From assembly GCA_051047955.1 (NCBI GenBank), contig JBPGPT010000005.1:248001-312000 (forward strand): a stretch of DNA of 64,000 nucleotides, in the 5' to 3' direction. Positions within the stretch are counted from its first letter, which is position 1, and every line of letters starts with the position of its first letter. The notes beneath the pieces are model-generated. The model was given only the letters and a program-made list of their open reading frames with translations, ran no database searches and was not told the origin of the DNA. Source of the DNA: Cystobasidiomycetes sp. EMM_F5 (taxonomy: Eukaryota). The position numbers and the translations under genes are program-made. Below, piece by piece: positions 1-64,000 of the stretch.

Positions 1-122
1 ACTGCTGACCGCTGAGGATGATGACTGAAATTCCGCGGGAGCACTACGCTTGCTTTCAACGGGAATGCGTACGAAGATTTAGGCGTTGTGGGCCGGTGAC
101 ACGGTGGTAATATCGCTGAACG

Positions 123-3100
123 TTACGTGGCCGACATATGGTAAACGCCCCAGCCAAGATCTGGATGTTGCTGAGTCGCTAGCAAGCGCACGAATCGCCA
201 GCCTTTTCGACGCGCGCCTCCCATTCTCGTACTGAGAATAGCATCGCACATTTGGATCCGACTACGAGCGTTGCCTAAATACCAAGCGGAGCGGCCTGTT
301 TCAAATTTGCCTATCACAGCTACTGCTGATGCCGATGTGAAGTAAGTCTTGGGAAAGGGTACAGCGGGAGCCGAGCTGAGATGTCCTGTCATGTGACAGG
401 CTATTGGCTCTACGGGCTTTGCTGCTTGCCAACGTAAGCCGTCGTCGCTAACTTCTACCTTGAGCGTTGACGCAAGCTTGCTAGAGTGCTCCAGAGCAAA
501 GGAGAATTTGATTTGCGGCTGAAGTTCGACTTCGTACTGCTTGAGAACATCGAGGCCGATGTAGTCGCCCGCTTGTATTACTGGTGAACTAGTCTCAGCT
601 CGATGCCACGGGGATACTTAAAAAGAAGCTTACTGTCAGGACTTCGAAAAGCCGTCTTCCAGCTGCCGTCGACAGCCGAAACATACGGCCATCTAAGAGC
701 CCATTCGCGACCCTCGGTCCAGAAGTGTTTGTCTGCATTCAATGCCGACTCCCATTGCGACAAATTACGCAAATGATGCGGCTGATAAAGCATCGTGTCG
801 GGAGGAGGCAGTAGCGCTACATTGGTCATGAACAGGTTATCGCTAAGATATGATGAGGCCCGCGTGTGATGACGGTACGTATGCGGCTTCATGGCAGCGT
901 CAGCTGATGACGATGGCGTCGCATACTGGCCGATGCTGACTTTGGCAGGTAGAAGTGGTGGTGCGTAAGGGGATAGATTTGCCGGCACGCCTAGAGCGGC
1001 GCTCAGACGATCTATACCTTTTTGCTGTTACATGAGTGGGAATGATTTAGTGGCAGTTGTGACACTCAGTCTCAAATCAGCACGCTCACAATATATATTT
1101 CGTTCCTGGCATCCCCGTCAGCTGAGCCTGCGGTGAATGAGTTGCTGCTTGGCTGTGGTAGGGGGACCAGTCGATCTGCTATCACGTAAGGCGGCTCGTT
1201 CTGCAAAGTCGTGAAAGCATTATCCAACAAAGCAAGCTCGGCTGATGAGACAGGTCCAACGCTAGAAGGAATGCCGCGTCCACCATACTTTTCCAGGGGC
1301 GCTGCCGGCCCTCGCGTGATCGCATCGAGTGTTTGCAATACTTTGGCACGCGAAACGAAGGCTCCCGTGCCAAGCCAGCCAAAACAGGTGTTCAGGTCAT
1401 AGTCTGGGTCTACTAATGATGTGAGCATCGGATTGGCATATATTATAGGACACTGACTGAATGCGCACCACTCCCATCCTGCCTTGATCACGAATTCTTC
1501 TCCCGTAGCGATAGTGACTGGACCATCCGGATTGCGCAAGTGATGTGCAAACAGAGAAGTAATAGAAGGAACAAGCCAGTCGTCGTCTTGGAAGTAGCAC
1601 TGTATGCATAAATCAGCTACCCAAATTTGCTGCGTCACTTGCGAATACACGGACAAGCGATGTTTCCGCCTGAGCGCAGGCGAAGAAGCGACTAGCAAAG
1701 AGCATATTCCCAGCGCTATTCGAAATGCGCAAGCGACCTGCAGGGCATTTCGACGCCGAAAAATCCTGTATCACAATACATGGCTCAGCCAGGTCGTATC
1801 ACCACGCAGACGTCGATGCCCACCTGAATCGTCAAGAAGAGATCCGGATTGTTGTTGAAGACATGTATCTCCTGGAATACAGTTCCTGCGTGATGGCAGA
1901 GATGTGCCACAATCACGATCAGATTGTCCAAACGTTTCCAATTCAGCAAAATTGCAGTAGCCTTCCGGCTCGACATCGTAGCTACGCCTATGGGTTGCCG
2001 GTCTTGTGCGGAGCCATGTGCTACCATACTAGAAATTGGTCTGTGCGTAGCCGAGCGGAATTGCAGCTGTATCCCAGCCATTTCGAGCGTTTTTTGCGGA
2101 TTCAGCGGGTCAAGGATTAGGTTTGATGATGCTGTGCTGGTCCTAGAATTGCTGCTTCGGCTTTTGTATATATTGTCAAGGACGCCCAACATCAGCAGAA
2201 GGCCGAGGATCGTGAAAGTCGTCCAGGTCATGCCCATCTTCCGGCGTGCAGCGTCCAGGATCTTGAATGTTCTGCGACCATGGCGAAGTTGTCTATGTGT
2301 TTGATTGCGCTTGACCTTGCTCCGATGACTCTGCACATCATCGCCATCATCGTCAAGCAAATCGCTCGTATCTCCAGAATCCTGTTCATCGTCTAGGTTG
2401 GAGATTGCCTTTTGCCAGACCGTAGCTGGACTGACAGGGTCCTGACTCTCAACGTAAAGTATGTCCGGTAACCTCCGCAGAGTTTGGTACATGCGTGTAA
2501 GGTATCCACTGCCGAGTCCTGAGGAGGCATTTCTACCTCTCCCAGGGCCGAATTGTCTCCCATTCCAAATTCCAGCCTGTAAGCGCGCCCTCCAACTTTC
2601 ACGATCAGCGTGCTGCGCTTGCTGCTGCAACGTCGCTGTCCAGCGGGTCTGCGGAGAAGCAGAAGTAGCCGCTGACCTGGATGAATCGCGGACAAGAACG
2701 CCAGACGGAGCTCGTGTACTTCGTCTCTCCTGAGTGCTCGGCGTATTGACGGAGGACACTCGCCGGTGATGAGCAGAAGCGGAGGGATGCAAGCTCGTAC
2801 TGGCCTGTTGTTTGCGTGTGGGGCCATGATCCGCCGATAGGTGCGATGGACCTAGGCTTCCTTCTGGCCCAGACGAGCGCAAGGTGTTTCGCGGAGCAGG
2901 ACTCGGGCCATTGGAAACGACAGCCCGCATTGCGCTTGACACGGCTGTACTTGCCGACGTCTCGTACGCGTCGAAGCCATCTTGATGACCGGGCGCGGCT
3001 GCTTGAGAAGTCGCCGACGAGCTTGATGCGCGTATGTGATCTTGCCTCCTTGCTGGCGACGATGCAGCTGCTCTCCCGCTTGACGGTGATGTGCTGTGTC

Positions 3101-3152
3101 TGGTGGGCCTATGATTCACATCTTCCGGATCATATCGACTTTCGGACGTCAT
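123..3152 (-). CDS. Type II membrane putative glycosyltransferase (GT-A fold, EXTL/GT64-like) with a possible C-terminal discoidin-like domain; multi-exon
   Basis: Long Ser-rich N-terminus, one TM segment (TWTTFTILGLLLMLGVL), then KATAILLNWKRLDNL..VFNNNP, spliced NSAGNMLFASRFFACAQAETSL|CYFQDDDW (DxD) and SAVDGSWKTAFRS. ORFs 1785-3152, 1072-1698, 578-988 and 123-392 join through GT-AG introns. Confidence 0.65.
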
Positions 3153-3299
3153 GACAGTCCCAGACCAGATTGTTTAGAACGCGCAGGTGCCTTCAGTGTA
3201 TCCATAAATGTAATGTCTGCGTCTCCGACATAGTCTTCGAGAGGTTGGTGACGTTCTTGAGGAAGATCGTGACAAACATATGGAGTATACAACGACAGC

Positions 3300-4676
3300 T
3301 CAATCGGCTTGCTCAACTTCGTCAACATCGACTGCTAAAGCTGCTGCATCTCTCAACGCTTCTAACGCATGGTAGGCTCGGCCTTCCCTCACACTCCTCC
3401 GCGCTGCATCCATAGCTTCTTTTTCTGAAGCCGCCTTGCCGCTAACGTATATCAGCGCTGCGGCATTCATGCAAACCCACTCTTCGATGTGCGTCAAGCT
3501 GACCGTCACACGATTGGCGTACTCATCAGGTGGCAGCTCGAAAATTTGTGAAAGCTCAGCGGAAGGTGCTGTAGCAGAGGACGTTCTCCGCCGCCTCGGG
3601 GAGAGCATTGCTGAAATAATCTTTGCATGCGTTTGATAATTGGCAGCGACTTCTTCTGGTAGTTGAAGTGAAGCCAGAGGGAATGAGTTTGCACCAAAAG
3701 TATCGGGGTTGATTGTCCGCTCGACAATCTCCCGTTGACCCTCCAATTCCCATACAGTCGTACTGCCCTCTGGAGAAATTGCGTCTAGTCCATTCTCGCC
3801 GTACACTACCCACGCACGTTTGGCACCGAGAACTCTACACCCCTCTGCGAACACCATTCCGAGACTCTTCTCATGCACCCCAATTACCAAGTAGTCTCGC
3901 TTGGTTGGCGAAATGAGCGATGAGACGGAATGGAAGATGGTGGGAAAACCAAGCTCTCGCCTCAGCGGTGCAATTGCGGCGAGTTGTGGAGAGTAGCCAG
4001 GCGTGTAAATGTGCAAGAACGGCACATGTCGCGACGAGGCGACTTGCGTGAGTGAGAATGGAGGTAGCGTTTTGGTGGGGACGGCTAAGCCTGAGAGAAC
4101 ATCGCCCGAGGAGGGCGTGGACGGCCAAGGTGAAGACGCATTGCCCGTCTGGCATATCGTTCAGCATATCATTTCGACGATTTCTTTGGTTGCTGACTTA
4201 CTTTTACGACGCGGCATCCTGCTCCTGCCGCAACGATAGCTGCGGGAAGCGCTACATTCAGCACCTTTTTATGCAAAGTCAGCCAGAGCCTGCATAGTTC
4301 AATGTTGTGCGAGTGTACGCACCGATAGTGCACTGTCTCCGGTCATAGTCCAGTCGCAGATGTTGCCTTCTCCTGCGAGTCTGACATTTCCTGACAAGTC
4401 GCGCATGACTTCGACCAGTACATGGACCATGCCGGGCTTGCACCACACTTCTGTCGCTCGCAAGCTCGCCAAGAAGGAACCGGTTTGGGCCTGTGAGACT
4501 TCGCCGTGGATCAGGTGGAACAGAGCGAGGCGCAAATCTGACGGCGTGAATGAATCCGGACGGCCTAGAAGTTTGGAAATCAACGGCTTGAACGAGTTTA
4601 CGGAATATTGTCCTGAGGGTCCTGCGTCCGCATGGAGTCCATTGGCCTGGATCGGCGGCCTGCTTTCGACCTGCAT
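3300..4676 (-). CDS. Anthranilate phosphoribosyltransferase-like protein with degenerate active-site motifs (TRP4 paralog, ~421 aa, 3 exons)
   Basis: Exons 4676-4323, 4264-4202 and 4148-3300 splice in frame without stops. Colinear with the neighbouring TRP4 (FTPxDL, AAIVAAGAG, APxRRxLGxPTIF, KRAWVVxGxxGLDxISPEG, MNAAAL). Confidence 0.85.
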
Positions 4677-4921
4677 GTTTAGAGTAGAGTACAGTCTCAG
4701 AGTATCAGCAAGACATGCTTAGTCACTTGTACGAAGTAAGAACCAGACAGCTGCAACCACGTCGAGTCCGGCCGAGATTGGGTCACGTGGCTTGAACTGC
4801 GACCAACTTTTTGCTGGACACTGCGACTCTGACAACATTAGACGATACTCTGAACGCTGGACGCTGCGCAAAGACTGCTCCGACAAGCCTCTATCACTCT
4901 CCCCATCTCCCCTTTCCTGCC
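4677..4921. promoter_or_regulatory. Bidirectional promoter shared by the two TRP4-like genes
   Basis: 245 bp between divergent ATGs. Contains TTAGTCA (4719-4725, AP-1/Gcn4-like) and GTCACGTG (4782-4789, bHLH E-box); function of these motifs is not shown. Confidence 0.5.
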
Positions 4922-6239
4922 ATGTCCCCCCGGTCGAGACGCTCATCGGTCTCGTTACCGACCCTGACCTCCGAAACTTTTGAGCCGCTATTAAGCAAGC
5001 TGGCTGCAGAACCCAACGATTTCACTCCAGCCGACCTTGCCGCGTCCTTTGACCATCTCTTTAGTCCAAACTCGTCGACGGAAGCCCAAATTGGCGCGTT
5101 TCTGGCCTTGCTGCGAGGTGTGTTTGCAGATTACAGCGTGACGCGGAGACGACCATCTGATGCGCTTGGTAACCTTCCAGCTTCGGGACTCGAGGGTAAA
5201 CCAGAAATGATGTCAATTGCTGCCCAATCTATGCGGGAGCGTGCTGTCAGGGTAGAGCTTGAAGAAAGTGGTTGGGCAGACCTTGTCGGCACAGGAGGTG
5301 ACGGCAAAGACACCTTCAACGTCAGCACTACAGCCGCTATCGTCGCAGCTGGAGCCGGTGTAAAGGTCTGCAAGGCAAGTCTTTCAACAATCATTTGTCT
5401 TGAAAACGATGCTAATGGCCAAGTGTACAACACAGCATGGCGCACGGGCCTCGTCCTCTGCGTCCGGATCTGCCGACGTTTTACTGGCTCTAGGAGTACC
5501 AATCACCTCGCTGCCTTTGTCTCGCGTGCCCGCGATAGCTGCATCGCTGTCCAAGCCTTTTCTATTTCTCTTTGCTCCGCTATGTCATCCAGCTTTGGCG
5601 CTGGTTGCACCTATACGCCGCCAACTCGGTCATCCGACTATCTTCAACGTTCTAGGTCCCCTTCTGAACCCTGCAAGACCCGAGTACATGATTGTCGGAG
5701 TACATTCTCGATATCTCGGGCCTGCCTTTGCGCAAGCGTTGAGAGCTTTGAAGGTGAAGAGAGCGTGGGTTGTCAACGGAGATGAGGGCCTAGACGAGAT
5801 TAGTCCCGAGGGTACTTCACATGTAAGTATCTCAATGGGAGAGAAATGTACATCTGTCGCTGAATGCAGCGTACAACAGATCTGGGAACTCCGAGATGGA
5901 CAAATCAGCGAGCGGGTCATATCGCCAGCAACCTTTGGTCTACAGTCTCATCCGCTGAGCAATGTTGCAGGAGGCAAGCCAAAGGAGAATGCTGCCTTGA
6001 TCGTTGGTCTTTTGAGCGGTGAAATACCCCATGACCACCCGGTGGAAAACTTTGTCATGATGAATGCAGCAGCACTGCTTGTGGTAGCGGGTAAGGCGGA
6101 TAACGAACAGCATGGAGTAGAGCTTGCTCGTGCGGCAATCAAGTCTGGAGCTGCAAGGGCTGCACTTCAGCAGTACAAGGATCTTGCCGTTGCGGCCGTC
6201 AAGGAGGAGGAAGACGACGATGCACAGAGCGGTCGATAA
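4922..6239 (+). CDS. TRP4: Anthranilate phosphoribosyltransferase
   Basis: Canonical motifs DLVGTGGDGKDTFNVSTTAA, K|HGARASSSASGSAD, TIFNVLGPLLNP and GLDEISP. Introns at ~5118-5180, 5375-5435 (GC-AG) and ~5823-5879. Confidence 0.95.
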
Positions 6240-6743
6240 CATACTTTGTTTCCTCTCCAAAGCGAAGTCGCGCGCTCAAATTTGCGAAAACAACAGCATA
6301 AAGCAGAGTCGAGGTGACCTCGAAAATTTGGGCACGTGCCGTCAATTTTCGGTGGCGGTTGAAACGATTTCCAGCCTGATTGCGAGTTTGTACTCTTCGA
6401 AGTCCCGGCAATACTGCATTTACACATCGGAAGACTGGTCAAACTTGTACATACGGCACAGATCTGTTCTTTGGACCGTCCAACACCTCGTCGGTAGCTT
6501 TCCCGAAATCTTCTCGTTGCAAGCGCATCCCGGCGTCCGTTCAAAACACAGGTTACGCCGCATCTAAAATCTCCGTTTCACATCCTTCCGTACCATTCCT
6601 TTTGTATTCGAATAAGCTAGAGAAAGGACTGGTATCTCTTTCGATCCACATCGACAATCATACAGTCCGCCCCGGTGGCGTGTACGTTGGATCCGACTAT
6701 TCAAGAGAAACCCGCATATTTCCTATCGAATCGCTATTGCACG

Positions 6744-8592
6744 ATGATTGCATCTAGCGCACCTTTCGTAGTCGGGGATTTGAAACGCTCCTTGCGCGAA
6801 AGTGTAGCACAAGCTGTGCACGTCGATACGGGTGATGAGCTCGAAACGACTCTACCAGGCGAGGTGTTTACGAAATGGGGTTGGATTGGTGAATGGGGTG
6901 ACGGTTGCGTCAGACCTAGTCAGTTTGAAAAGGTGAAGAAACCGTCTCATCTTGCAGCCAAGCTGGTCGTCTAACAATCTTGTTGTACAGCTGCGACATG
7001 TTGGAGATCCCCTTTCAGATGCAGTGGTCCGCTTTCTGGATCTGAAGACGGGAGAGGACGGACTGGCACGCTTGCTGAAGTACGTTGAGGAGAATCCGGA
7101 GGATGAGTGGGACCACGAGGTTGCCCTTTTTTGGAGGTCCATCAGAGATGTTCCGCCAGTGAATATACACGCGTTAGATCAGACGAGCTCATATAACGAG
7201 GTCAAGGAGAGCTGGAACATTGATTTAATTAAGCTCATAGAGGACGAAGACCGCCAGTCGCAGGCGGAAACGGTAGCCAAACCGAAAGAGACCTCCGCGA
7301 ATCCAGCAACTACCGGCGTATTCACACCCACTGAAGCTATACAGAGTAGGAATCGACGGCCTCCACCGACGCTCTCCGAAGGTCAGGCTGTCTTCTGGAG
7401 ATATAGTGCAGACATGTTTGATGCCCTTGGTCATTTTTCACTGGCGGGAGGTGAGACTAGACGTTCAGGTTCTGTCGTACATATACCCATGCTGACGGTC
7501 TTGTCAGGATTCGCTTCTGCGAGGGTGATGCCAGTATTATACGAAACCGGCTACCTTACCAGTCCGTCTAGGGACGCCATCTATCGTCGCCTAAACGAGA
7601 CGGGTCAGGCGCTCATTGACTTTATGAGCGATATGACTCCCATCACCGGAAGTGGTTGGAAGAGCTGCATCAGGGTGCGGATGCTGCACTCTCAGGTCCG
7701 CATACGAATCTTGGCACAGAAGACACGGCTCAAGAAATACGATGTCGAGCGGGATGGTATTCCCATCAATCAAGAAGACATGGCTGCCACATTGTGTGGA
7801 TTTGGATTAGCTCCCCTTTGGTGCGAGCGCCGCTTGGGAATTCATCTATCTCCCGAAGAAGAATTGGCTTTCATTTCGTGCTGGCGGCATATTGGCTACT
7901 ACTTGGGAATACATCCAGTCTTGCTGCGTAACTTTTTTACCGTCGCTCCGCCAGGACACGGCAGGGTCAGCACAACGCGACCGCATCGATTTTTCGCTTC
8001 TGTTGCCTTTCATTTATTTGCTGGTACCCAGAAGCCTAAAGATCCTTTTGCGACTAGCACATCAAAGATTTTGCACGCCATTGCACATCGACCGCCGACC
8101 GGCAAATCTGCTGGATTCCATTGCGAATTGTCAAGGATGCTTCTCGGGTACGGGTTGGCCGACCAGCTTGGCGTACCATGTGGTACTCTTCGAGACCGCC
8201 TCAAAGTACAGCAACATGCGTGGACCAGCTGGCTACAAACTACTTTCGGTAGATATTACAGGCCACAGTGGGAAATCTCAAAGCAACTCCTGCTGAAGCG
8301 TATGATTACGTTGGTCGTAACGTGGCAGTTGGGAGAGAAGCGGTCTACGTATACGTGGCGAGATCATCAGCATCATGAGAGCAAGATTTCCGACATGATG
8401 AAGGACCATGCCGAAGCTGGAGAAGACAGCGGACTCGAATTCGGTATGCATATTGCTAAAGAAGTCAAGTGGCAAGCACAGCGCACCTTTATCGAGATGG
8501 GCTGTGTGATTGCCCTTGGTGCTATCTTGTCAGTCGTCGCTGCGACCAAAGCTGCGGGGACTGCTGCGCATCTGTACCAGAATCTTAGATGA
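6744..8592 (+). CDS. ER-bound oxygenase MpaB / latex-clearing-protein-like (DUF2236) heme protein with C-terminal membrane anchor
   Basis: Motifs GDPLSD, RRLNETGQ, IRVRMLHSQVR, GIPINQED and WRHIGYYLGI; hydrophobic C-terminus. Introns at ~6933-6990 and ~7451-7508. Confidence 0.8.
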
Positions 8593-8862
8593 ACGTATTG
8601 CAGTGCATAGCTCATGGGTTATCATGTTGATGTAAATATAACTAGTCTCACAGCACAATCGCATTGTCGTACACAATTGGCGTTGCCGGCTTCAGCTTCG
8701 GATCCGTCCTGACCGCTCATTCAAACATGACCCAGAGCCTTACCATCCCATGATTCAGTTTGACTAACAATATCTCACATCAACGAAACTCGTAGCTCCC
8801 GCGCCATCAGCTCGCTGTTGGGTTGTTGCCGTTAGATTTGCCGGAATCCATTCAAACAAACA

Positions 8863-11345
8863 ATGGCTGCCCACAGCCAGGCCATGATGTCGCCGGCTCA
8901 GCACGTCCAGCAGGATAAACTGAGCATCGTAGGTCCGTACAGCAAAGAGTTCGCACAGCAGCCCGGACTGGCACTGGCCGGCGCACCTTTGACGCCACCG
9001 GTCTCGAACGCGTTCACCGAGACCAAGACCATCAGCTTAGAATGGAAGATATCGGGGCTCAAGCATCTCTTCGACGGAAGCCGAGGAGACGTCAAATCGA
9101 AATGTCTCAAAAGTCAGCCTTTCGCAAACGGACAATGGGAGGTCGGTATATCGGCCACATCCGGCAAACAATGTATTCACTGACGCGCCGAACAGCTATA
9201 CATGTATGCGAACTCCGGGAGTGACTATGTATCGCTCTATCTATCGGCGATTCCAACACTCGAGGAGCGCGAAAGAGGTCTTAGACTTGCCTCGAAGCGT
9301 TCTTCCAGTCAGGCGCTTCGCTCGGCATTTCAGTCGCAGCTCTCGCACCACTCTACCATCTCCACTGCCTCCGAAAGCGAACATATGTCAGCTCAGCATC
9401 AGCAAGGCAACCACTTGAACGTGCACAACGAGCCGACGTGGTCGCGCGAGGGTGCTTACCGCTTCTCCTTTGAGATACGCGCTCTAGGAATGCGGTAGGC
9501 TTTCATTTGCTGCCATATTATACATATCAGTCGTATATCTAACTCTGCGGTAACGACTGGTTGCAGCAACCCAGTCAAGCAGATGGAAGCTGCCGACCAC
9601 GTATTCTCATCCGAAGCTAGGAATTGGGGCTGGCAAGCATTCGCTCGTCGTAGCGATGTCTACTACAATAATCCCACCGTGAAGTCGCAAGACGCACTCA
9701 CAATAAACTGTTCCATCACATACGCGGCTTCTGCCCCGACGTCAGCTCCATGGAACGAGCTCGAACAGAGCCTAGTACCGAACAATCTCATGACTGCCTT
9801 TACGGCAATGTTTGATAATCCAAGCTGCTCAGATGTTCGGTTCATCGTCAGGTGGGTGAGCATGCCACAAATATGGGATGACTCTCAGACATTGTCATAG
9901 ATCACGCTCTCGTGAGACAGGCCAGAAGCAAGAGCGATACATCTATGCCACCAAGGCAGTCCTTATGGCACGCGCGGACTGTAAGACAGTCTCATGACCT
10001 TGCGACCCGTCTAACAGCAGACAACTTCTGTGGTGCAGATTTTCGTACCATGTTCAGATCGGGCTTTCTCGAAGGAGCAGACTCTCACCGAGACTCATGT
10101 AGCAATCTGTCTCGACCGACCGTATCTCCGAGATCTCGCAGGCGGCCCGGTCTAGCAGTCACTGACAGCGATCTGAGCTCTGTAGACAGCGAAGATGACC
10201 AGATCATGTCAGAAGTGGGATCGGAAGATAACGATGAAGATGCTGGAGGCATCGACAAGGACATCTGCAACGATATACTTGCAAAAGCGGAAGACGAGGA
10301 AGAGGTTCATACTGCAGTCACGAGCATTCCTCCGGGAGATTCATCCCGCATAGACTTCGGATCGGCAGGCGCTGCGGAAGCTGCGTCTCCCACTTCCTCA
10401 CGCACTCTAGAAACGTCAGGATTTGACGACGAAGACGGCATCTATGACGAAGCCAGTACAGATGTCAATCAGTCAACAGCTGATCGCTTTCCGGGCCTGG
10501 CAGCAGCAGGTTATCTGATTACCTCGAGAGGAGGTTCTGTCAACGCCGGTCATCCCACCACCATGCGTAGTGTATCAACTGCGATGTCACTCCCGCTAGC
10601 CCATCACGGGAAAACATCACCGAGGGTAGCGCAGCCCTTCAGCAAAGAAGCGGAATCACAGGAGCGACATGGCATAGCCCTGCGCTCACATGACGATCGA
10701 TTCACGAATATTGTCATTACAGATGCTTCCTACGCCGTATATCGAGCGCTAATTTACTACCTTTACACCGATAAATTGACATTCAATCCGCTCACTTCGG
10801 TCTACGTACAAGCTCAAGACACGGCCGAGCTTCGCGGTCTCCCCTTTCCATACACGTCTAGACGACAGTTCTTCGATGCCACCATGGGCGACGCTGGCAG
10901 CACGTCAGTGACCACACAACTGGATCATGGATGTTCGGCAAAGGCAATGTACAAGCTCGCCGATAAGCTCGACTTCCCTGAGCTCAAGGCTCGTGCACGC
11001 AATCACATAGTGGCAAGTCTGAGTGCGGAGATTCTGCCTTACGAGGTCTTTGGCGAATTTTCGAATCAATTTCCCGAAATTCGAGCAGTTGAAGTGCAAG
11101 CTATGCTAAGTAATTGGGTATGCCATTTTTTAGGATTGCGTAACCTCCACAAGACTGATCGGTTGATCCATTAGCGTGAGATACGTCACGGCCAGGCTAT
11201 GCGAAATGTTTTCCGACTTATCCGTCAAGATCCAGACAGATTTCCGGCCTTTGAGCAAGTGTGGGAGCAGCTTATACTGCATCTAGAGTATCCCTCCCCT
11301 ATCACCATCAGCGAATCTCAACAAGCACAAGGTCGTGCGCCATGA
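8863..11345 (+). CDS. MATH (TRAF-like) plus BTB/POZ domain protein, putative Cul3 substrate adaptor
   Basis: MATH-like LEWKISGLK..GQWE..YVSLYLSA..NWGWQAF. BTB-like MFDNPSCSDVRF, IYATKAVL, FRTMFRSGF, DASYAVYRALIYYLYTD and MYKLADK. Last exon 11175-11345. Confidence 0.8.
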
Positions 11346-11423
11346 TAGCACACATGGCATTCATTGCAATCTCACGAAGTTACCGCTCGCGTTGTCGTTG
11401 TACAAGTATGCTACAGATCAAGG

Positions 11424-12361
11424 CTACCTACGAGTCTTTTTGCTGGCGCTACCTTTGCCTTTGGTAGAGCCCCCAGTGCTCCTTCCGCGCCCAGCCTCTG
11501 CCTTTTCTATCCGCCGGACTTTCTGCTTGAGTGCTTCGGCTCGGCGTGCTGCCTTGGTTTCGTATGTAAATCGCTTGACCGGCGCTTTGACAGGTGTGTC
11601 ATTTGGCGTAGCGAAAGGTTCCTTCCTCTTTTGCTCCCTTTCAGCTTTCCTTGCTGCATCTTGTTGTTTGGCTTGCTCTCGCTTGATTCGTGAGGGAGCT
11701 AGGACGGCAAACATGTTTTCGGCATCCTCGTCCATATTCTCGTCTTCCTCGTTGTCGCCAGCGATATGCCGAGACTTGACGTGTGTCGGCTCCTCATGTG
11801 CCACATCCATGTCCTCCACGACCACCCGCGTTACGAGGTCGTCATCCGAAAATTCTTTCTCCTCTGCGCGCTGTGTCGAAGATGGTCCAGCTTCTGGGTC
11901 TGAGCCAATATCGGCATTATGATCAGCATCATCGTCTCCTGCTCCGTAGTACTGCCGGTCCATTTCGACATTGTCTGCCGCCCTCTTCCGTCGAGCGTCT
12001 CGTAGCTGCAGATTGAACACGCAAATTCAGCGGCAGTGCAGCGCCGTGTGGAGATGCCTGACCTGTTGTCGAAGTACCAGCTTCTCGTCGTGTTCTTTTT
12101 TGAGTGCTCTCGCTCGAGCCGCATCTTTCTGCTCTTTTTTGCGCTTGGAGAATCCAGTCAAGTATTCCCTGGGATGATGATGATACGTATCGATTCCGTT
12201 AGCCAATGCACCTCGGAATGAATTCCACCGGCTATGGCCGACCTTCTGGCATCGTCGTCCCAGACGACCTCCTTGACTTGGGTTGCGCGACCTTTGCCTT
12301 TGGCTGGCTTGCTGTCTCGTGCAGGACGTTTGCCTCTACTTTTTGCACTTGAGTGGACCAT
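11424..12361 (-). CDS. RRP17: Nucleolar rRNA-processing protein Rrp17/Nop25/NOL12
   Basis: Spliced VKEVVWDDDARR|EYLTGFSKRKKEQ matches the family motif; acidic middle region and basic tail with KRFTYETKAARR. Confidence 0.85.
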
Positions 12362-12559
12362 AATGCAGCTTTGGACGATGTGTATGCAAACGGCAACCTC
12401 CAAATTGTATACGGCGAGCAACGTCTGCACATGATCGGCTATACGTATATTCAGATGAAGATTCTGGCTGCCCGTACAGCTAATGCTAGCGCAGCGCTAG
12501 CGTCCTTGAACAACAACACTGTTACTGATAGATCCTAACTACCGCAAAATCCAGCCATA

Positions 12560-13791
12560 TCAATCCAGACGAAGGTCGGTCGTCTCCGCAGATAACCCAT
12601 CATACCGGTGACGATCTCTTTCCACAACGGATCTGAATACGACAGATTCAATTTGATGTCGCTCAAGGTCTCGCTATATGACTCACCCGCTTGGTTGGTC
12701 ACGTTCCGGCAAAGGGGGAACGGAAGCATCTAGACCAGCTCGCTTCTGACTTTCGTATTCGACTTCCAGACGTTCGAGGCGGTCCACAACTCGTACAGCT
12801 TCTTCCAGCATGTACACCTTGACGAAATGCCGACCAGGCGCACGACACTCGGGGCAGTCTGGTGTGGTCGCTAGATTGTAAAGTCGAAACTTAGTTGTGG
12901 ACCATTCAGTTAGGCATCTTGTAATCCGGCAATCGGACCGTCAGTATGAATGCCCCCTTGGTTACTAGTGCGGCCATACTTACTTATGACACATAGTATG
13001 TCCGCACTCCAAAGTGAGAACGTCATTTGGCTTGAATATTTCGTAGCAGAGCGGGCAGGACAGAGTTGATCGCAGCGACTCAAAGACATCTCGCATGCGC
13101 TTATATGATGCCAGTAGTTCGACATCCTGATCCAAGAGATCAGCAACGCAATCCGCGACTTGCCTCTCAGGCGCCTTACGGAAGTTGGCAGATGATCTCG
13201 AGCCGCTTGCAGCTCTTCAATCTCTGCAGATCTACGCGCTAGTGCGTCACGCAGCTCTTGCACTTGCAGTCGCACGTCAATGTATTGTTCTTGCTTTCCA
13301 TGATCACTCTGCGTGCGGCACCTCGTCAGACATCTATGCCAGAACATGGAGTGAAGATATAGCCACCTTGCGGACCGTAGTCAACTCCGCTTCAAGGAGC
13401 TTATTACGGTGTGCAAGGCTCATCGCTGTCTGATTGTCAAAGAAATGATGTGTCAGCAAGTAGTGGCGTACGACATGTAGGACGCCTTACAGCGCGATAT
13501 CGGTCTCTCTCATGGAGCGCAGATGTCAGTCCAGCCGCACGGGACGCGCTCGCTTTTGCATCAGCTTCCGCTTTCGCCAGTCGCTTTTCGAGCTCGACTA
13601 TGCGGTCTGCGCTCTTGCCGTCTGACGACTTGAATGTATCGGCGATAGCCGCCTTGAACGCCTTGGACATTGCTATGAGAGTGCGAATTTCAGAATCATG
13701 CTTCAAGATGATTGCACGCAAAGTCTGCGCGTGTATATCTACAACAAAGACGAACAGGTCAAGCAACGCTTCCAGGTTGTTCCGTCTAGCC
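12560..13791 (-). CDS. Coiled-coil plus C3HC4 RING finger protein (putative E3 ligase); 5' end unresolved
   Basis: Spliced translation LSCPLCYEIF..LECGHTMC..CLTEW..PDCPECR, preceded by heptad-rich exons (13437-13791, ~13170-13300). Confidence 0.7.
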
Positions 13792-14108
13792 TAAATAGGA
13801 GGTGGCGAAGCTTTCAAGTCGTACTGTAATTCGCATAGTGAGACCAGCTCTGCGTCTTTCTGGGCGAGAGGTTACCACTGATGGTGCATCGAGTCCCTGC
13901 TGTGAAATATTGACAACGCCCTCCCGTGCGGATACTGCAGAGCGTAATGCCTCGTTTGAGCGGTCGAGTCTGTGGGGAAAGCTTCAAAGGTGTTGCAGCT
14001 TGTCCATCGAATGCTTGACACGGGAATGGGCTCTACAGCTGTTGGGAGAGAGACGTGGCTGAGAGGCTATCAGATGACACGAAAATGAGGCATCGATAAA
14101 TTTAATCC

Positions 14109-15289
14109 TTACCCAAATGTTGGAGACTGCCAAGTGTCGGTCATGTGCCAGCTAGCTGCGCTGTTGGAATATGTCGAAGACGTTTGATCGACGTTAGGCC
14201 AAGCCATGTTCTGACGAATGGCTGCATCTGCACTGTCCGAAGTCGACCAAGGCTCGTGTGATGTCATGAGAAGGCTGTCCGGCTCTACGGCCGTGTAAAC
14301 TTCTCCCTGAGAAGCTGCAAGGGCGCAAGAGCTTGGAGGATATGACACGCAACGACCAGTGGGCGTTGAAACTGTACCCCAATCATTTCCATAGGTGTAC
14401 TCGGATTCACCGTCTCGAACCGAGTCTGACGTAGAGGGTCCACTCCACTCGCAGCCTGATTGCGTTTTGCGAGATGAGTGAGCCGAGGCTGTCAAGGACT
14501 CTTCAAGAGCGGGTAAGCATGCTGGGTCGCCCGGAATGTCTTTTCTATCTCTACCAATTTGCCTAGTAACATGTGTTTGGATGGGCTCGGCTACTGAAGG
14601 CGACGATCTAGTAAGACGCTTCGATTGATGCCTGGGCGTCCGTTTCTTATCTATACCGGGGCCAGACGTTGTATCTCGGCGCGGGGCTTTCTTGCTCGCT
14701 GATAACCGTGTCGCTATTTCGCAAATAGCCTCATCCGTCCAGTACTGATTCTGAAATACACGTTAAGTCGAGGCTCGCATGTCCTCCCTTGCTCCACAGA
14801 CTTACAATTCCTTCCGAATGACTGTAAGCAATGCGTGTTTCAGGTAAAGACTCCCATATTTGCGAATCTCTGCTACTGGAGGTAAAGCAGCAAGATTTGA
14901 CCTGTGCACGGAAACCGTATTTCTGTTGCTTGAGTCAGTCGTGTACAGATTGCGGGCAAATAGCGCACACCTTCAGGTGTCTCGTCTGCAAGGAGGTCAG
15001 ACTCGAGCTCACTATGCAAGGAGATGCGAGTAACGTACAAAATTTAGGGTATTGTCGCTCTTGACGATGCCCGCATCGTGACAAGCGCGTACGCAACGTG
15101 GAAGAGAAGCGATCCACAAGCATCCAGAATCCGGGAGCCAGCCAATCTCTGCCGAGTCGGACTGCGATTTGGTAAAACTGTTCCGACCATCAGCTTCAGA
15201 CGAAAACAGGCCTGTCTATACCATACTGACTGCATCAATCTAGACAGAAACAATTTACCTCCAGCCGCAATACTAATGCCTGAAGTCAT
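14109..15289 (-). CDS. Divergent HSF-type DNA-binding-domain protein (~323 aa, 5 exons)
   Basis: Exons 15289-15231, 15177-15039, 14985-14971, 14922-14806 and 14750-14109 with 48-55 nt GT-AG introns give KLFLSRLMHF..EIGWLPDSGCLWI..VKSDNTLNFTRHLKKYGFRAQ..AYSH, resembling the HSF pattern FLxKL..IxW..FKHxNFxSFVRQLNxYGF. Confidence 0.6.
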
Positions 15290-16398
15290 CGCTTGGGCCC
15301 GTGACTAGCGAAGCACGTTCTGTCTATAGCGCCAGGAGCGATAGAAAGCCACTTGACTCTGCGGCAATGGTTTCAGTAGCCTAAGCAGAATGGGCTAGAC
15401 TCTCTAATAACAAGAGAGACACTCCGGGGCCGATATCGTGGAAGCTCGGCTGAGGCAACATGCGATCCAGCTTCCGCGTCATTGGACGCCGATATCCCCC
15501 GTGGTTCCTATCAGTGTCGTAGTGCTCTAGCTTGATTCAGCTTGTCGAATATTCAAGAAGTACACTCATCCTCGACTTCCCAACGGCTTTCGACCTTCGA
15601 CCCCGCTTGTGCGTGCTCCAAGTGGCAGGCAGACGTTTCGTGGGCACTGCATGAGGTAGTCTCGTCATTGCAGTAGATGAATGTGAGCCTCATGAATGTT
15701 GATAGTGCAATGTCAAGGCTGCATGAATGGAATTTACATCAGTCTAGCACATCCTCGCGACACAGTCAAACGCGGTTTCGCCAATGCATCTGCACACTCA
15801 AGTGTGGCATCTGCAGCAGAGGTAGACTTTTGTGTAAAGCGCACCGGTTCGGGACGCTTCAAGAAGGGCAGTAGCGGCTAAATCCTCGTCGTCGCACGTT
15901 CTTCGAGGCCCGAGAATATCCTGACCAACAATGCCCGATTTCCCATACGGTACGGGGAGCAGCCTTCGGCGGAGAACGGAAACCTCTACAGTACCGCGTT
16001 GTCACTCCTTTGAGTAGCCGAGCCCAGTCGCAGTCGTCGAATTGTCGGACACCTTCGCTGTTTGGCCATTGGCTTCCCAAGCGGTACTTTGCGCAGTGTC
16101 ATAGTCCGCTGCAGTTCCGCGTGTGATAAGTGTCAATTATAATACACCACATCGCTGCTTCATCGCAAAGCCTAGTCTTCAAAGTTTGTTGCGCCCTAGA
16201 CCGAGAAATGCGCAGCCAGGCCATGTACAAGCCTGTCCAACGTTCCGGCAGGCGTAAAAGCAGGCGCAACGCAGGCAATGGAACTTAGCCTTCTATGCTC
16301 TCCATAATCTCATCGTGTGCATAGCCTGCGACCGCTGATTGTGGAAGTCCAAATATGCGGAGAAAGTTGTCAGACAGATTCTTCGGTTATTCTTCACT

Positions 16399-18167
16399 AT
16401 GAATCTGGATGAGGAATCGCAGGAGAGTGTCCGGAAGTTACTGCAGTCAAGGAATCATGACAACCTGCGCGATGCTCGCGTAAATGCGTCGCGGCAAGCT
16501 CTAGATTCAGCAAGAGAAAGTTTGCCAATCAGCCTACCATCCGACGGCGTTGGCTCGAAGAGTGCGTCGAGGACCGCGATTGGCAGAACAGCCTACTGAC
16601 GGGCAGGCATGCTACGTGACCAGCCGCCATCGATATCCTTGTCAAGTCCGTGGCTGGAACCAGACCGCTGACATAGGAGCTGACTTGACCCGATGTTAAA
16701 TTCAACAGTACCATCAGCCCCGCATTGGCAGCAGGACAAGCTGGCCCGAGATATTATGGCTTCGTTACTGGAGGGCATACTCCGGTCTCCCTAGCAGCAG
16801 ACTTTGTCGCTTCTAGCTATGATGCCAACGTACAGGTGCATCTTCCAGTAAGTTTGCATATGCTATAATCAGATTCTTGCCCTCGTTGTCTGATTCATGA
16901 CACAGCAAGACACGATTGCAACATATGTCGAAGCCCTGGCCCTTCGATACGTCCTGGATCTCTTGTCGATTCCGCATACATGTTTCTCCGGACGCAGTGT
17001 AACAACAGGCGCCACCGCTTCAAATGTGATGGGTATCGCTTGCGGTCGTCAAGCGGTAGCATCTCGACTGAAAGGTCCAAAGTACTCTGCAGCAGAAGAC
17101 GGTCTGGCTGGACTTGAAATTGACGTACTGTGTGCGGGGGCGCATATAAGCATACGCAAGGCAGCCGCGATTGTCGGCATCGGACGCAGTCGCTGTATCG
17201 AAATGCTCGCGTACGACGAAGATAGTGTGGTGGCATTCGACTTGGAACGCTTGGAACGACACTTACTAGACGCTCAGCAGCAAGGCCGCGGCTGTATTGT
17301 CTGTCCTGCCTACGCAGAAGTGAATACAGGAGCATTCACACCCGACATGCCTCTCATCCGCAAGCTATGTGACAAATACGGCGCCTGGCTGCATCTAGAT
17401 GCCGGTGGGGGTGTGCGAGGAACCTTCGTTGCATTCGAACTGACTCTGTCTATGCCTCATCAGCTTTCGGCGGATTTGGCGGCCTTCATCCTGACTTTCG
17501 CGAGGAGGTCCTAGCTGGGTTACGGCTGGCAGACAGCCTAACTCTAGATGGGCATAAATGGCTCAACGTGCCGTACGACTGCGCCATGTTTTACACGCGA
17601 GACGCAAAATTGCTTGAAGCTGTTTTTGGTCCAGGCGCAAATGCTCCGGCATACTTGTCTGGTGCCAGTGACCCTGGAGACCCAGAGTATATCCCTTCGC
17701 CGCTGAATGTTGGGATCGAAAACAGCCGTCGTTTCAGATCACTCCCTTTGTATACATCTCTGCTGGCATACGGAAAAGAAGGGCACCGCGATATTGTGTT
17801 GCGCAATATCGGGTTTGCGCGAAAGGTGGAAGCATGGCTTGTCGATAATACCCAATGGTACGATGTCCTCACGCCGCCATCCACCACCTCTTCAAAGCAA
17901 GGCAACTTCAAAATACTCAACATTGTACTCTTCGCCCCGAGTCGGGCATGCGGTGTCGAAGCATTTGCCAAAGAGGACGGTGCTGTCCAGCTAGTGAAGG
18001 TCATTAACGCATCCGGCAGAATGTACGTTACAGGGACGAAATGGAAAGGTAGAAGTGCAATCCGCTTAGCAGTATCGAACTGGTTGACGACTGTTGAGGA
18101 TGATTTGAGCATGGTCACCGAGACGCTTACCGCAGTTATGACCCATGGTAAAATCTCATCAGTATAG
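16399..18167 (+). CDS. Group II pyridoxal-phosphate-dependent decarboxylase (aromatic-L-amino-acid/glutamate decarboxylase-like); substrate unknown
   Basis: Motifs [56 protein letters not shown] (PLP lysine), ENSRRFR and AIRLAVSNW. Confidence 0.9.
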
Positions 18168-18360
18168 GGAAACGCCCTCCAACCAACGAGACAAGGACAC
18201 GCAGCAGACCGATCACACGCATCTGGACGACAGCGATATATATTTCAACATTGATGCATATATTAGAGCACGTTATAACAAATGGTGCATTGTTCCTTAT
18301 AACATAGTAATGACATGCAGATGGGCATTATTGCGCATGTTGGAGAGGGGCAAGGGCAGC

Positions 18361-19126
18361 TCAGACAGCTACATTGCCTCTGATGCCGCCCTTTGCGTGA
18401 GCCACACCTAGGAGGACCCATGGTACGGCTACAACGGTGAGAATCGCTAAGGGAAAGATGAATGTCAGTATTCGAGTATGGGGTCCGGCAGTCTGAAAAC
18501 ACTAACCCTCAACCCATCCGAGCCATTCGCAGGCGCGAAGTGTGGTCATATTAGGGACGTTGTTGTAAATGGACTTTTGTAGGGATGCCTGTTGAAACGA
18601 GTGAGTATGTTCAGCATGGGTATCGCTTCTATCCCAGCCTGCTCAGCTTACGCCAACAGCGATCCAGAAGATGATGGTCAAGAAGAGGTAGACAAAGTGT
18701 GCGGCACCAGTGTTGAAGAATGTCCTTCGAACAAGAGTGCCTACACCGACCAAGGTTCCGAAGAGCAGAGTCCACAGCGCCGTGAAGAGAGCAAAGCGGA
18801 CCGTTGACCGAAGCTGACCAGAGTACAGGCTGCCCTTGCCGACGAGGTATCCTGCTACACCAACCTCGACAATGGCGATGAATGACAGGAAGAAGTACCT
18901 GAAAGGCGTAGATTTTCAGTTTTGGCTCGGACCTCTCGCTTGACCAGCGGATTCGCAAGGAGGGCAGAAACGACGACATACCAGACTGGCAAGCCTCTCC
19001 CGACAAGGCTGTAAGCAGCATGCAAGAAAGGACAAGCATCGCATCAGCACAGATACCAAAACTGCAGAGGGGTCCCAGCCACTCGGACCATCAGGCGACT
19101 CACTTTTCAGAGCTGAAGAGACCCAT
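18361..19126 (-). CDS. Small four-TM membrane protein, MARVEL-like
   Basis: Spliced MGLFSSENLVGRGLPVWYFFLSFIAIVEVGVAGYLV..VRFALFTALWTLLF..VYLFLTIIFWIAVG..LRACEWLGWV..; not shown in frame by the ORF track. Confidence 0.7.
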
Positions 19127-19583
19127 TGCGTGTGGTTGTGAATAGGTAGTTGCAGATGTGGTAGGCGCGGGCAGTAGTGTCAGATGATTGACGTGGTAGT
19201 TGGCTGGAAACAACGAGATGTCGTTGCGAAAAGCTCAACAAGCCTTTCTTCGAGGCGAGGCTGGACTCGGTGACAGGCGCCGGCTGGTAGGGAAATTATG
19301 ACGCAACTGGGGAAAATTCCAGAGCTTGAAGCGAAACAAGTCTAGCGAAAGTGGTATCTAACAAGTGGGTGTTTGAGCTACAGTGTACAGCATTCGAGTG
19401 CTCAGAAGTCCGTTCTACAGGCTTTCGACCCTACAACATCCGTCGACCCGACAGAAAAGCCCACTGGATTATTGCCATTTCCGGCATATTTGTGTAACAT
19501 GCCCAACCCTAAGCCTACTCAAAGCGTCTTGCAGCAATCTCGGAAGCCGTGTAGCGAGTCGCTTGGTATCGCTCGGGCGTGCC

Positions 19584-20634
19584 TCAGTTCTGGCGGTCTA
19601 TTCTGCGATTTATCGAACCTAATGCGACCTTGACAATGAAATCGCTTGTGATTTGACCCTGGTATGGTGTAGTATCCACCATATCGCGTACTCCCTGCAG
19701 TTCATCGTCCAGCTCCTGCAATGCGGCTGTCGCTTCGGCGTCGTTGCCTATCTGAATAAATTGCACTCCAAGCTGCGTGAGCGGGGCATGCATGTCGTCC
19801 AATCGCTTAGCGAATCCACTCAAGACGTAGGCCAGTGTCGGCCCGTCATCGGCTTCCCCATCGGTCAGCACTAGCATATTGAGAGGTTTCGGCAACGCTT
19901 GCCCTTGCTTCTTTGCCTTTTCGCAGGCTTCAATGTAGGGCGAGAGCAGCTGTTCCACCCGTAGTTCTGTTGGCGTCGACTCGCCGTTTGGACCGACAAA
20001 TTGGAATAACTCTCTGATTTCGTGAGCTGACTTGGCGCCATTGAGTACGTGTGTGCTATTGAGGAAAGCAACGTCTACCCCGTCCGTGTCGTAGGTGATG
20101 ATTGTCTCCACAATCCCGGCCAAGGCAGATTCTGCTTCATGCCATAATGGATACATGGAAGCGCTATCGTCAATTAAGAAGAGTGTCTGCGACAGAGCAT
20201 AGTCCATGCATTAGACCATCAATGACGCCTGTCCATCTGAAACACCTACATCATATCTCCGTACTAGCCCAAGTTATGTCAGTACCGAGTCCACTGATGA
20301 CAGTCATCCTCTGCCACTCACACACTGCCAGCCTGTCTTCCCTAGAATTAGATCTTGCGAGGTTGGACGCTTGACCTGCCTGCGACGGCGGCACAGCCAT
20401 GCTTCCGGGTCGATTAGGTGCTTGTGCCGAGCTCAGCGGACGGGAAGAAGAGGGCATTTGGGACGTGCTCATCGGCCGCGAGCTGGAAGTAGCAGAGCTT
20501 CCCTGCGGTGATGCTTGCGGCTGGGGTGGTTGCCGTTGATTGTAAACTGCCGGAGGAGCTGTCGCAGTGTACGCGGGAGGGGGTGGGGCATCAGAACTCC
20601 CGCCCATTTCAGGCAGAGGCCTCCGTATTGACAT
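19584..20634 (-). CDS. von Willebrand factor A domain protein with Pro-rich N-terminus
   Basis: MIDAS motif FLIDDSASM, plus DGVDVAFLN, STPT, VLTDGEAD, GVQFIQIGND and RDMVDT; PPPPAY in the N-terminus. Confidence 0.85.
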
Positions 20635-20861
20635 GATTGAATGGCAATCTTCCGTGAAGCAGAGAGCGAGCTTGACATGGTCATGATCTCTTGGGTCAGC
20701 GTGATCGGTTCTGAACGCCGGAGCATAGAATACGGCACTGCAATGCACATTCAATGGAAATCATGATGCGCGTAGTGATGCTGGATGCTGAACGGGAGAT
20801 GCTCTAGATGCGCAACCGCAGCCCGTCTTCGTGAATGCTAAACGCCGATAGTGGATAGACC

Positions 20862-23800
20862 ATGTCGACCTCCGGCAATGCAACCAAACGCACTGTACAA
20901 TGGTCGGCGTCCAACGACTCGCAGTTCCTCATATCAAGCGCGAGCGAACTGCGCTTGTGCGAATATGTCCCGCCGTCAGCCGGGAGGCGGTCATCACCTC
21001 ACAAGACGATAGCCGTCTGTTCGGACCTTCCTGCTTTCAAGGTGAGCCATTGTCCTCGTATCCCTAAGTAAACATCTGAGAAACCTCCGCCAGAGCCTAG
21101 CCTGGTCGCCGGACCCGCAGCTGAACGATCTGTGCGCTGTAGGCTTGAATACTGGGCGAACTATCCTGTTGCGTATACACGAGACTCCCGTATACACATC
21201 CAATCCTACACCGTCTATTCTTCATCTGAACGTCCGCCATCCTCGAGCCTGTAATGTCGTTGCATTCGCATCAAGCGAACCAAACCTACTTGTGACTGGC
21301 TACGACAAAGTACGAGACAATTCGCTCCTCGTCTGGGATATACGGTCATCATTTACCTCGACGTCTCTCCCTGCGGCTAGTCCAGTCTCTCGGCGGCCCT
21401 CGCTACAAAACGAGAAGGAAAATGTTGTGTCACCGACATCTCAAGCGCCTTCTAGGCATAGGCCTCCCAATACCCCTACTGTCGACAGTAAGCCAATTGC
21501 ACAGTTTGGACTGTCGGAGCAGGTTTCTGCATCCACCTTCATGCACAATTCGAAAATATTGGTCGCTGCAATGGCCGTCAAGTGGCTCCGGGCATACGAT
21601 TTGCGCGTTCCTGCCTCCGCCTCAAATAATCCGACTGTCGTTATGAGTGCCCGAGGTATCATAAGTCTGGTCCCAGACCCCTTTGACAATCATCGATTCG
21701 CCAGTGTCGGCGACGATGGCATGGTGCGAATATGGGATTTACGACAAGCAAGTGAGCCTTTCCTCACCTTCTCCTCCGAAGATGGAATAGCAAAGCACTC
21801 GAAGGATCGAGCGGGTTTGGGACGAACTACCAGTAAAATCTCCCTGGCGACTACGGGGGCTGGGTCAGCTGTCACTGGTGACGTGACTACTGTGTTGTAC
21901 TCGACGACACGCAGAGGTCACATTGCTACCCTGGACCGGGACTCCAACTACCTCTCTGCTTGGAACATCTTCGAAGTCGGCGGCAAACCAGAACGCGAAC
22001 TGTTTACTCCAACAACACCGCATGACGGTACTGGCGACGAAGATTCGGATAATGACTCAAATGCACCGGTTCCAACCTTGTATTACGAGCGTCGCAGTCA
22101 GTCAATTTCCCTACTCGTTGGGGGCGTCATCAGTAGACTGAGTTTTAGTCACAGCTGGGCATTCCCCTCGACCCCTCTCCTCTTTTGCTTTCGTACCTGG
22201 TTCGGGAGGCCCACAGCGATTCGTAACGGTGAACAAGGACGGCATGGTGGAGTTCTGCGAGACTAAGGAATCTCCTCAGCTTGCCTTTTCTGTGAGTGAC
22301 ACTCTACAGCAACGATATAAATCACACTAAGCAATATCATAATATCCGGGGTTTTCTGCTAGACGTCGGGAAATTTCGCTGTGTCTTGGGACAACCAATT
22401 GAATGTCGAGGGAGGCCCGCACGAGATAAGGGAGCATACGCACGTCCGCTCGCATAATCATCGTGATCGAGGGCACAGATCGGTCCACGGCCTTGGTAGT
22501 CTCGGTCATTTACGTATCGAGAATTTAGGATCACGGCAAACCTCGCCGGAAAGAAATCGTAGGTCGCAAGACCGAAGGCATCGAAGTACTAGAAAGCCCT
22601 CTGTTGACCACTCCGATGACTCGCATCACGGGACGAGTGACGATGATGGAGAAGAGCTCATCCCGACTTTACGGCGCGACATATCTATGGTTATGCGGCA
22701 AAGATCCATCAAGGGTTATGGTTTAGATGTGAGGTTATTGCGTTGCGCTGTGGATATATATGCTAATTCAGGCGCCAGCCCCTGCGCAATATGCGCCTTG
22801 TCAAGGACGGGCTTACTGAGTTATGGGAGTGGATTAGACGTACGTTTGGGAGCTTCGACATAGAAGACGAAAACCTTGCTGAAGCTTTCCGTAGACGCTG
22901 CTGCTTTGTCAGCAGATGGCCGCGCCTATGTCAATACTTACGATTTTGGCTTCAAGGGTGTTTTGCCCATTCTTCGAGGCTTCCCAGCATATTCAATTCC
23001 TTCCCCAACCACAGGCACCCGAACGCCACACAATAACCGCAGGAGTCGCAACAACAAGCCAGAAGGGGGTAACACAGGTCCAGCTACGTTTGCCGATGAT
23101 GATCGTAGTGCAGTGAAGAGGGGGGACGTTTCACGAGCGCAAGATCAAGCATTCTCCGCAGCTGCAGCTGCATTGAACAAGATGAACAATAGTAAACCCT
23201 TCACTACCAGCTCAAAGCCAGCTCAGAGACAGTTGGCATTGACGTCCATCGGACCAGACTTCGCCAGTGCAGATATTGCAGCAGTCATAAAGAGGTACGA
23301 GGATTCTGGACAACCATCCAAGGCCGCTGCGTGGGCATTATTCAGCGGTAACATAGAATTGGCCGTCCAGTCGTTGAAGAACAACAAAGGTATGAGGGCG
23401 GCTTCTACACCATTACATGTCTGATCTCGCTGAAAATGTGTGCACCTAGATGAAAAGCTGAAACTGCTAGCTCCGATACTAGCATCTTATCTCGCTCAGC
23501 GCGACCAACAAGGCAATACCCATTTCAGAGAATTATGTTCAGCCCTCAGTACTGATTTGGAGGACGCTTTCATGCGAGCCATGTTTGCATACATTGCAAC
23601 CGGTGATTGGAGCGAGGTGTTAGAGGAAGATGCGCTGCCTCTCAAGGACAGGGTTGGGATCGCCTTACGGTTCCTGCACGGTGAAGAGGTGGGCACAGGC
23701 GTGTGGTCCAAAGACGTTGTCGACTGACGCCGCATTAATAGCTGGACCGCAAACTGGATCAGATGGCAAAAAAGGCGACAAGGGAAGGAGATCTGCAAGG

Positions 23801-24601
23801 AATTCTTCTGACGGGCTTGGATCAGGCTGGTTTATCCATACTACAGAGCTACATTGATCGTACTGGAGATGTACAGACAGCCGCGCTAGCAGCTGCATTT
23901 GTTCATCCTGGGCAGTACTCAGAGCCTAGGGCAGAGCGCTGGATCGAGGCGTATCGCAAGCTGCTCGATCATTGGGAACTGTATACCATTCGCGCCCGCT
24001 TCGATATCGCAAGGGGCAGCAAGATGCGGTCATCCCTGCTGGTCAAAGGTATCGAAGAAACGAGCGTAGCTATCGGGTCTCTTCTGGCCCCGCCTCACAT
24101 GTGAGCAGCTTGTACTGCTGGGTCTGCTGACACTCTGATCACGTATCCATACGCAGGCTCATACGATGTCATTTTTGCAATGCCGTTGTTACACCGAAAA
24201 AGCGTGAAGCAAAAGCCGCCGTGCAGAAGCGTATTGGTGCTGCCGAGGCGATGGAAAGGGTAAATTGCGCTTCTTTGACTTTGTGCGGTACTGATGCTGC
24301 GCGATGTCTCCAGACTACCCGATGTCCGACGTGTTCCAAATCCTTCCCGCGTTGCGCGATATGCCTTCAATCCATCGAGGTTTCCATCACTGGCCAGGGC
24401 AGTACACCAACTTGGTGCTGGTGCCAGTGAGTACGGCTGCGAAGCCATCCGTACACTCTAAGTGACTGTTTTCTCCACAGACGGTGTCGTCATGGAGGTC
24501 ATGCTTCGCATTTCTTGGAGTGGTTTGCTCGAGGGAATTTGGAGTGTCCCGTAGCAGACTGTGACTGCCATTGTCGCCAGCCAGAAGATGCATTGTCGTG
24601 A
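20862..24601 (+). CDS. SEA4: GATOR2/SEACAT subunit Sea4/Mio (WD40 + alpha-solenoid + zinc finger/RING)
   Basis: N-terminal WD40 repeats, [44 protein letters not shown], and C-terminal [43 protein letters not shown]. Confidence 0.9.
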
Positions 24602-24629
24602 AGCAAAGCTTGTGACCCGTGCATGAGCT

Positions 24630-25809
24630 TCAGGCTTCGCCTTCCGCACGCGAAGGCACGGCAAAATTGCGTCTGCAAGGAGGACTGACTCAGCCGATTC
24701 GCAAGTTTCGTCGTAATTAGGCATACCTGGTCAACAGAGTACCTTTCAACGATCGAAGCTCAGATTTCACGGCAGCTATCTTCTCGATATCGGCACCACC
24801 ACGGTTTGGCATCTTATTCGCCGAGCCACCATAGTTATAACCATACGCAGCAGCGCTGAAGGATGGGGTGGATGAGTAGATGGTCTCGTTGGTGAGCCGG
24901 GTGGTAAGCAGCTCCAGTGACGATAGGAGCCTTCGCGAGGAACTTGGTTCTAGTAAACTGTTGACAGGCGCGGCTGCCGGTCTGATCAGTGCAGACTCAA
25001 GGCGTTTCAGCGATTGCTGGAGCGGCAGTGTTATCAAAGCTTCCTTGTCGGCTTCTACTTTTGCTGTCGCTGAATCCAGCACATTGCGCTCGGCTGTAGG
25101 ATCGCTGATGATTTGCATTTGACCCTCGCCATCATTGTCGCCATTCTGAAGTACTGCTTCTGACAGCCTGTTCTCTCGCTTTGTGAAATAATTGTCGCCC
25201 ATCACAAGCTGGACGACGCCGCTCAGCAATTTCTCATGTTGCGGTATCGCGTGGAGGTGTAAGGACAGAATGGCTCTCGAAGTCAACAACAGCTTAGGCA
25301 GAACATAACGCTGCAACGATGGGACGATCAGTGCGCTAGACAGACTTTGTAAGAACTGCGGTACATACTTGGTAGAGGACAGCAATGATGGTCGCGGTTG
25401 AACCGCCAACGAAAATGAACCATGCGAGGAAAGTGAGGAATCTTGGCAGAGCGCGGCTTGGAGGTAGTTGAGAAAAACGTGGTGCTGGGTATGTTAGATA
25501 ACGCTGATCTCGCGGATAGTCTCGCAGCGGTAGGATGGGTCCGGCGTCTGCGGCAGTTTTCTGAGGCGCCATGTCGGCAGAGCTCTGCGACAATGTTACA
25601 GCAGCACCGGTCACTGGATCGTTGGCCGCTGTAGTAAAATCAATATTGGAGTTGACGTTTGTCTTGTGAGTCTCGCCTGGAGAAGCTGGGCCTTCCACAG
25701 CTGAGGCCAACGGGTCGACAGGTTTGGGTGCCGTTGTTGGCGTATCTTCCTTGGCTGACGAAGCTCTTCCATTGCTCCCATCCGCAGGTTTGTTCAATTT
25801 GTCGGCCAT
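24630..25809 (-). CDS. Single-TM protein resembling peroxisomal docking factor Pex33 (Pex14/17-like)
   Basis: LTYP motif before one TM segment and C-terminal VKSELRSLKGTLLTR|RNF, similar to Pex14/Pex33 C-terminal motifs. No recognisable Pex14 N-domain. Confidence 0.5.
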
Positions 25810-26022
25810 GTCAGGTCGTCCGGTAGGTCGGCAAAGAAGCCGGAGTGACAATTTGCACATCAACAAGGATATTGGTTTATGGACAACAGCCCTGTTGACT
25901 ATCCGTCTTGTAAATCATTCCACCGACATTAGATACTGACATCGTCACCGGGCATAAAATCTAGTATCCCCGAAGTGTCCGTGCGTCTATCAATCTTTGA
26001 ATGAAGCCGGCCAGCAGGCTGT

Positions 26023-27260
26023 TTAGACTGCTGTAGCGGTAGGAATAGACTGAACTACTCCGGTGAGAACGCTCGGAGTTGAAAGGACAACTCCCGTAAG
26101 TATACTGGGAGTCGAAAGTACAACGCCGGTAAGGATGCTGGCGGTTGATCTGACGACTCCAGTAAGAATGCTGTCTTGTGTGCTTCTGACGACTCCAGTC
26201 AAAATTGATGGGGCGGACGTCGTGCTTACAACTATAGGAGGGGCAGTTGTGGTCGACGCAGCGGTTGAAGTGCTTGCGGAGACGATTGTCGAGGAAATGG
26301 GCTGCGCGCCAACGAGGCTGGCCAGATTAGCAAACTCCGCCTGACCCAGAGTACTGATAAGCTGGCCTCCTAAAGCTTGACTGTGGTGTTGTAGAATTAG
26401 AGACTTCGCCGCATAACTAAGACACCATTGTAACCGACCTTGCTGCGCAAAAGTTGACGAATAGCACGACCACTGTGTTGGGGCCACCCGCTCCCCCCGT
26501 CGCAGGGTAGAAAGAATCGTAAAAGTTGAGCACCCACGAGGCGTTGCTTACGGCACTTTGGCTCAATCCTATAGGACCATTCGTAACATTGTATGCATAA
26601 TTACGAAAGCCAGCCGTGGAGTTTCCACTTCGATTGACCAGTTGTTCTGTGATATTCATTCCCATGTAGTTCAGAGTGTGGGTTGAGTTTATGGCAGAGA
26701 TGGTGGACGTGGTAGTGACATTGGGAAAGAATGCTGAAGTTGTCCAATTACCGAACGCTGTCAAAGTACGATTGAGGGAAACTGGGAAGGTGGCAGACTG
26801 TCTGAATAACAGCTTAGGCCTAGCCTTTAAACCAAAAATATATCGGACTCACTCATAATACGTCAAAAGGTATCCAGCGGGGCAAGGGTAAAGCGGATTC
26901 GCCGGAACCGACGAAGTGGGTGTTGCTGCGGCAGAGCTTCCATACATCAGCATAGAATATTATATGACCCGTGATCAGACGATGCTCACGAGCAGAGCTT
27001 GTCGGAGTTGCTGCAGACGTTACCGTCAGGACCACGCCCGTTAAAATCGAAGGGGAGGTCGAAGAAACAACGCCGGTCAAGATTGAAGTCGATGCCACGG
27101 TCGATTGGAGTACGACTCCAGTGAGAATCGAGGGTACCGATGTCGACAATACGACGCCTGTCAAGATGGACGGAGCGGTTGCCGTGCCCTGTCGTACCTG
27201 AAGCGGGGAGGCGAAGGTATTTGCAACGAGAGCTGCTGCAAGGAGAAGAGAGTAAGTCAT
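26023..27260 (-). CDS. Secreted Ser/Thr-rich protein with SILTGVV repeats flanking a globular domain
   Basis: Signal peptide MTYSLLLAAALVANTFA-SP, 4 N-terminal and 5 C-terminal repeats, and a central exon with two Cys (CPAG..NFCA) and many N-glycosylation sequons. Confidence 0.8.
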
Positions 27261-27649
27261 CGCAATAATGTGGATACAGCTTGCGGGAGGAGGGAGACCG
27301 CACGTAGCAGTCAGCCCTTGAAGCCAGAGGAAAAAGCATCCCGCTTTCACCGGACACGTGGGAAGACTGCCCCACAATGCAGGGACGTGACACGCTGGGT
27401 CAGCTGCATAGAAAGCCACATTGCCTCAAGTCTCAGCTGGGGCAATCAATCGTGTTCCGCCGCTACGCTTCGCGTTCGCGAAATCCCGAAGAAAGCGTCG
27501 TCGGTCTGATGATTGTCCATATCAATCGGCAAATCTATGATTTACACCTTGCACAAGTCCACTATCGCAACCAAATGGCACTCGGGAACGACCTAGCCTG
27601 AGGTAGCATTCCGTATCTGACGAATCGAAGAAGCAGGCAAAGGTAGATT

Positions 27650-28685
27650 CTAGGCCATCATAAATGCGCCGACAAGTGCCACGAGACCAGCCAGTAAAGT
27701 GACCAGAAAGCCCGGAGCAAAGCGACCAGCGTTCTGTCATGGTGATGGAAGTCAGTCGTCTGTGTTCTGCTGAAGGTCGGCAGAGAGAAGCTTACGTTTG
27801 CCACGACATCAAAGGCAACACTTTGGAACTCCTTCGATGCAATACTTGTTGGCGCGCTTAGCAAGCTGCTGGTGGACAAAGAGCCGGCGGTAGTCGTTGC
27901 TACGCTCGTCGTGGGATATGGAATGCATGAGGATGGCTCGGCAGTTGAGGTCGCAATCGTGCCAGTATAGCTGGTGCCCGACACTACCACGATGGCTGAT
28001 GCAGACATCGTCGAGACCGGACCTTCAACGTAAACGGTAGTGGCATGTAATGCGGACCCGGTGGACGCGGTAGCTGAGACAGACGAGAAAGACACGCCAG
28101 ATCCGATGTATGTCGTCACTGTCGGAGCAGCCGCCGAATGTGGTCCAGGGAAGTAGATGGATGAAATTGAGGCGACTAAGGTGCTGGTCGGCTTGTTAAG
28201 ACCGATAGAAGTCGTGACCGTCGGAGCAGCGGCAGAGTGTGGTGCATTGAGGTAAATGGATGAAATGGAGGCGACTGCAGTGCTGGTCGGCTTGTCAAAG
28301 CCAAGAGAAGTCATCACTGCAGAGCCGATGTAGGTGCTGGCAGGCAAAGCGAATGTGGTACCATCGTAAATTACCGATGTCATTATATCATTGGCAGTGC
28401 GGTTGCATCGGTCAACATCAGATGTGTAGACTGTCACCAGACTGGAAGAAACTCCCTTGAGATCGGAAGGCAGCGATGTGGATTGCGTAGTATGTCCTTG
28501 ACCAGACGCACTAGAAGGAAAGACTGAAAGGACGGCGTCAAAAGGCTTTCAGTCCAAATATTTGCAACTCGAAAATCGGAATAGGGCTCACTCGAGGACG
28601 TGATTGCTTGAGGAGCCGCCAGTCCTAATGGAGATGCGAAAACAACAGATGCGCCGGCGACAACGACTACACGAGGGGTCTGCAT
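27650..28685 (-). CDS. Ser/Thr-rich, probably GPI-anchored cell-wall/surface protein
   Basis: Hydrophobic N-terminus; internal ~31 aa duplication (KPTSTxVASISSIYxxxPHSAAAPTVTTxIG); spliced last exon NAGRFAPGFLVTLLAGLVALVGAFMMA* fits a GPI signal. Confidence 0.7.
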
Positions 28686-29201
28686 GTTTAGCATCTTGCC
28701 TTGTGGGTAACGAACGACTTGGGACGCGAGTGGAGTACGCTACGGACTTGACGACGGAAACGGATGGCGGATGTTAAATGAGAACACGTTTGCTCAGGAG
28801 GGCGTATGGTCAATGAGTGGAATTGAGGGGCAAGAGCCGTGCAGGAACAGCGTTGTAAGAATGAGGATTTGTGCACTTGGGTCTGTGGCTGTGTTCGAGT
28901 ACACTGGCCGTCAGCCGACTCGGCCTGCAGGCTGCTCATCACGCAAGCGGACTATTCCGCTAGAAGTGCAAATGCACAGCCATCCTTATGGAAGACGTTG
29001 AACGTTGAACGTTATTGGCCTCGTACTTTGCACAGCCATCAAGAGGTCCGAGCGCGTCGTTTAGACAACAAATCATACATGGATCGTCGTAAATCCACGC
29101 CTTGTCGCCAAGCCGACGTGTGAAGGTAGCTAGCCTACACGGTCTGCTGGAGAGAGTATCTTATCCCTTGCACGCAAACGAATGCCTCATTTCTGCCGTC
29201 G

Positions 29202-32200
29202 CTACAAGCGGCCCGTCAAGACCCGTTGTTCGTCGGCTAAACGCGTCACTTTGGCCCGCAGCTGCACGAGGGCGGCTCGTTTGGCAGCGAGTTGACCGGC
29301 CGGTTTGCGCAGAGCTGGCTGCCATAGATTGTCATTCGGCTGTTTGCTTGGCACGGCCAGCTCGACCACCCGGGCGCTCGCGGAAAGCGTTGCAGCCTCC
29401 CTTGCCAGGGCAGCAGTCTCGGTACGGATGCGGTGACGTTGGAGACGCTGCGCGCCAGTCGCAAATGTGGCGTCGTTGGCCATGAGGCTTTCATAGTCTG
29501 GAAGAGCGAGATCCGGGTTGACGGCGACATTAGTACTTTCGGGCGCTGATGGTAGACTCCGCATTGTATTTTGGCGGCGTAGATATTGAACGGTACCACG
29601 CAGGGCTGCAATCTGGCAACATACAATTTTCAGTCTTCACTCGTTTTCTGAATTCTGCGGCGAGATCGTACCTGTTCCAACAGATGACCGGTTTCTAGAG
29701 AGCCAGTATAAAGAGTGAGATCTGTAGCGGCATTCCGCCTTGACACAGTCAAGTCTGTAAAAAGTGTCAGTTTACCAGCAAATGAATCAACACGTCATTG
29801 CAGCTCACCCTTGTCGCTGGTCGTAATAGCCTGCTTAGCTGTAGCTAAGTCACGATGGACTGTATCTAAATCGGTCTGCAGTTGGCGTATTGTGGCAGAG
29901 GAGTCTTGCTCTAGCTTTTTGAGTCTACTTAGCTCTATATCGAGCTCCGTCGAAAGATCGGCCTGGCGTTTGAAACCCTCCATGCGTAGCTCAATCGTGT
30001 CAATCTTGACGTGCGACTCTTGTAAAGCCTGGTCTTTTAGGCGAAGCTCACGGGCTAGATCTTTGATGTCTTCCGTCATTTTCAAGACTAAACGATCGGC
30101 GTCCATGTCCCGCATGACTGCATTCTGTAGATGCTGAACACGCGCCTGCCACGGATGCTGGTATGATACTGACGAATCGTGACTCAGCAAATACTCTTCC
30201 GCTTATGGGCATTTGCCGGGACCTACTTTTGATATGATTTTCCGGCTGGAGAGCAGCTGTACTCAAGGCCGCGAGACTTTGCTTGAGGTTGCGAAGTATG
30301 ATCTCTACGCCAAGGAGGTCCTTCGACTGACTACGAATATCAAGGGCAGCCTCCTGTGTGATTCCAAGATATATGTTCGGGTCGAAGGAGTCATGAGTTG
30401 TGCGCAATTCGAGCACATATCTCCCAATGAGCTCGGCGAACTGCATACAATCGGCGTTAAGTCATTTCCAGTCGTCAAACGCTAAACCGGGCTTACCTTG
30501 CCGGCAAAAACAGTTAGCGAACGCGCGCTGCCAACGTTGGGTAGCAAGCTCTGCGTGATTTCGTCTGTGAGGAAGCCTCCGCCATCGACAGTCTGCTGCA
30601 CATGCTGGTGCAGCCTTCTGTTGATGATGTACGACATCATAAGTCAGTCTATATGGGAAAAACACCCGCACTTGACACTCACCGAGCGTTGACTTTGATG
30701 GCCGCGACTGTGGTCAGTATGCTTGAAAGGGGCGAGAAGATTGCTTCGTGCGGATCTAGCTCAGAATCGGAAGGTTCGGTTTCCGTCGTGCGCAGCAACG
30801 AGGACAAGTTCTGTTGAACGAAGCCAACTGCGAAGGTGACGGTAGCGAGGTCGTAATATATTGACAATAAATGTCCGGACTGCTGCTCGCCCATATCGAG
30901 ATCATTGTCGCCGAGGTGAGTTTCCGCCACAAAGACGGCTTGAGCCGTGAAGCTGTAACGACATTTCTTATGAGACCGAAGGCTAACTCATCCGAAGGCC
31001 TGCTGCTAGACTCACCCATCAAAGTCAGATCCACAATCTACTATTTTCAAGTCCTCCTTCCTTGCGAGCTCGATGAATCCGTCGATGCGTTTTTCCATGT
31101 GCGACATTTCTAAGTGTACTTGGCCCAGTTTGAGAAAGATCGCAGGTTCGCATTTGTCCAGGTTTGCCGCAAATCGACGACAAAGGACCATGAATCTCGA
31201 TGCTCTCGAACGCGTCTCGCATGCAGCGACAGCCGAATCCGGGAAAGTATCAGGGTTGCTTGTGCTCTCGAGGTGATGTGTTTTCTCAATGCATACTATC
31301 AGTAGCGCAACTTTATCGGCCAGTCTAGAGAAGAACAGCAAAGCCTCCACGGCCGCTTTGTCCTCTTCGAGAAATATTGGCGGAAGGTACCCCTGACCGT
31401 GCGGGAGACATGGTCAGACTGCTGCGAATTTTTTGAGATCGGGTGCTTACAGTCACAATCTCAAGCTGTTTTCGAGCCATATCTGCCTTGATTCGCTCCA
31501 TTTCGAGATCTATCGCTTTGCTGTTATTCCGAACTACAGTAGTCTGCAATTTATGGTTCAGATTAAGCATAGCCTGCGAATGCGAGGACAGAGCCTGTGA
31601 CTGCGATTGTTGGCTCTCGTATTGTTGATGCAGTTTTTCAATTTCACTACCCAATGCATCGAGATCAGTGGATGCTCGAGTATTTGCGTTAAAATGCTTA
31701 AGCATACCTTTGCTGGTTCGACACAAGCTCTCGGAATTGCTCAATCGTGCCTTGATAATCAAGGAGATCATCCTCGAGGCTCTCGATGCGGACAGTGCTC
31801 ACGCGTAGTTCGGCGTCTCGCCTCGCTATCTCGTCTTGCAACTGCTTCTCGTTTTCCGCTCTAAACTCCTCGACTTCGTCACTGACCTCCTTCAGTGCTT
31901 CCAGATCTTGTATCACAGCATGTGCCTCTTCGACTCTCTCAGACAGTGCCAGATTGCGCTCGGTAAGCAACTCGAGCATGTCCTGCGCGCCCATTGCATC
32001 GTCAAGTTGGAGCTTGAGCGATTCGACAATAGCCTCGGACGCTTCCAACTGTTCTGCCGTAGTCGTGTAGGCGTTTTGAAGGTCACTGGTAAGGTCGAGT
32101 TCCTTCTCGAGATCTGCTATTCTCCGCTTGTTATCCTGCTCGTTTTCTGCAGAGAAATCTCGCAATTTTACGAGTGCTTCTTTCAGGCGCTCATTCTGCT

Positions 32201-33927
32201 TAGCCAACTGCAGGAAGGCTAGACTGTCTTTAACGTTGTCTCCAGTATCCCCGGCGACCTCCGATACTATGCGTTGGTCTTCCTGACGGATGGCTTGAAG
32301 CTCGACCTCCAATTCTGCGCATCGCTCCTTTGCCTGCTCGAGCTGTTGCGCAACGTCTTCCACTTTCTCTTCGGCTACCTCCTTATCCAGGGCTGCCATT
32401 TCGAGCTGATCATTGAGGTCTGCGAGCTGCTTCTCGTCACTTTCCCGTTCGATGGCAGTCTCTCTTGCGGCTTTCCGGAGCTCTTTTACTTCGGCTGACA
32501 ACTCAACAAGCTTTGTCTGTAGCTTCGGCCGGGCTACATTCCAGGATTCGGCGTCCTCCTTCAGGCGCTCCATTGCTTTGAGGCGTTCCCGATCGTCAGC
32601 TCTACCAGCTTCTAAAAGGCGATACTTGTGCTGCAGCTCTTCGTAGGTCCGCAATGAAACGCCCTGCGGCATCTGCGCCCCCGGTTAATTACATGTCATC
32701 AGCACTGACGGTACTGCGGTGGATATCTCAACCTACATGGACCACAGCAGCCTTTGACGCGGCAGCAGAACGGTCTTCTTGTATAACAAGATTTGCTTGC
32801 TTCGCCGTATGGGATTGAAGTGCTTCATCAGTCGCAAAGATGGGTGACGAAAGCGAGGCTTGTGTGTCTTGGGATCGACTCGAATCAATGTCTACTTCTG
32901 CCTCTTCTCCGTCAGGGCTTGGACTGCTGAACAAAGCGATAGCTTACCTGGCGCAGACGTCGGAAGAGCAGTATCGGATGGCCTGTCTGACTGACGGGAG
33001 GGTATGTGCCTGCGAGGTGCGGGTGTGGGTAGCGCAGACGTGGAAGCGCGTGAAGAGGAGCGCGATGGCGTGGCAGGCATGTCTGCGTGCGGAGAAACAT
33101 TTTGACTATGTAAATCAGACCTTTCCGTCGATCTGCGAGGAGTCGACGGCAGTCTTGCGGGCGTTGTTGTTCGAGTTTCCGGCAGTGACGCAGATACTGT
33201 ACGAGAAGCTGCAGATGTCACGCTAGATGATGAGGAATGTCGGCCCAAGGCTGTTGAAGAAGGCCGGACTGGCGTTCCGACCCGACTGGACAGGACCGAA
33301 GAGACGCGAGGACTTGGTGCAGGTCTCTTGACGGAAAGGGCAGGGTTCGTTGCTGATTGAGCTGTAGTACTGGCGAGACTCGGTCGACCGCCGTCGACAC
33401 GGCGTGGTGTCTGGTCTATCGATGCGGAAGCGACAGACTGAGGCTGGTGGTATGGCCGATTTAGTATACTTCACGCAGACTGGCTGCTGTTGCGTGCCTA
33501 CCTGCCGGGGCAGAGGTGGAACCTTGAAATCGTCTTCATCTCTGTCCACTTTATCGATGATTTGGATCTGAGATGGCCGAACAAAGACTCCAGAGAGGGT
33601 TCCAGCTTTCTGCAGCGCGAAATATGGCTTGCCCTGGATGCGTCATGAAAATGTAGTTAGACGCGTACAGTACGTGTTTATGCAGTTGAAATGACAACAC
33701 TCATTCAGCTAGCGATACAACAGCCAGGCTTTCAGAATGCTACCGACCTGGACGCTCCCGTCATTCTTGCCAGTCCCTACAGCGTCCAGCTCGATTCCAA
33801 CCCATTTTCCAGCTGCAAAACTGGTCTGCCCGACAAAGCGGACCACGCCTGGACCTGCTGGGACGTTTACGCGGGCGAGCAGGGGGACATTGATGGCATT
33901 CGAGGCGGCACTGGGTGCGACTGCCAT
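29202..33927 (-). CDS. NIP100: Dynactin subunit p150(Glued)
   Basis: CAP-Gly GVVRFVGQTSFAAGKWVGIELD..GKNDGSVQ, Ser/Pro-rich linker, and long coiled coil with EMAALDKEVAEE, QNERLKEALVKLRD and TIEQFRELV. Confidence 0.95.
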
Positions 33928-34044
33928 GGCATGTTGGCAGGGAAGTCAAGAATCAGCTGGCCATAGTTGACGCTGATCGGATATCAAGCAATCTGGAAGC
34001 TGCACTTCCTGATGCCCTGCTGACCACTGCCAAGCTGCTTCAAC

Positions 34045-35258
34045 ATGGCCAACGCTGGCTCGAGCTCGTCGCGGCTCCGCTTCAAAGGCCACCACAACCT
34101 GCGTTATCGAATTCTGCTCTCAATTCTCTCGCAACGGCCACTGCTCGTCACTGAAATTCGTGCAAACGCCGACAATCCTGGCATCAAGGATTTCGAAGTC
34201 TCATTTCTGCGACTCATAGAACGCCTCACGAATGGCACACTCGTCGAAATCAACTATACCGGAACGGAAATCTACGTAAAGCCCGGCATGCTTCTTGGCG
34301 GAAGTGTCGTACATCAATGTCCGGAGAGTAGGGCAGTGGGATGGTTCTTGGAGCCGTGCCTCGTGCTGGGTCTGTTTGGAAAGCAGGATCTCAAGCTCAC
34401 ACTGCGCGGCGTGACATCAAATGACAGAGATGTTTCGGTAGATTGAAATTTAGTGCGACTCGCTTGTACGGCATTCTGATCGCTTAATTTCCGCAGGCCG
34501 ATACTCTGCGCACTTCATATCTCCCTCACCTATCGTCATTCATCCCAGCTACCGTCACTGTACCGCTCGAACTACGGATATTGAAACGTGGGCTGTTGCC
34601 AGGCGGTGGCGGCGAAATTGTCTACTCTTCCCCGTCAATACGAGCTGTAAAGGCGGGCTACGACTTTACATCTCCTGGGTCCATTACAAAGATTCGAGGT
34701 CTGGCGCACTGTGTGCGAGTCAATCCGCAGTTCGCGCAGAGACTGGTCAACGGCGCAAAAGAAGTGCTCAGTCCGCTATGTAGCGATACACGCATATACA
34801 CAGATGTCTATCGCGGTCAGGAGAGTGGAAAGAGCCCTGGGTACGGTTTGACACTCGTCGCGTCAAGCACAACCCAGGCAGTTCATTCGGCAGAAGCAGT
34901 ATCGGCGCCAACGACTGCTGCACCTGGACAAGCAGGGTCTATCACTCCGGCCCCACAACAGACGCCAGAGGAGCTCGGTGCATCGGCAGCTTTTGCTCTA
35001 TTATCGCAATTGGATCGAGGGTCTTGCGTGGATGCTGGAATAGAGTGGATGGTCTGTCTCCTCATGGCGCTCGGAAGCGAAGACGTCGGGAGGGTTCGAC
35101 TTGCTGGCCCATTCGACCCGCAACTCGTCCTGTTTCTCCGCGATCTGAAGGACATACTCGGCGTCACAATGAAGATACGTCCGCACGAAGAGCTCAAGGA
35201 CGTGCATCTCGTTAGCTGCGTCGGCATCGGCTTTACCAATATTGCAAAGAAGTCGTAA
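34045..35258 (+). CDS. RCL1: RNA 3'-terminal phosphate cyclase-like protein (18S rRNA processing)
   Basis: NLRYRILLSILS..IRA..PGIKDFEVSFLRLIERLTNG, KRGLLPGGGGE, GKSPGYG and SCVGIGFTNIAK; one intron at ~34438-34496. Confidence 0.95.
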
Positions 35259-35690
35259 GCAGTAATAATCACAGTAATGAAACATCATCGCTGAGTCTCT
35301 GTCGATATTCCCTAGCGCCTAATTCTCACGAGTAAGTTTCGCCTGCGTTGAGTTGCTGCACTACTACAATGTCGTTGTACCTCTTTGGCCATCCCGAGTA
35401 GTGGCAAACGGAATACGAAATGTGTATGCTGCGAGACGTGTATTGGCAAATTCAAAGTACACTGTTACAATAGCGAGACTGTCCAGTCGATACTCCTCCC
35501 CTTAGAAGTACACGATGGCCATACAACACAGTGAGGTCGGGATGAGAGCGCAGATATACGCCTGGCCCCGAATAAGAGGGCGATACAGAAAGAGTATGAA
35601 ATATGTCGAGCCGAGAAGAAGTATGACGAAGCATGCAAAGCAGATCAAGACCATCCACGAAAAATCGAAAGTAGCGAGATGAGCGGTGCA

Positions 35691-36345
35691 TCAGATCTCC
35701 ATCTCCTCATCGTCGCAAGCGCTGTTGTCGTTTTCGTCATGGGCGTCCTGTGAAGCCGACACCTGCTGGAGCTTGCTTGACTGGAGACCTTGATTGGCAA
35801 GCTGAGATTGAGCCTGTTTGGCATGCGAAGGGTGCAGGAAGCCCGCATTTGACAGCGGGACGTTTTGCGAAGATGGATTCAAGGGATTGTTGTTGCTCGT
35901 TGCGAATGATGAAGACAGAGCCAGCGGCTTTCCCCTAAAATCACAAGCAAGCCAGGTTCAGCGTTTCTGATCGGTTGGTAAGCCGCCAAAGAGCCTACTT
36001 TGTAAAGTGCTTCTTCTTTGCAAGGTGTAGCTTTGCGGTGCACGGTGAGACTATAGTGTCTGTTGGCGAATAGAACGAGTTGCTGTATTTGGCGGCGGAT
36101 TCGGGAGATTCGGAATGGATCGTCAGTCAACCAGTCGTCTACCTTCGACGTAGGCCAGAGTCGGCCAGCACAACTCACCCACTAGCGGCCATCTTCTTTG
36201 CCAGCAGTGCTTTCCCGCCCATCTCGCTGTGACCTTGGGGTATTGCGCTCGCTCCAGCCTTGAGCGTAACCGCAACTTGACCCGAATGAAGCGGCTGGAC
36301 GTTTTCGATTTCGACCGAGGGATTGGTTGCCTCGAATGCAGACAT
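35691..36345 (-). CDS. SPO12: Spo12-family protein
   Basis: Spliced middle exon reads NSFYSPTDTIVSPCTAKLHLAKKKHFTK|GKP, the Spo12 motif. Confidence 0.8.
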
Positions 36346-36696
36346 TTCGTGCAGAGGTGTACTGGAAAGTGCGAGTATAGTGGATTGCTCCGACTGCGGG
36401 TTTGCGACTTGGCGAGTGCGAAAGCAGGAAAAGGCCAAAAGAAGTCGCGCCTCAAGAAAGGGAGAGCGGAAACACGTGACCAAAGTTGAATGAAAGTCTC
36501 TGTGCAGATGATGCAGCAGCAAATGAGCACATGCGTGAGGAGCCGATGTACACGCCCAGACTTGTATTACTTGACGCCGTACTACATACTACTCGACAAT
36601 GCTGCGAGTTCACTCAAAGGCCGAAAAATTCAGAAACACGACTATACATGCTACAAGAAAGACGTTGCAATTGACCCAATCTTCGAATGGTCCTTT

Positions 36697-38180
36697 TCAA
36701 CTCGACAACTCCACAGCAAAGGCAGTCGATAGGCGAACAAACTGCGTCAGGTGATCGAGCGAGTAGCCCTCCAGGTCGACCGTATCCCGCCCAGAATGGA
36801 TGGCCCCGGTGTTGGAATCTTCAAAGGTAGCCTCGACTGCAGATACAATAGTAGCCATCACTCAGATCAACTCTCGTGACTTTTGTACTTTTGACTCACT
36901 CGCAAAAGCACTCGGTACGCCAATTTTTGTCCACGAGCTATGATCAGAACAGCTGTATCCGCATTTCGTATCGACAGCCGGAATGCCAGTATATTCAGAA
37001 GTCAAGCGCTTGACATAGTCGGTCAACGCCGGATCAACATAGTCTCCGATGATTCCGATGCGTTCTTCAGTACCGGGCTTGACATAGGCAGTCATGTCCA
37101 TTTGCAGCATGGCTCGGACGGTATCACTATCGCTACCGTCACGCATCTTGCTAGCATAGCTTGCGGCGACGGCATTGGAGCCTAGCATACCACCTTCCTC
37201 GGCAGAGTACCAGTGGAACTCTACCTCGTAGCTCTCTGGTCGCCACTTGGCTTGTACCATCGTAGAAAGCACTTCAAGGACTGTAATCGACCCAGAAGCA
37301 TCGTCGTCTGCTCCAGGAGCGCCCAACTGCAAGCACACGCGTCAGCACGTAGAAACGAACAGCGCAGCCGACGCGGTATGATTAGCCTCACAGGAGTGCT
37401 AACTTAACTTACAAATGGTAGCAAGTTTGTACTATCTTGATGCGCTCCGATAATTACTTTGCCCAAACTATGAGCACTAGAATTTGCGAGAGGCAGACGA
37501 GCAATGATTGAGTTCTGTCCCCATGGATGTGGAAACTCCTCCACATGGATATGCAGAGATGGCTCTTGCGCAGCTACAGACTTGACTGTATCAAGGAGCC
37601 ATTTCTGAGAAGCTTTACCCTCGCTTGAGCGATAGTAGCGTGTTCGGAACGACGTAAATTTCCTCAAGCGCTGCATGATGCGGTCCTTGTCGATGTGGTT
37701 GTAGAAGTCCTTCTCTAGCTCCTTGTGTCCATGAGCCCATTTGCTTGGGAATGGAGAGTCGCCACTGACGGCGTCCAAAGCCTTAGCTGATGGTGCAGCA
37801 GTCTCGACCGGCAAAGCGGTACTTTCAGTCACATCGTCAAACTTGATGCCAGCATAGACGAGTAGTGCCTTTTCGCCTTCGGTAATGTCGAGCTGGACGA
37901 CTTGACCGTCCGAATCGAGCAATGCGACAATGCGACGTTCGGGATAAGCAGCGACGTGAGCGGTAAGCTGAGAGTGGAGATTGTCATCCAGCAGAAGGCT
38001 CAGCTTGTCGAGTGACGGGATATTCAGCCCATGCACGGCTGGTGCGTTGCGGTAGCCGGTAAATGATGCCACGCCATCCACCGAGAAGGGCAGCTGCTGT
38101 GCGATAGGCGACCCAAAGACTGCAGCGGAGCTCGAGAGCGCAGCTGCTGCGAGCAGAGAGGTAGCAGTTCTTGTTTTCAT
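36697..38180 (-). CDS. Secreted M28 family leucine aminopeptidase
   Basis: Signal peptide; RYYRS, IGAHQDS, PGADDDASGS, YSAEEGGMLGS, MLQMDMT, CGYSCSDHSSW and IHS. Confidence 0.92.
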
Positions 38181-38322
38181 CTTTACTTGCGATTCTTGAA
38201 CTATAGTGTAGTTGAGCCGGATGAAGGCTGCCATCGTTCAGTTCCAGTCTGATTAGACCCAAATCCGACGCCAAAGCTGCAACAGATCTGAGCAAGTCTG
38301 TAAACAGGTCTACTGCATCTAG

Positions 38323-39250
38323 ATGCAAGTATGGTGAGGCTTGTATGCCAGCTTGGAGTGCAGTGACAGCTCTGACGGAACGCGCTGTTCGAACGAAATC
38401 CATACAGACCAACCTCGGATTGTACAGCGTCACCGCGATAATCTTGCTGGACGCGAATGGATCATGCATATTGAGCAAGTACTATGACCCGCTACACCCC
38501 GCGACATCATCAACCGTCTCGGCAGCTGGCGGTGACGCGAAAAAGGCATCAAACGCCCTGGCGGCACCTGGTGGTATAACGCCCTCTGCACACTTACAAG
38601 CGAATCCTAATCCATTCAAGACTACAAAGGATCAAAGGCAATTTGAAAAGGGCGTGTGGGAAAAGACGCGGAAAGCGAATGGTGAGTTTGGACGACAACG
38701 CTGCCGATGCATCAGTCTGGGGTTTTGCCTTCAACAAGGCTGACTGAGACTTGTTCTATCGTATATGTACTGTTCTTCCTATCTCTTGACGAAATCTAGG
38801 CGACATACTCCTCTTCAACAACCAGCTCGTCCTCTATAAAGCGTCCATCGACCTCACTTTCTACGTGGTTGGACCAGAATATGAAAACGAGATTATGCTA
38901 CAAAATGTGCTAGTCGCCTTTCATGACGCTGTCAGCATGCTGTTACGGCATCAAGTAGAGAAGCGGAGCGTTTTAGAGAATCTGGACCTTGTCGTTCTGG
39001 CGCTGGACGAGACAGTAGACGATGGGTGAGTCACCTTACGCCCTGCATCGATCAAAGACGCCGTATCTGATGCCTTCTCCCGAAAAGGATTATCCTTGAA
39101 ACTGATGCGACGGCTATCGCAGCGCGGTGTTCGAGACCGAGGCCGGACCCTGCGCTAAATCTGTCGGAATTGAAGATAGACGAGCAGTCGTTGCTGCAGG
39201 CATTCTCGACGGTGCGAGACCGTGTCGTGTCACGCATCGGGCAGATGTAG
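38323..39250 (+). CDS. RET3: Coatomer subunit zeta
   Basis: MQ|TNLGLYSVTAIILLD..SKYY, ENEIML and VEKRSVLENLDLVVLALDETVDDG|IILETD. Confidence 0.92.
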
Positions 39251-39920
39251 GGCAGCTATGAGCTGAAGATAGTGTACGGTATGGCTACGAAGCGAGACGA
39301 AGATGTGTGAGAACGGGGCGCAAGCCGTTTGAATGCAGTTCAACGAGCCATACAATGTATGCGTGTGGTCCCTTGCTTGCCTTCTTGATCACGGAATGGT
39401 CAGCTCAGATCGTCAGGGTTGCTTTCCGAATGCCAAGACAGATAGAATCGTGGATTTATGGAAGCAGTTTGCGATTTTCATGCAGAAAGACTCTTTGTTC
39501 TGTTTGCATTCCCAAAGCTATTCTCTGTCCAGCTGCACTGACTGCCAGGCAGTACATACATGTACATGACTATCGCACTTGATTGACCGAACATCGTTCT
39601 GGATTTACGGCGTGACAGCGACCCAAGGACGCGTCCGGCGGAGAGATTGGCGAGCTCGAAATACCCAACAAGCTGCAGAAAGAACAAGTCACCCAAGACG
39701 CAGGTGCTGTCGGACTCTCAGCTCCCACTTCCAGCCAAAGTTTGCGACATTCCACGGAGATCAGCTGTTTCCCATCGTCCCTTGGCAGGCAAAGGCTCGT
39801 CCTTTCAGGGCGACAAACACACGATTTTGCAAACAATCGGAAAGCAAAGCAAGTCCCTCATGCGATAGCAGACACACCGACGTACGCTCGGACTCTGCCG
39901 TCAGAGGCCAGCCTCGTGCC

Positions 39921-42165
39921 ATGGTCGCACCTATTCGGGCGACTTTGCCGGCGGTGCATTCAGTCATGCAAAAACAACGAGCAAGTCTGGCATCGCCCGT
40001 ACTGTCTACGGTCGAGATGGATTATGAGACTGATGGTGCTGCGGACGACGGATTCCGATGCTTCGAAGACTCGGCGTGCAGCTTTGGCCAGCAAAGTAAC
40101 AAGGCTGAGCCAAGTGTCAGGTTGAAGGGCAGACTTATAGACGAGTCGCTCTGTCAGGCAGCTCAAGACAAACCTACGACATACTTGAAGACCCAACGTG
40201 TGCTTCCAAGGCACGCTCCAACTACCTTCTCTGCTAGCCGTATGTCGGTTACATCGCCACTGCTCGACTCCACAGACCCTACAGACTATGTGACTTCTGA
40301 TGCCAACGCTTTGCATCCTCTGCAACGAAGCTGTTCACAACCATCGAGCTCCGGCACCTACTCCGCCCCAGGGAAGCGGCACTCGAGTCAGCGGAGTGCC
40401 CTCTACTCCGACTGCCATTCGCGATCCAGGGACGAAGCGACAACAGGGTCATCAAGCTTCGAGCAGAATTGTAACTGTGGTTCTATCAACGTCTCTACAG
40501 TGCATGATGAGGAAACATCGTGCATGCGAGCGCAACTACAGGATGGCACCCGCTACTTCCCCTCTTCACCCATTATGTCGTCACCCACGTTTGCGCAAGA
40601 ATGGGCGAGATCACTTCATCGCATACGAAGAACCTTGTGTGCTGCTCCAGGCGACTGGACAGACCCTCGGACCGGTCGATGGGCAACTCCCTCCCATCTC
40701 AAAGCTTACGTCCCTCTTCTAGTCTGGCTCTTTGTATCTGTCACAATGGCGGTCGTTGTCGGAGTTTGGCATGTCCAAGTCTTTTCGGGTGAGTTGGTAG
40801 AGAGACCACTTTCTGTGTATGTGTTTTGACAGTCCAACACTCTTCTCAACAGCCTTGGATGCGTTGGCAACATACTTGAAATCCAAAGGCCTGTTTGGCG
40901 CGGCCATCCTATTCAGCTGCATCTTTGCGACCTGCTTTCCCCCTCTTCCTCTATACTCGACATTTATCATCCTGTCGGGCTACTCTTTCGGCCTCTTACA
41001 AGGCTTTCTGATATCATACACTGCTGCACTCTCGGGCGCAGTTGTGGTATACCTCCTTAGCCGAGCTTGGCTGAAGCCGCACATGGAGCGTACGTTGGCG
41101 CAATCGCAAAATTTTTGTAGAATCGTTCGAGCGATAGAACGGAGGCCTCGTCTGCTGTACCTTATCCGTCTCTCCCCCTATCCTTACAATCTCATGAATA
41201 CCCTCCTCGCTTCTTCGGAAACCCTCTCCTTCCGCTGTTACTTCTGGTGTACGGCACTGTCCCTCCCTAAACTCGTTGTGCATTGCAGTATAGGCACCAC
41301 TATCCGCTCTTTTGCAGCACCTCCGCCCATCACGGATGAGAATGGTAGCATCATTGCAGACCCAGAACAGCTGCAGCGCGAGCTGGCTGGACAACGTCTC
41401 AAGACGAACGCAGGTGCGATAGGCTTGGCTCTGTGTGTTGCAGTCTTTCTCTATATTCTATACGTCGTCCGGCGCGCCATTGACGAGGAGAATGCCGACG
41501 GGTGTCAAGCTGTACCTGTGACGAGTTCCATTGGCGCCGTTCCTCACGGCTACGATTTGCTTAGTTCTGGATTACCACGGTATCGTAAACCACGTCTGCA
41601 CTCTTCGAGCGTGGAAAGTATCGAAGTATCAGCACTCGACTTATCGTCCTCTTCTATGCTCTTCGAGGACAGCGGTCACGGCATACACATCGAATCAGAA
41701 ACGGATGTGCCCGACAAGGATGCAGGCTATGCTACTGGCGGACATCGAAGACGGCACTCGTATGACGAAGTGCAGTACCAACGTCATCCGCATCCTATGC
41801 GACAGATTGGGTCGAATGGTCCGCTGTCAGCTACGCTGGCTTCCGGTCACGATAGACTGTCCGCTCATACAGCTGGCGGCAGCTCTAGACCACAATTCCG
41901 ACAGCCGTTTGAGCGCCAAGATAGTAATTATGCAGCTTGGAAGCAACGACAAGTAAATCAGGATGACACGACAGCGAGAGCTTTGCATTCGGGAGAAAAG
42001 TCTCGTCCCTTTTCTTGGTTTGCCTCTGGAACATCTCCTCAGCAAACGCTGGATTCAGACCGACATGGCATGACCAATTTACCATACTCTGGCAGGCATA
42101 AAGCTAGAGCGGGCAGTCAGATTCCCCTTTTAGCAGACGTTGGCGATGACGGAGATGCCTATTGA
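39921..42165 (+). CDS. Tvp38-like (VTT/SNARE-associated, DedA family) membrane protein with long disordered termini; start uncertain
   Basis: TCFPPLPLYST..GYSFG and LIRLSPYPYNLMN..SLPKLVVH; several TM segments; intron at ~40789-40851. Confidence 0.85.
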
Positions 42166-42622
42166 AGCACTGGCAAGCGTCTCTCCATCGTGTTCGGATA
42201 CTCCTTGGCATCTCCACTTATGCTCAAATGCTGCTTGTATTTTTATGGTTCCCACGTTCACTGGCGCAATCCCGGCCATACTCTCCTTATAAACGACAAT
42301 GTATCAAATACTGCAAGCAGTGCAAGACTACCCAACCGCATCAACAGACAGATGTCGCGTCGCTCGTTTCTCACGCAAATAATGACCTTTGTTGCTTTCG
42401 CTCTAGACAGATGTCTCGTTCTGTACGACCATGTAGCCAGTAGTTGGACGTTTCCCTGTTGCAGTGCCAGCCAGCAATACAGTATGCCTGCCATCTGTCG
42501 ACGCGCCTCCCATATACTTTAGTGGGGTTCAATTCGGATCTCTCCCCTATTTTCGCTCGCAGTCAACACGGGCGAGAGTGCGGCAGTCTGAGCTGCGACT
42601 CTGCAAGCGCACGCCAGAGACA

Positions 42623-45600
42623 ATGACTGCCGATGATGCTGCTGCTGTCGGGCACGCTGACAACGGGGACGGAGCGAGCCCGACATCGACGCTGTCAACG
42701 ACGGGGAGCCTACTAGCAGCCCGTATACGACAGCGAGACGGGGACGGGGACATGGACGACCAGAGCAGTGGGGCCTTCCATGACGCCCGGGAGGACTTGT
42801 ACGGGTCTTCGGACGGCGGGAGCAGCTCGTCGTACGGCGACGGGAAGCGGGAGAGCGATACTACGGCCACCTCGACCTCGTCGGTCATAATATACGAGGG
42901 CAAGCCGGGCAAGCTGGACGACGCGCAGGAAGCTCAGGCGAGACGGAGCAGCCTCATTGAGGTGCATGTGCCGCAATCGCCAGCGAGGTCGGCACTTTTG
43001 TCGCCAGTCGCAGCCTCGTTTTCCGAGTTGCAGCCTCGTGACGGCGGACATGTGCACGATGCTGCAAACTGGCAGGATAACGCCCAAGGCGGTCGTATAC
43101 AAGATCCTACACACGCTGAGGATGATGCAGCTGCGTCGCGACCGGATACGTTGCCCAAGTTGGCCGCACAGACATCCTCAATGAACGGCAACAACGCCGC
43201 GAACGGTCAACAATTGTCGGCAAAAGCATTGGGGCACTCGTCACAGCAGCAGCAATCACGTCCACCCACGCAACGACGGACCTCTGGGTGGAAACGTCTA
43301 CTGCGGATGGGCAGCGGGTCCGGCAGCAATCGCCAGGTTGATGACGGGAGCAGCTCATCAACACCGGTATCACCCTCTTCGTCGAGGCCACAGTCACAGG
43401 CTGGGAGGACGGACGAATACAGTCTGCCCGGCAGAGGGACGCCCAATGCGCTTTCGCTGCCAAGCTCGTCTCGGAATCGAAAGTCGCCAGCAAGCCCTGC
43501 TGCAATTGCTGTCCAGATGTATAATATACAAAGAGATAGCAGCAACATTTCGAATGGATCAGTACAGTCACATCATGCAAATGATACGGATGAATGGCAG
43601 ACACAGTCCAACAATGCCACTTTGGAGGGCTCTGTGGAATACTTTTCGTATGGGAGCGGGGCTCCCTCGCCCGGCTTCACGCCCAGTCCTTCCCAGTCAG
43701 CGGCCAGTTCGCCAGCGCCTTCTGGTCCTGTATACGGTGGTCGCCTACTTTCAAAGCTGGAGACTCCGCATAGTCCGACAAAGTCTCACGGTAGCAAGGC
43801 TTCAAGGTACGAAGGTCTGGGTGTCGGCCAATCTGCCGGTCCTCCTTCTTCCCCGAAGGGCATATTCACCAGAAGAAGAGAGAACAACAATAGTCAACAT
43901 AACCCTAGTAATGGTACAGTCGACCAACAATCTCCGACCGGTACATTGCGACTGCCGAGCTCCCCGGTCAAAGAGCGAGAAAATAAAAGCTTTACGGCCA
44001 GGCTGCTCAGGCGTGTGAGCAGTATGCCAAACACAAAAGGTGCACAAGCGCTTCGACCCTTGTCACTCTCCACATCGTCCACCATTGGTAATCTACAGAT
44101 TCCGAAATCCACAGTCCCGCCCGTGCCTGCTCTGCCATCAACAACGGCTGGCGCATCACACCTGTTTGCCAGTCAATTACCTCCACAACCCATTCACAGC
44201 CCCGCACCGGGCACTGTGGCTGCAGTACAGCATGCGCAGAATAAACGAAGAATACGGGATGCTGCTGCTCTTGCTGCCAGTCTCGCAGCGTCAACGAATT
44301 CATCGCTCAACAGCTCTGGATCCCAGTCTGTTGCTGGAGCAAGCGGCAAAAGCGATGAACGGTACAGCGGAAGCACGTCTAGTATGCATCTGCTGTCGCC
44401 TGAAGGGTCGCCAATCACTCTTCAACGTCCGCACACCGCTACATCTTCCCCCGCTCCTGCCCCATTTCCATCTTTGACACCGACTTCTTCGCTACGCGGC
44501 AAGCTAATACGCTCAGCAAGCAGTACTGGCGGACCGTACCCGTCCAGTTCCAGTATGGCCATTTCTCAGTCAATGCCTGGCAGCCTCCCCAACGAGCAGG
44601 GCTTACATCCGAATCTTACCTTGTCGCCTCGCCTTCTTGTACGAGCTCGCGGACTGAGTCAATCTCGTCCTGACAGTGACATGTATTTGCCAGGAGGCGC
44701 CATTGATCCGTCAAAAAGTCCCGCCATGGCGATGGCGCACGGACCTCCTAGTCCCTCGACCAGCTCTATTGGTGGACACACCTACCATTCTACGCGCTCG
44801 TCTCAGTCCCAAGTTGCACTTGTTGCAAGCCAGGCTATGCTATCCGCTAACAATAGCTTGATGTTGTCGGCCCCTCCATCTCCTGGCGGGGGTACGCACG
44901 GCTTACCATCGTCTCCGCGTTCGCAATTTAGACGGACTTACTCTAGCAATTCCATCAAGATTCGCAACGTGGAAGTCGGACCGTCCAGCTTCCAAAAGAT
45001 CAAACTGCTTGGCAAGGGTGACGTTGGGAAAGTCTACCTCGTAAGGGAACGGAAAACGGAACGCCTATTCGCCATGAAGGTCTTGTCCAAGTCTGAAATG
45101 ATCAAACGAAATAAAATAAAGCGAGCTCTCGCTGAACAAGTATGTCGATGCGTGCTCGGTCTAGTGGAGCCAGCTGACGCGTATATTCATTGCAGGAGAT
45201 ACTGGCCACGTCCAATCATCCATTTATTGTAACACTATACCACTCTTTCCAGTCAGAGACGCATCTGTATTTCTGTATGGAGTATTGCATGGGCGGCGAA
45301 TTCTTCAGGGCGCTGCAGTCGCGACCCAACAAATGCTTGTCGGAGGAGGATGCTCGATTCTACGCTGCGGAAGTTATCGCTGCACTCGAATATCTTCACC
45401 TAATGGGCTTCATATACCGGGACCTGAAGCCGGAAAGTAAGTATCGAGTGTGGCTAGATTAGAGCCACATGGGCAGTGCTGACGCACACAACCGACAGAC
45501 ATCCTGCTGCACCAATCTGGTCATATCATGTTGTCTGACTTTGACCTCTCCAAGCAGACTGAAGCAGGCATGATGACTCCTGCTGCGGTAAAGCAGATTA

Positions 45601-46252
45601 CCCCGAATGGCACTTGGGTCGTCGACACCAAAAGCTGTATAGCGGACTTTCGCACAAACTCCTTTGTCGGCACAGAAGAGTATATTGCGCCAGAAGTCAT
45701 CAAGGGATGTGGACATTCATCAGCTGTCGACTGGTGGTGCGTTGGCATCTTGACTTACGAGATGATTTACGCAACAACGCCTTTCAAGGGTGAAAATCGC
45801 GCTGCTACATTTTCAAATGTCATTCGACACGATCCGCATTTCCCAGAACATCCGCCGTCGACGCAAATGTGCAGGAATATTATTCGAAAGCTGCTGATCA
45901 AGGACGAGAATAAGCGTTTGGGCAGTCTGGCTGGCGCGAGCGAAGTGAAGAGTCATAAATGGTTTGCGCCCTTGAGTTGGGGTCTCTTGCGGCATACGAA
46001 ACCACCGATCGTTCCTTCTACGACGGTATGTGAGATCCGAGTCGGCTGGAGTGGATTGTGGGCTGAACTATACGATGACAGAATGGCTTGGACAGCATAA
46101 ACTTCCGAACAATGAAAGAGAGTCATTCCCTCGACATGGACGCTGACATCAAGGCTAAAGCCGGAAAAGCGCACGCACAAGCGCAAGATGACGGGGAAGA
46201 TCCGTTTATCGAATTCAGCAGTCTCACGCGACATCACGATGGCGAGATGTAG
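42623..46252 (+). CDS. FPK1: AGC-family Ser/Thr kinase of the Fpk1/Kin82/Nrc-2 type
   Basis: [51 protein letters not shown] and [19 protein letters not shown]. Confidence 0.93.
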
Positions 46253-46565
46253 AACCGCCTACTTTACCATTCGACTATTCTCGGTGCTTGGCTTTGCTTT
46301 GATTAAGTCTTTTCCTGGCGAGCAGCCTCCTGCTTAGACTTCTCCACTTCCGTCTCTAATGTTGCTATTAGTACCCGAGTCCGCATTTCTGTCAGTCTCC
46401 TTTTCAAGTGTATCATATGAACCAGACGCACTTTAAGAGCCAGTATTCACAACGTACTCGACTGGACAATTATCTGATGATTTCGAGCGCGTTTGCTATT
46501 GTTGCCCATCTACGTTGCCACTCTACGATACTTAGTATATCACCAACACGGCGCCGAGCATTTCG

Positions 46566-49500
46566 ATGCAGCGTCCGTCTCACAATGACCACCGAAATGT
46601 CTCAATGTCCTTTGGCAGCCATGGCGCGGTTCCGCCAAACATGGCAGCGCGACCAAACCATTTCTTGCAGCGGACGGCTGAAGATGCTCAGCCAAACCTG
46701 GACGAGGCTCGCAGGGCACGACCGCAGCTGCATACCATGAGCAGAAAGGAGAAAGATCTGGCTCCGCCGTCGGTTCAGAGCACTGCGACTGCAGGTGCGC
46801 GCAGGGATGACGGTTCCTTGAACGGACGTACCCAGCGTCATTGGGGTCCTGATAGACCGCGAAATATTTACAGCAACAGCGAATCGACGTCAAAGTATGG
46901 CTCTGAAACGACTTCTCGGGATGAAAGCCATGTCCTGTCGACGCCGAGCCAGATTACGGCATCGCAGTCGGGTTTGAACAGCGATGAACGCAGGATTTTT
47001 GGACAACAAGCTCAAACTGCTGCCAGACGTGACGAGGAATATCAACTCACGTCTCCAGAGCTGCACAGAATACAGATTCCCCTGCGATTGCCAGCCAGTC
47101 GCACGCTCAGCGCATCAGAAACAGACGTTCGCCGTTCGCTTGGGACACGCACGCCGGTTATGGGGACGTTTGAATTGGATGCTAGGTCTGCACATCACGA
47201 AGGTCCAAGTCGAGTAAATCCCCAGTTCCGAGTCCAGCCTGCGCCAAGGGACTCGTCTTCAGACAATGCCGTTGCTGGGCCGTCGAAGCCAACATATTAC
47301 GACGACCGGAGACGAATGCCCCCCGTTGCTATCGAGCCGCAATCATCCCCTCAGCGAAGACCTGAAGCAAGTGGACCTCGTTCGGCCCCGCTCTTCCGGA
47401 CCCCATCTTCTGACGACGAGAAGCCTGTCGTTGAACCACCTCAGACGGCGGTGCGAGACGCCCGACAAGTGACAGATCCGCGAAAAGCGGGCAACTCAGG
47501 CGCAAATGAGGCTCATGCTTCAAGCGCAAGCCAGACTTCCGCCAGAAAGCGACCCGCGACCTCGTTGGACTTGAGCTCCTCCAGCGAAGATGAGATGCAA
47601 ATACCTGCCGGACCAAGGAGCAGCAGACCTACTCCGACCTCGACTGCAAAGTCTGCGCCGAGGTACCCCGCGTCCGAAATAACAGCTGCGCAGACTGTCA
47701 TCGCGGTAGGTCCCGCTGCGTCTTCTTCGACGGGATCGTTGCCGAACGGCTCTCGGCAGCTAGCAACGCAGACACTGGCAATCAGCAGGACACATAATTC
47801 AGACATCGCGTCTTCTTCCAGCTCGGCTTCGACTATACCCGGTGACTATTTGCCTTCAAACGATAGTCCCCTCCGGTTTTGGGACAGGCATACTACCCCG
47901 TCCAATCTGATGGCTGGCCGTGATCTGAAGAGGCTGCCAATTCCTGAGCAAGTCGCAAAGGATCGTACGGAACATATTCACAGCCGCGTTATAGCTGCCG
48001 AGCTCGCACTTCTGCAGCCGGTCAAGGTCATCGGTCGGACTTTTGGTGCAGGCACCCTGTCCATACTCTTCGAGAAGCTTCCTCTAGCATCAAATGAACA
48101 AGCTATCGCATTGCCTACGGCGCTGCAGTCTAGCTCTGACGAACATCAAGTACCATCCGATTTGCGAGAACCATTCTTTTTCCGCCAGATTGGCATTGCG
48201 GCAATGTCTGGAAATGTTACAAAAGGCAAATATTATACTGCAGCGCTGCTTGTTTTGCAGTACGAGGAAGATGTGAAGAAGGACAGTGCTACATCAAAAC
48301 ATCCTGTTCCGATGGCCAATGACAAAAGTTCTCCGCTGGTTCCTGCGCCGGTCCCGGACGTGGCCGTAGCACAGACGACTAGCAGTACGATGCCAGTTCA
48401 GGCTTCTTCTTCCAACATGGACGTGGAAATTGACATCAAACCAAACGTGCGGTCATTCGGTACAACCAATCCACCATCGTCTACCAGCGTATCCCTGCCA
48501 TCGACACAACTTCCCCGCCCTACGAGCGCTGCGCCAGCCCACAGACCCAAGCTTGAGGCTCAGTCGCCTAGTGCGCTGCCTATGCGCGACCCAACAACGA
48601 TCAAAGAGACCGTAGCGTCTTCCGATGTGCCAACTCTTGCGTCATCGAGTAATGCTCGACTTGGCTTTCCCAAGAATATCTGCCCTTCGTTCACCGACAT
48701 TGCGCATACACAACATCATATTCATCTGTACCTCAAGAGGTTTGTCGCTGCTTGCTCCTCGTACATGAACCAGCATTTGCTGACATGCCTGACCGTATTA
48801 GGTATTTTGAGACCTTCGAAAGTCGCCGCGGCAGCATTCCAAGCTTTTATCATGCACAAGCGACCTTGTCCATTCTTGACTTGACGCGTCCTACTGATGG
48901 CGTTGTGCGAGTCTGTAAGTCGCACTTTGAACAATGTGAGCAGCATCGTAACGTACTCTCATACTTCACAGCTTCGAATGATATTGCCGTCACGCCTTAT
49001 GTTATTATGAACCGTTTTCGATCGATGCCTGCATGTGTATGTAGTATTTTGGCTTTCGGAGCATGCTTCTACTGGAGCTGAGTCTGCACTACGCAGACTA
49101 TCCCATTCTCTGACGATTTAAAATTCATTTGGGACGCCTATCGCATTACTGCAGATACCAATCCTCTGGCATATACACCGGTGCAGGTTGTAGTACATGG
49201 CGAGTTGACCGAGGTAAGTGACTCGCAATATGCTGTATCCGTGTCTTGACACCATCCCACAGTTCGCTACCAATGTCAAGCGATCATTTGACAGGACTTT
49301 CAATCTCGCTCCAATAGACACGATGCTATGCGCGTAAGCTACGATGTCCTTGCATGAATGGTGAACATTCTTAACGATATTATACCACAGGGCGGCGCAA
49401 GCGGGACTGCCCTATCAAATAATGTCGGAACACTACACCATTCGCGCTCATCATGATCTGAGTCTGAGAAGCGCTCCTGGATCGTTGTCGATCATCGCGC

Positions 49501-51813
49501 CAAAGCCGGTGGCACCTGCTCCGCCTGTCCGACCCGCCCAGCCTGAGCCTAGCGAACCTGCAACGGTCGACTCGAGCGCTGCCAAGCGAAAACTGATTTT
49601 GATTGACATCAGCGATGATGACGAGGATGCACCATCTGCATCAACAAGTAATGTGCCTGCTACGGCCACGAGGGCAGTAAGACCAAGGCTAGCGTCGAGT
49701 CGAGCGGTATCGGACGAACATAACTCCCGCTTGGAGGAAGAGCTGGCGAGACTTCGTGCGGACTTTGACGCGTTCCGCGAAGCTAGTAACGCAATGCCCA
49801 AGTCAGTAGAAATTGGTGTGCCAGTCCCGGCCCCGACGCAGGAAAGTAGCACCAAATCTGCTTCTACTCGCGAAGGAAAACAGCCCGCTCAGCCCGCTCA
49901 GCCCGCTCATCATAGTTTACCCCCCAAGCCAATCATTCCGAGCACCCAGAACGGGCTTGGTAGTTTGCCGAAGCGACCGCAGCCGCTTGGGCCTAAGCAG
50001 GGCTCATCGATTCGCACAGGCCGAGAGGAGCCAGTCAAATTGCCGCTAAATCCTATACCCACCTCCACGAGCGCTTCTACCTCAAAGCGTAGTGAAAATC
50101 CATCGGAAGTCAACTCAGCCGGCCAAACTGTCAAACAAGCGGTGAAGAAACCTGCAGCCATTAGTGAACCACCAATCGCAGCTGCTCCCACGAACCAGTC
50201 GCAAAAGAACAAACAAAAGAGTGCACAATCAGCAACGCCTGCCAATCCTGCAGTCGAAGCTGCTCCGGCTCCGCAAGCGAAAAAGGCAAAGCATGAAAGT
50301 AGGTTCCTGACTGTGGTGTTGGCGTGATGTACATACTGACAATGAGGACTCGGACAGCTGTTATGCGAGTCGTCGGCAGCAACTCGGAGTCATATGCTCA
50401 CACAATCAATGGTCTATTGGCACCCGCGAGTGCTGGGAAGAGCGGGGTCCGTCGTATTGCGCGGCAGATGTTTGATGTCAACAAGGTTGCAGGCTACGTG
50501 GCGGTCTCCTCTAGGGGCGAAGCATTCCTGTGGCCGAGAGCGCATCGCACACCCGTCACAAAAATTGTTGAAAGCATCCCAGATATTGAGGGGCACGTCG
50601 TGCACACCGCAGCCTGGTGCAATCCCCAATTTTATGGTGTATTGGGTATAGCTTCCTCACAATTGAAGCCAGCCTGGTCAACCACAGACTCGCAAGTTCG
50701 AATAATCGATTTGAAAAAGGCCAAATGTACCGTGGGACAGAATGTAGGTGAATATAAACCTGAGTGGGAGATGTACTAGCTGACCCAAGCTTGACAGGGT
50801 GCACCGTCCGATGTTCGCAAGATCAAAGTTCTCGATATTCCTTTAGCGCCACATTCTGGCGTGGGAGTCAATGCAATCGTCACTTTGAAAGGCAGCGATG
50901 TCGACAATTTACTCTTTGCCACCGGAGGTAACGATGTACGAGCGTTTGATTGAGCCTCCAATCTATCGGTACATTGACATTTGATGAACAGCGTGTTATA
51001 AGGATCTGGTCGTGCCGGAGAGAAAACGGGCAAATCACCCTTCCGGAAGTCCGCACGGTCGATGCTTTACATTCGAACTTCATCAATGACATTGTATGCC
51101 CGGAGGGAACTCAGAGACTCTGGTCGGTTGGGCAAGATAGGCGGGTGAGCAGGGTCTTCGAAAGTATTCTCATTGCAGGTTTGAGACTGAGAATGCAACA
51201 GGTATGCGATATCGACATTACCAAGAATGCGATCAAACAGGAATGGCGAGAGACAGTAGCAATCACCCGGATCTACCAACAGTAGGTACAAAGAGCTACG
51301 AGTGTAAATATCGCTCACTCGGTATGCTCTGCTCAGTGCGCCGGAAACTGCGTTGCTGTGTCTTCAGCAGAATGAGTACGTCAAAGCGCATTCGACCAAC
51401 TTGTATGCAAGCTGTCTAGCTAATGTCAGATGATCGCAGCAATCAGTTCCATATGGTAGACTTTCGCAAACCAAGCACTGCTCCTGGTTTGCGCTTTGGA
51501 TACCGCGCAATCGATGATGGCGGTCTCAAGCGCTTTCTGCACGGCGAATTCAGCACTTTCAATTTAAATCAGTTTGCCTTCGCCTTTGAGGACTGTGTGC
51601 GGATGTGAGTGCTTTCATCACGCGCGGCGTGTGCCTTCAGCTGAACAGTGTACTATTCTCAGTTGGGATATACGGAAAAGCGATAGGCAGGTCGGCGAAA
51701 TAAAGGCTGAAAACGGAGTAATCCAGCCTCATTACGAGCGTGCTTCACGCATGGTCTTCCTGGAAAGAAAGTCATTCACGGCTGTCCAAATAAATAACCA
51801 TCCTTTTAAATGA
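46566..51813 (+). CDS. Large uncharacterised protein: disordered N-terminus, NTF2-like domain, Pro/Ser linker, C-terminal WD40 repeats
   Basis: HLYLKR|YFETFESRRGSIPSFYHAQATLS..RSFD..YQIMSEHYTIR (NXF/Mex67-type NTF2 pattern); later FATGGND..IRIW, LWSVGQDRR and WDIRK. Many short introns; the single-gene model is inferred. Confidence 0.55.
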
Positions 51814-52060
51814 CCATCCTCTTCCGCAAGGGCTATAGCATGCTATCGTTCCGAAGCATGATGAGTTCGCTTGACAGCGTTTCAAAATTCACCGATGTAG
51901 ACATTCCAAGGCAGTGTTGTTGTCAACGTCAGGCTGCGTTTGCGTATTTCGCTAGTGTGCTTGCTCCGGCTATAGGGCCGCAAGGTCCGCGATAATGTGG
52001 AAGAAGCTTGTCAATCGTGTCTGCGGAATAGCTCTACTTAAAGTCGTTACATACCGAAAG

Positions 52061-52895
52061 ATGTTGGCAAATCCTGGACTCGAGAGCCGCGGTCTGCGCA
52101 TACAAGTCATCCACCCTTCCTCCTTGTCCAGCAGTCCCAGCATCGTGACTTCCATACAAAGCCTGGCCAATGCTGCGTATACCGAATCGCATAATCGCTT
52201 AGATCGCTACATGGGCGTCCCAGAAGGCACCACGTTCAGTCGGCTGCGCTTTCAGAGTGAAGAGCAAGTCCTGACAGAATTGTCGCAACACGCCCTCTCG
52301 GTGGCGTTATGTTTCGACGAGACGGCTCCCCTAACAGCTTCAGGCGGTAGGCCTGCAATCAAGTTACTTCTTTCAGCCTTTAGGCTGACGAAAGACTCCC
52401 ATCTTTTCAGGACAATGTCCGCTTGTCGGCATGTCTTGCCTCAAGCGCTGGAAAGGCCCCGTTACAAGTCGTCAAAGCCACGCACACCCGGCTGCAAGAC
52501 ACAATAACAACAATCAAACTCCGGTTGAGCTCCTCATGCCCAGTTCAGATTATACGGATATTGAAGTGGGAACATGTGCGTCCTGCGAGGACGCGAAATA
52601 TCGCGGTATTGGCATTATAAGCGCCCTCGTCACTGCAACATTACAAGAGCTGTTACGGACATCCTCGGACAACAGTCAGGAAAGTCAGACGGAGGTCAAG
52701 CCGATCCGGTTGTGGGTATCAGCGCTTGGAAATACCGGAAACAAAGAATATTGGCAAAGAAGAGGCTTTATAGCCCAGCGTAAGGATACGGCGTGGCCAG
52801 GGACTTGGGGAAATAGTCTTGATATCGACATATGGACAATGAATAAGCTTTTCGTAGCGGATGAGCAAAAGGGCAAGCAAGCCGTCAAAGTGTGA
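52061..52895 (+). CDS. GNAT-family acetyltransferase-like protein
   Basis: KYRGIGIISALV (motif A) and NKEYWQRRGF (motif B); intron at ~52347-52410. Confidence 0.7.
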
Positions 52896-53003
52896 AAATG
52901 CTGAAGCTGTTTGCAAATTGATATCTGCACAATGGGCGCTGATCATTATATGGTACTACACGCATGAGATCCTGTCGCAGCGGCCAGCGCCGGCAGGGGC
53001 GCC

Positions 53004-53567
53004 TCATCCTAGGAAGTTGAACGCGAAAAAGTGCAGGATGATACTCGCAAATGCAAAATCCGCAAACGCCCTAAAGGTTTCGCAATTGTGAAGTTAGCAT
53101 CACGCTAGAGATAAAAATATACGGCCAGATAACTCGAGACGAACCTTTCAGGTGACATCTTGGGGAAGTCAATCTTGTTTTCTGGGTTCACTTGGGAGCG
53201 GAGAGAAGCCAGTAGCACGAATTGGCCGACGCAGCTTGCAAAGCTGAGAGAGTGATTATACATCTATCAGATACGTATGCACAGAAGAAAGTCACGTCAC
53301 TCACGCTCCGAGGAAGGCATTGAATGGAAAGTCGGTGATGAGGACGCAATACCCAAAGACCGCGACGCCGGAGAACATGACGAAGACGAGGAAAGCGTCG
53401 ATGAGCTTGAGTCTCGCCGGAGTGTTTGCGAGATACGAGTTCCAAAGCTGAGTTATGATTGACGTTGACGGCAGCGAGCTCGACATTACGCGTGGGATTG
53501 CAGGTTTGGACGGCGACGGCGCGACGACGGCCGACGACGGTTTGCGGAGTACATTCTTTGGCGGCAT
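53004..53567 (-). CDS. OST2: Oligosaccharyltransferase subunit Ost2/DAD1
   Basis: TPARLKLIDAFL..FPFNAFLG|..CVGQFVLLASLRSQVNP..SPER|AFADF..LHFFAFNFLG*. Confidence 0.95.
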
Positions 53568-53704
53568 ACTGTATTGAGATTGTGGTAGTCTAGTGAAAGC
53601 AAGCCAAATATCAGGCTGCTCTGCTGTTCGATTGCAGACATCAATCGCAGATGGGTATTTGCCTGGCTAACTTCCGCACAAAGCCCAACAAACAATCATC
53701 ACAC

Positions 53705-54986
53705 ATGAGCCTGACGCCGTTAAAGACTGCGTTGCGTTTGCGGACGAGCCAGAGCCTAGCTGGCTGTACTTGCTTGAGGGGAGCAAGATTCGTGCACTCG
53801 AGGCCAAATTTACCATACGATATTGCGCAAGGCGTACTGCCGTTTCTTTCAGCAAAAGCTCTACGCGGAACTGCCATCGAATGGCATCAAGGTAATCTCG
53901 ACAGGCTAAATGACTTGGCCCGCAGTAAGTTTGCTTGTTGCTTGCCAGCTTTACGTCGTATCAATCCGGCCATCCGAAAGATGTGAAGGGAACAGTTGTG
54001 CTAGTGTTCTGCCTGCTGACTTGTCTATTGTCGCCTCATAGACACCCCATTCGCAAATTCCAGCGTTGCGCAGACTGTCATCGGCGCATCAAAAGCTCGC
54101 GAACATGCATTAGTTTTCGCTTATGCTAGCGAAGCGCTCAATAATGGCTTCTTTCTTTCATCTCTAGTAAGCTGCGTTGAGCTGAGCTTTCGATTTACTT
54201 GAGCTGAAAACCCGTCCGTTGGATTAGACGACAGAAGCCGACAAGGAACCTTCGATAGACACACGATTCGTACAAGAAGCAATCTCACATTCCTTTGGCT
54301 CCATGACGTCCTTCATCAACTACTTTTCGTCCTATGCGAACGGCATGTTTGGCACCGGTTATGTCTGGCTAGTCATGGACGAGGAAGACAATCTCGCTGT
54401 TTTGGGAACGTATGGCGCCGGTACTATTCTCGTGCAAGGCCAGATGAACAGAGCACCAGAACTCGAACCCTTCGTAGCAGTTGATGCTTCGGGAGCGGAC
54501 ATTGCAGAGTCACTATCCCCACAGGCTGCGAGCCGCTCGCAGTCGTCGGCGGCAAAGATGGCACCCGTTGAGGATTTGGCTGACCCATCCGGATCAGGGG
54601 CCGAATCATCAAGTGCTGCAGGTCGGCCACAACAAAGTCGACGAACCGACACCCCTCCCGCACACACGCAGCAAAGTACAATAGACACGCCACGAAGAGC
54701 ATCTACTATGGCTAAAGCCGCGTGGGAAGACAAAGACAATCCGAAGTTCGACTACGCCTCCAGCAGTCTATCTACACGACCGGGTCGGACGAACAATATG
54801 CGATTTGCCAATGTCCATCCTCTGATGTGCCTCAGTCTGCATCCTCACGTCTATATCCCAGACTACGGCATCATGGGCAAGGAAAAGTACATTGAGGCTT
54901 TCTGGCACAACTTGGACTGGGACAGAGTCAACACTCGTTATGATGCAGTAAAGAGGCTTGTAAAGGCAAATAACACACGGTACTGA
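53705..54986 (+). CDS. Fe/Mn-SOD-fold mitochondrial ribosomal protein (mS42/mS43, Rsm26/Mrp1-like)
   Basis: Arg-rich presequence; SOD-like fold motifs (LPY..PFLS, ALNNGFF, FGTGYVWLV, PLMCLSLHPHVYIPDYG..FW..LDW) without the canonical DxWEHAYY ligand set. Confidence 0.8.
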
Positions 54987-55284
54987 ATGAGCACTCGTTC
55001 CGGATGTTGTATTGTGCAATGGCTACACCATGTCACATGCTCTGTGTTGCGGCTACGGAGGTGGATTATCGGCTGCTGTCAACAGTTGCGCTTTCGTTTG
55101 CTGACTCTGTCGCTCCGCGTCTGCGCGCTCTCGCAACCACGTCCTGATCTCACTTTCACTAGCGACACGACCAGTCTTTGTAAGCTCGCGTTGTGCTGTC
55201 TTGCGAAGCGTTTCGTTCTGTAGTCTCTGTTCCTACGGATTCAACGTTTATTAGTAATCTGCAGCGAAACCTCGCATTTTGTCA

Positions 55285-55748
55285 GCTCGCCTTCTCATAG
55301 GAAAGTAGATAGTGATCCGCCCATGTCACGAGCTATTGGAGTATCGATACAGTCGCTCTTAGCGGATTGCAAGCCGGCCGAAAGGCAATCATAATACTCA
55401 CACCAAACATTGTAAATCCGCTAACGATGAAGCCTTTTCCCGCTAAGGTTTGCCATCGGAACCATGGCCATGTATAATGTAGAGTAGTTGTGCATATCAG
55501 ACCGTATCTGATGGCAAAATATTGTTAGATTGGTCCTTCACTATTTTACGCAGATGGTCTTACAAGGTCCATCTGAGAGCGCCCTGATTCCAAGGAAGGA
55601 GTGTATATGCAATGTGATAGCAGGGGTCATAGATGCAATGCGAACAATCAGCCAGAAACCTTGTGTCTTATTTAATCGGTATTAATCTACCTCTGACGCG
55701 CCTGTCAGTATGAAAGGTTGAATATTCGAGGGAAGGAGGGGGACATCA
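55285..55748 (+). ncRNA. Candidate structured non-coding RNA 1 (putatively intronic; possibly an atypical H/ACA-type RNA)
   Basis: Nested inverted repeats 55305-310/55685-690, 55354-359/55576-581, 55359-368/55415-424, 55449-460/55507-518, 55551-557/55569-575 and 55584-589/55646-651; GCC-GAAA-GGC tetraloop; ends GGGACATC; no ORF. Confidence 0.55.
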
Positions 55749-55836
55749 GGAAGCGCGGTGAACAACGAGATAACTGTTGCATCCTACCAGCTACCTGGAG
55801 CTTGTAAGCTTCGGCTTGCCGTCGACGCCGATCTGC

Positions 55837-56106
55837 GTCCATTAATGCCAGTGAGCTGGTCAACAGCAAGGACGATGTTCAAGAGGATTAATATTTGAAG
55901 TGGTCGTATAGTCAATCTGCCAGCCTTATCATCGTCGTGTAGTATTCGCATTTGGGTTGTCAGAAAGCAGGGTTCGGCATTGTCATAACAAGTTCGCTGC
56001 CATGATGGCCTAAAGCGTTGACGTCTGCAACAGCGCCCGGCTTGTTACTTTGGTAGTTGGATGGCTCATATCCTGTTCATATAACTAAATGGGACCCGGG
56101 ACATCC
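55837..56106 (+). ncRNA. Candidate structured non-coding RNA 2 (putatively intronic)
   Basis: Pairings 55837-843/56088-095, 55844-849/55976-981, 55986-993/56040-047, 55995-999/56031-035 and 56054-058/56083-087; ends GGGACATC; flanked by donor GTAAGC (55804) and branch GCTAAT (56138). Confidence 0.45.
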
Positions 56107-56256
56107 TGCCAAAGCCTTCGCATTCCAACACTCTGCAGCTAATCAATATTCATTCGTACAAGATGACATAGCGTCCTATGATTGTGACCGTTTGGCCTGC
56201 AGTCGTAACGGTGACCCATCTGGCTGGAAAAGCGGAAGAGCACCATGTGCATCCAC

Positions 56257-56790
56257 TTAGAACGGCTTGTCGCTGGGTGGAATATCGTCGACGTAGTAGT
56301 TCCTCAGGAATGGGATCTGACAGGAAGAAGACGTAGGTCAGCGTGTACCAGTACAGCTAATGTCAAACATAAGTCATACTTTAAGCAGCAAATCATTTTT
56401 GAACTTGGGACTGCATGGAAGTAATTCAGGTCATGGCGTTTTCGGATGGTCGAGGAGAGGCAAGCGGAGTTCGAAAGCTGATCGTTAGCGAGAACCAGAG
56501 TCATACCCGCATAGCTGCACCCACATGGATGATGTGTAAAGCAAGACGCCAGAGCCAGCTGCGACACCCCAGACAGCCAACGTGGGGAGCCATCTTCCGA
56601 TAGTTTGAGGGGTGATGCCAGCGACATTGACTGAGGCAGATTTGAGCTCAGGACCAGATCTGGGGCAGAGTGTGCGAGTATGAGCCCATATGTTCAGTAT
56701 TTGCGACTTTTGAGGTTTATGTTCGCCCCGTTCGCTGCCGACATTCCAATCTCACCTCGTTGCGGCCCTCCTTGCAATGGTTGCAAACAT
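56257..56790 (-). CDS. QCR10: Cytochrome b-c1 complex subunit 10
   Basis: Four exons splice to MFATIARRAATRSGPELKSASVNVAGITPQTIGRWLPTLAVWGVAAGSGVLLYTSSIPKFKNDLLLKIPFLRNYYVDDIPPSDKPF*; absent from the ORF track. Confidence 0.9.
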
Positions 56791-56926
56791 GACTGTTGGC
56801 GCCTGCTGATGAGATTCGCTATGCAAGCTGCGCTGGACTGCAAGATTTGCTGAACGAAAGGCAGACAAGCAAGCCGCCGTGACGCTGGAGCGACGAGCAG
56901 GAACACGCTGATCGGGTCGATACTGA

Positions 56927-59900
56927 ATGAGCGCCAGCACTTCGCAGGCAGCTCCAGCAGTGAGCAGTGTGTCCTACGACGTGGTTCCGTGTATTAATGA
57001 GCTTTATTCCCGCCGTCCGTAGTGGAGGACCTTCAGCTTCTTCAATGCGCTGGCTGTACATGACCGTAATCAACCTGGAGCACCACCCAGCGTTTTCAAA
57101 GTAAGATGATGCCAATTGCTGTTACAGAAGGTCAGAGTCCTCGTTCTCTAATCCCGTTACTCCCGTGATGCAGTCCGCCTCCGAAGTTTCGACCATTGCG
57201 ACCGGTCAAGGAAGTGTTGTCGTAGCGGACATACACGGCCAGCTGCATCTATGCAGTCCAGATTTTGATGTAATCAAGACCTGGACCGCTCATGTAGACG
57301 GGCGAGTGACCCATGCAAAGTATGCAGGCACCAAGGGGATCCTCGTCACGCTTGGCGTAAGCCTGTACAATCAGTTTGGTTGTTCACGACATGCTGACAG
57401 TATGTTGCTCAGGAAGAGGACGGAACAGCGCATCCTGTACTCCAGGTATGGAATGTTAGAAACAAAGGTGCACCGAGGCTCCTCGCTTCTGGAAAAGTAC
57501 AACATGGAACCCGCTCGCACCCGGTCTCCGTTTTCGCAATGACACCCAGCCTGTCTCTGGTCGCGATTGGGATGGCTGACGGGACTGTACTGCTACTTCG
57601 ACAGCTGGACCAGTATATCCAGACTGCAGCCGGCTCTGCCACATCTGCTACTCCAGCAGGCTTACCAAAGCCGAAATTGATACACTCCTCACCAAGTGAC
57701 CCGATTACTGGACTCTGCTTCCGCACTGGTAATCTTTCGAGTAGTGTGACTGCAAATACTATTACCGGATCAGGTGCAGCCGCCCTCCAGAATACCGCCC
57801 CAACAGCAGACGCAAAGAACAATAACACCCTTCTATTCATCGTCACTACCCATCAGGTCTTGACCTATACAATGACTTCTATTGGAAAGGCTCTCTTGGG
57901 AAGCAGTGCGCATGCAGTGGTCATGGACGATGTTGGCGCGGCACTGGGCTGTAGTACTATGCTCACAAGCTCGTCTGAGCTAGTTCTTGCACGAGACGAG
58001 GCCATCTTTGTATATGGGCCGGAAGGCCGCGGCCAATCATACTTCTATGAAGGACCGAAGAGTGCAGTAACCTGCTATAGCAACTATATCTTGATCACAA
58101 GTCCGCCATTCATCCCGACGTCAGCTTCGCAATCAGCTACCGTGCGAAACTTCGTACGCGAACAAAGAGCAGTCGCGCAAGCCTCAGCACTCGCTTCCTA
58201 CGATACCTCAACAGATATTGCCAAAGTCACGATATTCGATCCCGAAAATCGATTCGTAGCCTTTTCTGGAGCGTTTCCTGATGGCGTGAGAGAGGTATTT
58301 GCCGAGTGGGGCGATATTTTCGTGCTCACAAATAGCAGCAAGCTTCATCGGCTTGTCGAGCAGTCAACGCAGGCCAAACTAGATGCGCTATTTGCAAAGA
58401 ATCTATGTAAGTGTGATTCACGTATGAAGACTGCTCCAGCTGATCACGCCAAGGACAGACATTCTAGCGGTCAATCTAGCTCGCTCTAGCTCGGCTGATG
58501 AGGGCGAGATCGCGGACATATACCGCAGATACGGTGACCACCTGTATGACAAGGCTGATTTCGACGGGGCAATGTCTCAATACATGAAGACAATTGGCAC
58601 TGTCCAGCCCTCCTACGTAATCAGACGCTTTCTCGATGGGCAGAGAATCAACAACCTCACATCATACCTTCAAGAGCTGCACACCCAGAAGTTGGCAAAT
58701 TCAGACATAACTACATTACTGCTCAATTGCTATGCCAAGCTGAAAGACGCCACGCGTCTGGATGAGTTCGTCAAGACTGCTTCTGCATCGGCTTCTGGCG
58801 AGCTGCCATTCGACCTTGAAACCGCCATCAGAGTATGCCGTCAAGCAGGCTACTTTGATCATGCCGTCTACTTGGCCAAAACTTTCGACCAACCTGATGA
58901 GTACTTGAGGATTCAGATTGAAGATCGCCATGAATGGACGGATGCCTTGCTGTTTATTCGCTCCTGCGACCAGGACAGAGCTGAAGCATACCTTCGCCGA
59001 TACGGCAAAACATTGTTGGCCGCGGTACCGGATGCTGCAACTCGGCTATTCGTAGACTTGTGCTGTGGCACACTTGACTCTTTATCTGTGGAGTTGACGG
59101 ACGACGCAACAAACGGAGGCAAGAAGCCGGCTTCGTCATCTCGCTCGTACCTCTCGTACCTGGCGTTGCAACGTCCGTCTGGATCGGCAGATACGCAGTC
59201 AGCAGTCTATCCAGCCAATGGTTCACCAGCTCGGAGGACTGGTGAACAGAGGAGTGCGGTTCCGCTGACACGACTGTCTTCGGATGGCGCGCGGGTACCC
59301 ACTGGTGTAGCGTCCGTACAAGGTCAGGACGACGAATTTTCCGGCATGGAACGGCCTATTTCCACAATTTCCACGTCTACTGACGTACTGCCGGCGCTCA
59401 AAGTGCCGTTACCAGCCGTTCGCCAATTCTTTGCGCATTTTATTGACGCTCCCGCAAACTTTGTTACCTTTCTGGAAAAGGTTGCCACCACACGATGGTC
59501 CGACCCCTCTACTGGCGAGACACAAGCCACTGGCGTAGATATGTTGGAACAGCAGGCTGTGTGGAACACGCTTATTGAGTTGTATTTATCTCGCGCGGAG
59601 TCTGAAGCGGAGCAGCGAAGTGCCCTTGAAGAGAAGGCCCTACGACTCATCAATCGCACAGGCGAACTTCCCATTGATACTTCGCAAGTCCTTCTCGTCT
59701 GTACCTCCGCAAACTTCGTGCCCGGTATGCTTGCGATATACGAGCAGCTGGGTATGTACGAAGACATTCTGCGTTTCTGGATGGACAGATCGCAAGATCC
59801 GTCCACAACCGTAGAAGACTCGCGCAAAGTCGTAGAGGTATTGCGAAAGTACGGCGGACTCAAGCCTGAGCTGTACCCTCTTACATTACGGTACCTTACC

Positions 59901-60479
59901 TCATCTTCAGATATTCTGGGACGTCATCACCCCGATCTGCTTAGCATCTTGGATCATATCGACAGGGAAAAGCTTATGCCTCCAATTGCTGTGATTCAAT
60001 CGCTGAGCAGGAGCGGCGTTGCAACTGTCGGAATGGTCAAGGACTATCTGCAACGTTCAATCGTATCTGAGCAAGAAGAAATTGATGCTGATAGGAGTCT
60101 GGCCGAGTCATACAGGACCGATCTGATCAGCAAAGAGAAGGAGATTGCCGAGATGACAGACCCGAAGAATCCGCGAGTGTTTCAGGTTACCCGCTGTTCC
60201 GCTTGCGGAGGTGGACTTGATCTCCCGGCTGTTCATTTCATGTGCAAACACTCTTATCATCAGAGATGTCTGGCGGATAACGAGGCGTCTTGTCCGAATT
60301 GCGCAGCAAATCACGGCGTTATCTTGGAGATCAAGGCAGCAAACGATCAATTGGCCGGTAGACACGACCTTTACATGCAGGAGCTAGAAGATGCAGATGA
60401 CCGGTTTGAGAGTGTGGTCTCCGCTTTTAGTAGAGGACTCATTACAGTCGACGAGGAGCAAAGGGCAAGGAAGCGATGA
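56927..60479 (+). CDS. VPS11: HOPS/CORVET core subunit Vps11/Pep5
   Basis: WRTFSFF start, beta-propeller region, YGDHLYDKADFDGAMSQY..QPSYVIRRFLD, and RING-H2 CSACGGGLDLPAVHFMCKHSYHQRCL..CPNC. Confidence 0.95.
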
Positions 60480-60782
60480 GGCAGTAGTTGTAGTTAATCC
60501 GCATCAGTGCTGAAGCAACATAAGTGTCTGTGCTAGGACTATGTCGTAACGATACATGAATAGCTAAGCATCGCGTCTGGCCTTGTAAACGTGGGCTGCG
60601 GATTCTATTAGTTTGTTTAATCTTTTCAGGTTTTTCTATGAACGTTGAATAACTATGTATGTTGGAAAGGAGCCACAAGTGCGCATTGAGCGATACTCGG
60701 AAAGAAGATCGAAAGCATCAACGTCATGCGACGTGTCCCGGTGCCACTAGAACAAGTTGAGACCTTGCTTGTGATGCGCTAC

Positions 60783-61731
60783 TCAACGCCAGCGAGCAGG
60801 GACAGCTGCCAAGAACCATTCTCCCCACGTCAGTACAGGAATCGGCTTCGGCTGTCCCTGCTTTGCACGAAGCAAACGAGGATTGGTGAAGATGTCGCGC
60901 TGCGGCTTCGGACCCCAAGTAAACCACGACTTAGGTTCAGGAGGCGGGAAGAGGAAGCGTTCGAGCTCCTGTACAGCAGTGGAGAAGACGCGATCGACGT
61001 TGAAGCCGAGTTTGGCAGATGCCTCGACATAGCAGCCGCCGTACAGCTCTGCAAGCTCTTTGCCTTCCTTGCGACTAACGGTTCTGTAAGAGCAAAGATG
61101 TTTAGCCGATACACGAGACGTTATCAAAGTCGAACGGCTCACCGACGAACGCCAGGCTCAACCTTGTTGGCGACAATGACGAGTGGTACGTGGCTGATGC
61201 CAACGCCAACCATGAGCTTGGCGAGGATGTGAGTAATCATTTCGAAAGACACGCGATCAGTGACGGAGTAGACGAGAATGTAGCCTGCGGAATGGGGCTT
61301 GGATGAGTAATTGTCTTGCTTCAACAACGAACACAGCGCACCATGAAGTCCGACAGCATACTTTGGTTTCAGAAAACCATACTCTTCGTGACCAGCAGTA
61401 TCGTAGATCTCGAGGCTATCAGGATGAGGTATGAAAGTTAGAAAGGGTGGCTTAACCTTAGACTGAAAAGCTTTACCTACCGATATGGCCGACCTTCAAA
61501 CTTGTAATCTTTGTAACTGACGGTTTCGAGGGAAGGGTAGTAGCCATACTCGTGGTCACCTCTGGGATCAAGAAAGGTACCGAGCAGGCAAGTCTTGCCA
61601 ACAGCGCACGAGCCAAGCATGAAGAGCTGTCGCTCTTCGCGGGCATAGGCACGAAGTCGGACATCGTCGGGGATAGGAGGCGTGTCCTGCGGGGCGATAG
61701 GTTGAACGAATGGCTGAGAAGGGCCAGGCAT
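60783..61731 (-). CDS. Divergent Rheb-like small GTPase (tandem paralog), no CaaX
   Basis: GSCAVGKT, YYPSLE, DTAGHEEY, GYILVYSV, NKVE and EASAK; three introns at the same positions as in the adjacent Rheb. Confidence 0.85.
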
Positions 61732-62633
61732 CTTGACGATGCCAGTGGCGATCAGATGGGAGAGTCCACAGGTAATGACCTCGACTGGATGTGCAGACAC
61801 GAGAGCAAGAGCAGACTAAAGTCCACTTCTTGTGCTCGATGGTGAGAGGCGGACAGAGAGCGGACCTGCCTACAGCCCGCCAGGTTGTTTTGTCGATTTA
61901 TGCGGCTGGATTATGGGAGGCTTGCAGGATTCGACTGTTTTCACGCCGCAGTTGCATTGATTTGTCAAAGACAATGGCTGTGCGTGACGACAGAGCTGCC
62001 CTGATCCGCGAGACAAGCAGTCAAGGCGGCAGTCAGCGACCCGCCGGGGATCCAGGCTACGGTTTCAGCTGAAAGCGGTCAGGGTCATCAAGGACGGAAG
62101 ATGCGCTGTGATGGAGGGGAGGAGAAGCATCATATTCAGTACACATAGATCACGCAGCAACATAACTTCGTGCAGGGGCTGATAAGGAAGCATAAAGGGG
62201 TGTAGAGGAACTGAAGGGGCCGACGATGATTTGGGCGTCAGAAGTTCTTGGAAAAGGAGTGTGACAGGTAGCAAGTCACGACAAGGGAACTTCTGCCAAT
62301 TCGAAGCTGAAATTCTGATTATTGCTTTGGCATAGTTTCATGGACGCAGGGGGATGATAAGAAATTTGGGCAGAGTGCTACAATGGGGAAGCAGAGATAT
62401 CGAAAGCGGTAGACAGACAACAAGGACAAACAACAGATAGCAAACAAAGACGCATATTCATGCTCGGAGGTTCATCTGGTGGAATTGGGTTTGAATGATC
62501 CCCGAATTATCGTGAATGTGATAATGCGGTTGACACGTACGACCACATCGTTACATTTCGCGGATATGTATAAAGTGTCGACAGACGATGCCATCTGTCA
62601 AAAGAGGGACATTATCCCCTGAGAACACCAATT

Positions 62634-63573
62634 TCACTGTTGTGAATTCGATGAGCCGCCGAAGACGCCCTTGAACCAAGTACCCCAGGATTCCTTCTGT
62701 CCAGTCGTACTCTTTGCGGATTCGGGATTCAAGTCCCCCTCAATCTCCTTGACCAGTAGTTGGAAGGCATTCTGTACGTTGTCATTGTGCTTGGCCGAAG
62801 CTTCGGTGAACGCACAGCCGAGGGACCGCGCCAACGCTTCGCCATCTTCAGTCTTCACGACTCTGCGTGCAATCAGCTAAGCCCCATGCTTGTCAAGATG
62901 GGTAAGTAGTATGCGACATACCGTTGCACGTTCAAGTCGCTCTTGTTGCCAACGATACACATTGGCACCTTGTCAACACCGGAGTACGACAGGATCTTCT
63001 CGCGAATGATGGGAATCATCTCAAAGGAGGCCTTGGACGCGATGGAGTAGACGAGAATGTAGCCTGAGCGGGTGTGGTATTCAACGTCAGCCATGTCTGC
63101 CGAACCATACCATTGACGGGAGGGCGGATTGCGCTCACCATGCCATCCTACGGCATACTTTGCATTCAATAGACTAAACTCGTCGTGCCCTGCTGTATCT
63201 TGGATTTCGAGGCTGCGTGAACGCTACATGTCAGCTGATCCGATACGCGGTCACAAACAACAGTACACCGCAGGCAGCTCACACATATTGCTTGTTCTTG
63301 TAGGTAAACTCCTTTGTGAAGCTCTCCTCGATGGTAGGGTAGTAGGATTCGACAAAATGGTTATCGCAGAACTGCAGGGTGAGCGAACTCTTGCCAACGC
63401 TGCGGGAGCCGAGAATGGCAATCTTGCGCTGCCTTGGAGGAACAGGCTTGCCAGACGGTGTTGTAGAGGCAGAAGTGCTGGCTAGCGGTGCTGGCCTTGT
63501 ATTACCGGTATCCAATCGTCAGCCCCTCCAATCTTAGCCTGGACGTATCCCATTCTCACCGTTCTTTCGGCAT
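62634..63573 (-). CDS. RHB1: Rheb GTPase, no CaaX box
   Basis: RKIAILGSRSVGKSSL..FVESYYPTIE, DTAGHDEF, NKSD and EASAK; first exon ATG at 63573 (MPKER); ends SWGTWFKGVFGGSSNSQQ*. Confidence 0.9.
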
Positions 63574-64000
63574 GACTGGCTATTTACCCAGCAGACGGCG
63601 ACACGTAGTCTCAGTACTTATTTGTTGTTGTGGAAACGAAACAACTGCCGTGTCTGTTAATTCCCGCAGTTTCGCCTGGACCAAACCAGGGTATGCTGCG
63701 CTTCGCACAGTATCCGAAACCTGCACCAAAACCGATTCCCTTTGTCCCAATGACAGACTGACGCTCAACCACGCATACAACCCACCAAAGTGACTGAGAT
63801 TGGTGTAAAAGCAGCCTGGATTACTTGGACAACAGCTTTGAAGTATCGCTTCTTCCGCCACTGCTGGGAGAATTGCCGGCAACTAATTCGAAGCCGGGTC
63901 ATTTTGGCTTGGACTGACCCAGCTTATGCAAGAAACGTAGCCTCTGCGGAGAGCTGGATACTGCACGCGCTACAATGTCCTTCAGAAGAGTCCCTGGAGC

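What the first reader, a model, noticed from the sequence alone, without database searches (positions are those of the whole stretch)
3300..6239. Intact pseudo-enzyme TRP4 paralog head-to-head with the active TRP4
Seen: two colinear TrpD-fold genes diverge from a 245 bp spacer and share the intron after V-x-K. The minus copy has an unbroken 421 aa frame, but every substrate motif is altered: GTGGDG to TMTGDS, FNVST to LNVAL, KHG to KTG, GSAD to SSGD, FNVLGPLLNP to FHSVSSLISP, DE to DA. Known: these motifs bind PRPP, Mg2+ and anthranilate; TrpD dimerises via its N-terminal helical domain, which is retained here; non-catalytic TrpD-like proteins (YbiB/TrpD2) occur in prokaryotes. Inference: a co-regulated enzyme/pseudo-enzyme pair, in which the dead copy could be a heterodimeric regulator, metabolite sensor or nucleic-acid binder. 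I know of no description of this in fungi.
Basis: partly seen in the sequence, partly recalled or inferred. Interest (0 to 1): 0.75.

Follow-up and report, generated by a model that had tools for sequence, protein, structure and literature searches.

The report
Degenerate, conserved TRP4 paralog beside TRP4
A basidiomycete yeast carries, head-to-head with its normal tryptophan-pathway gene TRP4, a conserved sister gene that keeps the enzyme's fold but has rebuilt the loops that hold one substrate, so it probably has a new and still unknown job.

Summary
A canonical TRP4 (4922-6239, +, 378 aa) and a TrpD-fold paralog (4676-3300, -, 421 aa) diverge from a 245 bp spacer. They share an intron position after the catalytic Lys codon. 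The spliced paralog is identical to an independently predicted NCBI protein.

The paralog is not a decaying copy. Twenty protein clusters at 51-76% identity carry the same altered motifs. Of 35 TRP4-conserved sites that are changed, 22 are near-invariant within the family. The family forms a 100/100 clade on a long stem inside basidiomycete TRP4 and is rare: 3 representatives among 1.84 billion.

The PRPP/Mg ligands are lost: the GTGGD loop and the equivalents of Ser119, Thr120 and Glu252. The anthranilate-carboxylate Arg and Asn, the Lys and the Asp are kept. It fails the trpD equivalog cut-off (166 against 199 bits; TRP4 scores 312). Its fold is AnPRT (Z 39.9), not YbiB (Z 24.3). A TRP4-paralog heterodimer through the canonical interface is predicted (0.77 against 0.00), but this may only reflect likeness to solved homodimers.

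No RNA data and no ortholog DNA were available, so expression, dN/dS and function remain open.

The parts
4323..4676 (-). Paralog exon 1 (118 aa): N-terminal four-helix bundle, strand b1, and the rebuilt b1-a5 loop that replaces GTGGD
   Evidence: ATG at 4676 and a GTGCGT donor at 4322. PF02885 scores 26.8 bits for the exon alone. Identical to residues 1-118 of P0301. All 5 available N-terminal sequences carry the same rebuilt loop.
4265..4322 (-). Paralog intron 1 (58 nt, GT-AG). TRP4 has no intron here.
   Evidence: CTGAC branch-point-like motif before the AG. Read-through residues at the same place in P0004 and P0303 indicate that the position is conserved.
4202..4264 (-). Paralog exon 2 (21 aa): start of a5 (Ser119/Thr120 equivalents now Ala/Leu) and strand b2, ending at the retained Lys
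4149..4201 (-). Paralog intron 2 (53 nt, GTAAGT..CAG), phase 0 after the V-V-K Lys codon. Same position as TRP4 intron 2.
3300..4148 (-). Paralog exon 3 (282 aa plus stop 3302-3300): rest of the a/b domain, with the rebuilt b2-a6 loop (2-residue insert), Asp-Ala in place of the Asp-Glu Mg site, two family-specific inserts and a near-invariant C-terminal helix
   Evidence: PF00591 at 8.8e-25. Homologues. Alignments. AF2 model of P0301 has pLDDT 89.9.
4677..4921 (.). 245 bp divergent intergenic spacer between the two start codons (presumed shared promoter)
   Evidence: Coordinates. GC 0.52. Promoter function is inferred, not tested.
4922..5117 (+). TRP4 exon 1
   Evidence: The N-terminus is identical to P0041.
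5118..5180 (+). TRP4 intron 1 (63 nt, GT-AG, in frame)
   Evidence: Its removal restores the family's spacing and matches P0041.
5181..5374 (+). TRP4 exon 2, carrying the canonical GTGGDG and FNVST motifs and ending at V-C-K
5375..5435 (+). TRP4 intron 2 (61 nt, GC-AG donor GCAAGT), phase 0 after the Lys codon. An alternative GT donor lies at 5366.
   Evidence: The NCBI model P0041 uses the upstream donor and lacks 3 residues that the other fungal TRP4 rows shown in the alignments keep in length.
5436..5822 (+). TRP4 exon 3 (KHG, GSAD, FN..GPL.NP and GLDEIS motifs)
5823..5879 (+). TRP4 intron 3 (57 nt, GTAAGT..CAG). Absent from the paralog.
5880..6239 (+). TRP4 exon 4 plus stop
   Evidence: As P0041, the protein scores 312.4 bits on TIGR01245 against a cut-off of 199.

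Best explanation
The minus-strand gene is an intact, selectively maintained member of a small family found so far only in Cystobasidiomycete-type yeasts.

How it arose. It came from a DNA-level duplication of the fungal TRP4 gene (shared intron position, head-to-head neighbour). A burst of change on the stem branch then rebuilt the active-site loops.

What it has lost (inferred). It can no longer bind Mg-PRPP, so it is not an anthranilate phosphoribosyltransferase.

What it keeps. It keeps the two-domain AnPRT fold and the a1/a3/a8 dimer surface. It keeps the Lys, the Asp, and the Arg and Asn that clamp anthranilate's carboxylate. The rebuilt loops, which include three new family-conserved His, are themselves near-invariant across the family.

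Most likely mechanism (inferred). It is a dimeric protein whose re-purposed cleft still binds a small ligand, plausibly an anthranilate-like aromatic carboxylate. It either senses or sequesters that ligand or carries out a different, PRPP-independent reaction on it. It is probably expressed together with TRP4 from the shared 245 bp spacer.

Still open. Whether it pairs with itself or with TRP4.

My odds:
- conserved non-AnPRT paralog under purifying selection: about 0.85
- functional rebuilt ligand pocket: about 0.5
- physical heterodimer with TRP4: about 0.3
For: Gene model. The 421 aa product equals the independently predicted protein P0301.

Fold. PF00591 scores 118.7 bits. AF2 gives pLDDT 89.9 for the window protein and 92.5 for relative P0005. 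The best solved matches are AnPRTs: Z 39.9 (rmsd 2.0, 328 aligned) and 39.0 for yeast Trp4, and Foldseek E 6e-24.

Conservation.
- One search returned 39 hits. Twenty clusters (P0002-P0019, P0021, P0023) at 51-76% identity carry the paralog motifs.
- Mean pairwise identity within the family is 64% over 178 pairs.
- In a substitution-only neutral simulation of exon 3, only 5 of 1000 replicates at 37% divergence and 2 of 1000 at 44% stayed stop-free.
- At least 6 relatives span 94% or more of that exon.

Rebuilt but constrained pocket. There are 109 sites that are at least 85% conserved in 29 fungal TRP4s. The paralog consensus keeps 74 of them and changes 35. Of those 35, 22 are at least 85% conserved inside the family, and they cluster in the b1-a5 loop, the b2-a6 loop and other cleft loops.

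Loss of PRPP/Mg ligands (residue roles from the review).
- The GTGGD loop is replaced in 5 of 5 N-terminal sequences.
- The Ser119 and Thr120 equivalents are Ala and Leu in 4 of 4.
- The Glu252 equivalent is Ala in 18 of 20, Gly in 2 of 20 and Glu in 0 of 20.

Retained residues. The Arg193 equivalent is kept in 11 of 13, Asn138 in 7 of 8 and Asp251 in 20 of 20. Lys135 is also kept.

Family cut-off. On the trpD equivalog TIGR01245 the window paralog scores 166.2 bits and P0005 scores 185. Both are under the 199.05 cut-off. TRP4 scores 312.4.

Origin.
- The paralog clade has 100/100 support and a stem of 1.16 substitutions per site.
- It sits inside a basidiomycete TRP4 group with 90/87 support.
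- Root-to-tip distance within the clade averages 0.48.
- Placing it as sister to the Cystobasidiomycete TRP4s is not rejected (AU p 0.455).

Rarity. Only 3 of 1.84 billion cluster representatives score as paralog-like (388-470 bits). The next hit is the window's own TRP4 at 202 bits.

Linkage.
- The identical pair has consecutive NCBI accessions on one contig.

Dimer. The predicted TRP4+paralog complex scores ipSAE 0.77, 0.77 and 0.76, against 0.00 for the best of 3 controls. That mark was reached by 51 of 78 solved complexes and 2 of 108 mismatched pairs. The runs agree in 100% of contacts and the partner's pLDDT is 85. The interface is a1, a3 and a8.
Against: - No expression evidence exists. 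The NCBI model was ab initio, without RNA.
- No ortholog DNA was obtained, so dN/dS was not computed.
- The protein databases hold only open frames, so broken copies would be under-sampled.
- The critical N-terminal loops rest on only 5 sequences.
- Loss of motifs does not prove inactivity. Yeast trp4-S121A, expected to be dead from its structure, still complements trp4-delta.
- Ligand binding by the rebuilt cleft is inferred from the conservation pattern only. No coordinates were available to check that the new His and Cys residues cluster.
- The complex prediction used proteins from two different organisms. It belongs to a family with solved homodimers, so it may pass from memory. It cannot tell hetero- from homodimer.
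- Interface columns are only slightly more alike between paralog and TRP4 (14 of 28) than the rest of the N-domain (21 of 59).
- Linkage in the two unnamed contigs is inferred from equal contig lengths. Orientation there is unknown.
Confidence: 0.6

Rival explanations
1. Prozyme-type regulator. The paralog is purely non-catalytic and acts by forming a heterodimer with TRP4, changing TRP4's stability, activity or localisation. The two genes are co-expressed from the shared promoter.
For: - Head-to-head arrangement with a 245 bp spacer. Linkage is probably kept in 2 further contigs.
- The dimer helices are retained. The predicted heterodimer scores ipSAE 0.77 against 0.00 for the best of 3 controls, a mark reached by 51 of 78 solved complexes and 2 of 108 mismatched pairs, with 100% contact agreement and partner pLDDT 85.
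- The tryptophan pathway has a precedent: a TSB-like pseudoenzyme activates TSA in eudicots (abstract only).
Against: - AnPRT active sites are remote from the dimer interface, and dimerisation affects stability rather than catalysis (review passage). There is therefore no evident allosteric route.
- A mere scaffold would not need near-invariant rebuilt active-site loops.
- The prediction may reflect likeness to solved homodimers, and it used a cross-organism pair.
- Interface identity of 14 of 28 is not clearly above background at 21 of 59.
Confidence: 0.25
2. It is still an anthranilate phosphoribosyltransferase, or a phosphoribosyltransferase for another acceptor, with an unusual PRPP site. 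In that case the GenBank name is right.
For: - Lys135, Asn117, Asn138, Arg193 and Asp251 equivalents are kept.
- Yeast trp4-S121A still works in vivo.
- Two public records name members of the family as AnPRT.
Against: - The GTGGD loop is replaced in 5 of 5 sequences. The Ser119 and Thr120 equivalents are replaced in 4 of 4. The Glu252 equivalent is never Glu in 20 of 20.
- The b2-a6 loop has a 2-residue Pro-Trp insert.
- It scores below the TIGR01245 cut-off.
- A canonical TRP4 sits next door, so there is no need for a second one.
- The public names are automatic.
Confidence: 0.06
3. A nucleic-acid-binding protein analogous to bacterial TrpD2/YbiB.
For: Like TrpD2, it has the AnPRT fold without the PRPP motif (review). 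It has a conserved basic insert (Ser-Pro-Arg-Arg). YbiB is a structural match at Z 24.3.
Against: - pI is 5.91 with net negative charge (36 K+R against 43 D+E).
- It nests inside fungal TRP4 and is 40% identical to it, whereas TrpD2 is under 20% identical.
- AnPRTs match far better, at Z 39.9.
Confidence: 0.05
4. A recently dead or decaying duplicate with no function.
For: Catalytic motifs are lost and no RNA evidence exists (one search lists no RNA holder).
Against: - Twenty diverged clusters keep the frame and share new near-invariant motifs.
- Neutral simulation leaves 2-5 of 1000 frames open at the observed divergence.
- Branches within the clade are short relative to the stem.
- Codon-position GC is coding-like, and the introns have clean signals.
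Confidence: 0.03

Closest known systems
Anthranilate phosphoribosyltransferase (TrpD / fungal Trp4, EC 2.4.2.18)
   Same: - Direct evolutionary parent.
- Same two-domain fold (Z 39.9 and 39.0) and same Pfam domains.
- 40% identity to the neighbouring TRP4.
- Shared intron position.
- The dimer helices and the anthranilate-carboxylate Arg and Asn are retained.
   Different: - The GTGGD loop and the Ser/Thr/Glu ligands for Mg and pyrophosphate are replaced family-wide.
- There is a 2-residue insert in the b2-a6 loop and two further inserts.
- It scores below the trpD equivalog cut-off.
- It forms a separate 100/100 clade on a 1.16 stem.
TrpD2 / YbiB (prokaryotic DNA-binding AnPRT homologues)
   Same: AnPRT fold without the PRPP-binding motif (review passage). 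This makes it a functional analogue of 'AnPRT fold recruited for something else'.
   Different: - TrpD2 is prokaryotic and under 20% identical to AnPRT.
- This family is fungal, derives from TRP4 and is 40% identical to it.
- Its pI is acidic.
- YbiB scores only Z 24.3 at 15% identity.
- The loss of the motif is independent and convergent.
Pseudoenzyme paralogs that partner the active enzyme, for example plant TSB-like, which activates tryptophan synthase alpha
   Same: A paralog of a tryptophan-pathway enzyme that has lost key catalytic residues yet is conserved (abstract of PMC12727527).
   Different: In the plant case two residues changed and the partner interaction was shown experimentally. 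Here whole loops are rebuilt and conserved, binding to TRP4 is only predicted, and AnPRT's dimer interface is far from the active sites.
Nucleoside phosphorylase family II (thymidine and AMP phosphorylases)
   Same: Same superfold (Z 25.4 and 21.3).
   Different: About 14% identity. The extra C-terminal a/b domain of NP-II (described) is missing. There is no phylogenetic link.

Membership tests
Anthranilate phosphoribosyltransferase (TrpD/Trp4) | Two-domain AnPRT fold: N-terminal helical bundle plus a/b domain (PF02885 + PF00591) | tested here: met
   PF00591 scores 118.7 bits. PF02885 scores 24.0 bits for the whole protein (cut-off 26) and 26.8 for exon 1 alone. The AF2 model has pLDDT 89.9. 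Z is 39.9 and 39.0 to solved AnPRTs.
Anthranilate phosphoribosyltransferase (TrpD/Trp4) | Conserved GTGGD loop (b1-a5) that binds the 5'-phosphate of PRPP | tested here: not met
   Replaced by a different, family-conserved loop in 5 of 5 N-terminal sequences. It is invariant in 28 of 28 fungal TRP4 rows. Its role is taken from the review.
Anthranilate phosphoribosyltransferase (TrpD/Trp4) | Mg/pyrophosphate ligands: Ser119, Thr120 and Glu252 (M. tuberculosis numbering) | tested here: not met
   Ala and Leu in 4 of 4. The Glu position is Ala in 18 of 20, Gly in 2 of 20 and Glu in 0 of 20. Mapping to M. tuberculosis numbers is my motif arithmetic. The Asp251 equivalent is kept in 20 of 20.
Anthranilate phosphoribosyltransferase (TrpD/Trp4) | Anthranilate site 1: Arg193 and Asn138 equivalents | tested here: met
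   Arg in 11 of 13 (one Lys, and one row affected by a gene-call start artefact). Asn in 7 of 8.
Anthranilate phosphoribosyltransferase (TrpD/Trp4) | Score above the curated trpD equivalog cut-off (TIGR01245, 199.05 bits) | tested here: not met
   The window paralog scores 166.2 and P0005 scores 185.0. The neighbouring TRP4 (as P0041) scores 312.4.
Anthranilate phosphoribosyltransferase (TrpD/Trp4) | Catalyses anthranilate + PRPP to PRA, and complements trp4/trpD mutants | not testable with these tools
   Needs an enzyme assay or a complementation test.
TrpD2 / YbiB | Separate prokaryotic lineage, under 20% identical to AnPRT | tested here: not met
   40% identity to TRP4 over 370 columns. Nested inside basidiomycete TRP4. 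The definition is from the review.
TrpD2 / YbiB | Lacks the PRPP-binding motif | tested here: met
TrpD2 / YbiB | Binds nucleic acid | tested here: inconclusive
   Only pI was computed: 5.91 for the window protein and 7.75 for P0005. No surface map or assay was made.
Pseudoenzyme partner of its active paralog (prozyme type) | Catalytic residues lost while the protein stays conserved | tested here: met
Pseudoenzyme partner of its active paralog (prozyme type) | Forms a specific complex with the active paralog | tested here: inconclusive
   The predicted complex scores ipSAE 0.77 against 0.00 for the best of 3 controls, a mark reached by 51 of 78 solved complexes and 2 of 108 mismatched pairs. 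It may pass by likeness to solved homodimers, it used a cross-organism pair, and the homodimer was not run.
Pseudoenzyme partner of its active paralog (prozyme type) | Changes the activity of the partner | not testable with these tools
   Needs enzymology.

The most novel reading that the evidence does not exclude
A second, independent recruitment of the AnPRT fold in fungi, convergent with bacterial TrpD2. A TRP4-derived protein has swapped its Mg-PRPP site for a new, conserved His-rich pocket while keeping the anthranilate clamp and the dimer surface. It works as an anthranilate-sensing or anthranilate-modifying subunit that pairs with TRP4. This would be a prozyme-like enzyme/pseudoenzyme heterodimer controlling entry into the tryptophan branch in Cystobasidiomycete yeasts.
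Probability: 0.2. Interest if true: 0.75.

Novelty: new variant of a known kind. Interest (0 to 1): 0.5.

Why it matters
AnPRT is a textbook, usually single-copy enzyme and a drug target. According to the review passages read here, the only characterised non-catalytic relatives are bacterial TrpD2 proteins. That review also lists nucleoside phosphorylases and an uncharacterised plant group as homologues.

A eukaryotic family that derives directly from TRP4 would show how this fold is re-purposed. The family has rebuilt the PRPP site, keeps the anthranilate clamp, and stays physically linked to TRP4.

It may also reveal an unknown layer of control, or a side reaction, at the anthranilate branch point in a poorly studied class of phyllosphere and lichen-associated yeasts.

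In practice, public records currently name these proteins 'anthranilate phosphoribosyltransferase'. That name is probably wrong and would inflate pathway copy counts.

Tried and rejected
- Whole-genome search of the window's own assembly: no genome is held, so I could not check for further TrpD copies.
They were not inspected further and were not paralog orthologs. dN/dS was not computed.
- Expression: no RNA holder was listed. One DNA run held 0.07 of the words. Laying it gave two 151-nt contigs on TRP4 exon 4 only (5855-6128) and nothing on the paralog. This says nothing about expression.
- N-terminal relatives: the third homologue search, with exon 1, found only the window's own piece and one other sequence, P0303.
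- Long single-stretch hits in the representative search (P0160-P0179): the 9 inspected all had canonical TRP4-type motifs, 6 of them also with long inserts. They are not further paralog members.
- Interface-conservation test: 14 of 28 against 21 of 59 identical. This is too weak to support hetero-pairing.
- Earlier findings of this scan: three look-ups returned nothing.
- Bacterial or horizontal origin, or YbiB ancestry: rejected by the tree. Fungal TRP4 plus the paralog separates from bacterial rows at 99/98.
- Secondary-metabolite cluster reading: the neighbours within about 15 kb gave only an mpaB-like oxygenase domain and a PLP-decarboxylase domain, and 6 of 9 ORFs had no Pfam hit. There was no cluster signature, and I did not pursue it.
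Full report
**Observation**

- TRP4 is on the plus strand. It starts at 4922 and has four exons: 4922-5117, 5181-5374, 5436-5822 and 5880-6239 with the stop. The product is 378 aa.
- The paralog is on the minus strand. It starts at 4676 and has three exons: 4676-4323, 4264-4202 and 4148-3300 with the stop. The product is 421 aa, and both introns are GT-AG.
- The start codons are 245 bp apart.

The spliced paralog is identical over all 421 residues to P0301, an NCBI protein of Cystobasidiomycetes sp. EMM_F5. Its accession number directly precedes that of the TRP4 protein P0041 on the same contig. That annotation was made ab initio, without RNA (main text of PMC12697161). It therefore confirms the gene model independently but says nothing about expression.

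Both genes are interrupted in phase 0 directly after the Lys codon of V-x-K. In TRP4 this requires a GC donor (GCAAGT, 5375). The public model instead uses a GT donor 9 nt upstream and lacks three residues that the other fungal TRP4 rows shown in the alignments keep in length. The remaining introns are not shared between the two genes.

**Identity of the two proteins**

Both carry PF02885 and PF00591.

On NCBI's trpD equivalog model, with a cut-off of 199.05 bits, TRP4 scores 312.4. The window paralog scores 166.2 and its relative P0005 scores 185.0.

AlphaFold2 models are confident: pLDDT 89.9 for the window protein and 92.5 for P0005.

A full structural search ranks AnPRTs first: 1kgz Z 39.9, rmsd 2.0, 328 aligned; yeast 7dsm Z 39.0. 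The next matches are well below: AMP phosphorylase Z 25.4, YbiB/TrpD2 Z 24.3 and thymidine phosphorylase Z 21.3 (Foldseek agrees).

**It is a conserved family, not a wreck**

A search with exon 3 returned 39 hits.

- Twenty clusters (P0002-P0019, P0021, P0023; 51-76% identity) carry the same altered motifs when aligned. P0018 repeats part of P0005.
- P0020, P0022 and P0024 are canonical TRP4s of other basidiomycetes.
- The other 15 hits are distant. The two I read had canonical motifs.

Most family members are C-terminal fragments produced by prokaryote-style gene calling across introns. Only one besides the window's twin has a name: a Cyphobasidiales metagenome-assembled genome, where it is annotated as AnPRT.

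A profile search of 1.84 billion cluster representatives found just three paralog-type representatives (388-470 bits). The score then drops to 202 bits for the window's own TRP4. The nine long or single-stretch hits I inspected were canonical TRP4-type proteins, six of them with long inserts.

Mean pairwise identity within the family is 64% (range 45-91%; 178 pairs).

In a substitution-only neutral simulation of exon 3, only 5 of 1000 replicates at 37% amino-acid divergence and 2 of 1000 at 44% stayed free of stops. At least six relatives span 94% or more of that exon. The caveat is that protein databases contain only open frames.

**What changed and what did not**

I took residue roles from the AnPRT review PMC9835598 (passages and sections 4-5 of the paper). 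I mapped them onto the window proteins by motif position, which is my own inference.

Lost:
- The GTGGD loop, which binds the 5'-phosphate, in 5 of 5 N-terminal sequences.
- The Ser119 and Thr120 equivalents (Mg1 and pyrophosphate), now Ala and Leu in 4 of 4.
- The Glu252 equivalent (both Mg ions): Ala in 18 of 20, Gly in 2 of 20, never Glu.
- The b2-a6 loop gains two residues.

Kept:
- The Asn117 and Lys135 equivalents.
- Asn138 in 7 of 8.
- Arg193 in 11 of 13.
- Asp251 in 20 of 20.

Arg193 and Asn138 are the residues that hold anthranilate's carboxylate.

Across 109 sites that are at least 85% conserved in 29 fungal TRP4s, the paralog consensus keeps 74 and changes 35. Of those 35, 22 are themselves at least 85% conserved within the family, and they lie in the cleft loops. 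They include three new His: Phe to His in 8 of 8, Asn to His in 13 of 13, and Asn to His in 18 of 19.

This pattern, where sites are conserved but different, is what a re-purposed pocket looks like. It is not what an abandoned one looks like.

One caution: yeast trp4-S121A, predicted dead from its crystal structure, still supports growth (main text of PMC12750150). Motif loss alone therefore does not prove inactivity. Here, however, several ligands and a whole loop are gone.

**Origin**

In a 47-row maximum-likelihood tree, fungal sequences separate from bacterial ones at 99/98 support. The paralogs form a 100/100 clade on a stem of 1.16 substitutions per site. That clade sits in a basidiomycete group (90/87) together with the Cystobasidiomycete, Microbotryomycete and Ustilaginomycotina TRP4 clades. 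The order among these is unresolved.

Forcing the paralogs to be sister to the four Cystobasidiomycete TRP4s costs 0.20 log-likelihood units (AU p 0.455). A lineage-specific duplication is therefore compatible with the data but not proven.

Within the clade, root-to-tip distance averages 0.48, against 0.39 for the Cystobasidiomycete TRP4 clade. For one presumed same-genome pair, the paralog path is 0.92 against 0.56 for TRP4, corresponding to 56% against 71% identity. So a burst of change was followed by constrained, somewhat faster evolution.

**Linkage**

Besides the window and its named twin, two paralog/TRP4-type pairs share a contig length within one source. P0011 and P0042 are both on a 20597 bp contig, and P0015 and P0060 are both on a 9911 bp contig. 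This suggests, but does not prove, that the genes are linked in other lineages. Orientation there is unknown.

**Dimerisation**

AnPRTs dimerise through a1, a3 and a8. The active sites are remote from that interface, and dimerisation matters for stability rather than catalysis.

A predicted complex of TRP4 (P0041) with paralog P0005 scored ipSAE 0.77, 0.77 and 0.76. The best of 3 controls scored 0.00. That mark was reached by 51 of 78 solved complexes and 2 of 108 mismatched pairs. Contacts agreed 100% between runs and the partner's pLDDT was 85. The contacts lie on exactly those three helices.

This shows that the canonical surface is retained. It may pass by memory of solved homodimers. It used proteins from two organisms, and it cannot distinguish hetero- from homodimers. 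Interface columns are 14 of 28 identical between the window's two proteins, against 21 of 59 in the rest of the N-domain. That is not a convincing excess.

**Interpretation**

I am confident (about 0.85) that this is a conserved, TRP4-derived protein that is no longer an AnPRT.

I think it most likely (about 0.5) that the rebuilt cleft is functional. It would bind an anthranilate-like carboxylate without Mg-PRPP, either as a sensor or buffer or for a different reaction.

A heterodimeric regulator of TRP4 remains possible (about 0.25-0.3) but lacks an obvious allosteric route.

The remaining readings are unlikely:
- Residual AnPRT activity, about 0.06.
- A YbiB-like nucleic-acid binder, about 0.05. 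The pI is 5.91.
- A dead gene, about 0.03.

**Novelty**

Five full-text searches found no description of a fungal TrpD/TRP4 paralog or pseudoenzyme. The TrpD2 papers were seen as a listing only. The plant TSB-like pseudoenzyme paper was read as an abstract only.

The sequences are already public but are named AnPRT automatically. I rate this a new variant of a known kind: a pseudoenzyme or neofunctionalised paralog of a core enzyme.

**What is missing**

Not available here: RNA evidence, ortholog DNA and therefore dN/dS and synteny, the rest of the genome, and model coordinates to test whether the new His and Cys residues cluster.

Noticed in passing
window 5363-5435: TRP4 intron 2 most likely uses a GC donor (GCAAGT at 5375). 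The public model of the identical protein (P0041, 375 aa) uses a GT donor at 5366 and so lacks three residues (V-C-K) that the other fungal TRP4 rows shown in the alignments keep in length.
   Followed up: partly
window 6937-8592 (+): A long ORF immediately downstream of TRP4 has an mpaB/rubber-oxygenase catalytic domain (PF09995, E 2.9e-11). No link to the TRP4 pair was examined.
   Followed up: no
window 16894-18167 (+): A pyridoxal-dependent decarboxylase (PF00282) is split over two overlapping frames, presumably by an intron. It lies about 10.6 kb from TRP4. I did not test whether it is an aromatic amino-acid decarboxylase.
   Followed up: no
window 4719-4725 and 4782-4789: The 245 bp spacer contains TTAGTCA and GTCACGTG (read). 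From memory these resemble AP-1/Gcn4-like and Cbf1/Pho4-type E-box sites. No perfect TGACTC element was seen by eye. This was not tested statistically or by comparison with other genomes.
   Followed up: no
P0161, P0162, P0166, P0167, P0170, P0179: These otherwise canonical TRP4-type proteins carry long inserts, by eye in the same region (before the conserved helix near the C-terminus) where the paralog family has its own insert. If so, that loop tolerates insertions repeatedly.
   Followed up: partly
window 5436-5450 (TRP4 exon 3 start): The window's TRP4 and its relative P0042 have Ala at the position of M. tuberculosis Asn138 (K-H-G-A), whereas the paralog family keeps Asn there. Yeast Trp4 has Gly at this position according to the review, so this is probably tolerated.
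   Followed up: no
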